A stretch of 64,000 nt of DNA from an uncultured Gemmatimonadales bacterium. Lineage in GTDB: Bacteria; Gemmatimonadota; Gemmatimonadetes; Gemmatimonadales; GWC2-71-9. The stretch covers positions 21,730 to 85,729 of the forward strand of contig CAVOGR010000003.1 in the NCBI GenBank assembly GCA_963695555.1, written 5' to 3'. This document shows positions 1-64,000 of this stretch, one piece after another. How positions within the stretch are numbered: position 1 is the first letter of the stretch; each line of letters starts with the position of its first letter. The notes under the pieces are model-generated. The model was not told where the DNA came from. It ran no database searches and was given only the letters and a program-made list of their open reading frames with translations. A program made the position numbers and the translations under genes.

Positions 1-451
1 CAAGCCCGATCACCAGCGCATCGAGCGGGCGCACCGACCCACGGGTCGCGCGGGCCCGCACCCACCGCGTGCTCCACAACACCAGTGCCGTGATGAGGAA
101 ACTCACGCCTACCAGGCGATACGAGTGGAAATACCGCTCGAAGAAATCGTGGAACACAAACCCGACGATTGCGGCCGGGACCGACCCCAGCGCCAACAAC
201 CCGGCAAAACTCCAACTCGACCGGTCGCCCCGCGCCATTCCGCTGAGCACATTCACGATCCTGCCCCGGTACACGATCACGACCGACGCCAGCGTCGCCA
301 CATGCAACAACACCTCGAACGCGACCCCGGGTGAGCGATAGCCGAGCAGTCCTTCGGCGACCACCAGGTGACCGGAGCTGGAAATCGGCAGGAACTCCGA
401 CAGGCCCTGGACCAGTCCGAGCAGGAGGCCTTCCCACCAGGACAGGGTCAT
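1..451 (-). CDS. uppP: Undecaprenyl-diphosphate phosphatase (5' part; runs off window)
   Basis: Manual minus-strand translation MTLSWWEGLLLGLVQGLSEFLPISSSGHL matches the BacA/UppP motif; ATGA overlap with bshA stop. Confidence 0.92.
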   Translation of the reverse strand, partial: MTLSWWEGLLLGLVQGLSEFLPISSSGHLVVAEGLLGYRSPGVAFEVLLHVATLASVVIVYRGRIVNVLSGMARGDRSSWSFAGLLALGSVPAAIVGFVFHDFFERYFHSYRLVGVSFLITALVLWSTRWVRARATRGSVRPLDALVIGL

Positions 452-1572
452 CCGAGCGCGTCGTGATACAGGGCCTCGTACATCGGCACGATTGTCTCGG
501 CGGAATAGCGTGCGGCTTTGGCGATCGCGGCGTCGCGCATGGCCTGATAGCGGGCCGGATCTCGCAGCAGTTCAACGGCCCGGCGTCCCATTGCCTCCAC
601 CGATCCGACCGGCTCGAGGATCCCATTCTCCGCGTCATCGATGAGCTCGGGTACTCCGCCCGCCCGGGTGCTCACCACCGGCGCGCCGCACGCCATCGCT
701 TCGAGTGCCGCGAGCCCGAACGATTCCGATTGGGACGGGAGCAGGAAGAGGTCGCTCGCCTGAAGCAGACTGATGACCGACTCGAGCCGCCCGAGGAATC
801 GCACGTCCTGCTCAACACCGAGCGCCCGGGCTTCACCTTCGGCCAGTTCCCGGTCCGGCCCATCCCCGATCATGATCATGGTGGCCTTCATGTAGCGGTG
901 GATGCGCGCGAAGACCCGGATGACGTCCTTGACCCGTTTGACCTCGCGGAAATTCGAGGCATGGCAGATGATCTTGTGGTCCGGCGGAGCCAGTCCCTCC
1001 CGGGCCGATGATTCGTCGGGGCGATACTCGGTGAGGTTGACGAAGTTGGGAATCACGCGGAGGTCGCACTGGACACAGCCGAACGCGCGATTGGTTTCAT
1101 CCTTGAGGTACTCGGACACCGCGCTGACGCGATCCGATTGCTCGATCGAAAACTTGGTGATGGCGTAGAAGCTCGACTCCTGACCCACCAGGGTGATGTC
1201 GGTCCCGTGCAGTGTCGTGATGACTTTGACGGGCACCTGGTCGGCCAACATCTCCCGAGCCAAATACGCCGTGGTGGCGTGGGGAATGGCGTAGTGTACG
1301 TGGAGCACATCGAGTTTTTCCCGCAGGACCACCTCGTGCTGCTTCGACGCGAGCGCCAAGGTGTAGGGGAAGTATTCGAACAGTGGATAGCGATTGATGC
1401 GCGTCTCGACCTCGTGCAGGTAGACCCGCTCGACATAGCCGCGGAGCCTGAAGGGCGAGGCGTAGGTAATGAAATGGACCTCATGGCCCCGCTGCGCCAG
1501 CTCGAGACCGAGCTCGGTGGCAACGGCGCCGGAGCCGCCGTAGGTCGGATAGCAGGTTATCCCAATGCGCAT
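448..1572 (-). CDS. bshA: N-acetyl-alpha-D-glucosaminyl L-malate synthase (GT4)
   Basis: MRIGITCYPTYGGSG, HVHYAIPHA, TTLHGTDIT, ESFGLAALEAM motifs; start trimmed to ATG 1572. Confidence 0.92.
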   Translation of the reverse strand: MRIGITCYPTYGGSGAVATELGLELAQRGHEVHFITYASPFRLRGYVERVYLHEVETRINRYPLFEYFPYTLALASKQHEVVLREKLDVLHVHYAIPHATTAYLAREMLADQVPVKVITTLHGTDITLVGQESSFYAITKFSIEQSDRVSAVSEYLKDETNRAFGCVQCDLRVIPNFVNLTEYRPDESSAREGLAPPDHKIICHASNFREVKRVKDVIRVFARIHRYMKATMIMIGDGPDRELAEGEARALGVEQDVRFLGRLESVISLLQASDLFLLPSQSESFGLAALEAMACGAPVVSTRAGGVPELIDDAENGILEPVGSVEAMGRRAVELLRDPARYQAMRDAAIAKAARYSAETIVPMYEALYHDALG

Positions 1573-1609
1573 GGTCGTCGTCGTGTTTGGGTGACCGGCG
1601 GCGCGTCGA

Positions 1610-2536
1610 TCAGCGCTGCTCGGCGCGGGTCCACGCGTGGATGATCTGGTCGGCCACCGCCGGCGGCGAGGGAGTCGCGTCCAGCACGAGCACTTCTCCC
1701 GCCAGCTGGTGCCTGAACCAGGTCTCCTGGCGCTTGGCATATTGCCGGGTGCTGGTAGCCACCGCCTCGGCAACGCTCTCACGGCTGCGGTGCCCGTGAA
1801 GATACTCAACCGCTTCCCGGATCCCGATGGCGTCGAGCCCGGGCGCCTTGGGCGAGAGTCCCTCGGCCAGCACCGCCGCCACTTCTTGAATCAGACCGCG
1901 CTCGACCATCTCCTGGGCCCGCCGCTCGATCCGCTGATGAAGCACCTGTCGCGGCACCGTGAGCACCACATACCAGGGATCGATCGCACCCCGGGTCTTG
2001 GCCGCGCGCTGCCAGAAGCTGAGCGGCCGTCCGGTCAGGAGCGCGATCTCGACCCCACGGCTCGCGCGCTGACGTCCACCACCCGAAAAGGTCGGGTCGA
2101 ACCGGCTCGCGAATCGCACCAGCTCGCGGCTGTCGAGCGTCGCGGCCCAGGTGGCAACGGCTCGGCGGCGCGCGGCATCGAGCGGCGGCTCGAGGAACAG
2201 ACCGTCCGCAAGAGCGCGAATGTACAGTCCGGTTCCGCCGACCACCACCGGCATCCGGCCCCGAGCCCTGATCTCCTTGATCCACCGTGCCGCATCCGCG
2301 GCAAACCGGCCCGCGCTGTAGCGCTGGCCCGGGTCGACTTGATTCAAACCATGGTGGACCACGGCGGCGCACTGTTTGGGCGTGGGCTTCGCGGTCCCGA
2401 TATCGAGCCGACGGTAGATCTGCCGCGAGTCGGCCGAGATGATCTCGAGCGGCCATGATGCCGCGAGCGCCAACGCCACCGCCGTCTTCCCCACTGCCGT
2501 GGGGCCAACGATCACGGGGACCCTAGCGCCGGCCAA
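1610..2536 (-). CDS. miaA: tRNA dimethylallyltransferase
   Basis: GPTAVGKT P-loop, DSRQIY..LDIGTAKP, VGGTGLY, TRQYAKRQETWF; TTG start inferred. Confidence 0.93.
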   Translation of the reverse strand: MAGARVPVIVGPTAVGKTAVALALAASWPLEIISADSRQIYRRLDIGTAKPTPKQCAAVVHHGLNQVDPGQRYSAGRFAADAARWIKEIRARGRMPVVVGGTGLYIRALADGLFLEPPLDAARRRAVATWAATLDSRELVRFASRFDPTFSGGGRQRASRGVEIALLTGRPLSFWQRAAKTRGAIDPWYVVLTVPRQVLHQRIERRAQEMVERGLIQEVAAVLAEGLSPKAPGLDAIGIREAVEYLHGHRSRESVAEAVATSTRQYAKRQETWFRHQLAGEVLVLDATPSPPAVADQIIHAWTRAEQR

Positions 2537-4241
2537 ACCGACGCTCCAACTCCTCTTTGGGTAGTTGCACGATGGTCGCGCGGCCGTGCACGTCGTGCGG
2601 CGGGAGCTCGGTCTCGAACAGCCTGAGGAGCAGCTGGCGCATTTCCGCCTCGCCCAAGGACTGCCCCGCTTTGACCGCGGCCCGGCACGCGTAGGTGGCG
2701 GCGAATCGCTCCAGCTGGTTGGCCCACCCGCCGAATCGGCCGCGGGCAAGGTCTGCGACCACCTCCCGGAAACACGCGAGCGCGTCGAATCTGGGATGAG
2801 GCGCGGGCGTGGCTGTGATGATCACGCTCCGCCCACCAAACGCCTCGACCTCGAACCCGATCCGGGCCAAATGGTCGCGATGTAGTTCCACGACCTCGAG
2901 TTCTTCGTCGGTCAGCTCCACCGTGATAGGAAGCAGAAGCCGCTGGGAGCTGGGATCGCTCCCGCTGAGGTGAGCCATGACGCTTTCGTAGAGCACCCGT
3001 TCGTGGGCGGAGTGTTGATCGACGATCACCATCCCATCGGGCGCTTCGTAGCAGATGTAGGTATCGAACAGCTGAAGGAGCGGGACCCCGAATCCGCCCT
3101 GCCCCGTCTGATCACCGGCAGGCCCAGGCTCGCTCGACGAAGCGCCATCGCCTGCCGTTCCGGGCGCCGGCGCAAAGAGGCTCGCAGTATCCCGACCTCC
3201 CGCGCTCGCCATGCCCGGCATGGGCCGCCAGCTCCCGACCCGCGCCGCAGCAGCCGGCTCGCCGAGCGCCAGGTGAACGGCCTCTTCGACGGCACGCTCT
3301 GCCCCGTAACGATCGCGGAAGCGGACCTCGCGCTTGGCGGGGTGCACGTTGACATCGACTTCCTGGGAATCGGTGACGATCGACAAGCAAAGCGACGGCC
3401 GGTCCCCGGGATGGATGGCCGCGCGATATCCAGCCTCCGCCGCCCGGATGAGGAACGCATCCTTGAATGGCCGGCCATTGATGAGCAGGAGCGTTCGTCT
3501 GCCGCTCGGGCTCGCATCGGCCGGCCGCTGCGCGAAACCCTCAACTTTGAACCGTCCAACGGCGTGCGCCAATGGAATGAGCGTGCCGGCCAGGTCCTGC
3601 CCCCATACCCCAATGAGTCGTTCGTCGAGCGTTTGGTCGGCCGGCACCTGGAGTCGGAGCCGTTCGTCGATGGTAAGTTCGAAGCCGATGGCCGGGTGGG
3701 CCAGTGCCAGTGTGGCAACAACATCGTGCGAGGCGCGCGTTTCACTCGACACCGAACGCAGAAACTTTCGGCGGGCGGGCGTGTTGTAAAACAGGCTCTG
3801 GACGGACACGGTGGTGCCGCGCTGGCGGGCGATCGGCTTCACCTGTTCGATCCGCCCGCCGGCCACGGTGATCTCGGTGCCCTCCGTATCGCCGTCGGAC
3901 GTGGACAGCGAAAAGCGGGACACCGACGCGATCGAGGGAAGCGCCTCGCCGCGGAAACCGAGCGTGGGAACGCCGACCAGATCGGCCGCCGTGGTAATCT
4001 TGCTCGTGGCGTGGCGCTCGAGCGCGAGAATTGCATCCTCCCGATGCATTCCCGAGCCGTCGTCGCGCACGGTGATCCGCTTCTTACCACCCTGCTCCAA
4101 CTCGACCGCAATGTGGCTCGCGCCGGCATCGATTGCATTCTCGACCAATTCCTTCACGACTGACGCCGGGCGTTCGACGACCTCGCCCGCCGCAATTTGA
4201 TCGGCGACCGCGTCCGGCAGGATCGCGATGGTACGGGGCAT
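2523..4241 (-). CDS. mutL: DNA mismatch repair protein MutL
   Basis: QIAAGEVVERPASVVKELVENAIDAG, GFRGEAL, DVNVHPAKREV, DQHSAHER. Confidence 0.96.
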   Translation of the reverse strand: MPRTIAILPDAVADQIAAGEVVERPASVVKELVENAIDAGASHIAVELEQGGKKRITVRDDGSGMHREDAILALERHATSKITTAADLVGVPTLGFRGEALPSIASVSRFSLSTSDGDTEGTEITVAGGRIEQVKPIARQRGTTVSVQSLFYNTPARRKFLRSVSSETRASHDVVATLALAHPAIGFELTIDERLRLQVPADQTLDERLIGVWGQDLAGTLIPLAHAVGRFKVEGFAQRPADASPSGRRTLLLINGRPFKDAFLIRAAEAGYRAAIHPGDRPSLCLSIVTDSQEVDVNVHPAKREVRFRDRYGAERAVEEAVHLALGEPAAAARVGSWRPMPGMASAGGRDTASLFAPAPGTAGDGASSSEPGPAGDQTGQGGFGVPLLQLFDTYICYEAPDGMVIVDQHSAHERVLYESVMAHLSGSDPSSQRLLLPITVELTDEELEVVELHRDHLARIGFEVEAFGGRSVIITATPAPHPRFDALACFREVVADLARGRFGGWANQLERFAATYACRAAVKAGQSLGEAEMRQLLLRLFETELPPHDVHGRATIVQLPKEELERRFGRR

Positions 4242-6595
4242 CAGCGCGGGCCCTCCTGGCCGAGCCCGACGATCTCCGCGTCCATGAGCCAGCCACGCCG
4301 ATCGGACGGCGAGCGCACCAGCCACCATCCGCGGGCTCGGTTGGTCACCCGGACAACCGCCCCCGCGCTGACGTCGGTCAATTCGGGTGCTCGCTCGTGC
4401 GGTGCAACCCGGAGATGGGTATCGAGCACGACGATGGCAATTGGCGCCGCTTCGCGATGGGTGATCCATGCGGCAGCCGCGCCCAGCACCACCGCCGCTC
4501 CGAGTGCCACGGCCCAGCGTCTTGCCCACTCGGGTTTCAGCATCAGACCGAGCCACCCGGCCAACCAGACCAGGGTGGCCAACAGCACCAGCTCCTGGGG
4601 GGTGACCGGTGGCACGCTGAGGAGGCTGGCCGAATCCCGGTCGGGCGGTGGCACCAACTCGAGGGCTCTGCGAATAGCGCCGTTCCTGGGGGCGAGCCGG
4701 AGTGCCGTGTTCCAGGCCCACGCGGCGCGCGCCTCCTGGCCCAGCCGGTAGTGCGCGGCGCCGAGGTTGTACCAGTTGGCTGGGCTCTCGGGGTCTCGCG
4801 CGACGCGCGCCTGAAAACCGTCGGCCGCGGCCTGGAGCGCGCCGGTCTGGTACAGCGTTTCGGGTGAGGGCCCCTGGCCGTTCAATGGAGCATTCCCCAG
4901 CACGAGCAGCATGAATGCGGCCGTCGCGCCTCGGTGCCAGCCGCGACGCGGCCCGCGGCCGCGTACCTCGCGCACGAGTTCCTGCACTTCTGTAACCAGT
5001 GCCCGTGTCGCGGGACCCGTTGGGGCCGGTCCGTACCGCTCCTCCCGGAACCGGTGGCGGAGCGCCACCAGGCGTTCCGCGATGTCAGTCGGTTCACCGC
5101 TCATGCGGAGGGCTTCGACCAGGGCATGATCCTCACGGTCGTCCACATCGGGAACCAGCTGCCGCAGCAGGCTGTGGAGCTCGGCTTCCATCACTTGCCC
5201 GCTCGAAGGAGCCGCCGCGGGCGCCGATCGCCGGAGGCGATGCCACGGTATCCGCCGCGACACGAAGACCGCGACCGGTAACAGCCAGATGACCACCACA
5301 AACGGCAGCGGGACGGCATTGCCGATCCGGGTGAGGAGTGGTGTCCCGCTCCGCCGCAAGAGCGGCGGTGGCAGCGCGCGGGTCGATACCCGGGTCGACG
5401 GCGGCGCCACCGCAATGCGCGCGGCAGGTACCGTGGCCTCGCGGTAGGATCGACTGCGCGTGTCGTAGTAGGAATAGGTCACCGCAGGCAGCACCATCGT
5501 CCCGGCCGAATCGGGAATCACCACGTAGCGGAACCGTTTCGATCCGGCGATGCGCCCGTCGATCGACTGCACTCGTTCCTCGTTCTGATCCGGATACGAC
5601 CGCACACCCGGAGGCCAGCGCACGGCCGGCTCGGACCAAAGCGACAGATTGCCCTCCCCTTCGAGCGTCATGTCGACGGTCAGCGGCTCCCCGGCCCTAC
5701 CGACCGACGGCGTCACCGTGCGGCCCAGCTCGAGCCCGCGCGCAACAGAGCCGGAGAAGTCGGCTGGTTGGCCGCGCTCGGGCAAGGGCAGCGCCGTGAT
5801 GTTCGCCGGGTCGCTCGCGAGCGAGAGGCGCTCTTCCTGGCTGAAGAACTGGAGGGCCAGCGGCACGCTGTACCGCAGCATGGCCGGCTCGATCTCGTGG
5901 TCGCCGGGGGCCAGTGGAAAGACCACCTCGTGGGTGATGAAGAGATCGTACCACACCCCACCGACCATCCGGCTCGCGGCAATCCCGACCGGGGTGGGTT
6001 GCGGATAGGTCCACATTCCCTCGACCGTCGGCGGCTCGAGCGTCGGGGGCCGCCGGAGGCGGAGCCTCAGGTCGCGGGGAATCCAGGCGACGGTGACCAT
6101 GTCCACCTGCTCGCCCACCAACACCGTGTCCGATGACAGCAGCACCTGGAGCGCGACCTTGCCACCCAGACCGCGGGGCGGACCACGGTTCAGCACCCGC
6201 GCCACCCGCGGATTCAACGTCGCGGCGACGGCGCCTTTGGCGTCGATCACCTCCACCTCGATCTCGCCCGTTTCCACGCGATGCGGGCCCTGGAGCGCAA
6301 ACGCGGAGCCGATGGTCAGGAGACCGACTCGGGTGGCGCGAAGACGGATCTGGATCACGGTCGAGCGCAGTGGCGTCGGGTCGAATGCCACCTCCGTGCG
6401 TTCCGATCGGGAGATCAGCTCGAACCCGTCCAGCATCGGCACCTGCACGTAGAGCGGCGGAATATCCGACCGGGTCGATGTCCTGATGGTGAGGATGAGT
6501 TCCTCCCCGACCGCGAGCGTCGCGCGATCTACCGACGCGGAAATCCGCGGCGGCTCGGCCTGCATGCCCACCGCTAACAGCAGCGCGCCTACCAA
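4241..6595 (-). CDS. BatD-family protein with C-terminal TPR and SH3-like (BatE-like) region
   Basis: Ig-like BatD segments (ISASVDR..VGEE; GEGNL), TM helices, WYNLGAAHYRLG TPR, terminal RGWL; lies in Bat operon. Confidence 0.75.
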   Translation of the reverse strand: MVGALLLAVGMQAEPPRISASVDRATLAVGEELILTIRTSTRSDIPPLYVQVPMLDGFELISRSERTEVAFDPTPLRSTVIQIRLRATRVGLLTIGSAFALQGPHRVETGEIEVEVIDAKGAVAATLNPRVARVLNRGPPRGLGGKVALQVLLSSDTVLVGEQVDMVTVAWIPRDLRLRLRRPPTLEPPTVEGMWTYPQPTPVGIAASRMVGGVWYDLFITHEVVFPLAPGDHEIEPAMLRYSVPLALQFFSQEERLSLASDPANITALPLPERGQPADFSGSVARGLELGRTVTPSVGRAGEPLTVDMTLEGEGNLSLWSEPAVRWPPGVRSYPDQNEERVQSIDGRIAGSKRFRYVVIPDSAGTMVLPAVTYSYYDTRSRSYREATVPAARIAVAPPSTRVSTRALPPPLLRRSGTPLLTRIGNAVPLPFVVVIWLLPVAVFVSRRIPWHRLRRSAPAAAPSSGQVMEAELHSLLRQLVPDVDDREDHALVEALRMSGEPTDIAERLVALRHRFREERYGPAPTGPATRALVTEVQELVREVRGRGPRRGWHRGATAAFMLLVLGNAPLNGQGPSPETLYQTGALQAAADGFQARVARDPESPANWYNLGAAHYRLGQEARAAWAWNTALRLAPRNGAIRRALELVPPPDRDSASLLSVPPVTPQELVLLATLVWLAGWLGLMLKPEWARRWAVALGAAVVLGAAAAWITHREAAPIAIVVLDTHLRVAPHERAPELTDVSAGAVVRVTNRARGWWLVRSPSDRRGWLMDAEIVGLGQEGPR

Positions 6596-8223
6596 TCTTT
6601 CCTCCCGGGGATGCCGCCGCCACGCAGGCGCCGGAGCTGTTGCGCGCGGGTCTCCCGCTCCTCCCGTTCCACCGAGTTCAGGATCTGTTCCGCTTGCGCC
6701 TCTGTGAGCGAGCCGCTCTCGGGCGGTGGGGTATTCGGCTCCTGCTCCGACTGCCCGCCACCTTGTGGTGGTGGCGTGCCTCCACCGCCTCCCCCGCCGC
6801 TTGGGGGCGGGTTTCGATCGCGGATGGTGAGTTCGAGGTTCCACTTGGCCCGCTGGGAAGCCGGCTGCAGCAACAGAGCCTGCTTCAAGCTCGCGGCCGC
6901 GATGTCCAACAGGCTGTCGCGACCCGCGGAGTCCTGCTGTGCTTGCTGTATCGCGGCGACACCGGCGTTGTACAGCGCCCGATAGCGCAGCGCGGGATCC
7001 ACCGAGTTCCCGGCCTGGGTCAGGGCGGCTCGGGCGGGTTCGAGCCGCCCTGCGACGAGTGCCGCGGTGCCGGCGTTGTAGAACGCCGTATCCGCGGCGG
7101 ACCCCTCCTTCGCCTCCTCCAGGAATGCCGTCGCTGCGCGCTCGGGCCGGCCGTCAGACATCGCGCGGACCCCTGGAGACGGCCGCTGCGCGGTGCTCAC
7201 TCCGGGCGCGAGCAGAAGACCGGCGAGCGCGATCAGCGAGGCACTCCGGCGGGCCGCCGTCTGCGCCAGCAAGAGCAGCATCGCGGCCAAGAGCGGGATC
7301 CAGGCCAGGGGTCGGAGATCGGCGGTTCGCGTTTCGGAAGTGGGCATGCGCTTGAAGGCGCCAACCAGGTCGCGGATGGCACCGGCTTGATCGGGCACGT
7401 CGGCCGGCACCATGGTACCGCCGGCCGCCTCAGCCAGAGCCTGCAACACGTCGTCGCGGCGCGCGGTCTCCACCAGGTTCCCCTCAGCGTCCCGCTTGTA
7501 CTCGAGCAAGGTTCCTCGACTGTCGCGGATGGGAATGCGGGACGGTGCGGCTTCTCCTTCACCCACCAGAATGAGGCGGACACCCAGGTCGCGAATCTCA
7601 CGCGCCGCGGCCAGCGCCTCACTCAACGAGTCGTGGGTTTCTCCATCGGTGAACACCACCAGCACGCGATCCGACACGCTGGGCGCGGCGCCGAGAAGTT
7701 GGGCACCCTGGCGGAGCGCCGATGGGAGGCTCGTCCCGCCCTGGCTCGCGATGTCCGGGTCGAGTGCGTCGAGGTGCAGCACGATGGCGCTCCCGTCCAC
7801 GGTGAGCGGAGCGAGGATATAGCTCCGGCCCGCGAACACGGTGAGGCCCAGGCGGTCTCCCTCCAGATCGTGAATCAACCGCCGTGCTTCCTTGACCGCA
7901 CGGCCCAACCGGCTCGGCACCATGTCTTCGGCCAGCATCGACCGACTGATGTCGATGGACATGATCAGGCTGAGCGCCCGGGTCTCCGATGCGATCTCGA
8001 TCCGGCCGCCCCGCGGCCCCGCGATCGCAATCGCGGCCAGGGCGCCGACCAGGGCCAGTGCGGCCGGCGACCAGCGGCCGTTATCGCGGGCAAGCTTGGC
8101 CAGCTTCACCGACCAGTGCCGCGCCAAGCGCACCCGCCGCCGCCGAGCCAGCATAGCCAAGCCGCCACCCAATCCGGCCAGGATCGGGACCAGCACCAGG
8201 AGTGCCGGGAACTCGAACATCAT
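6589..8223 (-). CDS. VWA domain protein with TPR (BatB/BatC-like)
   Basis: MIDAS DISRSM, FAG..APLT, TDGE; TPR YNAG, AKWNLEL; ends KDW. Confidence 0.85.
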   Translation of the reverse strand: MMFEFPALLVLVPILAGLGGGLAMLARRRRVRLARHWSVKLAKLARDNGRWSPAALALVGALAAIAIAGPRGGRIEIASETRALSLIMSIDISRSMLAEDMVPSRLGRAVKEARRLIHDLEGDRLGLTVFAGRSYILAPLTVDGSAIVLHLDALDPDIASQGGTSLPSALRQGAQLLGAAPSVSDRVLVVFTDGETHDSLSEALAAAREIRDLGVRLILVGEGEAAPSRIPIRDSRGTLLEYKRDAEGNLVETARRDDVLQALAEAAGGTMVPADVPDQAGAIRDLVGAFKRMPTSETRTADLRPLAWIPLLAAMLLLLAQTAARRSASLIALAGLLLAPGVSTAQRPSPGVRAMSDGRPERAATAFLEEAKEGSAADTAFYNAGTAALVAGRLEPARAALTQAGNSVDPALRYRALYNAGVAAIQQAQQDSAGRDSLLDIAAASLKQALLLQPASQRAKWNLELTIRDRNPPPSGGGGGGGTPPPQGGGQSEQEPNTPPPESGSLTEAQAEQILNSVEREERETRAQQLRRLRGGGIPGRKDW

Positions 8224-9194
8224 GGGACGCGGACCATCCGGGTGGCTCCGAGCAGCAGTTCGAGCACCAGTGCCGCCAGCCCGAACAGGGCGAATGGCAT
8301 CGTCGCCTCGTCGTAGCGGGTGTACCGGGTCACTTCGATCGGAGACTTCTCGAGCCCGTCGATCTGGCGAAAGATTCGACTCAAGGCCTCGCTGTCCTTA
8401 GCGCGGAAGTAGCGCCCGCCCGTCGACTCCGCGATCTCCTGCAGCAGCGCCTCGTCGATCCGGACCGGAAGGATTTCGTAGCGGAAGCCGGTCAGACCCC
8501 GACCGGTCGGAATCGGCGCCTCACCCTCGGTGCCGACGCCGATGGTGTACACCTTGACCCCGTACGTCTTGGCCGTGGCGGCGGCGGTGCGCGGATCGAT
8601 CAAGCCGCGGTTGTTCTCCCCGTCGGTGAGCAGCAAGGCGACCTTGGATTTGCCAGGCGACAGACGGAGCCGGTTGACCGCGGTCGCCAGGCCGCTACCG
8701 ATGGCCGTGCCGTCCTCGAGGCTTCCGATCTTGAGGTCCATGATGGCGCGCTCGAGCACCGGATAGTCCAGTGTCACGGGCACCTGGGTCAGCGCCTCCC
8801 CCGCGAAGGCCACCAGACCGATCCGATCGGCCTGACGGCCGCGGATGAATGCGATGGCTTGCTGTTTGGCGACCTCCAGCCGATTCGACGGCGCGAAGTC
8901 TTCGGCCAGCATGCTGCTCGAGATATCGATCGCGATCGCGATCGCGATCCCTTCCTGCTTGATCTCGATGGTATCGCCGCCGATCCTCGGCCCGGCCGCA
9001 CCGACGATCCACGCGGCCAGCGCCAGCAACCGAAGCCCGGGCGGGAGGTGAACCCACCACGCCGGTCGCGCGGTGCGCTCGAACAGACTGACACTGCTGT
9101 AGGGAACGCCGCTCGCCCTACGCCGGCGGTGCCACCACCACCACGGGAGCGCCAGGAGCAGGAGCAGGAGCCACGGACGGGCAAAGTTGATCAT
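8220..9194 (-). CDS. VWA domain protein (BatA-like)
   Basis: N-terminal FARPWLLLLL, DISSSM, NRLEVAK, GTAIG, LLTDGENN. Confidence 0.88.
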   Translation of the reverse strand: MINFARPWLLLLLLALPWWWWHRRRRASGVPYSSVSLFERTARPAWWVHLPPGLRLLALAAWIVGAAGPRIGGDTIEIKQEGIAIAIAIDISSSMLAEDFAPSNRLEVAKQQAIAFIRGRQADRIGLVAFAGEALTQVPVTLDYPVLERAIMDLKIGSLEDGTAIGSGLATAVNRLRLSPGKSKVALLLTDGENNRGLIDPRTAAATAKTYGVKVYTIGVGTEGEAPIPTGRGLTGFRYEILPVRIDEALLQEIAESTGGRYFRAKDSEALSRIFRQIDGLEKSPIEVTRYTRYDEATMPFALFGLAALVLELLLGATRMVRVP

Positions 9195-9991
9195 GCCGCC
9201 TCGACCCGTGAACACAGCGCCATGGTCCGCTGGTACAACTCGAGTGCATCTCCTTCGGTAAGCGGCGCAAAGCGCGACCCGTCCATCTCGCGTACCACCT
9301 GTCCCAGCTCATCCAGAGGCCACCCGGGTTTCCGGGCATGCAAGACGGCCAGCCACGCGTCGGTGTCGAGCGTCGGGCCTGCATCGGGCACCCGGGCGGC
9401 CACGGTTTGTTTGAGGGCCAGGATCCCTGCGGCGGCGACGGCACGGGATTCTCCAGCCGCGGCCCATCGCGCAACCGGCGGGCTGGATACGGCTGGTTCA
9501 GGTGCGGCGGCAGACGGAGCTGGCTTCCCTCGTCTCCGCCACCACCAGTGGAGCGGAAGCACCAAGAGGGCCGCCACCCCCCAGAGCACCAAGAGCGGTA
9601 CCAGGCTGGTGACCGGCCGCGGAATAATGCCGGTGGGCGGTTGGGGCTGGAGGGTCGAGTCGGGTGGCACGTTGGGAAGGACGCTCGCAATCGTGATGGT
9701 CACGCGGCTCAGTCGCACGGAGTCCACATCGCCCCGCGGCGACAGCAGCACCGGGCCCGGTACTTCCACCACGTGGGAGCCCGGTTGCCACACCACGAGC
9801 GGATACCGGACCCGAACCGAGTCCCCCAGCACGTCCACCACGGCACGGCCGAGCAGCTCCACTGCCCCGCCCGGGTCCCAGGCGGGCGCTCGTGCAGACC
9901 ACCCGGCAGGAAGCGGGATGGTACGGCTGACCCACACCGTGTCGCCGACGGTGGGCGTACCCTGGAGTGCCAAGAGCATCAGAATCATCAT
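9191..9991 (-). CDS. Membrane-anchored Bat-operon accessory protein
   Basis: ORF coupled by overlaps between DUF58 and BatA; one TM helix followed by WWWRRR. Confidence 0.65.
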   Translation of the reverse strand: MMILMLLALQGTPTVGDTVWVSRTIPLPAGWSARAPAWDPGGAVELLGRAVVDVLGDSVRVRYPLVVWQPGSHVVEVPGPVLLSPRGDVDSVRLSRVTITIASVLPNVPPDSTLQPQPPTGIIPRPVTSLVPLLVLWGVAALLVLPLHWWWRRRGKPAPSAAAPEPAVSSPPVARWAAAGESRAVAAAGILALKQTVAARVPDAGPTLDTDAWLAVLHARKPGWPLDELGQVVREMDGSRFAPLTEGDALELYQRTMALCSRVEAA

Positions 9992-10875
9992 GCGCGGTGC
10001 AGCCTGCGGGCCCGTCGCGCGAATGCGCGGCGGAGCGGGATCCAGTAGTCGGTATTGGTGGTGAGGGCCACCAGATCGACCCCCGCGGTTGAGAGGGCCC
10101 GATCGCGCGCACGGCGGCGGTGGTCAACGGCGGCCCCCATCCGTCGGCGTGTGGTTGCGCTTCGAGCATCCACCAGCCGCCGGTCGCCCGACTCGGCGTC
10201 ACGAAGCTCGATGATTCCGGTCCGGGGCAGCTTGCGCTCGCGCGGATCCTCCACCGATATCGCGACCACCTCGTGCCGCGCGGCGAGTGTCCTGAGCGGG
10301 CGCTCCCATCCCGTGGCGAAGAAATCGGACAGCACCACCACGATGCTCCGGTGATACAGCAGCTTCTGGGCGTAGACCAATGCCGCGGCCAGGTCGGTCT
10401 CCTTCCCTCGAGGTTCGAAGGCGACCAAGTCCCGAATCACCCGGAGCGCGTGGCGCCGGCCCTTGGCGGGGGGAATGACCCGTTCCACCTCTTCCGAAAA
10501 GAGCAACGCGCCCACGCGGTCGTTCTGTCGCGCGGCTGCGAGGGCGAGCACGGCAGCCACTTCGACCGACAGCGCCGCCTTGGTGAGCGGCTCGCCGAAA
10601 TGGGTGGACCCCGATTGGTCGACGATCAACAGGAGAGTGAGCTCCCGTTCCTCGGTGAATGTCTTGACGTAGGGACTCGCCAGCCGGGCCGAGACGTTCC
10701 AGTCGATGCTTCGGTAGTCGTCGCCCGGTTCGTACGCCCGCACTTCGGCGAACTCCATGCCCTGCCCGCGGAACACCGAGCGGTACTCCCCGGCGAAGAG
10801 GGATGCCACGAGCCCGCGCGTGCGGAGCTCGATGGTCTTGACCTGGTGGAGGATTTCGGGGGAAATGACAGGCAT
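9988..10875 (-). CDS. DUF58 domain protein
   Basis: GEYRSVFRGQGMEFAEVRAYEPGDD..IDWNVSAR. Confidence 0.92.
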   Translation of the reverse strand: MPVISPEILHQVKTIELRTRGLVASLFAGEYRSVFRGQGMEFAEVRAYEPGDDYRSIDWNVSARLASPYVKTFTEERELTLLLIVDQSGSTHFGEPLTKAALSVEVAAVLALAAARQNDRVGALLFSEEVERVIPPAKGRRHALRVIRDLVAFEPRGKETDLAAALVYAQKLLYHRSIVVVLSDFFATGWERPLRTLAARHEVVAISVEDPRERKLPRTGIIELRDAESGDRRLVDARSATTRRRMGAAVDHRRRARDRALSTAGVDLVALTTNTDYWIPLRRAFARRARRLHRA

Positions 10876-10892
10876 GCGAGGAAATTAACGCC

Positions 10893-10915
10893 ACGGCCGC
10901 CCCCGGGGCGGCCGT
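10893..10915. repeat. GC-rich palindrome between moxR and DUF58
   Basis: acggccgcccc-c-ggggcggccgt. Confidence 0.5.
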
Positions 10916-10919
10916 AGAC

Positions 10920-11951
10920 TCAGGGTACCGGTACGGCGTCGATGATCTGCCCGATCACGCGGTCGCTGTCCATGTCCTCCGCCTCGGCCTCGAAGGTGAG
11001 CACCAGCCGGTGCCTGAGCACGTCGGGAGCCAGCGCCCGAATGTCCTCGGGCACCACGTACGAGCGCCCGCGGAGGAACGCGTGGGCCCGGGAGGCAGCG
11101 GCCAGCGCGAGTGATGCACGCGGCGAGGCGCCATAGGCGATCAGCGGCTTCACGTCCTGGAGCCCGACCGCGCCCGGGTCTCGGGTCGCGCGGACCAGGT
11201 CCACGATGTAGTCGAGCAACTTCTGATCGGCGTAGAGCTCGGCGATCATCTTCCGGGCGGCGAGAATCGCCGACGGTTCGAGGATGCGGCTGACCGGGAT
11301 GGGCTCTCCACCCCCCATCCGGAGCAGGACTTCGCGCTCTTCGTCCCGAGAGGGGTAATCCACCCGGACCTTGAGCATGAACCGGTCCAGCTGCGCCTCG
11401 GGCAGCGGGTAGGTGCCCTCACTCTCGATGGGGTTCTGGGTGGCCAGCACCAGGAACGGCTCCTTCAGCGGGAAGGTGATCCCGCCGATGGTGACCTGGT
11501 GTTCCTGCATGGCTTCGAGCAAGGCAGCCTGCACCTTGGCAGGTGCGCGGTTCACCTCGTCCGCCAAGACGATCTGGGCGAAGAGGGGGCCCTTCTTGAC
11601 CTTGAACTCCTGGTTCTTCGGGTCGAACACCATGGTCCCGATCAGATCGGCCGGGAGCAGGTCCGGCGTGAACTGGATCCGGGAGAAGGTCGCGTGGATG
11701 ATCTCGGCCAGAGTGCGGACCGACAGGGTCTTGGCCAGACCGGGCACGCCCTCGAGCAGGATGTGGCCGCCGGTCAGAAGCCCGATCAGAAGCCGCTCGA
11801 TCATGGCTTCCTGCCCGACTATGCGCTTGGCCACCTCGGTGACCACCTGCTGAATGAGCTGCCCCTCGGGGCCCGGCGCTTCCCGGCTTGGCTTGGCACT
11901 CACGGTCCACACCCCCCGGTCATCGTCCGACAACTCGAACCGCTCATTCAC
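10920..11951 (-). CDS. moxR: MoxR family AAA+ ATPase
   Basis: GVPGLAKT, RIQFTPDLLPAD, DEVNRA, ATQNPIE.EGTYPLPEAQLDRF; true start may be slightly downstream. Confidence 0.93.
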   Translation of the reverse strand: MNERFELSDDDRGVWTVSAKPSREAPGPEGQLIQQVVTEVAKRIVGQEAMIERLLIGLLTGGHILLEGVPGLAKTLSVRTLAEIIHATFSRIQFTPDLLPADLIGTMVFDPKNQEFKVKKGPLFAQIVLADEVNRAPAKVQAALLEAMQEHQVTIGGITFPLKEPFLVLATQNPIESEGTYPLPEAQLDRFMLKVRVDYPSRDEEREVLLRMGGGEPIPVSRILEPSAILAARKMIAELYADQKLLDYIVDLVRATRDPGAVGLQDVKPLIAYGASPRASLALAAASRAHAFLRGRSYVVPEDIRALAPDVLRHRLVLTFEAEAEDMDSDRVIGQIIDAVPVP

Positions 11952-12002
11952 AGACTCCCGTCATCGTCAAAGTATTACGATACAACGACGTATGCGCTCC
12001 AC

Positions 12003-12743
12003 CTAATGTTTCGCTCGAGCTTCTTCCGGCAGCCCGATCAATCGGTACAGCGCCGCGGTCTCGCTGGGTGTGAGAGGCCGCCAGGCGCCGGGCTCCAAGT
12101 CACCCAGGCGGATCGGACCATACGATAACCGTGCCAGCCGATCGACCTTGAGTCCCATTGCCTCACACCAGCGGCGGACGATCCGGTTCCGTCCTTCGGT
12201 GAGCGTCACGTCGATGATGCTCCTGCCCTGCCGGCCGGGCCGCACCCGGACCGATGTCGGCGTCACCGGCCGGCTGTCGATCACGACGCGCCGCCCGGCT
12301 GACGCCTCGATCTCCGAGGTGGTCTTACCATGGACCAGGGCCGTGTAGCGACGCACGACCCGGTAGCGGGGATGGGTCAGTCGGTGGGCCGCCTCGCCGT
12401 CGGTAGTGAGGAGGAGCAGTCCCGTGGTCGCGATGTCGAGCCGGCCGACGTAGTTGAGCCCCGCGGGCCGATCGACCAACTCGAACACGGTGGGGCGCCC
12501 CCGCTCGTCGCTCGCGGTGGTCACCACGCCGAGCGGCTTGTGCAACGCGATCCAGCGGCGCTCGACCTGCTTGATCGCCCGGCCGCCCACGGTGATGCGC
12601 TGCACGTCAGGGTCGACCTTGCTGCCGATGGTCGCGACCTGGCCGTCCACCCGCACCTTGCCGGCGCGGATCAGCTCTTCCGCCGCCCGGCGCGACGCGA
12701 TCCCCGCCCGCGCCAGAGCGCGCTGCAGCCGCATCTCGGTCAT
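12003..12743 (-). CDS. rluB: rRNA pseudouridine synthase (RluB/RsuA family)
   Basis: S4 domain RLQRALARAGIASRR, VGRLD catalytic Asp, EGRNR; follows scpB. Confidence 0.88.
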   Translation of the reverse strand: MTEMRLQRALARAGIASRRAAEELIRAGKVRVDGQVATIGSKVDPDVQRITVGGRAIKQVERRWIALHKPLGVVTTASDERGRPTVFELVDRPAGLNYVGRLDIATTGLLLLTTDGEAAHRLTHPRYRVVRRYTALVHGKTTSEIEASAGRRVVIDSRPVTPTSVRVRPGRQGRSIIDVTLTEGRNRIVRRWCEAMGLKVDRLARLSYGPIRLGDLEPGAWRPLTPSETAALYRLIGLPEEARAKH

Positions 12744-13327
12744 GATTCCGCGGGAACGTAGGCGGCTGCCTCATCCCCTTCGTCTTCCGTCCGGGCCGCA
12801 TGCGGGTGCAGCGCCACCGTCAGCTCCTCGGCATCGGGCAAGTTGGACAGGTCTTCGAGGCCGAGCACTTCCAGGAACTGGGGTGTCGTGCCGTAGAGCA
12901 ACGGGCGGCCGAGTCCTTCACTCCGTCCGACCACCTCGATCAGTCCGCGCTCTTGGAGCGTGCGCAACACACCGCTCGCCGACACCCCCCGTATCTCCTC
13001 GATGTCGGCGCGGCCAACCGGTTGGCGATAGGCGATGACCGCGAGCGTTTCGAGCGCCGCGGGCGTGAGCTTTGGCACTCTGAGCGATATCCTGGCCCGC
13101 TCGATGGCCTCGGCATAGGCCGGGCGGGTCAGGATCTGCCATCCGCCAGCCAGTTCCAGGAGTTCGACCGCGTGCTGGTTGAAATCGTAGATCTCCCGCA
13201 GCTGGTCGAGCGCGGTGCGCACTTCGGCCAGGGTCGCGTCGGAATCGAGCGCAGCCAGCTCCTCGACGGTAAGCGGGCGGGAAGCCGAGAACAGGGCGGC
13301 TTCAACGAGTTGCGTCAGCGGTTTCAC
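12740..13327 (-). CDS. scpB: SMC-Scp complex subunit ScpB
   Basis: VEAALF, ALETLAVIAYRQP, GRPLLYGTT..FL. Confidence 0.94.
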   Translation of the reverse strand: MKPLTQLVEAALFSASRPLTVEELAALDSDATLAEVRTALDQLREIYDFNQHAVELLELAGGWQILTRPAYAEAIERARISLRVPKLTPAALETLAVIAYRQPVGRADIEEIRGVSASGVLRTLQERGLIEVVGRSEGLGRPLLYGTTPQFLEVLGLEDLSNLPDAEELTVALHPHAARTEDEGDEAAAYVPAES

Positions 13328-14042
13328 GGGCCACCATGATCGGAGCGAAGGGTTTGAGCTGCATCACCCGGAGCCGTCCCCGACGGGCCAACTCGAGAGC
13401 GGCGAGAAAGGTGGAGAGCAGCGAGGTCAAGTCGGGGTTGGGGCCGAAGGCTTCTCTGAGGCTGAACTCGGCCTTCTCTTCGAGCAGTTTCTCGAGCCGG
13501 GCCGTTGCCCCCTCTACGTCGAGCGGCCGGGGAACCACCCGGTGAAGCACCGGCGATGGGATGCCTTCGACCACCGACCGCGCGGCCTCCAGCAGCTCGA
13601 TGAGATCGACCGTGAGCGGCGGCGCCGGCACTTCCGGAGCTAGCGGCAGGTACCCCCGAGCGAAGCGAGCGGCTCGGCGTTCAGCCAGGCGCGCCATCCA
13701 GATCGCAATTTCCTTGATCTGCTGGTACTCGAGCAGCCGCCGCACCAGTTCGGCCCGCGGGTCTTCCCACTCGTCGTCCAGATTCCTCGGCAAGAGCATC
13801 TGGACCTTGAGGCGAATGAGCCGCCCGGCCATCTCGAGATAGTCGGCCGCCTGGTTCAGGCCCAGCTGATGGATGGCTTGGAGGAACTGATCGGCTATGC
13901 GGGCGATCGGGATGTCGGAGATCTCGAGCTGCTCTTCGCGCAGAAGATGGAGCAGGAGATCGAGCGGCCCGGAGAACTGGTCGAGCTCGACGATGAAGCC
14001 CAAATCGGCGCCGAGGGCAGCGGTTGGAGCGGTACTCGTCAT
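13302..14042 (-). CDS. scpA: Segregation and condensation protein A
   Basis: FSGPLDLLLHL, LVRRLLEY, TFLAALEL. Confidence 0.93.
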   Translation of the reverse strand: MTSTAPTAALGADLGFIVELDQFSGPLDLLLHLLREEQLEISDIPIARIADQFLQAIHQLGLNQAADYLEMAGRLIRLKVQMLLPRNLDDEWEDPRAELVRRLLEYQQIKEIAIWMARLAERRAARFARGYLPLAPEVPAPPLTVDLIELLEAARSVVEGIPSPVLHRVVPRPLDVEGATARLEKLLEEKAEFSLREAFGPNPDLTSLLSTFLAALELARRGRLRVMQLKPFAPIMVARETADATR

Positions 14043-14204
14043 GCGACCGACGCCCGGTCGAGTCTGAGCCCACGAGCCGGGCCGGACCATGTGCCGTCTG
14101 GCGCGGCCGGGAGCGGGACCGTGCTCGGAAACACCCCGCAAGACACTGCCGGGGCCGGAAAATCGGGAGTCAGCGGGCTATCCTTTGGTTGAAACGCCGC
14201 GCGC

Positions 14205-14234
14205 AACATACAACCCGGGCTCCCTTCAAGTCAA
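14205..14234 (-). promoter_or_regulatory. Putative sigma70 promoter for the scpA-led operon
   Basis: Minus strand TTGACT-N18-TATGTT. Confidence 0.45.
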
Positions 14235-14246
14235 AAACGACGAGCG

Positions 14247-14275
14247 TTGACCCGAGCGCCGAATCCGGCTAGAAT
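14247..14275 (+). promoter_or_regulatory. Sigma70 promoter of rpsT
   Basis: TTGACC-N17-TAGAAT. Confidence 0.75.
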
Positions 14276-14332
14276 CATGCGCTTAGGCGGGCCGCGTCGG
14301 TCCCGCCGGTGACCCGAGTAACGAGGGAGCGC

Positions 14333-14584
14333 GTGCCCCAGAAAAAATCAGCCAAGAAGCGCGAGCGGCAGCGGCAGAGTCGGACCGAGGGCAACAAGGC
14401 CCAGCGAAGCAGGATTCGCGGAGCGGTCAAGCGCGTGCGGACAGCGACCACCAAGGAAGAGGGGCTCGCGGCCTACCGCGAAGCTGAGCAACTGCTGGAT
14501 CGCGGCGGGCGGAAGCGCCTCCTGCACCCCAAGGCGGCCAATCGGACCAAGAGCCGGCTGGCCAAGCTGGTGGCCAAGGCCTAG
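14333..14584 (+). CDS. rpsT: 30S ribosomal protein S20
   Basis: MPQKKSAKKRERQ..NKAQRSRIR..LHPKAANRTKSRL; GGGAG RBS before GTG. Confidence 0.93.
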   Translation: MPQKKSAKKRERQRQSRTEGNKAQRSRIRGAVKRVRTATTKEEGLAAYREAEQLLDRGGRKRLLHPKAANRTKSRLAKLVAKA

Positions 14585-14606
14585 CCGCTCGAATGCCTGA
14601 GAAGTA

Positions 14607-14637
14607 AACAAGGGCGCCTCATCGAGGCGCCCTTGTT
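14607..14637. terminator. Probable bidirectional intrinsic terminator
   Basis: 14-bp stem aacaagggcgcctc/gaggcgcccttgtt between convergent genes. Confidence 0.75.
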
Positions 14638-14657
14638 GCATTTCCGATTACCACCCG

Positions 14658-15590
14658 TTAGAGCGAGGCCAGTTCCGCCCCGCAGTTCTCGCAATACCAC
14701 TCGGTCGGCAGATTGAGTCCGCCGCATTCGGCGCACTTGAGCGTCTTCTGTCCCTTACCGGCAGCCTCCGCCCCGCTCCCGGTTTCGATCTCCGGTCGTT
14801 TGTGGCCGCCGCTGGCCCGGTCGGGCGACGGGCCACCGATCTCGTCTTCCGACACCGACTTGAGGAAGTCCAGCTCATCGACGTCCCCGCTCCCCGCAGC
14901 GGCGGCCGCGCCGCCGGTGGGAAACCGCAGCGTCTTGGGACTCGCGGCCGGCTTGCCCTTGCCGCGCGGCACGAATTTGGGGGCGCCAACTCGCCGGCGA
15001 ATGGCATCGGGATCGGTCTCCACCGCGTCCATGGGCGCGGGAGGGGTCAGGGTCTCGCGCTGGCCCGCGGCCTGCTTCGCGTCCGGCACCCACGACTCGG
15101 AGTTGTACACCGGGGTCTTCCCTGCCGGCTTCTCCGCCTTGGGCGCCGCCACCGGTGCCGCGATGAGCGCCTGAATCTCGGCTAGGCGATCGATCTCTCC
15201 GTTGACCGTGTCCAACTCCTGCTTGAGCGCCTCGAGCCCCGCCGAGGACTCGCCGCTGAGCTTGGCCCACTCGTCCTCGCCGTACTCGCCCACCGCATGG
15301 CGCAACTCGGCCTCGGCCAGTTCCTCCTCGGACGACTCACGCTGCGAGTTGAGATCCGACTGTTTGTTGCGAAACTCGGCCAGCTGCTCGGCCACCGCGT
15401 CGGCGTGGCCCCGCAGCTCCTCGACCACGGCACTCAGGCGCGTCTCGTAGTCCTTCCGGACCCGTTCCCGCACCGCCTCCGAAGCCAGTTTCTGGCTCTC
15501 GTCCAGCTTCGCGAGCCAATCCTCGAACTTGGCGCGCTGCTCGAGCAGGCTTTCGATTGTATTGCCGTTGTCGGGTGTCGCTTTGGCCAT
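14658..15590 (-). CDS. Hypothetical coiled-coil protein with C-terminal zinc ribbon
   Basis: Helical N-terminus, low-complexity linker, CAEC-x10-CENC. Confidence 0.75.
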   Translation of the reverse strand: MAKATPDNGNTIESLLEQRAKFEDWLAKLDESQKLASEAVRERVRKDYETRLSAVVEELRGHADAVAEQLAEFRNKQSDLNSQRESSEEELAEAELRHAVGEYGEDEWAKLSGESSAGLEALKQELDTVNGEIDRLAEIQALIAAPVAAPKAEKPAGKTPVYNSESWVPDAKQAAGQRETLTPPAPMDAVETDPDAIRRRVGAPKFVPRGKGKPAASPKTLRFPTGGAAAAAGSGDVDELDFLKSVSEDEIGGPSPDRASGGHKRPEIETGSGAEAAGKGQKTLKCAECGGLNLPTEWYCENCGAELASL

Positions 15591-15730
15591 AGTCACGGCT
15601 CCCCTGCTCTGTGCGGCTCACGGCCCGGAAAGACCATCGCGGGCCGAGCGCTGGCCCGGAATGGGCCAATCTTCCCCCAATTTAACGCAGATCCAACTTT
15701 GTCCAAGCCTGGGTGACCCAGGGGGCGGCG

Positions 15731-17025
15731 TCAACCGCCCGGGGAGTGGCCGCGCTCGTAGACAATCCGGCCTCCCACGATGGTAAAGTCGGCGCGCCCG
15801 ATGAGTGTGGCTTGGCCAAACGGGGTATTCCGGCTCTTCGAATAGAAGGTCGCCGGGTCGACGCTCCAGCGGACGGCGGGATCGATCACCACCACGTCGG
15901 CCGGCGCCCCCACGGCGAGCGTTCCGCCGGGCAGGTTGAACACCCGGGCCGGCACCGTGCTCATGCGGGCAACCAGTTCCGGCAGGGTCAGGTAGCCGCC
16001 GTCCACCAACTCCCGAATCGCCAGGCCGAGGGCGGTCTCGAGGCCCAGGATCCCGTTGGGCGCGTCGGCGAAGGCGCGTTCCTTGGCATCGTAGTGGTGG
16101 GGCGCGTGGTCGCTCGCGATCACGTCGAGGGTCCCGTCCTTCAATCCGAGCCGAATGGCTTCCCGGTCTTCCGACTCACGAAGTGGCGGGTTCATCTTCG
16201 CGTTGGTGTCGTAATTCTCGCAGCGCTCGTGCGTCAGGGTAAAGTGATGCGGCGTTGCCTCCGCCGTCACTCTGAGCCCCTTCTCTTTCGCGCGCCGGAT
16301 CAGCTCCACCGACCCGCGCGTCGACATGTGGCACAGATGGACGTGGCCGCCGGTCAGTTCGGCCAGGATGATGTCGCGCGCCACCATGATCTCTTCCGCC
16401 GCGGCCGGGATTCCCTTGAGGCCGAGCCGGGTTGAAACGATGCCTTCGTGCATGGCGCCGCCGTGCGCCAGGCTCATCTCCTCGCAATGATCGGCCACCG
16501 GAATGTCGAAGGTCTTGGCGTACTCGAGCGCGGTCCGCATCAGGTGGCTCGACGCGACCGGATGCCCGTCGTCGCTCACCGCCACGGCTCCGGCGCCGAC
16601 CAACTCGCCGAATTCGGCCAGGTGCTCGCCCTTCTGGCCGAGCGAGACCGCGCCGATCGGATAGACCCGCGCCTTGGCCGCCTTCTGCGCCTGGCTCACG
16701 ATGAAGCCCACCGCCGCCTGATTGTCGGTCACGGGATCGGTGTTCGGCATGGCGCACACCGCGGTAAACCCGCCCGCCGCGGCGGCCATGGCGCCGGTGG
16801 CCACCGTCTCGAGGTCTTCCTGCCCCGGCTCCCGCAGATGGACGTGCACGTCGATCAGCCCCGGCGCCACCACCTTGCCGGTGGCATCGATGACCGATGC
16901 GCCGGGCGGCGCGGGCACGTTCCGGCCGACCGCCTCGATCTTTCCGTCCTGTATCAGCAGGTCGGCCTGCCCGTCGCCACTCCGGGATGGATCGATCACC
17001 CGCCCGCCCTTGATCAGGATCCGGC

Positions 17026-17029
<4 letters not shown>
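15731..17029 (-). CDS. pyrC: Dihydroorotase
   Basis: PGLIDVHVHLREPG, AMPNT, KMNPPLR, DHAPH; own GTG at 17029. Confidence 0.95.
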
Positions 17030-18534
<1,505 letters not shown>

Positions 18535-18546
18535 CTCGTGGGGGTG

Positions 18547-18575
18547 AAAGTAGCCGCGACACTACTCCCGGTCAA
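18547..18575 (-). promoter_or_regulatory. Putative sigma70 promoter of pyrRBC
   Basis: Minus strand TTGACC-N17-TACTTT, 12 nt before the pyrR ATG. Confidence 0.6.
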
Positions 18576-18589
18576 ATCGCCATGCGAGG

Positions 18590-19230
18590 TCAGGCCGCGC
18601 TCGCCAGGGTACGGGTCGGTTCCCGCCCTTCGCGGGCGCGCCGCTCCAGCCGGAGGTACACCAGCCGGGCCACGAGCAGGACAACCAGGATGACGGCGTA
18701 GATAACCGGTTCGCGCTTGTCGAGCTTCACCAGCCAGAGGAAGTGGAACACCGCGGCCGCGGCCGACACGTAGATCAGTTGGTGGAGCCGCTGCCAGCGC
18801 TGTCCGCCGATCCGGCGGATCCATCCCTTGGTCGAGGTGACGGCCAACGGGATGAGCAGCACGAAGGCCGTGAAGCCCAACAGCACCCACGGGTGCTTGA
18901 CCACGTCGGCCGCGATGGCGCTGGGCGACAGCTCCTGGTCGAACACGAAATAGCTGAACACGTGGAGCGAGGCGTAGAAGAAGGCGAACAAGCCGAGCAT
19001 CCGCCGGAACTTGATGAGATCGTTCCAGCCGGTGAGCCGCCGGAGAGGCGTGACCGTGAGGGTCACGAGCAGCAGGATGAGTGCTGCGATCCCGGTCCGG
19101 TGTTGGATGTTCTTGACCGGCTCGGTCAGCAGCAACTCGCCGGACACGAACGCCTGAATGAGCAGGGCAAGCGGGATGAGCGCACCCAAGAACACCAGGC
19201 TCTTGGCCACACGCTGGGTCCGACGGGTCA

Positions 19231-19231
<1 letters not shown>
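18590..19231 (-). CDS. msrQ: Methionine sulfoxide reductase heme-binding subunit
   Basis: [37 protein letters not shown]. Confidence 0.93.
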
Positions 19232-20152
<921 letters not shown>

Positions 20153-20515
20153 GGGCCTGGGCTCCTCGGGGTCTCGGATACACCCAAATGTACGCGGGAG
20201 GGGGTCCCGGGGGTTCCCAGATTAGGGGATTCTCACGAAGGAGGGGAGTAGGAAGTAGGAAGTGGGGAGTAGGGGTCACCACTGGCTGGTCTCGGCCGGC
20301 GGTCGTTCCGTCCCGCAAGCCCCTTTCAGGACAATGAATTCCGATTGTATGCGTTCGAACTCCCAGGCTGCTGAATATCCTACTACTGAGAGATTCAATC
20401 GTAAGAGGACGGCCGGGAGGGCTACAGGCATGTGAGTGAGGAGTAAGGAGTTAGGAGCAAGTACTCGTCACTACTCACTTTCCCTCTTCCCGACTTCCCG
20501 ACTTCCCGTCTTCAA

Positions 20516-20603
20516 CGGACAGGGTGGGATTCGAACCCACGATACGCTTTTGGCGTACACACGCTCTCCAGGCGTGCGCCTTCAACCACTCGGCCACCTG
20601 TCC
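20516..20603 (-). tRNA. tRNA-Ser(GGA)
   Basis: GGACAGG acceptor, anticodon arm CACGC-CT-GGA-GA-GCGTG, long variable arm, GGTTCGAATCC; CCA not encoded. Confidence 0.96.
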
Positions 20604-20761
20604 TTGCCCTGCTTCCCCGCACCACCCCGCTATTGGTCTGCCACCCCACCCTAGCCCTCCACCAGCTATTGGCTAATGGTTATCGGAACGTAGCAGCAAC
20701 CGAACCTCCCTCACAACACCATGCCATATGAACCTTCTTCCTCACTTGCCGACTTTCCGAC

Positions 20762-23365
20762 TTACCTCTTTTCCGCCTTCCCCACCCTCACGGCACCAGC
20801 ACCACCAGCCGCCGCTCGCCGCGAGCTGCGGAGGTCAACCACCACGGTCGTGAACGGGCCCGTGCGGCCTCCGATCCGCCCGCCCTCCACTCGACGGAGC
20901 GCGACAGAACTGCGGACCCGGAACTCCTGCTGGCCGCTCCCCTCCACCGTCACAACGAAGCGTCCCCCGTCCTCCCGCCAGTCGAGGAGTCTCAGCCCGC
21001 GCGACGGATCGCCGGGCTTGGGCCGAGCCTGTTGCGGCACCAACTCCGCGCCGCCGCGATACGTAATTTCCACCACCGCACGGCCGGTCACGGTCAGCTC
21101 GAAGCTCGGCGACACGTCGTGCGGGGTCCGAACGTCGCGATGCGCCACCGCAGCTCCGTCCACCGTGACCGATTCGATCTCGGCACCGAGCGGCAAGGAC
21201 GGCGCGAGAGACACCACCACCGGCCGGGCGGGGTCACTAGCCGTGAGAGTGATCGACATCCGGTCGTCCTCTCTTCGGATCGCCGCGTCGAGCTTGCCGC
21301 ACCCGGTGTCGAGCCGCCGCACGGTCAGTCGGTCCCAGTCGGCCGGAAGCTGGGGCTCGAGCGTCACGCGGCACCGTGACGCTTCGGCCCGAAACCCGAT
21401 CAGGCCGCGCACCAAGGGCGACACCAGCATCGAGGTCGCGAAGAACTGGTCCGGCATCGCCGTATCGAGCGGATCGTAGAACGCTGCCGAGAGTAGCTCC
21501 GGCTGGACGCCGAGCGCGAAGTCGTCACCCATGCGGGCGATGGCGCGTAGCAGGTCGAATCCGGCCCAGCCACGCCGCATCTGGTACTGGGCCCACGCGG
21601 CGAAGCCGGTGACGAACGGCCACACGGCGCCGTTGTTGTAGTGGAGCGGCTCGTACAGCGGATGACGCCGGTCGAGCGTCCGCACACCCCAGTCGGTGGT
21701 GATGTCGGCGCCGGAGATCTGGGCCAGCATACGCCGCGAGCGCTCAGGATCGAGCTGCCCGAATGCCATCGCCGTCGCGGGCCACACAGTCAGGGCGTCG
21801 TTGAGTCGCGTCCCTCCCTGGCCATCCTCCAGCAGGGCGAACGCGTAGCGCCCAGCCGGCTCCATCCAGAACCGCCGCTCCAGGCCGGCCCTGGCCCGCT
21901 CATGGAGTTCGGTCAGCTCGGTCACTAGTGCCCGGTCGCCCCGGTCGGCCGCGAGCTCGCGCAGTCCGTCCAGGGCCGACACCCACACGCCGGCGAGATA
22001 GATGTCGGTGTGCAACGCGTCGCCCAGCCCGCCGACTTCGATGGCGCCGGCGCCGGCAGTCGGGTTCTCCATCAGCCCGTCGCCGTCGGTATCGGTCTCC
22101 TTCGACCAACGGTAGGCCAAGAGCAGCTTGTCCCACATCCCGTCGATCCACTCACGGTCGCCCGAGGCACGCCAGTACTCGACACAGGCCAGGATCCAAT
22201 AGGGTGTGGTGTCGCCGTGGAACCAGGTATAGCCGTAGTCGGTCCACCAGAGTAGCCGGCCCGCGGCATGAGAGATCTCGTGCGGGATCTTGCCGTCGTC
22301 CCGCTGGTAGCGGGCCAGGAACGACATCCCCTCACGCACCAAATCGAACTGGCCGACGGCGTCCATGGCGAACGAGTTGATGGCGGCGTCGCCCCCGAAG
22401 TACCAACCGAAACCGGGACGGAAGTTCCCCGCCCCCGCCTTGCCATAGCCCGCCACCAGGCCGCAACCCAAGTCGGGATTACAGGCCCGCTGGCGGTCGA
22501 GGTTCACCTTGGCCCACTCGAACATCCGGTCGAGGGCCGGGTCGGGCGACTCGATCGACACCAGCGAATCGGTCACGGCGCGATAGTGGGCGACCTTCTC
22601 ATCCACCAGCCGGCGCGCGTTCGCGAGCATTCGATCGGCCGCCGCCCACATGGAATCGCGCGGCATGACCCCACCCACGATCACGATCGGCAAGAAGCTG
22701 GTCCGGGCCAGTGCCGTGTCGATGGCCATGGTGAATTGGGAGGGAAATGCGGGTGCATCGTGGGCCGCGTGCGACGTGCCCGAGGTGGCCGCGGGCGAGA
22801 GCACGGCGCCGTTGATTGTTCGGACGCCGCCGTTGGTCAGCAGAAAGCCCCGGCGCGACTCGACCCAACCGATGTGCTGCCCGCCGAAGCCGCCGGGCCA
22901 CGCCAGGTTGAAGTCGGCGTTCAGCCGGACGATCACCTCGAGCGGCCGGACCGCGTCGACGTCCAACAGAATCAATGCACCGGGCTCGTCCAGCGCGGCC
23001 ATCACGTGGGCGCGCACGGTGAAGGTCGGGTGCGAGTAGACGATGGTCTTGTAGGCGGGATGGAGAATCACTCGCCGCGCCACCGTGGCTCCGTCGATCG
23101 GCCGGTCGTAGTCCGGAATGCGGAACGAGAACGACAGGTCGCGCACCAGCTTCACCGGCCAGGTCCACGCCTCGAATCCTCCAGTCTCGTCGCCGAATAG
23201 GGCAGCCTTTCGGCCGACGTCGGCGAGGTACGCGCCCGGCCGGGCCGGACCTTCCAAGTCCACTCGAGACGAAGGCATCTGAAACTTGGGAATGCCGGTA
23301 GGGGCTTGAGCACCAGCAGTCCCCGCGGCACAGGCAATCAGGCCGAGCATTGGGGCGAGTCGCAT
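20762..23365 (-). CDS. Secreted six-hairpin glycosidase (amylo-alpha-1,6-glucosidase/GDE-like)
   Basis: Signal peptide; GWYFGGD, YQRDDGKIPHE, YNNGAVWP motifs. Confidence 0.75.
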   Translation of the reverse strand: MRLAPMLGLIACAAGTAGAQAPTGIPKFQMPSSRVDLEGPARPGAYLADVGRKAALFGDETGGFEAWTWPVKLVRDLSFSFRIPDYDRPIDGATVARRVILHPAYKTIVYSHPTFTVRAHVMAALDEPGALILLDVDAVRPLEVIVRLNADFNLAWPGGFGGQHIGWVESRRGFLLTNGGVRTINGAVLSPAATSGTSHAAHDAPAFPSQFTMAIDTALARTSFLPIVIVGGVMPRDSMWAAADRMLANARRLVDEKVAHYRAVTDSLVSIESPDPALDRMFEWAKVNLDRQRACNPDLGCGLVAGYGKAGAGNFRPGFGWYFGGDAAINSFAMDAVGQFDLVREGMSFLARYQRDDGKIPHEISHAAGRLLWWTDYGYTWFHGDTTPYWILACVEYWRASGDREWIDGMWDKLLLAYRWSKETDTDGDGLMENPTAGAGAIEVGGLGDALHTDIYLAGVWVSALDGLRELAADRGDRALVTELTELHERARAGLERRFWMEPAGRYAFALLEDGQGGTRLNDALTVWPATAMAFGQLDPERSRRMLAQISGADITTDWGVRTLDRRHPLYEPLHYNNGAVWPFVTGFAAWAQYQMRRGWAGFDLLRAIARMGDDFALGVQPELLSAAFYDPLDTAMPDQFFATSMLVSPLVRGLIGFRAEASRCRVTLEPQLPADWDRLTVRRLDTGCGKLDAAIRREDDRMSITLTASDPARPVVVSLAPSLPLGAEIESVTVDGAAVAHRDVRTPHDVSPSFELTVTGRAVVEITYRGGAELVPQQARPKPGDPSRGLRLLDWREDGGRFVVTVEGSGQQEFRVRSSVALRRVEGGRIGGRTGPFTTVVVDLRSSRRAAAGGAGAVRVGKAEKR

Positions 23366-23366
23366 G

Positions 23367-24521
23367 CTACCTCGCAGGCAAAAACCCGAAGGCCCACACC
23401 GTCCGCGAGCGGTAGATTTGCCCCGGCTCGAGAATGGTGGAAGGAAACTCGGGGTGGTTGGGTGAATCGGGAAAGTGCTGGGTCTCGAGGCAGAGCCCGG
23501 CGCGCTGGCGGTACACCGCACCGCCCTTCCCGGTGATCGAGCCGTCCAGGAAGTTGCCCGAATAGAATTGGACGCCGGGCTCGGTGGTACTGATCTCCAG
23601 CGTGCGGCCGGTCGCGGAGTCCACCAGTTGCGCGATCGAGACCACGCCTGGTCCGCCTCGATTCAGCACGAAGTTGTGGTCGTAGCCGCCGCCGAAGCGG
23701 AGCTGTTGGTCGTCCACTTGGATCCGGGCCCCGATACGGTGGGGAGTGCGGAAGTCGAACGGGGTCCCGTCGACCGATACCAGATTGCCGGTCGGGATCA
23801 GGGTCGAGTCCACCGGGGTCATACGGTCGGCCGCGATGGTGAGCACGTGGTCCAGGATGTCTCCCGCGCCGGCCAGGTTGAAATACGAATGCTGGGTCAG
23901 GTTGACCGGTGTGGCGCGGTCGGTGGTGGCCTCGTAGTCGATCACCAGCTCGTTGCGGTCGGTTAGGGTATAGGTCACCGTCGCGTGAAGCGTACCAGGG
24001 TAGCCCTCGTCCCCGTCGGAACTGGTGTGGGTAAGGCGCACGCCGACACCGCTGTCGCTCTCGAACGGCTCCGCCGCCCAGACTACCTTGTCGAATCCGC
24101 GAAGCCCACCGTGGAGGTGGTTGGGGCCGTTGTTGACGGCCAGGCGATACTCGGTGCCATTCAGCGTGAACCGGCCCTTGGCGATCCGGTTGCCGTAGCG
24201 GCCCACGATGGCGCCGAAGTAGGGCGAGTCTTTCAGATAGCCGGCCAGGCTGTCGTAGCCGAGTACCACGTCGCCGGGCGTGCCGCCTCGGTCGGGTACC
24301 TCGAGCGAGGTGATGATGCCGCCGTATGTCATGACCCGGACAGTCATCCCGGCCCGGTTGGCGAGCGTAATCAGCTCGACCGCTTCACCTGATGGGGTGA
24401 CGCCGAAGGGTTCGCGGGTCAGATGGTCCTCTCGGGCAGGGGTTTGTCCGGTGTCGTCGGCGGAACAGGCCACCATGGCCAGCATGGCCGCGAGCGAGGC
24501 CAGGCGCAAGGTTCGGCTCAC
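23367..24521 (-). CDS. galM: Aldose 1-epimerase (lipoprotein)
   Basis: [41 protein letters not shown]; lipobox MVAC. Confidence 0.92.
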
Positions 24522-27046
24522 GCTCCCTCCTCCCAGATGAGCAGCTCGGTGATCGCCGTCGCGTTCGGAGTGGCGTGATCGAACACCACACGCACTCGGG
24601 TGGTCTCGACCGGCTCGATCCACAGCGTGTTCACGGCCGAGCCTTCCGGTATCTCCGGCAGGCGGCGCTGCACCACTGCAGGCAGCCAGTTGCTCCCACT
24701 CCAGAATTGCACTGTGAAACCGCTTGGCGCAGCTAGACCGCGGCCTTCGGAAACCAAGTGGACCTCGATCCGCCCGACCCGACGCGGCTCGCCGAAGTCC
24801 ACTTGGAGCCAGTCGCTCGGGTTCGTGGTGCCCCGGCCCGACCAGCGGTTTCGGGAGTAGCGGGTGTAGGCGACCCGGCCGTCGGTTGCCTGGGCGGCGG
24901 TGTCGCCCCGGGCGGAGTAGGAAGCTGACGCTCGAGGGTATCCCTGCCCCGACATGTTGATCGCCAGGTTGCCCGACCGGGCCTCGGGCTCGGCGAACGG
25001 GGCCTTGGCGTGGGCCCAGGCCTCGATCTCGCTGAGCCCGCTCGATGCGCCGGGGCGGTGAGTCAGCACCAGCCGAAGCCGCGCGGTCTCGATCGGGTCG
25101 AAGCGAACCGTGGTGGCGCGGCGGCCCTCCGGGACGTCGGGTACGCGGCGCTGGTCCGGAATCTCCTCCCATCGGTCGTCGCGCCACATTTCCAGCGCGA
25201 ACCGTTCGGGCGGTCGAATCGCGTCACCGTCGTCGAGGAAGTAGAGCGTCACCCATTCCACCAGGCGAGGGATGCCAAAGTCGATCTCTACCCAATCAGT
25301 CGAGTTGCCGGATCCGGCCGCGGTCCAGCGGTTGGGCGGCGACTCGTGATACCAGATGTGCCCGTCGATCAAGTAGTGCGGCGGTGTGTCCGGCGCGCTG
25401 TAGGACGCGGTGACTTGGGGAAACGCGCCGCGACCGTTATTGACGGCGAAGTTGACTGGACGGTCCACCGGCGAGAGGGCCGGCGCCGGCCCCATGTCGG
25501 CCACCAGCCGGGTGAGCCCCGCGCTTTGCCCGATTCGCTTGCCGTTCACGTAGAGCGACAGTCCGGCGCCCCGTCCGTAGTGCCGTCCGTCCCGGTCCCA
25601 CACAATCGACACCTCACGGCCGCGGTAGGCTACGCGATCCAGTGCGAACCAGTCCCAATCGTCTGGTATGAGCGGGTTCACCTCGAGCGAGTCGTCGCCG
25701 CGGGGCCGGAGGCCCGCAAGACCCGTGATCACCAGATCCACGTAGCCGGAATGGAAGTAGTGCTCGCTATGGTAGTAGGTGTCGTGTCCTTCCCATGACC
25801 CAGTGAACGGGTCGGCCGCCTCGGCGATGTAGGGCCGGCCGTCCTTGCGTTGATCCATCGTGTAGGTCCGGAACAACCGGAACCAATCGCCGCGGGTGAC
25901 GACCCTCTGCTGGTAGTGGTTCAGCAGGTTGGCCATCGCCACCAGCGTCTGGGTGGTGGCGTACGGCCACGCGTTGCCGCTCCACACACAGCAGGTCGGC
26001 GACACCTGGAACAGCGGATCATTCCGCTCCACGGTGGTAGGCCCGAACGGCGCCATGAAGTAGGTCGTGTCCATGAGGAACCGCCACGCCGCCTCGTAGC
26101 CGGGATCCGGCAGGCTGAACTGCCAGGGCACGTAGCCGATCAGCTCACGCCCGTGCTGGTTGCCGGCGTAGCGGCCCGTTTGATAGGTGCGGCTCCCGGC
26201 TCGAATGCCGTTCAGCTCCTCGTCGGCGAACTGGTGCAGGAAGAACTGGCGCTCCGGGTCCCACAGTTCCTGCTGGACTCGGGCCTTCAAGTCGGCCGCC
26301 CGGGCCGCGTAGTCACGCGCGACGGCAGAATCGCCGAGCAGTGTGGCCGCCCTGGCAATCGCGCGGGCGTCGGCGAAGAGATAGCTGTTGAGCGTCGGGC
26401 GATAGCCTTCGGCGCCGGAGAAAGTGTCGCTGGTCTGGCGGCTGTTGATGTTGACTTCCATCCCGTCGTGCATTCCATCCCACCGGAACATCCGATGCGA
26501 CGCATCCCAGTGCTCGTCGATCCAGCCCTGGTACTGGGTCAGCATGTGGGGGAGGACGGTCCTGAGGAAGGCGGAATCTCCGGTCGCCAAATACGTGGCC
26601 CAGACCGCGTCGCCGTACCAGTTGGAGTAGCTCCGGGGTTGGGCGCCCGGCGCCTCAAACCAGTAACGGGCGAAGTCCTCGACGATTCGGCGGTCTCGGA
26701 GCCAGCGGGCCTCGTAGAGTTGGTGGCCGAGTGGGCAGCTGATGGCACCGTAGGCGCCGGACCAAAAGGGACGGTCGATGAACTCGGTGAAGGTGTAGCC
26801 GGTTTCCGGGGCGCCGTAGGTGAGGTGCTTGGTGAGCACTTCCCAGCGGTAGTAGTAGGTCGCGTCCACCTCGGCGTCCGGCGACTCAAACAGCGGGAAG
26901 TGCCGTTGGTACCAGTCCCAGTCGTGGTTGTCCCACCAGGTCTGGCGACCCAGCACCGTCTCTGGGTCGAGCAATGGCGGGCTCGGCCGGCATCCCCCGA
27001 GGAGGCAGGCAAAGAGAATGGTCGGAACGGACGAGTAGCGAGGCAT
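24518..27046 (-). CDS. GH63/MGH1-like glycoside hydrolase with two C-terminal discoidin (CBM32-like) domains, lipoprotein
   Basis: LGGC lipobox; [31 protein letters not shown]; two NRW...DW(V/L)..DFG repeats. Confidence 0.75.
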
Positions 27047-27142
27047 GGGAGCGGGGAGATCCGATCCTTAAGCTACGCGCGCGCGCGATGGCGGCAATGC
27101 TGCGGGTATCGGCTCCCACTCCTCTTCCCTATTCCCGGCTCT

Positions 27143-27171
27143 CTACCCCCTACTCCCTACTCCCTACTCCC
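27143..27171 (+). repeat. (CTACTCC)n heptamer tandem repeat
   Basis: ctaccccctactccctactccctactccc. Confidence 0.8.
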
Positions 27172-27178
27172 TCACACA

Positions 27179-27229
27179 CGCGGCTGAAGCCGCTGCTCGG
27201 CACGGCGTCGCGTTGCGACGCTTGCAGGC
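27179..27229 (+). repeat. REP-like double-hairpin repeat, copy 1
   Basis: cgcggctgaagccgctgctcggcacggcgtcgcgttgcgacgcttgcaggc, identical to 27324-27374. Confidence 0.88.
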
Positions 27230-27323
27230 GAATTGCAAGCTCAAGACCCGCCTCCCTACTCCTTACTCCTTCCTTCCGCGGTCTTGCCGCCTTTCTGCCT
27301 TTCCGTCTTTCCGCCTAGTCAAT

Positions 27324-27374
27324 CGCGGCTGAAGCCGCTGCTCGGCACGGCGTCGCGTTGCGACGCTTGCAGGC
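27324..27374 (+). repeat. REP-like double-hairpin repeat, copy 2
   Basis: 51-bp exact direct repeat of copy 1, 84 bp upstream of tnpA. Confidence 0.88.
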
Positions 27375-27458
27375 AAGCGATTCGCTTCTTGCGAGGGCCT
27401 GTACCTGAATGCTCAATAAGGGTGACGTGGGCTCTACTGAGGTTACTAGACTCGAACC

Positions 27459-27917
27459 ATGTACCATCGCGTCTACGTGCATCTCGTGTGGACCACCCGG
27501 GGGCGCGAGCCCCTGATCGACCATTATCTCGCGGAATTCCTCTGTGGCTTCCTCCGGGCGGCAGCGAGAAAGGAAGGTGCCTACGTCCTCGAGATCGGGA
27601 TGGTAGGCACTCATGTGCACCTGCTCGCGAGGCTGCACCCCACCACGTCTATTTCGCGCCTCGTGCAACGACTCAAAGGGGCCAGCTCGGCCGTCGCAAC
27701 CAAGAAGGGCTATGGCGCCCGCAATGCCCGGCTACTCTGGGCCAAGGGATACTCGGTGCAGAGCGTCAGCGTGCGAGCACTCGACTCGGTCCGGCGGTAC
27801 CTACGCACGCAACCCACGCATCATGCCGACGAGGCGATTCCGGGTTGGCAGGGTGACGTGGCTGAGCACGACGAAGCGAGTGCGATGATCGCGCCACGGG
27901 CCCCAGAAGTCGCATAG
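27459..27917 (+). mobile_element. tnpA: Y1 HUH transposase (IS200/IS605 TnpA-like), no tnpB
   Basis: HLVWTT, HUH motif HVH, LKGASS, WAKGYSVQSVS, catalytic YLRTQ. Confidence 0.9.
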
Positions 27918-27918
27918 C

Positions 27919-27966
27919 GCGTGGCGCCAGCCACGCCGTGCCGAGCAGCGGCTTCAGCCGCGCGAG
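27919..27966 (-). repeat. REP-like double-hairpin repeat, copy 3 (inverted, directly after tnpA stop)
   Basis: 27933-27962 is the exact reverse complement of the first 30 bp of copies 1 and 2. Confidence 0.88.
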
Positions 27967-28005
27967 AATAGCACGCAACCCGAGGAAAGTCTCGGAGGCC
28001 GCACC

Positions 28006-28674
28006 CTAGAACTTGCGTTCATATATGGACCACGCCTCCAGATACCCGTCCGCCCCGAACTCGAAAGAATACACAAGATGCCTATAGCCCGAGGCATACC
28101 CCCCCTTGGAAAGCGATAGGACGTATAGCCTGACCCCGACACGACCTGTGGGCCGGACAAAAGACTGGTCCGCGAGCCTCTCGAAATCCCATGGCTCCAG
28201 GCGCTCCATTTGCTGGCGGATGTCAACACTGTCCTCGGGTTGCCACCCGTCAGGCTGCCTCGGAAAAAACACCTTGTACGCTCCAAAGGGATCAGCCAGC
28301 TTAGCCAACAACCGCCCGACATTTGGAGCATCTTGCAGCCCAGTAACGCGAATCCCGAAGGCCCTCGCCACGGCTATGAGTTCGGGCGCTTCGAAGCCCC
28401 CCAGACGCCAGAAGTGCTCACCTCTTGTCGACGAGATATGAGGGAAAGGGGTGTACGCCCTTGGCTACAGCTCTATAGACACGTATCGTGTCGGTAATCA
28501 ACACAGCCTCCACTCGCACGTCATCTGCTGTGAACCTGAAATCGCCATGGTTAGGGAGCAGGTCGGTGTTCAGCTCAGCCACGACCGCACTCATGCATCG
28601 GGGTGAAGGGACAGGTCCTGGGCATACACGGACTTGGCAACGACAACCAGCAAGGCGCTGGCGAGGACGGCCAT
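28006..28674 (-). CDS. Hypothetical secreted protein, visibly lower GC (two frameshifts)
   Basis: Three abutting frames: MAVLASALLVVVAKSVYAQ.. / SAVVAELNTDLL..PSYLV / GEHFWRLGGFEAPEL..YERKF. Confidence 0.5.
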
Positions 28675-28814
28675 TACGCGTCGACCCTTACACGTTGCCA
28701 CGTTACCCCTCCAACAGAGGAAGCGCATCATTCGCGGCGCACGCCCCATTCTGAGACTAGTGTCTGGTTGCCAAGCGGTGGCTCCAGCCGCACGAGGGAG
28801 GGCTATCTCCAACT

Positions 28815-28858
28815 GGCTATTGTCTATTGGCTATTGGCTATTGGCTATTGGCTATTGG
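28815..28858 (+). repeat. (CTATTGG)n heptamer tandem repeat
   Basis: About six units of ggctatt. Confidence 0.85.
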
Positions 28859-28919
28859 CCCGTGAAGGTAGCGTCTTTCCGACCTCCCGCCTCCCCGACT
28901 TTCCGCCTTCGCATCCCGC

Positions 28920-29813
28920 TCACGGCTGCTCGGACACATCATAGCTCAGCATGAACTCCAGGAACTTGGAGACTTCCACCATGTCCTTCCCGACGAACCT
29001 GATGGTGTGGGCGTCCACCCGTTCCACCATCGGCAGGTAGCCCAGCAGCTCGACCGGTCGGTAGTGCTTGAGGCTGACCTCGAGTGTGATCGGCGGCTGG
29101 AGCCGCACCGGCTCGAAGTCCCCGATCCGGCCGATCGCGGCCTTCACTTTCTGGCGGATGACCTTGCGCGCCGCCTGGGGTGTCAGGGTCTTCGCCGAGT
29201 GGAAGCTCACCGCCTGTTTGACAACGGCTCCCTCGACGTCACCGAGGATCGTGCGCGCCTCATCAACGATCGCGTCGTCGCCTGAGATCATGATCACCGG
29301 AACGCCGAAGTGTCCGGCGATAGCGGCATTGAAGCCGGCCTCCGGCACGGCGATCCCGTTGAGCTTGAGCGCGGTCACGTTGGCGCTCGACATCGTGTGG
29401 GCCCGCACTCCTCTGGTATTCGTGGTGCCGGTGTGGTAGCCGATGAAGATGACGCCGTTGAAGCTCGGGTCGATGCCTTCCATCATCATGAGCGGCCGGG
29501 GCCACGACCGCACCACCATCACGTCGTCGGGCAGCTCCTCCAGGAGGAGGTTCTGGCCGTTCCCGTGCGAGTCGCTGACCAGGATCTCGGTGGCGCCGGC
29601 CTCGCGTGCGGCGTCGATCGCGGCATTGACTTCCGCGGTCATAAACTCACGAAACCTGCCGTACTCGAACCCGTCCGGCCCCAGCTGCTCGCCGGTGACG
29701 GCGCCGGCAACCCCTTCCATATCGGCGGAGATGTAGACCTTAAGTGGCTTCTGCGCCAGGGCCGTCGATGCAACGAGCACAAGCAGACAGAAGAGGAGCG
29801 GTGCTGATCTCAT
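28920..29813 (-). CDS. M55 family D-aminopeptidase (DppA-like) with signal peptide
   Basis: KVYISADMEG, DSHGNG, IGYH, AHT, SGDD. Confidence 0.9.
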   Translation of the reverse strand: MRSAPLLFCLLVLVASTALAQKPLKVYISADMEGVAGAVTGEQLGPDGFEYGRFREFMTAEVNAAIDAAREAGATEILVSDSHGNGQNLLLEELPDDVMVVRSWPRPLMMMEGIDPSFNGVIFIGYHTGTTNTRGVRAHTMSSANVTALKLNGIAVPEAGFNAAIAGHFGVPVIMISGDDAIVDEARTILGDVEGAVVKQAVSFHSAKTLTPQAARKVIRQKVKAAIGRIGDFEPVRLQPPITLEVSLKHYRPVELLGYLPMVERVDAHTIRFVGKDMVEVSKFLEFMLSYDVSEQP

Positions 29814-29862
29814 TCGGACCTCGATGGGGTTGGTGCGGGTGCGGAGGGCTATCGGCTGAAGG

Positions 29863-30318
29863 TCACGTGCTTGGCTCCGGTCGACCGCTGTTACGACCTT
29901 TGCGGAACATGATGAATGCGCCGGCGAGGCCAATGACCATGGCCGGCGGACACACGAAGACAGCGGTAACGTAGGCGACCTGAGCAACGAGTAGCACGAT
30001 GGCGCGCAAGGGCCAAGCGCCCCCCGTTACCCCTGCACCGACCTCAAAGAGGGCGTGGGGAGCCACGAGACCGTACGGAACCACGAAAACACCGAAGCAC
30101 AGCCCAGACGCATACAATAAGTACTTGAATTCTCGCGCTCGCCGCCAAGGGTGTACCCAGGCGAGAATGAGGGCGGTCGCCGCCACGAAGGTCAGCACAT
30201 GCGCGAGACTGCTGCTGCCAAATCCGATCGCCCCAACAGCGATTCCCGCAGCACCGAAGGCTGCCAGAAAAGTGACCGTTACATGGCGGTGTCGCGGCGT
30301 GCTAAGAGCCTGGAGCAT
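29863..30318 (-). CDS. Hypothetical membrane protein
   Basis: 151-aa ORF with about four hydrophobic segments. Confidence 0.6.
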   Translation of the reverse strand: MLQALSTPRHRHVTVTFLAAFGAAGIAVGAIGFGSSSLAHVLTFVAATALILAWVHPWRRAREFKYLLYASGLCFGVFVVPYGLVAPHALFEVGAGVTGGAWPLRAIVLLVAQVAYVTAVFVCPPAMVIGLAGAFIMFRKGRNSGRPEPST

Positions 30319-30381
30319 AGGTTGCGTCGAGGTGAGTTAGCACAATGCTGAGACCAGGAACCCCTATCCTTCCGCACTCCT

Positions 30382-30435
30382 CCCTACTCCCTACTCCCTA
30401 CTCCCTACTCCCTACTCCCCACTCCCTACTCCCTA
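30382..30435 (+). repeat. (CCCTACT)7+ heptamer tandem repeat
   Basis: Seven units plus a partial unit, abutting the stop codon at 30436. Confidence 0.9.
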
Positions 30436-31118
30436 TCACAGCTCCCTCACGTAGATGTTTCGGAAATACACCGGACTCCTGTCGTCGTGGTTCTGGAGCC
30501 CGATGTATCCCCTCGGCGCGAAGTCGGCCACCTTGCCCCGTGGCTCGGCATCCCAGTCGATCACCGTGGTACCGTTCAGCTCGACCGTAATATGCTTTCC
30601 CTGAAACGTGATGCGGTACTTGTTCCACTCGCCGGGCGGGTTCGCGGCCTTGGCACTCGGCGCCTCCGCATCGTAGACAGCCGCGGTCTGGTGGATTCCC
30701 TCACCGGCCTCGTTGATCTGGATCTCGAAGCTGTGATAGATGTAGTCGTCGCTCGACGGCACGCCCGGCACTCGGAGGAAGATGCCGGAGTTGGTTTCGC
30801 GTCGGCACACTTGAACTCGAGATCCAGCACGAAGTCGCCGTATTGCTTGACCGCATACCAGAAGAGCCCCATGCCGCCGTGCGAGGTCAGCATCCCGGTC
30901 TCCGGATCGAGGTCGAAGTAGCCCGGGCCGTAATGGTTCCAGCCGTGCTTGGAGTAGCGGCCGTCGTGCTGCTTCAGGATCTGTTCGAAGCCGTCTTGCA
31001 TGGTTGCATCCTCTTGGATGGCCGGCACCACGGGGGTCGCATCCGGCCGGCCATGGCCCGGTAGACCACGAGCGCGAAGCCACCCCTAGACACCGACAAG
31101 TACCAGCAGTCGTCGCAT
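30436..31118 (-). CDS. DUF1080 / 3-keto-disaccharide hydrolase family (frameshifted)
   Basis: YGDFVLDLEFK, NSGIFLR, FEIQI, GEWN, GYIGLQNHD, FRNI; start uncertain. Confidence 0.85.
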
Positions 31119-31162
31119 CTGATTTCACTCGACATAAGATTGGTTGGACAGGCAGCGGCCGG

Positions 31163-32424
31163 TCACTTCGGCCGGGTTCCACTCCCCCCGCGCCACGGCG
31201 GGCACGAACGACTCGAGCTCCGGCGGCGGGAAAGGCGATGGTCTTCTCCTGCTCGGCGCTCATGTAGGCCGTCATAAGCAGCTCGGCCACGTTGACGCCG
31301 TCGCCGAAGTTCTCGCTCGGGCGCTCACCCGGCGAGGAACGACCGGACCATGTGGCGGTTCTCGCCCGATGTAGCCGTACTCGGCCTCCTCGTCGCTCAC
31401 GATCGGCATGAGCCCCATTTCGGCGTTCTGCTTCTCGACCAGGTCTTCGCCGGCATCGACCCTGACCTCCCGGCTGAAGAAGACCTTGGGCCCGGCATCC
31501 AGCGTGTTGATCGACATCGAGTACTCGGGCCCCAGCAGCTCCATGCTCAGACGCAGGCCGGCGCCGACGAAGCACCACGAGGTCGTCGCCTCGACGATCC
31601 GCTCGTTCCCGTCGGCATCGCGGTACTCCACCAACGCGCGGGCGAAGTCCTCCGCGGGGCGGTTGACGTAGTCGGTCTTGCCGCCGCTCCGCTCGGCCAG
31701 GATGTCGGCGTAGTGCGGCTGCTGCCACTTCAGACACGAGGTGTAGGCCGTGACCTTGACCGGCGTCAGCGCGCTCCTCGGCGCGCCGGGCGGCGTCGAG
31801 CAGAAACCGCGCCACCTCCACCGAGTGGCACATCATGTCGTTCAGCACACCGCCGCCCTGGAGCTCCCCGTCCCAGAACCACGGCATGTGCGGCCCGCTG
31901 TGCTCCTCCGCCGCGCGCGCCAGGTAGGGTCGGCCCGGTCGAGCGCCGCACCGCGGCTCCAGACGATCTCCTTGCCGCGCACCACGCCCGGGCGAGAAGA
32001 GCTGGTTCTCGAGGTAGCCGTCGAGCAGGCCGACCTGCTGGACCAGCTCGAGCATCCTGCGCGCTTCCGCGGCGTTGCGTCCGAGCGGCTTCTCGCACGC
32101 CACACCCGACGCAGCTCGCCCTTGCCGGACTCGATGGCGTCGGACGATCTCCTCCATCACCTCGACCCGGGTGAAGTTGGGCGAGCAGATCCAGAGTGCG
32201 TCGATGCCGGGATCGGCCACCATCTCGGTGACCGAGCGATAGACCTGGGCGTCGCCGACGCCGAGCTTGCGCGCCAGGCGCCGCCGCCTCTCGCGCCGTC
32301 TCCATCGCGCCGACTCACGACGCCGAGCACGTCCGCGTTCCGCACGCCCACGAACGAGCGGATATGAAAGCGGCTCGACGAATCCACCGCCGACGATGCC
32401 GACACCCAAGTCGCCTTCTGTCAT
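31163..32424 (-). CDS. Gfo/Idh/MocA oxidoreductase (frameshifted)
   Basis: VGIVGGGF, DALWICSPN, ACEKPL, GGGVLNDMMCH. Confidence 0.85.
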
Positions 32425-32475
32425 GCCACGTCGTCCTTTCCTTCGTTCGACTGCTCTGTTACCGCATCCATATGG

Positions 32476-33706
32476 CTAGGCCGCCTTCGCCTGGATTCGG
32501 CGCCGACTCCTCGCGGAAGAAGAGCAGGAACGCCACCGCACACACGACCGTCAGGGCACACGGGCACCAGGAACACGTAGGTCCAGTTGGTGCCTCCGGT
32601 CGTGGTGAACAGGTCACGGATCTTGCCCGGCGAAGAGGCTGCCCAGGAACCGCCCGAGCCCGAGCGCGACGATGGCGATGAGGCTCTGCGCCGAGGCCCG
32701 GATGTCCGGCGGTGCCACCTTGTCCACGTAGATGAAGGCCGCGACGAAGAAGAAGACGTAGCAGAAGCCGTGCGAGCGCCAGCGAGGCGATCACCAGCCA
32801 GGCGGGCGCTGCCGATCGCAGAAGATCACGTAGCGGATCGGCCAGGCGATGACGCCGAAGGCCAGCGTCTTCCGCATGCCGTACTTCTTCAGGAAGCGCG
32901 ACAGCAGGAACGCCATGACGAAGATCTCGGCGAGCTGCGCCGATGGTCATCACCCACGGCGACCCAGGTGCTCGACACGCCGATCTGTCCGACTCGAGGA
33001 ACGGCGCCGTCAGGATGTAGTAGAACTCGCAGCTCGGTCGCGACCACGAAGGTGATGCCGACGAAGATGGCGAACTGCTTCGCCTTGAGCATCTTGAGCG
33101 ATTCGAGGAACGCCCACGGCTTGACCCCCTCCTTCTGCGGGCGGCGTGTGCGGCAGGGTGAACGACTGCACGCCCATGATGAGCGAGGCGACGCCGGCCA
33201 GCAGCAGCATGTCGCCCGCGCACCGACGGAGCACCGTGGCCGGTCCGCCAGCCAGCGCCAGCCGGTGAGCGTCCACCCGGCCGCGATCCACCCGAGCGTG
33301 CCCCACACGCGAATCCCGCCGAACTCCTCCTCGGAGTCCTTCAGGTTGATCATGGCGATGGAATTGGTGAGCGCCAGCGTCGGGGCATAGAGCAGGCAGT
33401 AGACCAGCATCAGCCCGAACATCAAGCCGTAGTCGGTCGTCCGCGGACGACCGCGATCAGCAGGATGCCCCCGGTGAACGCCAGAAACCCGATCACCTTC
33501 TCGGAGGCGAAGTACCGATCCGCCAGCTGCCCGCCGATGAACGGCGCGATGATCGTCGCCAGCGGCAGCAGGGCGTAGATCCAGCCGACCTGCCCGCCGC
33601 TCATGCCGAGGTCGTTGATCAGATACGACGACAGCACCGGGGCCCACGCGCCCCAGATGGCGTACTGCAGGAACATCATCATGCCGAGCCGGGTCTTGGA
33701 GCTCAC
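32476..33706 (-). CDS. MFS nucleoside/sugar:H+ symporter (NupG-like; frameshifted)
   Basis: MMFLQYAIWGAW, GQLADRYF, PTLALTNSI, IRVWGTLGWI. Confidence 0.85.
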
Positions 33707-35313
33707 ACGATCCTCCGCGCGATCGGATCCCACTCGACCTTCCGGCCTTCGAGATACGACCGGGTGGCCATGTGACAGGTAATGGCTTCCTCGAAGCCCC
33801 GGTCGATGTTGCAGCTCGTCTCACCGCCGTTGCGGATGACGTCCAGCCACTCGGCGATATTGCAGGTGATAGGCCGACACCCGCCGCCCGCCGCGGTAGG
33901 TGTAGAGCAGACCGCGGGTCACGAAGTACTCCTCGGTCGCCGAGGTCACGGCGTCGATGCCCTTGAACCCGGGTCGATACGTGAACATCGGCCGGGAGGT
34001 GTTGATGACGCCGTCCTTGATCTTCTTCTCGTAGCGGGTCGACTCGCCGTCGGCCGTCACGGTCAGGTCGCCGCTCACCCGCATGGACGCGTCGTGTCCC
34101 ATGAACATGAGCCCGCGGTAGTTGCCGTTGGCCAGCGTCGCGCTGTAGACGAAGGTGAGGTCGCGGTCCGGATACTCGTAGACCGCCTGGAACACGTCCG
34201 GCACGTCGCGTCCGTCCTTGAAGTAGTAGATCCCCCCGGAGGCGACCGCCGACTTTGGTATGCCCACCTGGAGGATCTGATTCACCCCGTCGTATTCGTG
34301 TGACAGCAGATCACCCGCGAGTCCGGTGCCGTAGTCGTACCAGCACCGCCACCGGAAGAACCGCTCGAGGCTGAACGGCACCTTATTGGGGGCGGGGCCC
34401 TGGAACAGCTCCCAGTCGATCGTCTGGGGGTTCCCCTCCTCGTGGATGTCCCACACCCAGGCGCCCCACGGCGAGTTCCGGTTGGTGGTGCCCTCGACCA
34501 GCGTGATCGGGACCCAGAATGTTGGCCTCGATGACCTCTCGGGCCTTGTTGTGCGCCTCGGACTGGCGATTCTGGTGGCCGAGCTGGAAGACGATGTTGG
34601 AACTCTTGACCGCGTCGTACATGCGCGTGCGCTTCTTCTTCCGTTCGCGTCATGCACTTCTCGCAGTACACGTGCACGCCTTCGGCCGCGGCGGCGATCG
34701 TCATCCGCGAGTGCCAGTGATCGGGCGTCGCGATGATCACCGCGTCCACGTCGCCACTCTGCAGCAGGTCGCCGTAGTGGCGGTATCGCTTGGCGGGCTG
34801 CCGGGCGCTACCGGCTCCCGGCCGCGCCTCCACCGTCGAGGCGGCGATTCCACGCTCGGCTCGCACGTCGAACACGTCGCACACGGCCGTGATCGCGACG
34901 TTCAGGTCGTCCTGGCCGAGATAGGTCACCAGGGCCTTGTTGCGCGGGTTCTTCCGCGCCTCCTCACGCTGCTCTTCCACCCAGTCGGGATGGGCGAATC
35001 CGGCGTGCCGGACCAGGGACTCCCCCTCCCCGCCGAACCCGATGATGCCGACCCGTACCCGCTGACTGGGTGGTCGCGACATCGCGTCCTTGATGAACGC
35101 CGGCCCTCCCTCGGTCACGCCCAGCTCCTCGAGGATCGCACGCTTCTTGGCGTCCTCGATCGATTTCTTCTCGAGATAGCTGTAGGCGAAGGCCCCAACG
35201 AAGGGGACTGAGACCAGCGCCTTGAGCAGTCCGCGGCGGCTCAGCCCCGCCGGCGGCGAGGGCGGAGGCGGGGTCTGGGGCTCGCTCTGATCGGTCGTGC
35301 GTTCGTCGGTCAT
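33703..35313 (-). CDS. Gfo/Idh/MocA oxidoreductase with Tat-like leader (frameshifted)
   Basis: LSRRGLLK, VGIIGFGG, IATPDHWH, YCEKC, WRCWYDYGTGLAGDLLSH. Confidence 0.85.
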
Positions 35314-35325
35314 CGTCGCGTCTCC

Positions 35326-35865
35326 TCAGGCCCGGGCCTGCTGCTGGGTCAAGTCTTCACTGCCGCGATTCCACGGCACGAGCCGGTCCAGTCCCCACAG
35401 CTTACCGGTCGGGAACGCGAGGAGTACGGCCAGCGCCACCATTTCGATCAGGACCTTGTTTACGACCAGGTAGCTGCCTTCGGTCGGCATGCCATAGCTG
35501 TAGCCGACGAACGGCGGGGCGGCGACGTAGTACAGGAACAGGAGCACGATCCCGGCGACGGTGGCGGTCCGGGTGAAGAGTCCGAACATGAGGCCGAGCC
35601 CGATCAAGAGCAGTCCCCAGGCATTCAGGTAATCGACCACCGTGAGGAGCGTCGGGTTGGCGGCGATGTCCAGGAAGACACTACTGAACCACCACTTGGA
35701 TTCCGCCAGGTACCCGGCTGACGTCCAATACGGGTTCGTCAGCTTGGCCAGACCCTCGTAGGTGAAGTGCCAGCCGATGAGGATTCTGAGGACTACCAGC
35801 GTCGTGGTCTGGAATCGCGAGTATCCTCGCATCCCCCAGGTTCCAACTGTCTCGCCTCGCATCAT
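35326..35865 (-). CDS. DoxX/DoxD-like membrane protein
   Basis: LRILIGWHFTYEG..K, GLLLIGLGLMFGLFTR, GLDR. Confidence 0.82.
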   Translation of the reverse strand: MMRGETVGTWGMRGYSRFQTTTLVVLRILIGWHFTYEGLAKLTNPYWTSAGYLAESKWWFSSVFLDIAANPTLLTVVDYLNAWGLLLIGLGLMFGLFTRTATVAGIVLLFLYYVAAPPFVGYSYGMPTEGSYLVVNKVLIEMVALAVLLAFPTGKLWGLDRLVPWNRGSEDLTQQQARA

Positions 35866-36916
35866 GCCTCCGCCGCTTCCACGTTATCGGCCGGCGCACT
35901 CCTCCAGCCACGGGACCGGACCTGCTGCCCGTCCCGATCGATGATCAGACATTCACAATCCGGCAACTCGTCCACGAACCGAACGCCCTGTGCTGGCCCC
36001 ATCACGAAGACGGTCGTGGCCAGTGCGTCCGCCGCCATGGTCGACGGCGCCACGACCGACACGCTCGCGCACTCGTTGGGTGAGCGTCCAGTAGTCGCGC
36101 TCACGATATGATGCACCAGGCGATCGCGGTCGAAGTAGATCTCGTAGCTGCCCGAGGTGGCCACGGCGCCGTCGGTCAGGTGAATCGTGTCGGGGTAACT
36201 CCCGTCCTTGGTGGGATTCTGGACCGCTACCGTCCACGGACGTCGCTCTTCTTTGGTTCCGGACGTCCGGATGTCGCCACCGGCGTTGATCAGGTAGTTG
36301 TCGAGCTTGTGCCGCCCGAGCACACCGGCGATGGCATCGACGATGTAGCCCTTGGCGATGCCGTCCAACGTGATGGCCATGCCGGGCCGCTCGAAGTCGA
36401 CCCGTGTGCCGGTCACGTCGAATGTGCGCCGCACCGACCAGGTCGAGTGCCTCCCGGAGCTCCGCCGCCGACGGCTCCGCGGGCACCAAGGCGGTCATCC
36501 GCTCTCTGAAGAGGTCGACGACCGGCGCCACCGAAATGTCGAACGCGCCCCGACTCAGCTGGTGGATCGCGTGTGACCGGGAGAGCACGTGGAGAAACTC
36601 GGGTGGTGCTCCGTCGATCCGCCCGACGTCGTTGAGATACATGATGGCGGAGGCCGAGTCGTATCGGCTGAAGATGGCGATCAGCCGATCCATCTCGTCG
36701 AACGCCCGGCCGATCGCCTCTTCGGCGCGGTGCTGAGAGGGCGCGAGCACCGATACCGCCACGACGGTTCCCATGGCGGCACGGCTCTGGGTGACCTTGT
36801 AGGTCCGACGACTCAGGCGGACGGCTGCGGTGGTGACCGGTGACGGCGTCCACGCGCTCGAAGCCCAGCCGCTGGAGGGCGGCGAGCTTGCCTCGGATAT
36901 GCGCTGTCTCGTGCAT
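35862..36916 (-). CDS. apbE: FAD:protein FMN transferase (frameshifted)
   Basis: [43 protein letters not shown]. Confidence 0.88.
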
Positions 36917-36979
36917 GAATGCTCGAGGTTGCGACTGGGTGATGGGATGTTGCGAATATACGACTAAACGGCGTGTCGG

Positions 36980-37921
36980 CTAGCGGTATTGTCCTTCCAG
37001 TGAGCTCCGGACGCGCTCGAGCAGTGCCTTGGTCGCCCGGATGCCGTCCGGCTCGCTCAACGCCTGTCCTTCGTACTCGATGCCGATGTGGCCACGGTAC
37101 CCGGCGTCGAGGACGACCCGGAGCATCCGCGTGGAAGTCCGTCTCGACCACGTTGCCGGACGGGTCGAAGTCATAGGACTTGGCGCTCACCGCCTTGGCA
37201 AACGGCATGAGCTCCGCCACGCCCTGGTAGCGGTCGTACCACTCGTCCTCGGCCAGCTTGAAGTTGCCGAAGTCCGGCAGCGTGCCGCAGCGGGGGTGAT
37301 CCACCGCTGGATGACGCTCGCGAGCCAGGCCCCGTTCGACGAGAGGCCGCCGTGGTTCTCCACGAGGACGTTGATCTCACGCTGCGGCGGCGAATTCGGT
37401 GAGCCGGCGGAGCCCATCGGCGGCCAGCCGGCGCTGTTCGTCAGGTGAGCCTGCCGACTGGGCGTTGACCCGGATCGAGTGGCATCCCAGGAACTGTGCC
37501 GCGTCCACCCAGCGATAGTGGTTCTCGACCGCCGTGCGCTACGGGCCGCGTCGTCTGGATCGCCAATGGCACCCTCGCCGTCGCACATGATGAGGAGGTT
37601 GGCGACGCCGTGGTCCTGAGCCCGGTCCTTGAGCTCCTGCAGATAGGCCCGGTCCTGTGCCTTGTCCTTGAAGAAGGAATTGACGTACTCGACGGCCTCG
37701 ATCCCGTAGTCGCGGTGCGCGGTTGCCGGGAAGTCGAGGTTGTCGAGCTCCCCGGCGTACAGTGCCCGATGGAGCGACCACTGGGCGAGCGATATCCGGA
37801 AGAGCGGTTCGTCGCGGGTCCGGGTGCATGAAAGCAGCGTCAGCGGCTCGAGCAAGCCCAGCGCGGGCAGAATGCCCCCGGAGATTTCAACGAATCGACG
37901 ACGGGACAACGGCTGCGACAC
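36980..37921 (-). CDS. Sugar phosphate isomerase/epimerase (xylose isomerase-like TIM barrel), Tat leader (frameshifted)
   Basis: [45 protein letters not shown]. Confidence 0.85.
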
Positions 37922-37932
37922 CGAGGCCTCCT

Positions 37933-37990
37933 CACTCCTTTACTCTCTACTCCCTACGCCCTACTCCCTACTCCCTACTCCCTACTCCCC
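37933..37990 (+). repeat. (TACTCCC)n heptamer tandem repeat
   Basis: About eight degenerate units just upstream of the 37921 start. Confidence 0.85.
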
Positions 37991-38030
37991 GTAGTAAATC
38001 ATTCCCACACCGCACGGCAAGGGTCCCCAA

Positions 38031-38150
38031 GGCACGAGGGCCCGTTCAGAGTGTCTGAACGCGCCCTCGTGCCGCCTCGAACCTTCCTGCGTCGCACTGC
38101 CCTAACGCAGGAGAGCCCGTTCAGAGTGTCTGAACGGGCCCTCGTGCCGC
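38031..38150. terminator. Duplicated hairpin (probable terminator) downstream of lipoprotein gene
   Basis: gcccgttcagagtgtctgaacg(c/g)gccctcgtgccgc occurs twice; the first copy forms a 20-bp stem with one mismatch. Confidence 0.55.
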
Positions 38151-38177
38151 TCGGAATGCGAAGCGAGCTCTCGTCGG

Positions 38178-39140
38178 TTACTTGACCACGGTGAGCCCGA
38201 ACGGCATGTCGAACCGTCCCACCTCGGTCACTTGCGGCTTCCCCTTGGTCGGCAGCTGGCAGAGGATCGCGGATGTGCCCTCGAGCGTCCAGGTGATGCC
38301 GTCGAGGGCATGAGCCAGCGTCAACCGGTTTCCTGTCACGTCATTATTCTCGCAATCAAAGCCGAACCTGAGGAACCAGTTGAAGCCCTTGCCGCTCGCA
38401 TCGGGCCGGACCCAGGTCACCTGGGCGCGGGTGGTCGTGGTGCTTCCCGGAACCATCAAGAGGGGCTCCACGCCAGGATCGGCCGTGCTGAAATAGCCGT
38501 CGTCGCACACATCGGCAGGCAGTCCTGGCTGATCGGGGAAATCGAAGCAGAACTTGCGGTCGCTGGTGGCGACGCGTGCATCCACGAACAGATTACCGAT
38601 CGCGAGGATGACGGCGTCGGTATACGCGCCGGCCGAATCGCTCATGACACCGTCGCCCGCTGCGTCGCGGAAGGTGGCGCTCACCGGTGTGTCGCTGGGT
38701 GCTCCCTTCTGCTTCACGCTGAAGAGTTCGGACCCGATCCCTTTCTTGCCTCGAAACGTCATGACCTCGACGTCGTACAGGGCCACGTCGGCCTCGAGCG
38801 GGATCTTGATGTGCGCCTTGAGCCGAGTGTCATCGACGAACGTCGTCGAATCGACGGTGACGAGGGACGTGCCTCCCGGTAAGACCCAGCTGGCCTCCGA
38901 GCCATCGTCGAACCCCGACCCTATGACGTCCACTGTCAGCATCGTGTCCTGCGGTGCCTCGCTGGGATCGGCCTGGTCCACGTTCACCTTGACACCCGGG
39001 CCGCCGCCGCCGCCCTTGGCGGCGAGTATGGCGGTGTCAGTCGGGCTGGTCGGCTGCGATTCGGTGCAGGCCAGGAGGCCAACCACCAGCCACCCAACGG
39101 CCACCATGCCGCGATATGGAAGAAGATGCCGCTTCGTCAT
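38178..39140 (-). CDS. Hypothetical lipoprotein with beta-rich/Ig-like domains
   Basis: LLAC lipobox, AKGGGGGPG linker; GGAGG RBS; intact 320-aa ORF. Confidence 0.8.
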   Translation of the reverse strand: MTKRHLLPYRGMVAVGWLVVGLLACTESQPTSPTDTAILAAKGGGGGPGVKVNVDQADPSEAPQDTMLTVDVIGSGFDDGSEASWVLPGGTSLVTVDSTTFVDDTRLKAHIKIPLEADVALYDVEVMTFRGKKGIGSELFSVKQKGAPSDTPVSATFRDAAGDGVMSDSAGAYTDAVILAIGNLFVDARVATSDRKFCFDFPDQPGLPADVCDDGYFSTADPGVEPLLMVPGSTTTTRAQVTWVRPDASGKGFNWFLRFGFDCENNDVTGNRLTLAHALDGITWTLEGTSAILCQLPTKGKPQVTEVGRFDMPFGLTVVK

Positions 39141-39183
39141 GGGGACCTCCCCGTAGTGGACCTCGAGGCGAGGTGAACAGGAG

Positions 39184-42176
39184 TCACAGAGTCTGTCGCT
39201 TTCTTAATGGCACGGATGTTCCCGCCCGAGTGTGCGCCTGCCGGTGGCCGTTGTAGCCGGCCAGCTGGTAGGTGGCCCAGTAATACGCGGCAGCCGTACC
39301 GCTCGTGGGCCAGCATGGCGCGCTGGGCCCGGGCCAGCGCGTGGGCGGGAGAACGTCCCGTCAAATTCCGATAGAACTGCTCGGCGAATGCCGCCGCCCC
39401 GGCGTCTTCCACCGGCCAGAGCGTCGCGATGACACTGCCCGCACCCGCGTGGAGGAACGCCTGGGCCAGAGTCGTGTAATCCTCGCCCTGCACGAAGGCG
39501 GTCGAATGGGCCGCTCCGACTCCGGTCTCACAGCCGGAGAGAAAGACCAGCTGCGCGTGGATGGGGAGGTTCAAGCAGTTCGTGCACCTCGAGTCGCCCG
39601 TCGTCCGCCGGATCGCCACCATTGTTGCGCGCCAACTCGAGCCGGGAGAACATCGGGTTCTGCGCATTCAGGATGCCGTGGGTGGCCACATGCACCAGGC
39701 CCGAACCTGCAAGCGCGGTCCGTACGGTCCGCTCGGTCGCTCGGGAACCCAGATATCGGCTGATCCTCGCGTCCTCCGCACGCACGGCCCCGACCTCGCG
39801 CCGAGTGCCGGGCAGCCGATCGGGGAACGGCGCGAAGGCCGAGACCGCGAGCGTGCCCTCCGCCTTATCGGTCTTGCGATCGGCCAGCACGGGAAGCGCG
39901 GCCGCGGAAGGGAGAACCCGCAGCGAGAAGTCCTGCACCAGGTAGCGGCCGGTGGTTCGATCCTTGAGTGCCGCAAAGGGCAGGTAGACCAGCACCTGAT
40001 GCGGCACGATCATGAGTTCATGCGCGTCGCTCAACAATCCGGCACCCAGCAGCGGCTCGATCAACGCCTCGTGCAGCGCTTCGAGCACGCGGTCGAGACG
40101 CTCCCCGCGCGCCATCGTTTCTCGCCATCAACTCGCGCGCGAGCCGCACCCGGCTGGCGACGTTCTTCACGCTGACCGGGCTCTCCAGGGCATGGACCCG
40201 ATCGCGCGTCACGAGAAAGACGACCACCTGACCTTCCAGCGGGACGAAGTACTCGATCAAGAGCTGCCCCGGACCGAGCGCCGCGCGGACAGCCGCGACA
40301 TCGGGACGAGCGGCGCCTAGGAAGGCGGCCGCATCGCGGTCCGTTTCCGCCGCCTGCACCAGGAAGCCCTCGTACTCGCGTCGGGCCCGTTTCAACCGAT
40401 CATAGAGGAACGCCAGTTCCCGCGACTCATCCGGGCTGAGGTCACTCGTAGGGGTCTCTTCGATGTAGTCGATGCTCTCCACCAGGCGGTCGATCTCGCT
40501 CAGCAACATCTCGCCGTCAGAGAAGGCCTCCGCGGGGGCGGAGTGAGCAGATGAGGCCTGTCCCGCAGCCGCCAGTCGCTCGAGCAGCACCCGTCCCCGG
40601 GCGGCGTCCGCCACGCCGAAGGCCTCGTCGATCCGACCCAGCCGAAGCAGCACCGAGATGAGGTGGGCATAGACCTCGCGCTTGTCCGCGACGAAAGCGG
40701 TCCGCAACAAGCCCGAGCTGAAGTTGCCCCGGACCCCTTCGACCGTCGCCAGGGCGCGGCGTCCGGCCACGGCGGCCTCCTGAGTCCGTCCGAGTCGCTC
40801 AAGCGCGCGCGACTCGAGCAGCCGTGCTTCCCACTCGGCGGCGTAGCCGCCGCGCGCCAAATCGGGCTCGATGCGCTCGATGACCGTGAGGACTTCACGA
40901 GGGCGCCGCTGCCGGTCCGCGATTCTGGCCTCGGTGAGACCCAGTTCGACCCGAGCGACACGCGCACCGACATCGCTCGCCACGGCTCGCGCCTCCTGCC
41001 AACCGTCGCTGGACTGCCCCGTCGCCGTCCTCGAGCCGGTCGAGGATCTCGGCCAGGATCGTGAGGTCGCCGAGCACCTCCATCGGTGCCCCAATGGCGC
41101 GATGAATCTCCAGCGCCTCGAGTGCTGATGCGCGGGCCCGATCCAAGTCTCCCAACCGGACGTGGATGTCGGCCTCGCTCCGGAGGTCTACCCCGGTCTC
41201 GAGGTCGAGTCCCAATTCGGCGTTGATGGTCTGGGCCGAGTCGTACATCTCGAGCGCACGACGGAAGTCACCTGCCGCGCGATACAGGTCGGCCATCGCT
41301 TCGAGAATGCTGGCCTGTTCCTGCTCCAGCCCCTGTCGTGTTGCCAGGGTGAAAGCGCTGTCCAGCACGACAAACGCCTGCCCCGGGTCACCCAGGGCCA
41401 TGTACGCCATCCCGAGTTGCCCCAGGGCGCTCTGGACGCCGGTGGCGTAGTCGGCGACTTGATACCGGGCGAGCGCCTGCTGAAGGAGCGGGATCGCGGC
41501 GTTGGGGTCGCCCAGTCGAATCTCGAGCATGCCGAGGTTGGTGAGTGCGTTCCCTTCGAGCCGCGCATCGCCCAGCTCGGCCATGGTAACCTGCATCGCC
41601 TCAAAGCCCGTGCGGGCCTCCCGGAATTGTCCCAGCTCGGTCTGTACCAGCGCGAGGTTGCCGAGCGCAGTGGCTGCCGCGCGACGGTTCCCCGTCTCGC
41701 TGCGCAGCGGTGCCCGCCTTCCCGAACAACAGGACCGCGTCCGAGAGCCGGTTTTCGGTCCAGGCCAGGAGTCCGAGTGCATTGTATGAGCGGAAATACT
41801 GATCGGTGAGGGCGTGTTGCTGCTTGAGGGCAAGCGCCGCCTCACCGATGCGTCTGGCCTGCTGGTGATTGCCCAGCTTGTAGTGTGCCAGTCCGATCCA
41901 GGTGAGGGCCCTCGCCTCGGCGGCTACTGCGCCCTCTTGCTTTGCCCGTTCACGCACCTGCTCCAGGATGGCCGCGGCACTGTCGAACTTGCCGGCAAAG
42001 TAGATGGCCTCGACCGCGGCAAAGACCGAATCGTATCCGCTCTGGGTCGCGACGGAGTCCGTAGCACGTCCGCCGGTGTGCAGCCCTCCCACCACCGAGG
42101 CATCCCTGGTCTGATCGGAACAGGCCAGGATGCACGAGCAAGCCAAGAGCCATGCCAAGCGGGGGTGCACGGTCAT
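39184..42176 (-). CDS. TPR-CHAT (caspase-like) protease with lipoprotein-type signal (frameshifted)
   Basis: ILAC lipobox, many TPRs (ALGNLA, ALTNLG), ARGRVLLE, IVPH..LPFAAL, catalytic HVATHG and LSGCETG, ATLWPV, YYWATY. Confidence 0.88.
39207..39237 (-). promoter_or_regulatory. Putative ECF promoter, copy A
   Basis: GCGCAC-N14-ATCCGTGCCAT upstream of the 39140 lipoprotein. Confidence 0.65.
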
Positions 42177-42747
42177 GGTCGGATGGTGAATTCCCGGACT
42201 CCCGTGGTTGACGATCGGGCATCGTCGAGGAGCGCATCGACGTACCAGTAGTACCGACTGCCGGACTTGAGGTCGACGCCACGCGGCAGCACGAGGCTCG
42301 TGTCGGACGTCTCCGCGGTCCACACCACGTCGCCATTCTCGTCCGTCACGGTCAGGACGTAGTGCGCGTTCCGTGGCCCTCGCTCCGCCACAGGAAGATC
42401 AGGCTGTCCACAGATACCGGCGTCTTCTCGGCCGGCATCACGGCGCTGAATTGTCGGACACCTTCCGTGCCTGGTCCGCGGGTGGCCATTCCGTCGGGGC
42501 GCGTTCCTTGCCCCGGGAGGAGAACGAACAGGGCCACCGCCGCGGCGGCCGCCGGAATGGCGATGGCGATCCAGCGGCGTGGCCTCGGATCCGCGGTGAG
42601 TGCCGCCGCTTCGGCCACATCCCGTCGGCATTCGGCACACCCGACGAGATGGCGCTGCGCCGCTCGATGTTCTTCCGCCGAGGCCTCGTGGGCCAGGTAG
42701 GCGGCAATGAGTTCAGGGCTCAGATGCTGAGGGTCCGTCAAGGCCAT
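42173..42747 (-). CDS. zf-HC2 anti-sigma factor with one TM and extracytoplasmic beta domain (one frameshift)
   Basis: H-x(n)-HLVGCAEC zinc motif, TM WIAIAIPAAAAAVALFVLL, C-terminal YYWYVDAL. Confidence 0.85.
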
Positions 42748-42782
42748 ATCCTCTTTCCGATAATGGTGTTCCGTCTCTTCCT

Positions 42783-42814
42783 ATGAAACGGATATGGCAG
42801 CCCTGGAGGTGCGC
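42783..42814 (-). promoter_or_regulatory. Putative ECF promoter, copy B
   Basis: GCGCAC-N15-ATCCGTTTCAT between sigma and anti-sigma. Confidence 0.65.
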
Positions 42815-42818
42815 CGGT

Positions 42819-43507
42819 TCATGGCTCCGTGATGCCATGGGCCTCGAGCCCGTCCTTGAGCTGGGCCAGGACGGCCGTCAGCCGGCGGTGCACCTGAAAG
42901 CGTGAGCGCAAGCCTATCATCGGGCCGATCTTGCCCAGCGGTACGTCATCCTCGAACCGGAGCGTCAGGAGCAGTTGATCGGCGACATCGAGTGTTGCGA
43001 CGACACTGTCTCAGCGCCGTCCGGCGTTCCTCTCTCAGGACCTCCGCGTCGGGATGGGGACGTTTCCCGTCCCCCATTTGCTCCAAGTCGATCTCTGCGG
43101 CGACGAAGTCCACCAAGTTGCGTCTCGCGACATGTTCCAGGGCCTGGGCGGGGCTCGACTCCTGCGTCCGCTTGAAGCCGACCATGGGTGTGACGGTGGT
43201 GATCCACGCACAGCCGACGCGCGACCACGACCAACCAGGTGGTGAACTTTCCCCGACCGTCTGCCGCGAAGGCACGGAGCCGGCGACATCCATCGTCACG
43301 GAGCTGGTCCAGGATAAAGGCGTAGCGATCCATGGCGCCGTCATGACTCGGCGCGGTCCTTCGGGCGACCTTGAGCAGGAGCGTGCTGTACTCGTGGAGG
43401 AACGCCGCCCACGCGTGACCGCGGGTCACATCGTCGGATGCGGCGAGCACGCCAGCCAGCTGGGGTGGGACGAATGTGGACACCTGCGACCGCCCGGGGG
43501 TCATCAC
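42819..43507 (-). CDS. ECF-type sigma-70 factor (frameshifted)
   Basis: AWAAFLHEYS..LLKVARR, GKFTTWLVVVARRLCVDHHR (sigma2); region 4 LLLTLRFEDD..GKIG..IGL..FQVHRRL. Confidence 0.85.
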
Positions 43508-43679
43508 TGCATTCCGGGTCTACACTCCGTGAGGAGATCGTAAACATGTCATGAAGAATCTTCAGTGACAGGCGAGGTGCGCGGCGCCGGGCTGGGTGTC
43601 GGAGTGACGAGGCGGACGGGCGGCCCCGCAAGGGACCGCCCGCTACCGGTTCCAACGGTACTGGTGCTCCGCTGCTCAG

Positions 43680-44276
43680 CTAGTGCAACGAGATCTGGGT
43701 GTTGTCCTTGACACCGGTATTCCCGTTGTACGTCCGATTCCAATGCGCACTGAAGGCGGCGTCGGCGCCATTGGCCAGCACCAGTGTCCCATGGGCGCGA
43801 TACCCGAAGGCGTTGGCATTCGACCGACCGGCGCGGAAGCCGAAGTTGTCGGTGTACACGAGATCAGACACTCCGGTCGCCAGCGGCTCATAGATCTCGA
43901 GGAGATCGCAGCCACTGAAGCCAGGGAACGGCCACACCGTCGTCCTGAGGTCCTTTCCCTGAGCGAGCTCGAGAGTCCCTCGGTCGCCGGGAAGGGCGAC
44001 CTCATGCATCGGCACGATATCGACGTCGAAGGTACCATTGCAGAAATCACGGGGGTCGATACCGATGAACACGAACGTCCCGTCTTCCTCGTCGGTCCAA
44101 CCGACGGCCACCGACGTTTCGCCACGCATCACGATCCCCGATTGTGCCGGCGCGTGGTCGATGGCGAACGCGGGAGCCACTGCGGCGGCGTCCGAATCCG
44201 TGGACGAAGTAGGCTGCTCGTTGCAGCCGACGATTAACACGGCCCCCAGAGCGAGTGAACAGGCAGTGGTACGCAT
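43680..44276 (-). CDS. Hypothetical lipoprotein
   Basis: IVGC lipobox; AGGAGG RBS; 198 aa. Confidence 0.78.
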   Translation of the reverse strand: MRTTACSLALGAVLIVGCNEQPTSSTDSDAAAVAPAFAIDHAPAQSGIVMRGETSVAVGWTDEEDGTFVFIGIDPRDFCNGTFDVDIVPMHEVALPGDRGTLELAQGKDLRTTVWPFPGFSGCDLLEIYEPLATGVSDLVYTDNFGFRAGRSNANAFGYRAHGTLVLANGADAAFSAHWNRTYNGNTGVKDNTQISLH

Positions 44277-44358
44277 GAGCACCTCCTGAGCAGATGGGTC
44301 AGGAAACAATCCGAGACGGCTAGATCGCGGCGTGATAACCGCCGTTCCGTCTGTTTCC

Positions 44359-44389
44359 ATGACACGGATGTGCTCGGTGGATGGTGCGC
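44359..44389 (-). promoter_or_regulatory. Putative ECF promoter, copy C
   Basis: GCGCAC-N14-ATCCGTGTCAT upstream of the 44276 lipoprotein. Confidence 0.65.
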
Positions 44390-44487
44390 ACGGCCCACCC
44401 GATGCCCGGCCGTTGTCAGCTATCAGCTATTGGCTCTCGGCAATCAGCAACGGTGGGAAGCAGAAGGGCCTGCTCCAACTCCCTGAA

Positions 44488-44542
44488 CTCGCGCGGCTGA
44501 AGCCGCTGCTCGGCACTGCGTCGCTCCGCGACGCGTACAGGC
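44488..44542 (+). repeat. Solo REP-like double-hairpin repeat, copy 4
   Basis: ctcgcgcggctgaagccgctgctcggcactgcgtcgctccgcgacgcgtacaggc, same family as the tnpA-flanking copies. Confidence 0.85.
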
Positions 44543-44612
44543 AGACATCCCGCGCTTGAGGGACTGCCTCTAGTCTCTCCGGGACCGGCCAGGGTGGCCG
44601 TACGATGTGCGG

Positions 44613-46502
44613 TCACAATCGATGGCCCTCTTCCTCCTCAGAGCCCGGGAATTGGATCACGCAATGCAGCCGCCGCAAGAACGGCTCGTCCACGCTCCGG
44701 TGCAGATTGGTGGCCAGAATCACCACCCCTTCGTACTCCTCTATCTTCTGCAGGAGATTGTCGATCTCGGGGTTGGCGTATCGGTCATGTGCGTCTCTCA
44801 CCTCGGTACGCTTGCCGAACAGGGCATCTCCCTCGTCGAAGAAGAGAACCGCCTTGGCCGCACCCGCCTTCTCGAATACCAGGGCCAGGTTCTTCTCCGT
44901 CTCGCCGATGTACTTGGACACCACCCGTGAGAAGTCGACCCGGTAAAGATCCAAGCCGAGTTCATTCGCGATGATCGCCGCCGCCATCGTCTTTCCCGTT
45001 CCAGAACCACCTGAGAAGAGTGCGGAGAGTCCCGGGCCCTGGCCGGCCTTCCGAGCAAGGGTCTGGAGTTGCTGAACCACATCTGCCGGAAGGCCTGTTT
45101 CCTCCCATGTGTGGTGGAACGCGATCTTCTCCATCAGCGTTTCAATCTTCCGATCGGATTGTGGCGTCGTGTCCGACCTGCCGAAGACACCAATCCCAGC
45201 CAAGGCCGCGCCCACAAACGGCAAGGCGAGCACCCACACGCGGAGGCCGAACCACCCGCCACCCGCTATCCCGTCCAGCGCCAGGAGCGCCAGGCCGGCG
45301 CACACCAGTGCGGCGCCGAGCACCGGTCGCCAGGCCGTGATGGGCCGCCCTGTTCCACCGCGCTCGAACCGGCCGAACACGAGCGCGAACGGAATGAGCG
45401 CCAGGGCATAGACTAGCAACCATACCGGCCGCGCCGCCCACCAGACCGCCGCTCCCGGGCGAGAGCGTCAGTCCCACGTCGCCCGCGAGGAGGGCCAGGC
45501 CGATCACGAGCGACGAGGCGGTCAAGTGCCACAGGAACACCGTCATGATCATGCCGTTCACCAGCACGGTCCAGGTCCATGGCGTCCCGCGGCGGAGCCA
45601 GCGCCGGAACGGCGATTCGATCGAGAGCAGCAGTCCGGTCTGCACGATCGCCGATTGCGAGCATCGGGAGCTTGGGCGGCAGCGTGTTGCTCACCGCCTC
45701 GCCGGGCACGCTCACCATGCTCACCGGATAGGGCCCGAACGCGACCATGCCGGCCAACAGCACCGCACCGGCGAGCGCCCATGCGAGCGCCTTCCGCGGC
45801 CCCTCGAAGTAGCCGTCCCGCCAGGCGTAGCCTAGCTGGTGCACCGCGACCCAGATGAACGCGTAGTTGAGCCAGCCGATCGAGCGGACGCCGGCGGCGA
45901 AGAACAGCGCGTCGTCGGCCACGGCGAGCAGTGCGAGCACCGCAAACGAGGCGAGCCCGAAGCGCTGCCATGCGGCGTAGGTCGCGGGCACGAGCACGAC
46001 CACCATCACATACACCGCCAGGAACCAGATCGGCACCAGCGCCACCTGGGACCCGACGCGGATCATCTCGGACTCCACACCGAGTCTACCGGCGATGGCG
46101 CCGGCGATGGCCCAGAGCAGCAGGAGCGGAAGAACCGGCCCGACCAGACGCTGGAGCCTGGAGCGGAGCCACTCGCCGTAGGTCTTACCCGAGCGCGTCG
46201 CGGACTTCCACGACACGCCGTTGGAGTAGCCGCCGACCAGGAAGAAGATCGGCATCACCTGGAACACCCAGGTGAGCCACCGGGTCCAGGGCTCGAATTC
46301 GAGCAGGCTCGCTGACCGTGGGCCGGCCATCGACCAGGTACAGCACCCCGACCATCCAGTGGCCGGTGATCACGGCGCCGATCGACACCGCGCGCAGGAA
46401 ATCGACGTAGCGATTGCGCGATTCGGGCGTGCCTGCCGCGACAGCGGCCGCACGGGACCAGAGCGTCTGCTTGGCCCGAGTGGGGGCCGCGCTCCCGCTC
46501 AC
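44613..46502 (-). CDS. Acyltransferase-3 family membrane protein (frameshifted) continuing in frame into a truncated AAA ATPase
   Basis: RNRYVDFLRA..GHW, QVMPIFFLVGG, WFLAVY; then GGSGTGKT, VVSKYIGETEKNL, LFFDEGDALFGKR, ATN. Confidence 0.75.
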
Positions 46503-46515
46503 CGAGGTACCGGGG

Positions 46516-47104
46516 CTATGCGCCCACCATCGCTTCCGCCTTCAGGACCTTCTGGAATTCGCGCAGCCACGCCGGGTGGGCCGGCCAGGCCGGTGCCGTG
46601 ACCAGATTCCCGTCGACGTGCGCCTCGGGCCAGTCTTTCTCCACGAACGTGCCGCCCGCCGCCGACACCTCAGGGCCCGCAGGCGGGATAGGCCGAGCAC
46701 TTCCGGCCCTTCAGCACGCCTGCAGCCGCGAGCAGTTGCGCCCCGTGGCAGATGGCCGCCACCGGCTTGTCGGCCGACATGAAGTGCCGCACGATGCCGA
46801 GCACCTCTTCGTTGAGTCGCAGATACTCGGGCGCCCGACCGCCCGGAATGACCAGCGCGTCGTAGTCGCTCGCCTTGATGTCGGCAAAGGTCGCGTTCAG
46901 GGCGAAGTTGTGCCCCGGCTTCTCGGTGTAGGTCTGATCGCCCTCGAAATCGTGCACCGCCGTCTTCACGGTCTGTCCGGCCTTCTTGTCGGGGCATACC
47001 GCGTCGACCGAGTGCCCCACCATCTGCAGCGCCTGGAACGGCACCATGACCTCGTAGTCCTCCACGAAGTCTCCCACCAGCATCAGTATCTTTTTCGGCA
47101 TCAT
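46516..47104 (-). CDS. DJ-1/PfpI family protein (frameshifted)
   Basis: [35 protein letters not shown]. Confidence 0.9.
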
Positions 47105-47230
47105 GCCCTCCGCTTCAACGGTTCGTTCTCGCGTGTCCGTCCTCGTCTTCCGACCAATGTCGAACTCACCGAAACGGCCTGCTTCTCGGTCGTGCCATCG
47201 GACTGCTTGAGGATAGACCGGACGGAGCGA

Positions 47231-47575
47231 TCAGGCTACCGGACGGCCGAGCCCGTACCGTTGCCTGAGCCGCCGGGTCTCGAATGCCAACGTCGAGAAG
47301 GCGGTGAGGCTGGCCACGGTCCCGAGTATCAGGACGAGCCGAAGGACCGGTTCTCCCGGACTGCAGCCGGTCACTGGCCAGGCGAACCAGGGTGCGCAGC
47401 CACTCGAGCGCACCCAGCAACAGCGCCACCTGAACCAGACGGGCCACCCAGCGCTTCCTGACCGGGAGGAGGGCGAGCAGCAGGACGACTGCGGCAAGCA
47501 TCAGCACGTTCGGGCCGCGCAGGAAGTGCGCGCCGAGTATTAGCAGGCTCAGGACGACGGGAATCAGGGGCAGTG
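47231..47575 (-). CDS. Small membrane protein (frameshifted, start uncertain)
   Basis: VVLSLLILGAHFLR..LGALEWLRT / RLVLILGTVA. Confidence 0.6.
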
Positions 47576-48139
47576 GGGAGATCCCTCAGTCGGGGTTGGA
47601 TCGGGAAACTCAATTGACGCAGGCTTCCACGACTCCGGGTCTCCAAAGATTCCTCGTCGGTAGCTGACGACTTCGATCCGGACCGGGACAACCTCGATCA
47701 GCAGGTAACTGGCCTCGCGATCCGGGTAGAACTGGTTCCATTCCTCCTTCCACCGGCTGGCCTTCTCGGCCGGGTCGTCCACCAGCCGGGCGGTGCCGTA
47801 GACCGACACGTACCCGTCCGCCTCGGGGGCCGGGTAGTAGAGCGTCACCCGGGGGTCGTTGGCGATCTCCGCGACCTTCCGGCTCCGCCGGTTGGTGCCG
47901 AACCAGACGACCATGTTCTCGTCGGGCGGGAACGGATCCATGGTCCGGACCCGCGGCTGGCCGGACTCATCGAGCGTGATCAGCGCATTGAACCGGGTGG
48001 CGGCGATGATCTCGCGCGCGGCGGCGATCAGGGTGTCGCGAGACGCGGGCTCCGCACCGACTTGGGCGTGGAGAGTCGGTAGCGATGCGGAGCAGCAAAT
48101 GGCCGAGACGGCCACCGCACAGCGAGCAAGGGTTCTCAT
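47564..48139 (-). CDS. Pyridoxamine 5'-phosphate oxidase-like FMN-binding protein with signal peptide
   Basis: LITLDESGQPRVRTM, WFGTNRRSRKV.EI..DPRVTLYY. Confidence 0.8.
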   Translation of the reverse strand: MRTLARCAVAVSAICCSASLPTLHAQVGAEPASRDTLIAAAREIIAATRFNALITLDESGQPRVRTMDPFPPDENMVVWFGTNRRSRKVAEIANDPRVTLYYPAPEADGYVSVYGTARLVDDPAEKASRWKEEWNQFYPDREASYLLIEVVPVRIEVVSYRRGIFGDPESWKPASIEFPDPTPTEGSPHCP

Positions 48140-48506
48140 GATCAGTCCCGAAGTTCCGAGAGTCGACGCGGCGTCGTGGCACTTCATGTCCACATGCTTC
48201 CTTCGACCAGGAAGAAGGTAATCACGAAGAGCATAGTCAACACTGCCGCTACGACGATCCACCACAGGGCGCCCCATGGCCGGTCGGACATTCCAAGGGA
48301 TCGAGCAATCGGGTAGCAGGAGCGGAGAATGCAGCGCTTGGCCCGCGTGATATACCGGCCCAGAATGTCTGAGAGGCGCGTGCCGAACCTTCCAGCCAGT
48401 TGTCCCGCTAGCGGGCCACGGCGGGTGAAAACGTGCATGGTCCCCTTGCGTTGCCTTGCGGTTGAGTGTGACGAAAGTCCCCTGTGCACCTGCGGAGGGC
48501 CCATGC

Positions 48507-49109
48507 TCAAGTCGGCAAGGGCTTGTCCGCGACGAACCATGCCATGGAGTACCACGTCTCCCGTGAGGCGACGGGTGTGAACCCCGCCTGCTCGAGTCCT
48601 GCGAGGAATCCCTTGCGGTCGAAGCGGTCCTCTTGCGGGTGATGGAACAGGCGGCGGATGATCGGGTGCCGCAGCGCCTCGGCGAGGACTTCTTCCGCGT
48701 AGAACCGGCCGCCCGGTTTGAGGACCCGGCAGACCTCGGCCAGGGCGTCTCGCCAGCGCGGGATGTGATGCACGATGCCGAAGTCGAAGACGGCATCGTA
48801 GGTGTCGTCTGGCGCAGGAATGGCCAGCGCGTCACCCGTCCAGAGGCGCGACCGGGATTTCCGCCGGGCTAGCCGCCTCCGAGCAAGCTGCACCATCCGA
48901 GGGTCGAGATCGAACGCGTCGACCGAGGCGGCACCGAATTGATCCAACACGATGCCCGCGCCCACCCCTCGGCCGCAGCCGATCTCGAGCACTCGACCAC
49001 CCGGCACCGGGCCGCCCATCCGAAGCAGCCGGTGAGCCTCCACGTGCCGCTGTACCGCCGCGCGGAGGGGATTGTTCATGAGATGGTACTCAAAGCGATT
49101 CAGCAGCAT
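48507..49109 (-). CDS. Class I SAM-dependent methyltransferase
   Basis: VLEIGCGRG, DLD, GDA, RVLKPGG. Confidence 0.88.
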   Translation of the reverse strand: MLLNRFEYHLMNNPLRAAVQRHVEAHRLLRMGGPVPGGRVLEIGCGRGVGAGIVLDQFGAASVDAFDLDPRMVQLARRRLARRKSRSRLWTGDALAIPAPDDTYDAVFDFGIVHHIPRWRDALAEVCRVLKPGGRFYAEEVLAEALRHPIIRRLFHHPQEDRFDRKGFLAGLEQAGFTPVASRETWYSMAWFVADKPLPT

Positions 49110-49127
49110 CGGCGGGTGAGCTAGGAC

Positions 49128-50564
49128 TCAGCCCAAGGCTACGGTCGACGTGCCCTTCAGCTCGGCCAGGAACCCGCGGGCCCAATCGTGGACCGTGTGA
49201 CGCCGCACGACGTCGCGCATGGCCTGCATCCGGGTGGCGGCTTCGGCCGGCGTCATCTCCAAGGCGTCCCTCATCCCCTCGGCCACCCCGTCGACGTCAT
49301 ACGGATTCACCAGGATCGCGGAGCTGAGCTCCGCCGCGGCACCGGCGAACTCGCTCAACACGAGCACGCCCGTGTCTTCCACTCGCGCCGCCACGTATTC
49401 CTTGGCCACCAGGTTCATCCCGTCGGCCAGCGGTGTCACCAACATGACGTCGGCAGCGCGATACATGGCGATCAATTCGCGGAATGGGAGGTTCCGGCGC
49501 AGGTAATGCACCGCGGCAACACCGACCTCGCCATGCTCTCCGTTGATCTGTCCCACTAATTCCTCGACCTGCCGGCGGAGCACCCGGTATTCCTTGATCC
49601 GTTCCCGGCTCGGCACCGCGATCTGCACCAGGACCGACTCCCGCACCGTGGACATGCCGGACCGGAGAAGCTCTTGGTACGCCTTGAGCCTGAGATCGAT
49701 TCCCTTGGTGTAGTCCAGCCGGTCCACTCCCAGAATGAGCTTCCGGCCGGCACCCAGCGTCTTGTGAAAATGTTCGGTGCGTTTCGCGACGTCGGGTTCC
49801 CGCGCCGCCGCGTCGAACCGGTCGAACTCGATGGAAATCGGGAACGCGTCGATCCGGACCGATCGGCCCTTGTAGCTCAGCCGCCCGCCGGTCGCCCCGC
49901 GCCGATCGAAGCCGTACCCGCCCAGGACATTCTGCCGCCGAGCCGATTCCAACAGGTTGCCGACGCAGGTGCGCGTTTGGAGCCCGAGCACGTCGGCACT
50001 CAGCACCCCGTCCAAGACCTCCTCCCGCCATGGGAGGCGTGCCAAGAGATCGGGCGATGGACACGGCGTGTGTAGGAAGAACCCCAGCTTGAGATCAGGC
50101 CGCACGGAGCGGAGCATGGCCGGCACCAGTTGGAGATGGTAGTCGTGCACCCATACCACGGCACCCACGTCGGCAGCGTCGGCGGCCGCGTCCGCGAAGC
50201 GCCGGTTGACTTGCTCATAACTCCGCCACCAGTGGCGGTGGTACTCCGGTGGCAAGACCGCTTGATGGTACAGCGGCCACAGTGTGCGGTTACACGCCCC
50301 CTCGTAGAAGTCGGCGTATTCGGACATACTGATGGACACGGGAATGTTGAAGATGCCGTCGTGGACGAATGGATCGGTCTTGGAATCGCGCTCTCCCGTC
50401 CACCCGACCCATGCTCCGCCCATTTCGCGCGTGATGGGGACCAGCGCCGATACCAAGCCTCCCGGGCTCGTCTCCCACGTCTCGTGCCCCTTCCGCACGA
50501 TTCGGCGGACCGGCAGGGTGTTGGCCACCATGACGAGTGAGAACTTCTTGCCGCGGGTGCTCAC
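49128..50564 (-). CDS. otsA: Trehalose-6-phosphate synthase
   Basis: SPGGL, LWPLYH, WVHDYHL, GVDRLDYTKG, DGMNLVAKEY, LSEFAGAA. Confidence 0.93.
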   Translation of the reverse strand: MSTRGKKFSLVMVANTLPVRRIVRKGHETWETSPGGLVSALVPITREMGGAWVGWTGERDSKTDPFVHDGIFNIPVSISMSEYADFYEGACNRTLWPLYHQAVLPPEYHRHWWRSYEQVNRRFADAAADAADVGAVVWVHDYHLQLVPAMLRSVRPDLKLGFFLHTPCPSPDLLARLPWREEVLDGVLSADVLGLQTRTCVGNLLESARRQNVLGGYGFDRRGATGGRLSYKGRSVRIDAFPISIEFDRFDAAAREPDVAKRTEHFHKTLGAGRKLILGVDRLDYTKGIDLRLKAYQELLRSGMSTVRESVLVQIAVPSRERIKEYRVLRRQVEELVGQINGEHGEVGVAAVHYLRRNLPFRELIAMYRAADVMLVTPLADGMNLVAKEYVAARVEDTGVLVLSEFAGAAAELSSAILVNPYDVDGVAEGMRDALEMTPAEAATRMQAMRDVVRRHTVHDWARGFLAELKGTSTVALG

Positions 50565-50633
50565 GGTCTTCCCAACGCAAAGAGGAACGAGGAGATGCCC
50601 AGCGTCCCAATAACTTACATCGATCGGCCCCGA

Positions 50634-52115
50634 TTAGGGCAGATGAGGCTGCGCCTGGGCGAAGAGCTGCATCCAGCGAGACAATTGGCCGAACACAAGG
50701 AAGCTATCGTGGACGTGACGCCGGGCATTCCGGCCCCATGCGGCCCGACTCTCCGGATCGGCCAACATCTCATCCAGCACCGTCGCGATGGTTTCGATCG
50801 CGGTCGGATCGTCGATCATGCGGCCGTCGACCGCGTCACGGACCTGCTGCCGCGGACCACAAGCCTGCCAGTTGGAGAGAATCGGGACTCGCTTCCACAT
50901 GGCCTCTGCAATGGTCAGGCCGAACCCCTCGCGCAACGAGTTCTGGACCACAACGGACGAGGCCCGTTGAATCGCGTTCACCATGAGCGCATTCTCGGTG
51001 GGCGATTGCATCGGCAGCGCGACGATGGCAATGTCGTCCTGGATCGCCGGGGGCAGGCCGGCGTACAGTGCCCTGAGACTCTCGAGAACGTCGCGACCTT
51101 CGGGGTCGTCCTGGATCGATGCGGGGTCGGGACCCGCGAGCACCAACCGGACCAGCTCCTGGCGAACACGATGCACCGGGTCCTTCGACCACCCGCCCTT
51201 GGCGAGCGTTGCCTTGTAATGGGCGAACGCTTGCAGCAGGGGTTCGAACCCCTTGAGCCGGTCCCACCGCGAAATCTGAGTCACGATCGGCCTGGTAAAG
51301 AGGCCGAAATCGCCCCGCTCGGTCGCCGGCACGAATCGGCCATCGGGCGAGAGGCGCTCTGCCTGCCATTGGTAGGGCGGTGTCACCAACGGGCCCGGGG
51401 CCACCGCCAGACCTGCGTTCGACAGCACGCCCGCGGTCTTATGAAGGCCCAATTGCCGGTTCTTGGGCGAGAGGGGATCGATCCCGGGGCGAATGATCGT
51501 GGCACGCCCGGTGAAGGACGGCGGGATGTAGTCGGGTGCCGAGAAGATGGCGTGGTCGTAGGCGCCGGCCCAGGGCTCGAGGAACTCCCACGCGGAGCGA
51601 GTGGCGGGCGTTTCCTGGTCCAACCCGATATGACAGCGCCAGACGGCAAAGACGTCCAACTCTTCCTTCAGCATAGCCGCCAAGGGCATCGGCTGCGGAT
51701 CATGCACGATCAGGATGTCGCCGGCCCGGACCTTCGACCTGAGAAACGCCGCATTCTCACGGTTCACCTTCTCGAACAGCTCCCGGTCGGACCGGTCGAA
51801 TCCCGGGGCTCCGTCCCCGTGCACCAGGTTGTGGATCCGCTTGGTCAAATCGAAGAACCGCGGCTCATCCGATTCGATCACCACCCACTCGACGTTGCAG
51901 TCGAGGTCGCGGAGCAACGTGATCATGGTTGGGAGCATTTCGGCCACACCGCCACCTTGCGGGGTCGAGTTGACCATCCACAGGGTCCGCTCGCGCAAGT
52001 TTGCCAGCACGGGGCCGGCATCGAGCTGCAACGTCTGGACAGCGGCTGCCAGGTCGGCTACCAGTGCGAAGTCCGAGAGGTGGTTGGGTGCATTGACTTC
52101 GACCGTGAATGCCAC
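50634..52115 (-). CDS. treT: Trehalose glycosyltransferring synthase-like GT4
   Basis: VNSTPQGGGVAEML, HDPQP, WRCHI, QISRWDRLK, REGFGLTIAEAMWK; GGAGGAG before GTG. Confidence 0.8.
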   Translation of the reverse strand: MAFTVEVNAPNHLSDFALVADLAAAVQTLQLDAGPVLANLRERTLWMVNSTPQGGGVAEMLPTMITLLRDLDCNVEWVVIESDEPRFFDLTKRIHNLVHGDGAPGFDRSDRELFEKVNRENAAFLRSKVRAGDILIVHDPQPMPLAAMLKEELDVFAVWRCHIGLDQETPATRSAWEFLEPWAGAYDHAIFSAPDYIPPSFTGRATIIRPGIDPLSPKNRQLGLHKTAGVLSNAGLAVAPGPLVTPPYQWQAERLSPDGRFVPATERGDFGLFTRPIVTQISRWDRLKGFEPLLQAFAHYKATLAKGGWSKDPVHRVRQELVRLVLAGPDPASIQDDPEGRDVLESLRALYAGLPPAIQDDIAIVALPMQSPTENALMVNAIQRASSVVVQNSLREGFGLTIAEAMWKRVPILSNWQACGPRQQVRDAVDGRMIDDPTAIETIATVLDEMLADPESRAAWGRNARRHVHDSFLVFGQLSRWMQLFAQAQPHLP

Positions 52116-52251
52116 AGGATTCTCCTCCCTCATCGATCGACGCAGACAGCCTGGACGAGTCCAGGGTGAGAGGCGGTCTGTCAATGTAAACGATGATTTC
52201 CCCTATATTGTGGGAATCGTATTCTCGTGTTCCTCCTCCCTTTGAGACCGC

Positions 52252-53075
52252 GTGCGAAAGCTGCCAGTGTCGACTCCAGACTTCGATATCGAGCGCGAGC
52301 CCACCGCTCCTCGGCCGCCACTCCCTGGGCCGAAGGACGCGTGGGCCTTTTTCCTCGACGTGGACGGCACCCTGCTTGATATCGCGCCGACACCTGAGAG
52401 TGTCGCTCCCCGGGCCGATACGGTGGACTTGCTCGAGCGGCTCGCCCATGCGGCCGGGGGAGCGGTGGCGTTGGTCAGCGGGCGGCCGATCCGCCAGCTG
52501 GACCAACTCTTCACGCCGCTCAGCCTGGCGGCCGCCGGGCTCCACGGGCTCGAATGGCGGAGCGCCGATGGGACGATGCACCCGGCGGACGCGAGTCGTA
52601 CCGGACCTGGCGCGGACGGTGGAGAAGCTCGAGGAGTTTGTCAGGCAGCACCCCGGCACGCCGAGTCGAGGACAAGGGCATGACCGTGGCGCTCCACTAT
52701 CGTCAGGCCCCGGCCGCGGAGCCGGACGCACGGCGCTCAATCGACGAACTCGCCCGCCGCCTCGGAGACCGCGTTCACGTACAGGAAGGCAAGATGGTGC
52801 TGGAAATCAAGTCGATCGACGCGCACAAGGGCATGGTGGTGGAGCGATTCCTTGTGGAGAAACCGTTTGCCGGCCGGGCGCCGGTGTTCATCGGAGACGA
52901 TGTGACCGACGAGGATGCCTTTGCCGTCGTGAACCGCCACGGTGGATACTCCATCCGGGTTGGCACGGAGCGGACCGGGCCAAGCGCAGCTCGATGGGCC
53001 CTGGCTACGCCCGGTCAAGTCCATTCGTGGCTGGGCCGCGTGGCAGACTGCCTCGAGCGGAAGGAGCAGCGGTGA
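52252..53075 (+). CDS. otsB: Trehalose-6-phosphate phosphatase (frameshifted)
   Basis: FLDVDGTL, VSGR, GLHG, VEDK..ALHYR, GKMVLEI, HKG, IGDDVTDEDAF. Confidence 0.9.
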
Positions 53076-54034
53076 GTTCCGGACCATTGGCACTGGTTGC
53101 CGACGTCGGAGGCACCAACGTGCGCTTTGCCGTCGTCGAGCCCGGCGGACAGCCGAAGCGAGTCGTCAACTTCAAGTGCAGCGAGTACCCGGACTTTTTC
53201 GCGGCCGTGGATGCCTATGTGGGGCGACTCGGATCGCGCACCCGCCCGACCAGCGCCGCCTTTGCCGTGGCCGGCCCCGTGCTCGGCGACCGCGTCCGGC
53301 TGACCAACAGTCCCTGGACCATATCGGCTCGTGCCGTGGAGCGGCGCTACGGCTTCACCGACGTGCACATGATCAACGACTTCTCCGCAATCGCCCTGGC
53401 GATCCCACGCCTCCGCCCGACCGATCGGCGGAAGATCGGCGGCGGTCGATCAGTTCAGCACGCGGCCATCGGCGTGATTGGCCCCGGGACGGGACTCGGT
53501 GTATCGGGTCTGGTGTGGACCGGTAGCCGCTATGTGCCGCTGGCATCGGAAGGCGGGAAGGTCACACTGCCGCCATTCGACGCGTTCGAGACCGAGGTCA
53601 TCGAAGTCATTCGTCGGCAGCATACCCACGTCTCAGCCGAGCGATTGCTCTCCGGCGCCGGCCTGGCCCTGCTCTATCGCACAATCGTCGAGGTGAAGGG
53701 TCTCTCAGCCCGACCGCTATCACCCCAAACCATATCGAGCCGGGCGCGGGCGGGACGATGCCCGGTGTGCCTTACGACGGTCAATACCTTTTGTGCCATG
53801 CTGGGCACTGTTGCGGCCGATCTCGCGCTCACGCTGGGCGCGCTTGGCGGGGTGTTTATTGCCGGAGGCATCGTTCCAAAATTCGGTCCGCTGTTCCAAC
53901 GGTCGCCGTTTCGGCGGCGGTTCGAGAGTAAGGGCCGATTCTCTTCGTACCTGGCGGCCATTCCCACGTGGGTCATCACCCACCGGAATCCTGGCTTGCT
54001 TGGCTTGGCCTACCTGATCGACACCCGGGGCTGA
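53072..54034 (+). CDS. glk: Glucokinase
   Basis: VADVGGTNVRFA, AVAGP, LTN, INDF, GPGTGLG, SEGG, SAERLLSG, KGRF. Confidence 0.93.
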   Translation: MSSGPLALVADVGGTNVRFAVVEPGGQPKRVVNFKCSEYPDFFAAVDAYVGRLGSRTRPTSAAFAVAGPVLGDRVRLTNSPWTISARAVERRYGFTDVHMINDFSAIALAIPRLRPTDRRKIGGGRSVQHAAIGVIGPGTGLGVSGLVWTGSRYVPLASEGGKVTLPPFDAFETEVIEVIRRQHTHVSAERLLSGAGLALLYRTIVEVKGLSARPLSPQTISSRARAGRCPVCLTTVNTFCAMLGTVAADLALTLGALGGVFIAGGIVPKFGPLFQRSPFRRRFESKGRFSSYLAAIPTWVITHRNPGLLGLAYLIDTRG

Positions 54035-54374
54035 GCCGCTTACGCCTCGGGATCGAACATTCGCCGAGCGGCGGCTTCCGCCTTGACTACGAGCGCTACC
54101 ATCGATGCGGCCCGTCGCGGCCGCACCCCTTCCTGAATCAACATCTTCCGCGCCTCGTCCGGACTCTTCCCGCCTTCAGCAGTTCGCGAACCCGGAGCGT
54201 CAGCACGCGCGTCTCGGCTCCACCCGCCCCACCGCCCCAAACATTCGGTCCCAGATCGCCATGTCGCGTTCCCCGATACGGGAGTGATCGCCACAAGCTG
54301 AGTGAATCCCCGAACAGACGCAATCCGTCGGGGCATTGTGGAGTATATTTGCCCAGTCCCGAGCGGGAGCACGC

Positions 54375-54678
54375 GTGGAAGGCAGCTACCAGACGGCGGA
54401 TCTCCTCGTCACCGGCGTCATCGTCGCTGCATTCTTCGGATCGATCGCCACCATGTGGGCGTGGACCCAGGGCGCGTGTCGTGTGGCCCTGGACGAAAGC
54501 CAGGCCGCGTGTTGGCCCCGAGGACCTCGCCCAGCTCACCGAGGCGGTGGAGGAGCTTCACGCACGCCTCGAAGGAGTCCACGAAGACCTCGTCTCCATG
54601 CACGAGCGCCTGGAGCGGGCCGAACGCTTGCTGGCACGACCGGCAGAATCGAAGCAGCCCACGCCTCCGGCCCCCTAG
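54375..54678 (+). CDS. Small TM + coiled-coil protein (frameshifted), paralog 1
   Basis: TM LLVTGVIVAAFFGSIATMWAW; C-terminal MHERLERAERLL. Confidence 0.6.
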
Positions 54679-54731
54679 ACGAGCGGGGGAATCCCAGTAA
54701 CCTTCTGGCGACGCAACAATCGGAGCCGAGC

Positions 54732-55013
54732 GTGGAGCCCTATCAAATCCAGTCCATCGTTGAGAGTCTGATCGTTGCGGGTGGCATGCTCACCGGACTC
54801 GGAATCCTGTCATGGACCTGGGTCAAAACCCGCGCGGCCAAGTATGGCGGGGTAGAAACGGCCAAGCTCGCCGAGTCGGTCGGGCTGCTGCACGATCGGA
54901 TGGACAATCTGCAGGAGGAATTGGGCTACGTGCACGAGCGGCTGGACTTCGCCGAACGGGTGCTGACCCGCATCGCCGATGACGGGGCGCCCCGGGAGCT
55001 TCCCAAACACTAG
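54732..55013 (+). CDS. Small TM + coiled-coil protein, paralog 2
   Basis: TM then VHERLDFAERVL. Confidence 0.7.
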   Translation: MEPYQIQSIVESLIVAGGMLTGLGILSWTWVKTRAAKYGGVETAKLAESVGLLHDRMDNLQEELGYVHERLDFAERVLTRIADDGAPRELPKH

Positions 55014-55014
55014 G

Positions 55015-55713
55015 CTAGGTCCGCTCGACCACCCAACCGCCGAACACGAGCGCGCGGTAGAATTGAGCGGGGTTTCGGAACCCTGCCTCGGCCAAGAGTT
55101 CGATCACGCGTTCCTCCGGTACGAAGTGAACCCCATCGTCAACCTGTTGCCGATACCGTTGCTCTCCCTCTGCCGTCACGCCGTGCGAACGGGCATAGCG
55201 CATCCACGCATCCATCAAGCGAGTGAAGCCGGGTGTCTTTTTCGCGCCGTATGCATCGACCATAACGAGCGTTCCCCTCTGGACGACACGCCGCGCGATT
55301 TCCTGCAGCAGCTCACGCTTCGCTCCATCATCAGGCTGAAAGTGGAGCACCAACAACAGCGACGCCGCGTCGAACGGCTCGGTTGCCGGTAATTCCGCGA
55401 GCGGGGACTGAACGAATTCGACTCGCCCATCCAAGCCGTGTCGGGACATACGCGCCTTGGCCTGCGAGATCATGGCACTGGACGGCTCGACGGCGGTGAA
55501 CCGCCATTCCGGCTCGGCGGCGGCGTATGCCGCCAGCTCGTTGCCGGTCCCCGCCCCCACGACCAGGACCCGCGCCTTCGGTCCTACGCGCATGCGGAGG
55601 GCGGCGTGGGCCAGGAGCATGAGGTCGTCGTACCCGGGAACGACTCTGCGGATTACCCGCTCGTAGCGCGCCGCATAGTCGCCATCGAAGTCGAAGCCCG
55701 GCCGATCGCGCAC
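55015..55713 (-). CDS. Class I SAM-dependent methyltransferase
   Basis: VVPGYD, VLVVGAGTG, VEPS..M, LLVLHF. Confidence 0.85.
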   Translation of the reverse strand: MRDRPGFDFDGDYAARYERVIRRVVPGYDDLMLLAHAALRMRVGPKARVLVVGAGTGNELAAYAAAEPEWRFTAVEPSSAMISQAKARMSRHGLDGRVEFVQSPLAELPATEPFDAASLLLVLHFQPDDGAKRELLQEIARRVVQRGTLVMVDAYGAKKTPGFTRLMDAWMRYARSHGVTAEGEQRYRQQVDDGVHFVPEERVIELLAEAGFRNPAQFYRALVFGGWVVERT

Positions 55714-55715
55714 GC

Positions 55716-56381
55716 TCAGGCTCGAGTGCGGTCCATGGCTTCCCGCACGCGGCGGGCGGCCTGCTCCACGGATTCGAGGGTGTAGCCCGGCGGAAAGACC
55801 TCGCCGCCGACCCCGACGGCAACGGCCCCTGCCGCCACGTAGTCAGCGATGCTCTCGGATGTCGGCCCGCTGGTGGGAATGAGCGGGATGTCGGGCAGCG
55901 GACCGCGGACGGCACGGAGGAAGGCCGGGCCTCCCAACGGACCCGCCGGAAAGATCTTGACCACGGAGGCGCCGGCGCGGAACGCTGCCAAGACCTCCGT
56001 GGGTGTCGCGGCACCAGGGATGGCAAGCAGTCCGACACGGCGAGCCTCCTCGAACACTTCCGGGTCGAATACCGGCGACAGCACGAATCGGCCGCCCGCC
56101 CGGGCCACGCTCCGGACGGCCTGACGGTTCAGGACCGTTCCCGCCCCGACCAACAGATCTTCTCGTGGAGCCAGGGTCTGAATGACGTGGAGGGCGTTCG
56201 GGGTGGTGAGCGTCACCTCGAACGTGCGGAGGCCGCCGCGTGCTGCTGCCTGGCAGCATTCGAGCACGGGATCGTCCTCGCCCAAGCGGATGCAGAGTAT
56301 GACCCCGTCGCGGAGCAGCCGGTCGCGGGTGTGTCCGATCCGCTCGGCGGGGTCGCCCACCGGGCGCGTCACCTCACTCAT
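55716..56381 (-). CDS. eda: KHG/KDPG aldolase
   Basis: EVTLTTP, VGAGTVL, PGAATPTE, VKIFPA. Confidence 0.88.
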   Translation of the reverse strand: MSEVTRPVGDPAERIGHTRDRLLRDGVILCIRLGEDDPVLECCQAAARGGLRTFEVTLTTPNALHVIQTLAPREDLLVGAGTVLNRQAVRSVARAGGRFVLSPVFDPEVFEEARRVGLLAIPGAATPTEVLAAFRAGASVVKIFPAGPLGGPAFLRAVRGPLPDIPLIPTSGPTSESIADYVAAGAVAVGVGGEVFPPGYTLESVEQAARRVREAMDRTRA

Positions 56382-56437
56382 GGAAGTCGCCACCAATCCC
56401 TCCCGTTGGTGAACAGCAGGCCCGCTGCCTCCACCGG

Positions 56438-56761
56438 TTAGTGCTTCCGCCGCAACTTCACGGCCGTTCCGTAGGCGAGCAGTTCCGACGCGCCCTGCAT
56501 GACCGCGGCGGTGGTGAACCGGACGGCGACAATCGCGTCGGCCCTGAGTTCTTCCGCCCGGGCAACCATCCGGTCGATGGCCTGCTCGCGAGATTCCGCC
56601 AGCATCTTGGTGTACTCGGTGATCTCACCCCCGACCACGTTCCTGAGCCCTGCGAGGATGTCCTTCCCGATGTGGCGGGCGCGGATGGTGTTGCCGCGCA
56701 CCAGACCCAATGTCTCGACGACCTCATACTCCTCTGGTACGTCCTGTGTCGTGATCAGCAT
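56438..56761 (-). CDS. YbjQ (UPF0145) family protein
   Basis: GLVRG, VGGEITEY, AYGTAV. Confidence 0.92.
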   Translation of the reverse strand: MLITTQDVPEEYEVVETLGLVRGNTIRARHIGKDILAGLRNVVGGEITEYTKMLAESREQAIDRMVARAEELRADAIVAVRFTTAAVMQGASELLAYGTAVKLRRKH

Positions 56762-56770
56762 ACGGCCCTC

Positions 56771-56974
56771 TTACTGGTCAACGTTCTTGGAATAGTAGTC
56801 GTCTTCCTTGCTTGCCAGGCGGTCCAGCACCACCTTGACGAGAAGAAGGCCGATGGCGATGACAACTGCGACGGCTGCCCAGTCGTAGGGGAACCCGGCG
56901 ATCATGCCGCGAACGAATTCCACGAACCAATACACCGCAACGGCCAAGAGAATGGCGTACCCTAGCTTTTCCAT
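56771..56974 (-). CDS. Small two-TM membrane protein
   Basis: MEKLGYAILL..KVVLDRL..EDDYYSKNVDQ; directly upstream of ybjQ. Confidence 0.7.
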   Translation of the reverse strand: MEKLGYAILLAVAVYWFVEFVRGMIAGFPYDWAAVAVVIAIGLLLVKVVLDRLASKEDDYYSKNVDQ

Positions 56975-57092
56975 GGTGGCTTCCCCCGGAGACACTGCGC
57001 CGTGAATCGAGCGCCGGCGCGCGCACACGTGTACCGCAAAGCTAATATCGAAACGGTCGGGTGGTGAGCCCGCCGCCCGAGGAGGGGTGCCC

Positions 57093-57902
57093 ATGCCTGG
57101 CTTTGTCTGTGTCACCTGCGGGGTGGAGTACCCCGAGAGCACTACTCCCCCCACCTACTGCGTCATTTGCGAGGATGAGCGGCAGTTCGTCGGCTGGGAA
57201 GGCCAAGCGTGGACCACGCTGGACGCGATGCGTGGCCGCTACCGAAACCGCTTCGACAGCATGGAGCCCGGCCTCACCCGGATAGGCACAGAGCCAACAT
57301 TCGGTATCGGTCAGCAAGCCTTTTTGGTCGAGAGTCCCGAGGGAAATGTCTTGTGGGATTGCATCACCCTCCTCGACCTGGAGACGATCGCGCAGGTCCA
57401 AGAGCGTGGCGGACTCCGCGCCATCGCCATCTCGCACCCGCACTACTACTCCAGCATGGTCGAATGGAGCCGGGCCTTCAATGACGTTCCCATCTATGTG
57501 CATGCGGCCGACCGGCAATGGGTGGTGCGGCCCGACCCCGCGATAGTCTTCTGGGAAGGCGAAACCCAGGTTTTGGCCAACGGGCTGACACTCATTCGCG
57601 GCGGCGGCCACTTCGAGGGCGGGGCGATGCTGCATTGGGCGGCCGGCGCCGACGGCCGTGGCGTGCTCCTGCCCGGAGACATCATCCAAGTGGTGCACGA
57701 TCGGGGCTGGGTGAGTTTCATGTACAGCTACGTGAACCTGATCCCGCTCCCAGCCAAAGCGGTGCAGCGGGTGGCCCGATCGGTGGCTCGATTCCCCTTC
57801 GAGCGCATCTATAGCCCATGGACCGGCCGGGTGGTGATGGCCGACGGCAGTGCCGTCGTTCGTCGCTCGGCGGAGCGCTATCTCAAGGCGTTAGATTCCT
57901 GA
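57093..57902 (+). CDS. MBL-fold metallo-hydrolase
   Basis: CVTCG..CVICEDERQ, ISHPHYY, GGHF.G, GDI, SFMYSY. Confidence 0.88.
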   Translation: MPGFVCVTCGVEYPESTTPPTYCVICEDERQFVGWEGQAWTTLDAMRGRYRNRFDSMEPGLTRIGTEPTFGIGQQAFLVESPEGNVLWDCITLLDLETIAQVQERGGLRAIAISHPHYYSSMVEWSRAFNDVPIYVHAADRQWVVRPDPAIVFWEGETQVLANGLTLIRGGGHFEGGAMLHWAAGADGRGVLLPGDIIQVVHDRGWVSFMYSYVNLIPLPAKAVQRVARSVARFPFERIYSPWTGRVVMADGSAVVRRSAERYLKALDS

Positions 57903-57914
57903 CTCTCCCCCGCC

Positions 57915-60791
57915 TCAGTCCCGCGCCAATCCCGGGTGTTCCTCCGGCTGCGGATCGGGCAAGTCGTTCCAGTTGAGGATCGCGTTGTACAGGTAGTTGT
58001 GGTCCGCGTGGTTCAAGTATCGGTGCACCGGATTGAAACTGTACAACAGAACCCGACCTCCAGCATGCCGAGGAACGTCGAGCACCACGGCCCTCCGCTC
58101 GAGCGCTGACGCTCCCTTGACGAGCCCGGCAATGAGCAGCTCGTTCGGCACCGCATCGGCGCCGCCATTCTCATCCTTGCCCTTCTCCGCTTTCTCCTTG
58201 GTGCCGTACTGGACGACGATCCAGTGTTCGTACTGCTGGGCAACGGTGTAAACCGGTCCGTTGGTACGGAATACCGGATGCACGTCCTCGAAACCATAGG
58301 CGATCGGATGGTCTCGCCGCCGCACCTTCGCCCGGAGGCTCGAGCCGGGCGTGTTGATGTTCTCCGACGTGAGCGTGCCGACGTTCTGCAGCAGGCCGAA
58401 ATCGGTGGCGAGCCGGCCGGCGGAGCCAAGGAGGATCAGGGTACCGCCGCCATCCAGAAACTGTTCCAGGTTACTGAGCCCACCAAACCCAATACCCCCC
58501 GTGATATCGGGACTCGAGTCGATGACCCCGTGGCTCGAGAAGCCGCTCTCGCGGGTGTAGGGCATGGGACCGAACCTGCGGGCGAGGCCGTGCACCAAAC
58601 GCTTGGCCGAGGACCCTCCCTGATGCGCCATGAGAATGACGTCGTACCGTTCCCTGAGACCCCCTGCCTTGATATGGTCGTCGTTGATGTAGTCGTAGGG
58701 TACTCCGGCTCGTTCGAGGGTGTACCGGGTCCACCCATCCGCCTGCGTACTCACCCAATTGTGATAGAGGGCAAGCCGGGGCAGGTCCAACGAATGGGTT
58801 TCAACCTCGGGCCGCTTGGTGAGTGGGTGGAAGTCGAGACCGAGTTCGGTTGCGAGGCGCTCGAGTACCGGCCGAAGGTCCTCCTGCTGGGGTAGGATCC
58901 AGCTGCCGCGAGGGAAGGTCTCCTTCCCCATGGTGAACGGCTCTTCTGTGGCCAGCACCTCAAAGTCTCGAAGTGCTACGCGCGCCGTGATGAGACCGTT
59001 CTGCCCGGTGTTTTCGAGAACAAAACCGGCCCTCCCACCGGCGACCCCGCCGCTGGGACGGACCTCCTCGCTTACCGGCGTGAGCTCCCGGAGCCCAAAA
59101 ATCGCGCTGTCACTAACGGGCACTGTCTCGACCCCGTACAGAAGTCCCAAGGACCATGAGACATCGTCGTAGGGCTGCTGATCGGCGTCGGCGGGGAATT
59201 GCTGTATCGCGAGCAGGTTACGGGCAAACCGGCCGTACGGCTGGTCGAGCTTCACCACGAAGTCGCCTTTCGCATGCTCCTTCCCGTCGAGCGTGAAGGC
59301 TCGCCCGGCCTGGTGGACCTCGATACCGTGGCGGCGAAGCTGGTTGACCAGATACGCTAGTCGGGCACGGTCGCGCTGCTGGCCGGGAATCACCCAGCCA
59401 TACGGCGCCGTCCGCCCGCCCTCCACGATGCTGTTCGCGCCTTTCTTCCAGAAATTGTACAGCAGCGTCGGGCCGTTGCGCGCGGCGAGGGTGAGCGACG
59501 CGAGAACCCCCGACTGCATGTAGTTGGTGTTGTTGCGGAGCGACCAGACGATCTCATCATCGGGAGGATTGGCCCGGTACCACTGCTGGCTGGTGACCTT
59601 CTTTCCCGCGTAGGTGGCATCCGACAGATCGCGCTTCATGGTGCGCGCGGAGCTGTTGCCGAAGGTCTCGTAGAAGCGCCCCAGGGAATTGTGGTTGTTC
59701 GCGATCCACAACAGATAGCTCGGGTTCCACCCAGTGTAGAATCCCCACGTCCATACCCCGGGAAGCCCCTGCTTATTGAGCTCGGTGACCTCCCAGCTGG
59801 CGATCCACTGCCACTCGCTGGTGAGCACGGGGTCGAGGGTGGTGTTATAGGGACCGGTCCCCGTCGACACGTAGAGAAGCGGCACCGATTCGTGGAGATC
59901 GAGCGAGTACGTCGGATGCCATTCGAAGAACATATCGTAGAAGTTCTGCGTCAGCTTCTGGGTAACCTGGATCCCATCCCGGTTATTGTCGTGGAAGACA
60001 TACTTCCCCCAGTACGGCGGGCTCCCTGTCGGCCGATAGTAGCGGTTGTCGTATTCCGTCAGGTATCGGTAGTACCAGTCGACCTGGCGGGCACGACCGT
60101 CGACCTCCAGAATGGGCGTTATCAGAGTGATCACGTTCTGGCGGATCGCCTGAATATCTGGATGGTTGGAGACCGCTAAGCGGTAGGCGAGCTCCATGAC
60201 CATCTCGGACGGTCCCGTCTCGCTGGAGTGGAGCCCGGCGGTGAGGTAGACGATCGGCTTGGCCGCGGCCGCGATCTCGACGGCCCGGACCTCATCGGTG
60301 GCCCGGGGATCGGCCAGCGCGGCGGTGTGCGCCTTGAGTTGATCGATCCGGCTGAGGTTCGCCTCGTCGCTGATGACCACAAGGTGCATCGTCCGTCCTT
60401 CTTCGGTCCTGCCTATCTCGTGCAGTTCCACTCGAGGCGAGGCGTCCGCCAAGGCCTGGAAGTACCGAATCTCATCCTCGGGCCTGGTGAGCTTCCCCTC
60501 GGCGCCCACGACATATCCCAGTACTTCATGCGGCGCAGGGACGCTCTCATCCGCCGGCAGATAGCTCACCAAAGGCGTCAGATAGCGGGGGTCGGTCGTG
60601 TGCTTGTGGATCTCGGCGGTCGCCGCCTCATCGACTACATCCCAGCGTGCCGCCGCCCGCCAGGCGGCCTCGGGACCTGTAGCCTCTTCCTGCCCTTCGA
60701 GCGACTCGACCCCGAAGGAGCCTGCTCCGATCAACCCCAGAAACACGGCTACCACAACGAGGCTTCCACCTGAGCCAGCACGTCGCTGCAT
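57915..60791 (-). CDS. M14 family zinc carboxypeptidase, secreted
   Basis: GRTEEGR, LHSSE, HDNNRD, DLHE; C-terminal glutamine amidotransferase-like region. Confidence 0.85.
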   Translation of the reverse strand: MQRRAGSGGSLVVVAVFLGLIGAGSFGVESLEGQEEATGPEAAWRAAARWDVVDEAATAEIHKHTTDPRYLTPLVSYLPADESVPAPHEVLGYVVGAEGKLTRPEDEIRYFQALADASPRVELHEIGRTEEGRTMHLVVISDEANLSRIDQLKAHTAALADPRATDEVRAVEIAAAAKPIVYLTAGLHSSETGPSEMVMELAYRLAVSNHPDIQAIRQNVITLITPILEVDGRARQVDWYYRYLTEYDNRYYRPTGSPPYWGKYVFHDNNRDGIQVTQKLTQNFYDMFFEWHPTYSLDLHESVPLLYVSTGTGPYNTTLDPVLTSEWQWIASWEVTELNKQGLPGVWTWGFYTGWNPSYLLWIANNHNSLGRFYETFGNSSARTMKRDLSDATYAGKKVTSQQWYRANPPDDEIVWSLRNNTNYMQSGVLASLTLAARNGPTLLYNFWKKGANSIVEGGRTAPYGWVIPGQQRDRARLAYLVNQLRRHGIEVHQAGRAFTLDGKEHAKGDFVVKLDQPYGRFARNLLAIQQFPADADQQPYDDVSWSLGLLYGVETVPVSDSAIFGLRELTPVSEEVRPSGGVAGGRAGFVLENTGQNGLITARVALRDFEVLATEEPFTMGKETFPRGSWILPQQEDLRPVLERLATELGLDFHPLTKRPEVETHSLDLPRLALYHNWVSTQADGWTRYTLERAGVPYDYINDDHIKAGGLRERYDVILMAHQGGSSAKRLVHGLARRFGPMPYTRESGFSSHGVIDSSPDITGGIGFGGLSNLEQFLDGGGTLILLGSAGRLATDFGLLQNVGTLTSENINTPGSSLRAKVRRRDHPIAYGFEDVHPVFRTNGPVYTVAQQYEHWIVVQYGTKEKAEKGKDENGGADAVPNELLIAGLVKGASALERRAVVLDVPRHAGGRVLLYSFNPVHRYLNHADHNYLYNAILNWNDLPDPQPEEHPGLARD

Positions 60792-60901
60792 CGTTCTCTC
60801 CTCCCGCCTAGTGAACCATCGTGCGCATCATGAGCCGGGCTTTCGATCGTCCAGCCAATTCCATCAACCCGCAGTGACCAGGATGCCTGTATCGACGGTG
60901 T

Positions 60902-62140
60902 TCAGATAGCGACCGCGCCGCGCGAGCCTGGCGCAGACACCCGGTCGACGACGGTCCGCGCGATCGCCAATGACGCCGTTGCAGCCGGTGACGGCGCATT
61001 GCAGACGTGGAGCGCGTTGGGCGCCTCGACCAGCAGGAAATCATCGACCAGCCTTCCATCCGGCCGAAGCGCCTGGGCACGCACCCCGGATGGGCACGGC
61101 ACAAGGTCCTCGGCGGTCACGTCGGGGATCATGGCTTGTAGGCTCCGGACGAACGCCTTCTTGCTGACAGACCGGACCATCTCGCCGACACCGGTACTCC
61201 AATGGCGGGCGGCCAGCTTCCAGAACCCCCGATAGGTGAGTACCTCGGCGAGATCCTTCAGGTCGATGTCGGTCTTCCGGTAGCCCTCTCGCTTGAATGC
61301 CAGGACCGCGTTCGGTCCGGCGTGGACCACCCCGTGGATCGAGCGGGCGAAGTGGACGCCGAGGAAGGGGAAGTTCGGATCGGGAACCGGATAGACCAGG
61401 TGGTTCACCAGATGGCGACGATCGGGCTTGATCTCGAAGTACTCGCCCCGGAACGGGACGATGCGAGCGCCGGGATCGGCTCCGCCCATGATCGCGACCC
61501 GGTCGCTCTCGAGTCCCGCGCAGTTGATCAAATAGCGGCAGGCCACGTCGCCATGGGCCAGGCCCAGCCGATACCCGCCCGTAACGGGTAGGATCGACTC
61601 GACCTCGCTCCCGAGGCGCGCCTCGACGCCGCTCTTCTCCGCGAGCTGGACGTACATGTCGCAGACCTGGGCAAAGTCGACGATGCCGGCGCTCGGCACC
61701 GCCACCGCCGCCAGGCAACGCACGTGCGGCTCCACCTCACGCGCCTCGTCGGCGCCGACGCGCCGTACCGCTAAACCGTTAGCAAGTCCACGCGCGACTA
61801 GCCCATCGAGCGCGGGTAGCTCGCGCTCATGAGTCGCGACGATCAACTTTCCGGTGCGCTCGCACGCGATACCGTGTTGCTCACAGAACGCGACCAGCGA
61901 GTCGCCGCCGGCGCGACACAGTTTTGCCTTGAGGCTTCCGGCCGGATAGTAGATCCCCGAGTGGATCACCCCGCTGTTCCGCCCGGTCTGGTGACGGCCC
62001 CAACCAGTTTCCTTCTCGATGAGCACACAATCCACGCCGGGATAGCGCTCGCTCAGGGTCAGGGCCACGGCGGCACCCACGATGCCACCCCCAATAATCG
62101 CGTAGTCGTGCATACCCGCCTGGGCGTTCGTCACCGACAT
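60902..62140 (-). CDS. lhgO: L-2-hydroxyglutarate oxidase
   Basis: IIGGGIVG, HQTGRNSGVIHSGIYY, PFRGEY, PFLGVH, NAPSPAATAS. Confidence 0.9.
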   Translation of the reverse strand: MSVTNAQAGMHDYAIIGGGIVGAAVALTLSERYPGVDCVLIEKETGWGRHQTGRNSGVIHSGIYYPAGSLKAKLCRAGGDSLVAFCEQHGIACERTGKLIVATHERELPALDGLVARGLANGLAVRRVGADEAREVEPHVRCLAAVAVPSAGIVDFAQVCDMYVQLAEKSGVEARLGSEVESILPVTGGYRLGLAHGDVACRYLINCAGLESDRVAIMGGADPGARIVPFRGEYFEIKPDRRHLVNHLVYPVPDPNFPFLGVHFARSIHGVVHAGPNAVLAFKREGYRKTDIDLKDLAEVLTYRGFWKLAARHWSTGVGEMVRSVSKKAFVRSLQAMIPDVTAEDLVPCPSGVRAQALRPDGRLVDDFLLVEAPNALHVCNAPSPAATASLAIARTVVDRVSAPGSRGAVAI

Positions 62141-62895
62141 GAACCCCCGTCCACACGGCCGACCAGGAGAAAGAGCTGCCACCGGATGACCCGGACATAC
62201 GCGGCCGGCTCCCACAGGGGAAGGAGTTGTTGCTCGAGGCCCGCGACGAGGTCGGTGCCCGTGGCCGCTTTGCCCCGCACCACCGCCGACCATGTCCCGA
62301 CGTAGCTCAGCAACTGCTCGAGGCTCCACTCGGCACGGGCCTCGAAGCTAGGAGCGGGCAAGCGCTCGAACGGAAACGGGATGGTCTGGTAGTGCCGGTC
62401 GACGTAGCGACGCTCGGGCGGCCAATAGGAGGCCAGCGTGTTGGTGGAAAAGTCACGCACCACCTCGTCAATGGCCGGATCGATGGACGGCGGATCGTAG
62501 GTCCACGCCGCGAGCAGTGCGCCGGCCCTGGACACACGCGTGACCTCCCGATAGAAGGCGTCGAGATCGAGCCAGTGGAGCGCCGCGGCAATGGTAGTGA
62601 GATCGATCGACGCCGGAGCCAACGGCGAGTGTTCGGACGCGGCCACCATGTAGCGCACACCCGGGTGGGGCTTCGCGTTGGCAATCTGGTTCCTGCTCGC
62701 GTCGGTGGCGATCACGGTCGCGAACTGCACGGCCAACCCTGTGGCAGCCTGACCATTACCGGTGGCGGTGTCCCACGCCCGCTCCTGCCGAGGGCACACG
62801 GAGGCTAAGTACCGAAACAATTCCTCCGGATAGCCGGGCCGATGGCTGGCGTAGGCCGCCGCCTGCTGCGAGAAGTGGTCTCGGAATACCGCCAC
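62131..62895 (-). CDS. Class I SAM-dependent methyltransferase
   Basis: FRDHFS..YASHRPGYP, WDTATGNGQA, ALHW. Confidence 0.88.
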   Translation of the reverse strand: MAVFRDHFSQQAAAYASHRPGYPEELFRYLASVCPRQERAWDTATGNGQAATGLAVQFATVIATDASRNQIANAKPHPGVRYMVAASEHSPLAPASIDLTTIAAALHWLDLDAFYREVTRVSRAGALLAAWTYDPPSIDPAIDEVVRDFSTNTLASYWPPERRYVDRHYQTIPFPFERLPAPSFEARAEWSLEQLLSYVGTWSAVVRGKAATGTDLVAGLEQQLLPLWEPAAYVRVIRWQLFLLVGRVDGGSCR

Positions 62896-63088
62896 ATGTC
62901 TCCCAGACGTCAAAGGAGCCTGAAGCATCACTACGCCGCCTGAGCGAAACAAGCGGCGGCTGGGACGCCCCAAGTCCATCTCTTCCCTCCCCCTCGAGGG
63001 CAAACGATCTTACGACTTCGCGTGTTTCGCCCGGTCCTCCGAGCGTCCTACGCATTCTCAGCCCTCCGTTCCACGACCAGGACCACGC

Positions 63089-63913
63089 ATGCCCCACGAC
63101 AGCGAGTGGAGAGAGACCCTCTACCAGATCATCTTCGGCCACGACACGCCCAGCGGGAGGCGCTTCGACGTCGTCCTCATCGTGGCCATCCTGGCGAGCG
63201 TCTTGGCGGTGATCCTCGACTCGGTCCAGACCATCCACACTCGATACGGTTCGCTGCTCTACGCCATCGAGTGGGGCTTCACGATCCTGTTCACCATCGA
63301 GTATCTCCTCCGGCTCAGCTGCGCACGGAGCCCCGGACGCTACGCGACAAGCTTCTTCGGAGTCATCGACCTGGTCGCCATCCTTCCCACATACGTCAGC
63401 ATCTTCATTCCCGGCAGCCAGGCCTTTCTCGTTATCAGGGTCCTGCGGGTTCTCCGGGTGTTCCGAGTCCTCAAGCTGGTGGAATACCTCGGTGAGGCCG
63501 ATGTGCTCATAGCTGCTCTCCGGGAAAGCCGGCGGAAGATCACCGTGTTCATCCTCGCCGTGCTGGCGCTCGCGGTAATTCTGGGCTCTCTGATGTACGT
63601 GGTGGAGGGGTCGGCCAATGGATACACCAGCATCCCGCGGAGCATCTACTGGGCCATCGTGACCCTCACGACGGTCGGCTACGGCGATATCTCGCCGCAG
63701 ACCAACCTGGGACAGATGGTTGCCGCGGCGATCATGATGCTGGGCTACGCCATCATCGCCATACCCACCGGCATCGTGACCATGGAGTTGTCCCGGGTGC
63801 GGGGCCGGCCGGCCGAGTCACGCCGGTGCGCCGATTGCGGCGAGGGTGGCCACGATCCCGACGCCAACCACTGCAAGTGGTGCGGCGCCCGCCTGGCGGC
63901 CCGCTCCCAGTAG
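63089..63913 (+). CDS. Voltage-gated potassium channel-like ion transporter
   Basis: S4 RVLRVLRVFRVLKL, pore TTVGYGD, C-terminal CxxC..CxxC. Confidence 0.92.
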   Translation: MPHDSEWRETLYQIIFGHDTPSGRRFDVVLIVAILASVLAVILDSVQTIHTRYGSLLYAIEWGFTILFTIEYLLRLSCARSPGRYATSFFGVIDLVAILPTYVSIFIPGSQAFLVIRVLRVLRVFRVLKLVEYLGEADVLIAALRESRRKITVFILAVLALAVILGSLMYVVEGSANGYTSIPRSIYWAIVTLTTVGYGDISPQTNLGQMVAAAIMMLGYAIIAIPTGIVTMELSRVRGRPAESRRCADCGEGGHDPDANHCKWCGARLAARSQ

Positions 63914-64000
63914 CCCCAATAGATAATGCAATACATGAAGTATGGGCCGTAACCTCTTGCTATCTAATGGCTACGGACAATAAGCCGTGGATTCGATCTT

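Follow-up and report, generated by a model that had tools for sequence, protein, structure and literature searches.

The window, the 64,000-nucleotide stretch analysed here, comes from a sediment Gemmatimonadales bacterium (genome of 3.57 Mb, 87% complete) and carries a sigma/anti-sigma/TPR-CHAT/lipoprotein module that is real and conserved in Gemmatimonadota. All five co-oriented genes described in the initial annotation were recovered on the minus strand, close to or exactly at the positions proposed for them:

37989–45194, no strand: span missing from the same-genus genome G002, whose matches run to 37988 and resume at 45195
38178–39140, minus: lipoprotein, fourth core gene; IPT/TIG domain at 38709–38996 ending GKKGIG, followed by a variable C-domain that is all-beta and contains four Cys
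39184–42176, minus: lipoprotein TPR-CHAT with lipobox, TPR solenoid with Asn ladder and CHAT domain (PF12770, TPR_12)
39205–39238, minus: P3, a predicted ECF promoter ahead of the IPT lipoprotein; 23.8 bits
42173–42747, minus: anti-sigma with ZAS, one TM, Arg linker and beta-rich periplasmic domain (PF13490, alignments)
42475–42486, minus: candidate site-1 motif A-T-R-G, with the Arg90 codon at 42478–42480
42781–42815, minus: P2, a predicted ECF promoter ahead of the anti-sigma/CHAT pair; 23.4 bits
42819–43483 (about), minus: ECF sigma (PF04542), start placed by alignment to the same-genus G004
43680–44276, minus: upstream lipoprotein with lipobox IVGC, a family-less accessory output
44357–44390, minus: predicted ECF promoter P1 (CGCA[A/C]-n15-TCCGT), before the upstream lipoprotein; 19.4 bits

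The core comprises four genes: the ECF sigma, the ZAS/TM anti-sigma, the lipidated TPR-CHAT and the lipoprotein with the IPT/TIG domain. The linkage on which the initial annotation had staked its reading is conserved elsewhere, far above chance, in a survey in which all loci are kin: among related loci having room upstream, the anti-sigma lies on the same strand as CHAT in 45/45 and the sigma in 42/45. The CHAT start overlaps the anti-sigma stop (ATGA), as had been noticed, and this 4-nt overlap recurs in 39/50 loci. We also considered that anti-sigma and CHAT might be one frameshifted gene in the window, and rejected this since they are separate genes in intact relatives. Co-divergence of the module parts is weak to moderate (Spearman 0.29–0.53) and says nothing on binding. 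The span is absent at the syntenic site of G002 (98% complete), a genome with no CHAT match, and the cassette is therefore optional; its distribution is also patchy. Contigs from RNA runs span most of the cassette; these come from related strains and are no proof of transcription.

The sigma, anti-sigma and CHAT genes of the window copy are interrupted by eight frame-shifting +1/+2 insertions relative to G004, namely two +1 in the sigma (near 43166 and 43008), a +2 in the anti-sigma (near 42369) and five +1 in CHAT. Eight frameshifts across three genes, in a genome whose rpoB, on another contig, is intact, could indicate a decaying pseudogene cluster, a proviso that the initial annotation had itself attached. 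We consider this very unlikely, as all eight events are +1/+2 insertions, the CHAT matches contain no internal stops, and the catalytic residues and promoters are undamaged. Unrelated neighbours are equally scattered with indels (58 events against G002 over 7.6 kb) and also show 6 frame-breaking indels against G004. Among the matches listed, contigs of related strains have none of the extra bases at the five such places. The copies in the same-genus G003 and G004 are intact, with CHAT proteins of 985 and 1009 aa, and the eight frameshifts in the window look like assembly insertions.

PF12770 matches two frameshift pieces of the CHAT gene with 94.8 and 87.2 bits (cut-off 24), and the predicted structure (pTM 0.81) matches separase, Csx29 and DdvA in Foldseek. 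The His/Cys dyad is intact, as first described (HVATHG at 39675–39692 and LSGCETG at 39521–39541, giving His830/Cys879), with His in 48/49 and Cys in 49/49 aligned CHAT proteins. The lipobox reads ILAC at 42120–42131; the pattern is found in 42/49 CHAT proteins, with the Cys aligned in 46/49, and on this pattern the protein is probably exported and lipidated rather than cytoplasmic. The residue at lipoprotein position +2 is Asp in 0/46, so outer-membrane sorting is possible and CHAT may sit far from the anti-sigma linker. Two acidic residues, Glu791 and Asp921, are invariant; we assign them in the model to alpha1 and L5, respectively, two of the three regions called S1 determinants in clan CD (PMC4357240). 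Glu791 is also kept in Csx29, which cleaves after non-basic residues. Asp921 aligns to the first Asp of separase LWDVTDRDID, which we take to be residue 2147 by chain-length arithmetic with an assumed end residue. Equivalence of Asp921 with separase Asp2151 was rejected, because this numbering would place the Arg-binding Asp on Ala925. Position 925 is Ala in 44/49 CHAT proteins, and the Arg-binding Asp of separase appears to be replaced by Ala in the window's CHAT.

The anti-sigma has the HxxxCxxC motif (42628–42651) and the single TM (42517–42573) originally ascribed to it, and its C-domain resembles repeats of large multi-repeat proteins, with a motif that we read as FN3-like. Within the linker, the Arg of ATRG is the sole nearly invariant residue, and its conservation exceeds all shuffles. 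It is present in 49/50 anti-sigmas, the remaining one having an Arg one residue further on, and in 121/122 further, distant anti-sigmas. Its placement is similarly constrained, falling 21–27 residues past the TM Ala run in 50/50 (shuffle mean 28, max 38) and in 111/122 of the distant set (shuffle mean 67, max 89). The P1' residue is Gly, Ser or Ala in 76/121 anti-sigmas and Gly in 12/13 outgroup anti-sigmas. No ExxR motif occurs in the anti-sigma linker.

The intact G004 copy of the sigma scores above cut-off for TIGR02937; the main text of the 2021 ECF classification makes no mention of CHAT. A predicted promoter motif, CGCA[A/C]-n14/15-TCCGT, stands ahead of three genes, those of the anti-sigma and of both lipoproteins. 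With a matrix trained without same-genus loci, P3 is the best site in the genome and P1 the third-best, the latter being found in G003 and G004 as well; the spacer of P2 is 16 in the window (15 in relatives) because of a +1 insertion. Across related loci the motif precedes 38/48 anti-sigma genes and 57/67 IPT-lipoprotein genes, and classifiable targets are mostly anti-sigma or lipoproteins. A motif upstream of the sigma gene was rejected, a short Gibbs search giving an IC of 11.0 vs 10.5 for shuffles and the matrix matching 4/46. A genome-wide regulon was likewise rejected: the site counts (27/13/5) are like those in shuffled sequence (19–37/8–11/5), and we thus claim no distant targets. Neither a sigma-70 promoter nor a convincing terminator was found.

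Since the motif stands before both lipoproteins, the earlier proposal of two lipoprotein outputs holds, with unequal standing for its members: the downstream one is a near-obligate fourth member, whereas the upstream one is genus-specific. Homologues of the upstream lipoprotein occur in 2/4 same-genus genomes, and it has no Pfam or NCBIfam match; as a core gene it was rejected, being found among 67 loci only in two same-genus ones. The IPT lipoprotein combines a constant IPT/TIG domain with a swappable C-domain. Its model (pLDDT 84) aligns 88 residues to plexin IPT (Z 10.8, rmsd 2.0), and PF01833 is above cut-off in 1/37 relatives. The C-domain gives middling barrel matches (Z 7–8), and the C-domains fall into 15 clusters among 64 proteins. 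Atlas searches with the upstream lipoprotein and with the C-domain returned no usable match. The IPT lipoprotein is present in 60/64 loci of clade A, which is His-intact and lipidated, and in 0/22 sister-clade and 0/30 outgroup loci. In a 151-genome sample, all 11 strong IPT matches lie inside CHAT cassettes; weak matches in another family occur in 11 places, with no CHAT nearby in the 2 examined. A complex prediction of CHAT (63–970) with the IPT domain scored 0.00 in two runs with unfolded controls and is uninformative either way.

The initial annotation knew of no characterised example of this arrangement. For the split form none was found in the literature searched either, but a fused relative, DdvS/DdvA of Myxococcus xanthus, is characterised and controls CBASS/CRISPR (PMC11506125, PMC6061681; PDB 8rot). 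The module described here is a two-protein version of a switch hitherto described from Myxococcus alone; the survey in PMC11506125, limited to fused forms, reports these from Myxococcota and one Comamonas. Both systems place an ECF sigma beside a ZAS, single-TM anti-sigma, and both have a TPR-CHAT with a His-Cys dyad that is periplasmic (as predicted from the lipobox in the window). RseP is the site-2 protease of DdvA and is predicted to be so here, where its gene is present, and the promoters are built alike (GTAA-n16-CGT for DdvS, GCA[A/C]-n16/17-CGT in the window). The window module differs in that CHAT is a separate lipoprotein (fusions occurring only in four sister-clade loci), the anti-sigma carries a small beta domain at its end, an IPT lipoprotein is a constant partner, the promoter usually stands before the anti-sigma rather than the sigma, and the host phylum is Gemmatimonadota. 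Its regulon consists of local lipoproteins, not CBASS/CRISPR, and neither Cas nor CBASS is found among 113 flanking proteins at 21 loci.

The view that this is not Craspase is borne out, there being no PF03787 (RAMP) match in the 87%-complete genome and no Rfam match in 30000–52000. In Craspase, Cas7-11/Csx29 cuts Csx30, setting CASP-sigma free (10.1101/2023.06.23.546230). A TPR-CHAT protease there liberates an ECF sigma through cleavage of the inhibitor that holds it, and the window shares the modelled fold and a predicted cut; Craspase, however, is cytoplasmic, is RNA-activated via Cas7-11 and cuts after Met/Leu (PMC11506125), whereas the window's CHAT has a lipobox and scores 31.2 bits against the Csx29 model NF041237 (cut-off 300). 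Separase, an Arg-specific clan CD protease among the top Foldseek matches, shares the TPR solenoid and caspase fold, an LWxVxD segment and the candidate P1 Arg, and differs in the ExxR motif and apparently at the Asp2151 position. Canonical anti-sigma proteolysis proceeds in two steps, as in DegS/RseA/RseP and PrsW/RsiW. The window is predicted to follow the same order of a site-1 cut and then RseP cleavage, with the difference that the site-1 cut is predicted to fall to a dedicated cysteine protease from the caspase clan, co-transcribed with its substrate.

Gene order and linkage, the lipobox, the intact dyad, the invariant Arg, the promoter motif with its targets and the RseP gene are read directly from the sequence; in the optional, envelope-sensing switch proposed here we infer the binding and the cleavage, as well as the signal and what the IPT protein does. 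At rest, the ZAS anti-sigma would keep the sigma at the inner membrane, and the co-translated, lipid-anchored TPR-CHAT would dock on the periplasmic linker via Arg90. The His830/Cys879 dyad would become aligned in response to a signal (probably some peptide or protein lodged in the TPR groove, which is Asn-lined), whereupon CHAT would cleave after Arg90 and remove the periplasmic domain. RseP, whose gene is intact in the genome, would then cleave the TM and free the sigma for its promoters, which drive the anti-sigma/CHAT pair (feedback) and a few local secreted lipoproteins, among which the IPT-domain one is hardly ever missing. We give about an even chance to CHAT binding Arg90 and making the site-1 cut that RseP finishes. 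Sequence features consistent with it are the linkage, the fusions, the dyad, the placement of Arg, the small P1', the P2 His, the acidic residues, the promoters and RseP; the naturally occurring anti-sigma/CHAT fusions, four in number, group as a single subclade within the sister group (support 0.99). By analogy, the same mechanism, with CHAT as site-1 protease on a juxtamembrane linker, has already been proposed for DdvA, whose truncations are RseP substrates and whose self-cleavage is a proposal only (PMC11506125). Counting against it are the His-less sister clade, the apparent Ala at the Asp2151 position, the presence of Glu791 in Csx29 and the possible outer-membrane sorting, along with, by analogy, the DdvA mutants H862A and C907A, which still repress, and phage Mx4, which triggered no autoproteolysis (PMC11506125).

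The sister clade bears on a non-proteolytic clamp, in which the active-site cleft of CHAT would hold the Arg linker, keeping RseP or a different site-1 protease off the anti-sigma until a signal arrives, the dyad being incidental or meant for another substrate. There the catalytic His is missing in 22/22, while the Arg (19/19), Glu, Asp, gene order and promoter-driven layout are kept; Arg conservation is thus possible without the canonical dyad. Moreover, mutation of the DdvA catalytic residues leaves its resting behaviour as in wild type, and the bulky DdvA domain blocks RseP (PMC11506125). Yet His is kept in 70/71 and Cys in 71/71 of the window's clade, both are kept in 30/30 outgroup CHAT proteins, and small P1' residues predominate in the His-intact loci. 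The sister clade itself retains Cys in 22/22 and often gains a linker His, which fits retained catalysis: the residue before Arg is His in 12/19 His-less loci vs 0/67 His-intact loci, a covariation of single origin. This His tracks the state of the active site, which suggests that the linker sits in it. We regard the clamp as possible but doubtful. The distribution of the IPT lipoproteins, confined to the His-intact lipidated clade and, for the strong matches in the 151-genome sample, to CHAT cassettes, would in turn suit a maturation protease that mainly trims regulon lipoproteins at an Ala-Lys/Arg linker following the lipid anchor, so releasing the variable domains, with the IPT domain as docking handle. 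A strict A-K/R linker motif occurs in 33/67 IPT proteins vs 10/141 rough lipoprotein candidates of G000. However, half of the IPT proteins lack it, as does the window's upstream lipoprotein, unlinked lipoproteins can have it, and a weak search found no IPT-CHAT fusion among 5 longer matches. The invariant anti-sigma Arg and the fusions would be left unexplained, and we think trimming unlikely to be the main function.

An anti-phage sentinel like DdvA, sensing a periplasmic phage protein and deploying the lipoproteins as defence effectors, seems quite improbable, even though the sole characterised relative controls CBASS/CRISPR, the cassette is optional with a patchy distribution, and the C-domains of the outputs vary. 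The 87%-complete genome has no RAMP or SMODS gene, most classifiable promoter targets are anti-sigma or lipoproteins, and PADLOC matches for 9/113 flanking proteins (21 loci) all arise via generic domains (kinases in 5 cases, one desulfurase, one subtilase, and partial matches to DpdF and to Mad2). The site-1 reading can be extended to a stand-alone, lipid-anchored, Arg-specific CHAT acting with a modular IPT lipoprotein in an ECF pathway without a CRISPR/CBASS link, where the swappable IPT C-domain would set input or output and the sister-clade protease, having lost its His, would rely on substrate-assisted catalysis, the substrate supplying a His at P2. That all these parts hold jointly is rather unlikely.

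For DdvA, validation of CHAT as site-1 protease of an anti-sigma must await identification of the signal (PMC11506125). With enzyme and substrate separate, one invariant Arg, a reporter-ready promoter and natural His-less variants, the split module makes this role testable in vitro and in a laboratory host. If the site-1 reading is true, bacterial TPR-CHAT proteins would gain a role in envelope signalling outside CRISPR. For a phylum about which little is known, the module also delineates a small regulon of lipoproteins that have yet to be studied.

All five genes described in the initial annotation, namely an upstream lipoprotein, an ECF sigma factor, an anti-sigma factor, a TPR-CHAT protein and a downstream (IPT) lipoprotein, are present on the minus strand of the window. 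In Pfam, the pieces gave the matches expected of them (Sigma70_r2, zf-HC2, TPR_12 and CHAT), while neither lipoprotein had one, and in a genome scan with a CHAT alignment the nearest relatives carried Gemmatimonadota titles. Relative to the same-genus genome G004 (89% identical), the cassette carries eight frame-breaking insertions, located by alignment to G004:

43166 and 43008, minus strand: insertions in the sigma gene
42369, minus strand: insertion (+2) in the anti-sigma gene
41701, 40998, 40107, 39574 and 39291, minus strand: insertions in the CHAT gene

These breaks are almost certainly assembly errors. The cassette genes are intact in both G003, another same-genus genome, and G004. Nearby metabolic genes show the same scatter: compared with G004 they have six frame-breaking indels, and a 7.6-kb comparison with a third such genome, G002, which may carry errors of its own, counts 58 indel events. 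This scatter speaks against the pseudogenisation that had been raised as a concern. An unbroken rpoB on another contig of the same assembly would fit a pseudogene, and no sequencing run of the source sample was found, but among the matches listed, related-strain contigs lack the extra bases at five of the insertion places, and we find a pseudogene barely credible. Error density across the assembly is uneven, and positions 30400-37600 hold an oxidoreductase/MFS/FAD-transferase/isomerase-like cluster, named from its translations, that is full of single-base indels.

The genome scan yielded 229 relatives, the best 80 of which were retained as 67 loci, and further loci came from relatives and a 151-genome phylum sample (40 of 87 listed places taken in). 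Phylogenetic analysis of 123 distinct CHAT domains places the window in clade A (71 sequences, support 0.59), next to a sister clade B (22 sequences, support 0.98; A and B together 1.0), with 30 outgroup sequences. At clade-A loci with room upstream, chosen by likeness to the query and from kindred genomes, the anti-sigma gene lies on the same strand as CHAT in 45/45 and the sigma gene in 42/45, so the proposed linkage of the three genes is conserved elsewhere. In 39 of 50 cases the last 4 nt of the anti-sigma gene are also the first 4 of the CHAT gene. The putative lipobox on CHAT, also proposed initially, recurs as a pattern in 42/49 relatives and as an aligned Cys in 46/49. In E. coli the +2 residue governs lipoprotein sorting; this residue is never Asp in the CHATs, so that by this rule, whose application to this phylum is an assumption, the outer membrane is a possible destination.

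A lipoprotein whose conserved domain closes with the residues GKKGIG accompanies 60/64 clade-A CHATs with at least 500 bp downstream (seven shorter loci set aside), none of the 22 clade-B loci and none of the 30 outgroups. All 11 strong matches to this domain in the phylum sample, from 8/151 genomes, lie inside CHAT cassettes. The upstream lipoprotein was found only in G003 and G004, and the window span 37989-45194 is missing at the syntenic site in G002. Together with the linkage, these observations define the core as an optional four-gene cassette. At the edge of the missing span, positions 44613-45419 encode a truncated AAA ATPase that matches PF00004 and, in PADLOC, is IetA-like; its frame runs on from the 3' end of an acyltransferase-like membrane gene. 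The stretch 37949-38153 holds a TAGGGAG heptamer run, which recurs at many places in same-genus genomes, as well as a pair of near-identical ~73-bp hairpin repeats that follow the IPT gene, one copy being skipped in one related-strain contig. One cassette (L059) comes from a MAG titled Myxococcota, yet its copy falls among Gemmatimonadota in the tree, through misbinning or transfer. In deeper CHAT lineages (L181, L182, L185, L188, L191, L192 and L195), CHAT is convergent to the anti-sigma gene or forms tandem pairs; the anti-sigma Arg is retained and is followed by Gly except in L182.

Structure comparison assigns the modelled GKKGIG domain to the IPT/TIG fold (Z 10.8, rmsd 2.0, 88 residues). 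The C-terminal parts that follow vary, 64 of them forming 15 clusters, the largest being a repeat class (25), one scanned member of which matches the HAF repeat in NCBIfam, and the window's all-beta type (22); RCC1 and PQQ types also occur. Arrays of extra lipoproteins (L030/L100, L153-L155, L087, L082 and others) lack the IPT domain but share its C-domain partners (the HAF-type propeller or the all-beta domain), many genes having their own promoter copy. That CHAT serves as a maturation protease for the lipoproteins of the regulon is improbable.

A bipartite motif, CGCA[A/C]-n14/15-TCCGT, precedes the anti-sigma and IPT genes. A matrix built from 111 training regions, with same-genus loci excluded, scores at least 12 bits upstream of 38/48 anti-sigma and 57/67 IPT genes (mostly training sequences) and upstream of 4/46 sigma genes; 0-1% of shuffled sequences reach that score. 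In the held-out window genome the best and third-best sites precede the two lipoproteins and the remaining sites are at chance level. The proposed pair of lipoprotein outputs thus has predicted promoter sites before both members, although the upstream one is confined to so few genomes. In the window, an insertion lengthens the spacer of the anti-sigma site by one base, whereas the spacing of this site is normal in G003 and G004. The 153 clade-A sites precede 42 IPT lipoproteins, 41 anti-sigmas, 28 other lipoproteins, 30 unclassified ORFs (many of the same classes by eye) and 12 unreadable cases. The DdvS promoter, GTAA-n16-CGT (PMC6061681), has the same build, and we infer that the cassette sigma reads the motif.

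The predicted structure of the G004 CHAT (pTM 0.81) matches separase, Csx29 and DdvA. The putative catalytic dyad noted initially is retained across clade A, with His830 in 70/71 and Cys879 in 71/71 sequences. The TPR Asn ladder (131, 172, 212) is conserved; ladders of this type bind extended peptides. Glu791 and Asp921 are invariant in the aligned CHATs, and we assign them, from the secondary structure of the model, to the probable alpha1 and L5, two of three S1-determining regions described for clan CD (PMC4357240). Asp921 aligns with the first Asp of separase LWDVTDRDID. If the 563-residue separase chain ends at residue 2223, as we assume, Asp921 corresponds to separase 2147. The position of Asp2151, reported as the Arg-binding residue of separase (PMC10317155), then falls on Ala925, so Arg specificity of CHAT is, from these alignments, only plausible.

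The candidate cleavage site, ATRG behind the anti-sigma TM, survives in its Arg, which is near-invariant, and not in its flanking residues, which vary. Arg90 occupies its column in 49/50 anti-sigmas, the remaining one having Arg one residue later, within an otherwise variable linker. Independently of alignment, an Arg lies 21-27 residues past the TM Ala run in 50/50 (shuffle maximum 38), and none of the other residues tested in these 50 behaves in this way. Among further anti-sigmas (50%-cluster representatives) the Arg is in column in 121/122, with P2 mostly hydrophobic and P1' Gly, Ser or Ala in 76/121; outgroups have Arg-Gly in 12/13.

Clade B (L034-L043, L163-L174) has lost the catalytic His in 22/22 sequences, with Tyr, Phe, Leu, Val or Asn in its place, and retains the Cys, Glu, Asp, anti-sigma Arg (19/19) and promoter layout. 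Most of its CHATs have signal peptides of non-lipoprotein type, and in L173 and L174 a lipoprotein gene sits between anti-sigma and CHAT. The residue before the anti-sigma Arg is His in 12/19 and Tyr in 4/19 of this clade, versus His in 0/67 elsewhere. This covariation, which counts as one evolutionary event, suggests a position of the linker in the CHAT active site, where it possibly supplies the missing His (substrate-assisted catalysis) or compensates in packing. Four natural single-chain anti-sigma/TPR-CHAT fusions (L040, L166, L167, L169) form one clade-B subclade (support 0.99); judged by sequence, they bridge the split and fused forms and represent a DdvA-like architecture in Gemmatimonadota.

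We consider it most likely, with middling confidence, that a signal would bind at the TPR groove and align the His-Cys dyad, that CHAT would then cut the anti-sigma after Arg90, and that RseP, whose gene is intact in the window's genome, would make the next cut and free the sigma to transcribe the anti-sigma/CHAT pair and the local lipoproteins. Counting against this model are the Ala at the position of separase Asp2151, the possible outer-membrane location of CHAT and the DdvA observations given below. CHAT might instead clamp the anti-sigma by binding without cutting, which the loss of the His in clade B with its Arg and promoter layout kept supports; the clade-B His before the Arg, which hints at a linker in the active site and may replace the lost residue, weighs against this, and we regard a clamp as unlikely. 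A role as phage sentinel is highly improbable, as no RAMP or SMODS gene was found in the 87%-complete genome and, of 149 flanking proteins picked at 21 loci, 113 were compared with PADLOC and 9 matched, only through generic domains. Identity with Craspase (10.1101/2023.06.23.546230), already discounted in the initial annotation, was likewise rejected, as no RAMP gene was found in that genome and the Csx29 model scores 31 bits against a cut-off of 300.

The closest known system is DdvS/DdvA, for which dyad mutants of DdvA are described as still repressing and phage Mx4 as triggering no cleavage (PMC11506125). There anti-sigma and CHAT are fused, whereas the window has separate genes and also differs by regulon; the cassette therefore works like DdvA/DdvS and is not a member. 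Other caspase/ECF neighbourhoods are described in PMC8195603, and the main text of the ECF reclassification makes no mention of CHAT. The initial statement that no characterised example was known holds for the split form, none being found in searches of open-access main texts, but fused DdvS/DdvA is a close relative. The cassette is real and conserved, and its split arrangement is new relative to fused DdvA/DdvS. Because its enzyme and substrate are separate proteins, the residue in question is named and a promoter is at hand for a reporter, it allows the DdvA site-1 hypothesis to be tested directly.

Follow-up and report, generated by a model that had tools for sequence, protein, structure and literature searches.

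Three promoter-like sites in a Gemmatimonadota sigma/TPR-CHAT cassette as probable promoters of the adjacent ECF sigma factor

ECF promoters, local regulons and anti-sigma factors placed under the control of their own sigma factor are textbook principles of bacterial regulation. A described system like the one analysed here is DdvS/DdvA of Myxococcus xanthus (PMC6061681, PMC11506125), which combines an ECF sigma factor, a ZAS membrane anti-sigma factor, a periplasmic TPR-CHAT part with a His-Cys dyad and a small locus-confined regulon; its promoter, GTAAn16CGT (PMC6061681), has a four-letter -35 element, a 16-nt spacer and CGT. The cassette described below shares these properties. For sigH-rshA of Corynebacterium glutamicum, the available text of PMC3489674 proposes that the gene arrangement shuts the response down. 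According to the accessible sections of Todor et al. (PMC7776599), 47.8% of ECFs have three or fewer promoters, about half are not autoregulated, and the -31 base is set by an Arg171-equivalent residue. In the available part of the PMC7826278 supplement, CHAT is mentioned three times, always for ECF54. A literature search found no description of the present cassette and motif.

The cassette and its three sites

The window (the whole stretch of DNA analysed, 64,000 nucleotides from an uncultured Gemmatimonadales bacterium) contains the following features.

44359..44389, minus strand: promoter-like site C, before lipoprotein 1; predicted start near 44353
44389-44384, minus strand: -35 element of site C, GCGCAC
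44369-44359, minus strand: extended -10 element of site C, ATCCGTGTCAT
43680..44276, minus strand: lipoprotein 1, 198 aa, lipobox LIVGC
43616..43643, minus strand: 12-bp G+C hairpin without U-run, separating lipoprotein 1 from the sigma gene
42819..43504, minus strand: ECF-type sigma-70 factor, about 220-227 aa, with extra bases interrupting the frame near 43166 and 43006
42783..42814, minus strand: promoter-like site B, upstream of the anti-sigma gene and 4 nt past the stop of sigma; predicted start near 42777
42173..42741, minus strand: anti-sigma factor, about 188 aa, with a frame break near 42371
39184..42176, minus strand: exported TPR-CHAT lipoprotein, about 994 aa, lipobox ILAC; several extra-base frameshifts
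39207..39237, minus strand: promoter-like site A, upstream of lipoprotein 2, in the C-terminal tail of the CHAT gene; predicted start near 39201
38178..39140, minus strand: lipoprotein 2, 320 aa, lipobox LLAC

All three motif strings of the original prediction were found on the minus strand where it had placed them, and its distances to the start codons hold (66, 35-41 and 82 nt for sites A, B and C). The 14-nt spacer stood as well; the 15 nt given for site B did not, the spacer there being 14 nt in 7/7 close relatives. The fifteenth base, located near 42801-42804, was likely inserted by the assembly. It is absent from contigs of runs X1, X2, X8 and X3, and contigs of X4, X6 and X10 span the site B spacer with no gap among the matches listed. 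Contigs of 90-95%-alike relatives extend across the cassette in RNA runs X3, X6, X10 and X18; all of these were used as assemblies, from which strand, start and level are not readable and in which DNA carry-over is possible. Site A lies upstream of lipoprotein 2 as predicted, within the last TPR-CHAT codons and not in an intergenic region. The string AGACGGAAC, reported to be common to B and C, does follow both, but it was ruled out as a component of the motif, being rare after family sites (9/170 at <=2 mismatches). A lone GCGCAC at 43582, upstream of the sigma gene, was ruled out as a half-site (-3.0 bits; kept in 2/8 closest relatives aligned).

The sigma factor scored above the cut-off for TIGR02937 and Pfam region 2 and below it for region 4, and its predicted structure has sigma2 and sigma4 helices plus an extra conserved linker helix (118-136). 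With sigma2 and sigma4 only, about 200 aa and an adjoining anti-sigma gene (as in 97/106 loci), it belongs to the ECF (group 4) factors. An intact relative, P0001, has 227 aa. The anti-sigma factor is composed of a zf-HC2/ZAS domain with a profile match to that of DdvA (E 4e-4), one TM segment, a disordered linker with a near-invariant Arg90 (51/52) and an Fn3-like domain. Anti-sigma and CHAT had originally been taken as a single gene; they are two ORFs, separate in 65/65 complete loci counted (65 of 81, 16 being dropped as broken or without a ZAS match). The TPR-CHAT start overlaps the anti-sigma stop in the window, and the two abut in 60/65 loci.

The TPR-CHAT gene was the only CHAT gene found in a search of the genome. 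Its product keeps His (ATHG) and Cys (LSGCET), and H831/C880 are invariant in 33/33 TPR-CHAT proteins of the window's subtype. The catalytic His is absent from 23/79 family CHAT domains that keep the same layout, which means that CHAT cannot act by cleavage in every member. Lipoprotein 1 had no Pfam or NCBIfam match and Atlas matches all under 0.9; a homolog also stands behind the corresponding site in locus L032. Homologs of lipoprotein 2 occur in 46/77 loci having >5 kb downstream, and an Ig/TIG-like N-terminal domain is a weak lead (Atlas TIG 0.83, NCBIfam below cut-off). Atlas and family searches gave no family explanation for either lipoprotein, and PADLOC gave no match for these two, the sigma or the anti-sigma factor.

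The original prediction called for a check against background frequency. The strict pattern had three matches in the 3.57-Mb genome, every one at the locus, and none in 100 shuffles of the window. Since this pattern was derived from the sites themselves, the fair test was a matrix built from other loci (22 sites, 16 other loci, nearest relative excluded). With this matrix, the sites ranked 1st (site C, 28.2 bits), 2nd (site A, 27.7 bits) and 5th genome-wide. Most genome matches were no more than shuffles would give (94 reaching 13 bits or more vs 100-115 in shuffles). Six other top matches were checked and all overlap long open frames; two of them recur in the same-genus genome G035, which is without a sigma match. 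A fourth relaxed match (C1:197830-197859) was discarded, lying within a long open frame that we take to be an rsmB-like gene. No remote regulon was found by the genome-wide matrix scan of this 87%-complete genome.

That the copies match by chance or survive from a local duplication, without acting as promoters and perhaps within a decaying pseudogene cluster, is extremely improbable. This explanation would fit a motif that was defined after the copies had been seen, the duplicate-like extra letters downstream of B and C, the position of site A in coding sequence and the three frameshifted genes. It does not fit the conservation of the promoter elements with variable spacer letters in loci whose sigma factors are as little as 36% identical, nor the site placement across the 137-locus family given below. 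Site C is kept in loci L151, L071, L072, L153, L154 and L032. Compared with intact relatives, the window has nine private indels in 3.9 kb, 9/9 of them extra bases and none a loss. They disrupt the reading frames of sigma, anti-sigma and CHAT; those in the sigma gene are likely assembly errors.

Placement of the motif across the family

In Gemmatimonadota the cassette runs from the ECF sigma gene to the zinc anti-sigma (TM, Fn3-like), the exported TPR-CHAT and the lipoprotein gene(s). For the family scan, 137 diverged loci were searched with a cross-validated matrix, GCA[A/C]-N16/17-CGT (with training sets of 81 and 45 sites for the two spacings, cut-off at least 12 bits). Sites were present in 113/132 sigma/anti-sigma gaps in sense orientation vs 2/132 in antisense, at 57/79 CHAT ends and in 0-3 of 81-132 control regions. 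At the CHAT ends, 46/57 overlap coding sequence, including 16 on conserved PFYW codons. Only 6/118 regions before the sigma gene carried a site; the missing full site originally noted there is thus a family rule, and promoter searches confined to the upstream regions of sigma genes would overlook this motif.

A further 65 family sites scored at least 17 bits, vs 8 shuffle matches, and a lipobox ORF followed 42/65 of them vs 14/685 random positions. Among 70 lipobox-selected targets, 45 were without Pfam match and the remainder were mostly Ig-like or beta-propeller proteins. As expected of ECF promoters, the elements are bipartite, 16-17 nt apart with a variable spacer, and they lie a short way upstream of genes in sense orientation.

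Sigma residues and promoter bases

Promoter bases covary with sigma residues, as ECF promoters should. Sigma factors with R201 had a C at -31 in 15/16 gap sites (2/96 without R201) and in 9/9 sites at CHAT ends (0/48 without); with H/N205 it was 13/13. R111 went with a G at -16 (59/67 vs 3/45 without R111). In tree simulations, the family-wise rates were 1/2000 for R201/H205 with -31 C and 0/2000 for R111 with -16 G. Independent-pair sign tests had 3 and 7 supported pairs only, were underpowered and gave no significance. Exceptions to the residue rule are L051 (R201, GTAA) and L105 (P201, GCAC). The window sigma has R201, H205 and Q111 and its sites have GCAC and -16 A; the residues predict its own GCAC...ATCCGT variant. 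On this pattern, the sigma4 recognition helix (residues 201-206) would read GCAC, the DxxR helix CGT, and residue 111, just beyond the latter, would set the -16 base of the extended -10.

The promoter geometry agrees with that of DdvS and with the Arg171/-31 contact of PMC7776599, the Arg171 equivalent being mapped by SigW alignment combined with RpoE residue numbering. Residue 201 adjoins a one-residue insertion. Compared with the ECF-DNA code in the accessible sections of PMC7776599, the strongest signals lie one turn earlier on the helix, at residue 201, and at residue 111 with -16; neither is among the pairs named in those sections.

True promoters read by another sigma factor, or operators of an unrelated regulator, with the adjacent sigma a mere neighbour, would be compatible with the 17 sigma-70 region-2 matches in the genome (16 besides the cassette sigma), the non-significant independent-pair test and the CGT -10 cores common to many ECF promoters (PMC6061681). 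This reading is very unlikely. The strongest covariation among 650 column/residue features falls in the adjacent sigma's recognition helix and next to its sigma2.4 helix. Paralogous cassettes within one genome (G088) carry different variants: GCAC twice with R201, GCAA with V201. Five genomes without a sigma match showed background only, and 2/3 matches in G035 are coding-sequence matches also found in the window's genome.

The sites are very probably promoters of the adjacent ECF sigma, which is predicted to drive the lipoproteins and the anti-sigma/TPR-CHAT operon, though likely not its own gene. Placement, lipoprotein enrichment and covariation all back the cognate promoter originally proposed.

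Proposed circuit and comparison with known systems

Sigma would be made from a separate promoter. A clear sigma-70-type promoter precedes the sigma gene in 8/126 loci, the reverse strand giving the same rate, and none was called before the window's sigma gene. Site C faces the sigma gene with lipoprotein 1 in between, and autoregulation by read-through may occur in this cassette: the sites would then be cognate promoters with positive autoregulation, the site C transcript running through lipoprotein 1 into the sigma gene. Site, lipoprotein 1 and sigma gene are co-directional, no sigma-70-type promoter was called before the sigma gene, the intervening hairpin is without a U-run and was not called as an intrinsic terminator, and in a few loci sigma is immediately preceded by a site. 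We consider this unlikely. A co-directional site 250-1700 nt before sigma occurs in only 4/137 loci; the close relatives L075 and L031, without lipoprotein 1, carry TTGACA-N16/17-TACGAT there; and the hairpin is conserved (z = -2.3 in the window, -3.0 in L151), possibly as a block to read-through.

In the favoured circuit, with cognate promoters and a separately expressed sigma, the ZAS anti-sigma would hold sigma at the membrane and the translationally coupled TPR-CHAT would guard its periplasmic part. On an envelope signal, TPR-CHAT might release the anti-sigma or cut its linker at Arg90; an intramembrane protease would then free sigma, an RseP-type step proposed by analogy with PMC11506125. 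The outcome would be a pulse of lipoprotein synthesis followed by self-shutdown. Because site B drives the inhibitor and not sigma, the circuit would turn itself off. The regulon is likely local, three-promoter and under negative feedback, like a split DdvS/DdvA.

More tentatively, the cassette may represent an unclassified Gemmatimonadota ECF family (set apart from ECF54 by the available published description) with a post-sigma promoter as off-switch, a CHAT that cuts or clamps at the Arg, and a two-residue code insulating paralogs. Residues 201/205 would here set -31 and 111 would set -16, in genomes that have as many as four paralogous cassettes; the anti-sigma would be cut by a caspase-like protease that is a separate lipoprotein, and His-less members would only clamp. 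If true, this would extend the ECF-DNA code by a new letter and provide the simplest setting in which to test whether CHAT domains act at site 1, a role that is so far unproven. The split genes allow protease and substrate to be purified separately, impossible with fused DdvA. What results is a promoter defined precisely enough to test, together with a predicted switch of specificity and a candidate cleavage site, in a widespread, unstudied signalling system of a poorly cultured phylum.

Like the local ECF regulators in the accessible part of PMC7776599, the cassette has three predicted promoters and no site before the sigma gene. In sigH-rshA the sigma comes from housekeeping promoters and the anti-sigma from a promoter of that sigma, an arrangement that the cassette may share; the available text of PMC3489674 describes a cytoplasmic redox anti-sigma and a global regulon of dozens of genes, without CHAT. 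ECF54 genes likewise adjoin TPR-CHAT genes, but in the available part of PMC7826278 they are actinobacterial only, without anti-sigma, and have the motif GTATCAG/CTCC. Craspase Csx29-Csx30-sigma of type III-E CRISPR, as far as covered in the accessible text of PMC11506125, also has a TPR-CHAT protease whose target is a putative anti-sigma; the window CHAT resembles Csx29 with the dyad aligned (E 5e-11, below cut-off). Craspase is cytoplasmic, RNA-guided and CRISPR-linked, whereas TPR-CHAT here is exported, and no cas genes were seen. The DdvA TPR-CHAT was absent from the 9 PDB matches of the CHAT domain and from the best 60 of 106 profile matches. Unlike ddvS with its own promoter, the cassette sigma gene is not preceded by a site; its -35 is GCA[A/C] and not GTAA, and its targets, as scanned among lipobox-selected ones, are lipoproteins and not CBASS/CRISPR genes. 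Unlike the single polypeptide DdvA, the Gemmatimonadota cassette splits ZAS/TM and TPR-CHAT between two coupled genes and includes an Fn3-like domain and a lipoprotein signal.

The motif and its cassette in the window

Judged from sequence, the bipartite motif GCGCAC-N14/15-ATCCGTnnCAT is real and very likely the cognate promoter of the adjacent ECF sigma factor, as the original prediction had read it. Its three strings were recovered exactly:

39237-39207, minus strand: site A, within the tail of the TPR-CHAT gene
42814-42783, minus strand: site B, between the sigma and anti-sigma genes
44389-44359, minus strand: site C, before lipoprotein 1

The minus-strand order is site C, lipoprotein 1, hairpin, ECF sigma, site B, anti-sigma, TPR-CHAT, site A, lipoprotein 2. 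The anti-sigma consists of ZAS, TM, a disordered linker and an Fn3-like domain; TPR-CHAT carries a lipobox and a His-Cys dyad.

In the window, the sigma, anti-sigma and TPR-CHAT genes are all frameshifted, likely through errors of assembly. Comparison with five relatives yielded 9 window-only indels in 3.9 kb, every one an extra base, and all cassette genes are intact in relative L151. One of the 9 extra bases lies in the copy B spacer, which is N14 in 7/7 close relatives. One base is missing at 42801-42804 in sequencing runs X1, X2, X8 and X3 (RNA); among the matches listed, X4, X6 and X10 show no gap there. The corrected motif is GCGCAC-N14-ATCCGT, i.e. GCAC-N17-CGT.

The strict pattern gave 3 matches in the 3.57-Mb genome (87% complete), every one in the sigma locus. 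Since this pattern was drawn from the sites themselves, the test was repeated with a matrix from 16 other loci (22 sites; 94%-identical relative excluded). In this genome-wide scan, a check named with the original prediction, the three sites ranked 1, 2 and 5 (28.2, 27.7 and 23.0 bits), and the remaining matches were at about shuffle level (94 in total with at least 13 bits vs 100-115 in codon-shuffled genomes). Six further top matches were checked and all overlap long open frames; two recur in G035, a genome of the same genus with no match to the window's sigma. With strict matches confined to the locus and the checked top matches overlapping open frames, the regulon is, within the limits of the assembly, a local one of three promoters.

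Placement across the family

Relatives are almost all labelled Gemmatimonadota. The sigma was present in 47/401 genomes of the class, with at most 4 copies per genome, and 137 of 200 loci were retained at <80% sigma identity. TPR-CHAT was present in 69/77 loci with >5 kb downstream. Anti-sigma and CHAT are encoded separately in all 65 complete loci, and the two genes abut in 60 of these; 16/81 loci had been removed as broken or without ZAS match. Promoters after the sigma gene also occur where TPR-CHAT is absent (L225, L187; also L141, L146, L108, L112, L220); in L225 and L187, a second site precedes the gene for a 509-aa membrane protein.

A two-block family matrix was trained from a weak GCA/CGT seed on sigma/anti-sigma gaps only and scored by four-fold cross-validation (consensus CGCA[A/C]-N14/15-TCCGTKYCAT). 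At a threshold of at least 12 bits, sites were found in 113/132 gaps, beginning a median of 9 nt past the sigma stop, and at 57/79 CHAT gene ends. Directly before the sigma gene they occurred in 6/118 regions, and further upstream in 2/112. Controls gave 3/132 and 1/81 (coding), 2/132 (reverse strand) and 0/132 (shuffles); the reverse strand before sigma gave 10/118, and divergent targets are located there.

The 57 CHAT-end sites comprise 11 intergenic, 4 straddling the stop, 26 in the variable tail and 16 on conserved PFYW codons, the last of which means that this count is partly boosted by coding constraint. In the His-less ~1075-aa CHAT subtype (L104, L145, L095, L107, L229 and others), the promoter lies on conserved (H/D)PFYW codons and is possibly dual-coded. 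The TAT codon was used in 13/16 overlaps vs 31% background, a comparison made partly circular by score selection.

Elsewhere in the loci, 65 additional sites of at least 17 bits were found vs 8 matches in shuffles. Of these, 42/65 precede a lipobox ORF (in-house lipobox pattern) vs 14/685 random positions. Of 73 lipobox targets, 3 were set aside (a mis-called CHAT and a pair belonging to the nearest relative). No Pfam family was assigned to 45 of the remaining 70; the others were mostly Ig-like or beta-propeller.

Similarity to 94-95% identical relatives (L151, L071, runs X1 and X2) ends 2 nt upstream of the site C -35 (window 44391), and for L151 and X1 also at the palindrome after lipoprotein 2 (window 38107). 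The cassette stands in a different context in those relatives; L153 has the window's upstream genes. Apparently the module is mobile, its promoter forming the edge. Neighbouring features are:

38153-38105 and 38076-38031: long palindrome, two copies, after lipoprotein 2 (z -4.0; REP-like or terminator-like)
37995-37940: short GGAGTAG-type tandem run, matched by unrelated contigs in each of the four RNA runs
44613-45419: AAA ATPase domain, in-frame fusion to a membrane segment

The membrane segment is apparently part of the upstream gene, and PADLOC IetA matches at 44613-45419 probably reflect generic AAA similarity.

Sigma residues and promoter bases

Covariation was strongest at residues 201 and 205 for the -31 base (final letter of GCA[A/C]) and at residue 111 for the -16 base. 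At gap sites, -31 was C in 15/16 with R201 vs 2/96 without; at CHAT-end sites, which played no part in choosing the columns, in 9/9 vs 0/48. With H/N205 it was C in 13/13. R111 accompanied -16 G in 59/67 vs 3/45 without (gaps) and 24/31 vs 1/26 (CHAT ends). Two loci deviate, L051 (R201 with GTAA) and L105 (P201 with GCAC). In the window, the sigma carries R201, H205 and Q111, and the three sites have GCAC and -16 A; in genome G088, each paralogous cassette has the variant, GCAC or GCAA, that fits its own sigma.

For phylogenetic control, evolution of the base was simulated along the sigma tree, each run being scored by whichever of 650 features performed best. The observed covariation was reached in 1/2000 (-31) and 0/2000 (-16) runs. 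It weighs against the code that R201 was gained or lost only 3 times on this tree and that independent-pair tests (3 and 7 supporting pairs, 0 opposing) were not significant.

In the model, residue 201 opens the sigma4 recognition helix and 111 comes after the sigma2.4 helix. D101-x-x-R104 is invariant and would fit a CG-reading DxxR motif. Residue 205 presumably equals RpoE Arg171 (SigW alignment and RpoE numbering). Arg171 sets the -31 base (PMC7776599). In P0001, an intact 227-aa relative, residues 118-136 form an additional conserved helix (RRxLxD) that lies between the sigma2 and sigma4 domains, and sigma4 resembles SigF/FliA structures more than ECF structures.

Proposed mechanism and known systems

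Motif, placement, confinement and covariation constitute the established part of the mechanism. Transcription would start ~6 nt past CAT, near 44353, 42777 and 39201. The sigma itself would come from a separate promoter: TTGACA-N16/17-TACGAT is clear before the sigma gene in L075 and L031, a sigma-70-type promoter is clear in only 8/126 loci family-wide, and none was called before the window's sigma gene. There, read-through from site C is conceivable, as the hairpin between lipoprotein 1 and the sigma gene has no U-run. The anti-sigma would hold the sigma and the coupled TPR-CHAT would gate its release. Because the inhibitor would be under sigma control and the sigma itself would not, a negative feedback loop is expected, as also proposed for C. 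glutamicum sigH-rshA (PMC3489674).

One Arg in the otherwise variable linker, conserved in 51/52 anti-sigmas, may be where cutting or docking takes place. The linker and Fn3-like part in L151 (5010-5579) gave a weak DUF928 match below cut-off (E 0.006). The catalytic His is missing in 23/79 CHAT domains, so clamping, not cutting, must serve in those. This pseudo-protease subtype (His to Y/F/S/R/L, LSAC motif, lipobox absent) retains operon layout, promoter and anti-sigma Arg.

No publication describing cassette or motif was found in the literature searched, most subscription papers lying outside that search. By the descriptions seen in the main text and supplement of PMC7826278, ECF54 identity was rejected for the window's sigma. 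ECFs without autoregulation and three-promoter regulons are common (PMC7776599). This analysis contributes four points: the position of the site behind the sigma gene, measured across loci; a residue code; the corrected spacer; and the conserved Arg of the linker. The Myxococcus xanthus DdvS/DdvA system shares the working principle: its promoter is GTAAn16CGT (PMC6061681), and a cut or docking site in the DdvA linker is proposed, unproven (PMC11506125). The window cassette differs from it in its unfused anti-sigma and CHAT, another -35, no self-promoter and lipoprotein targets.
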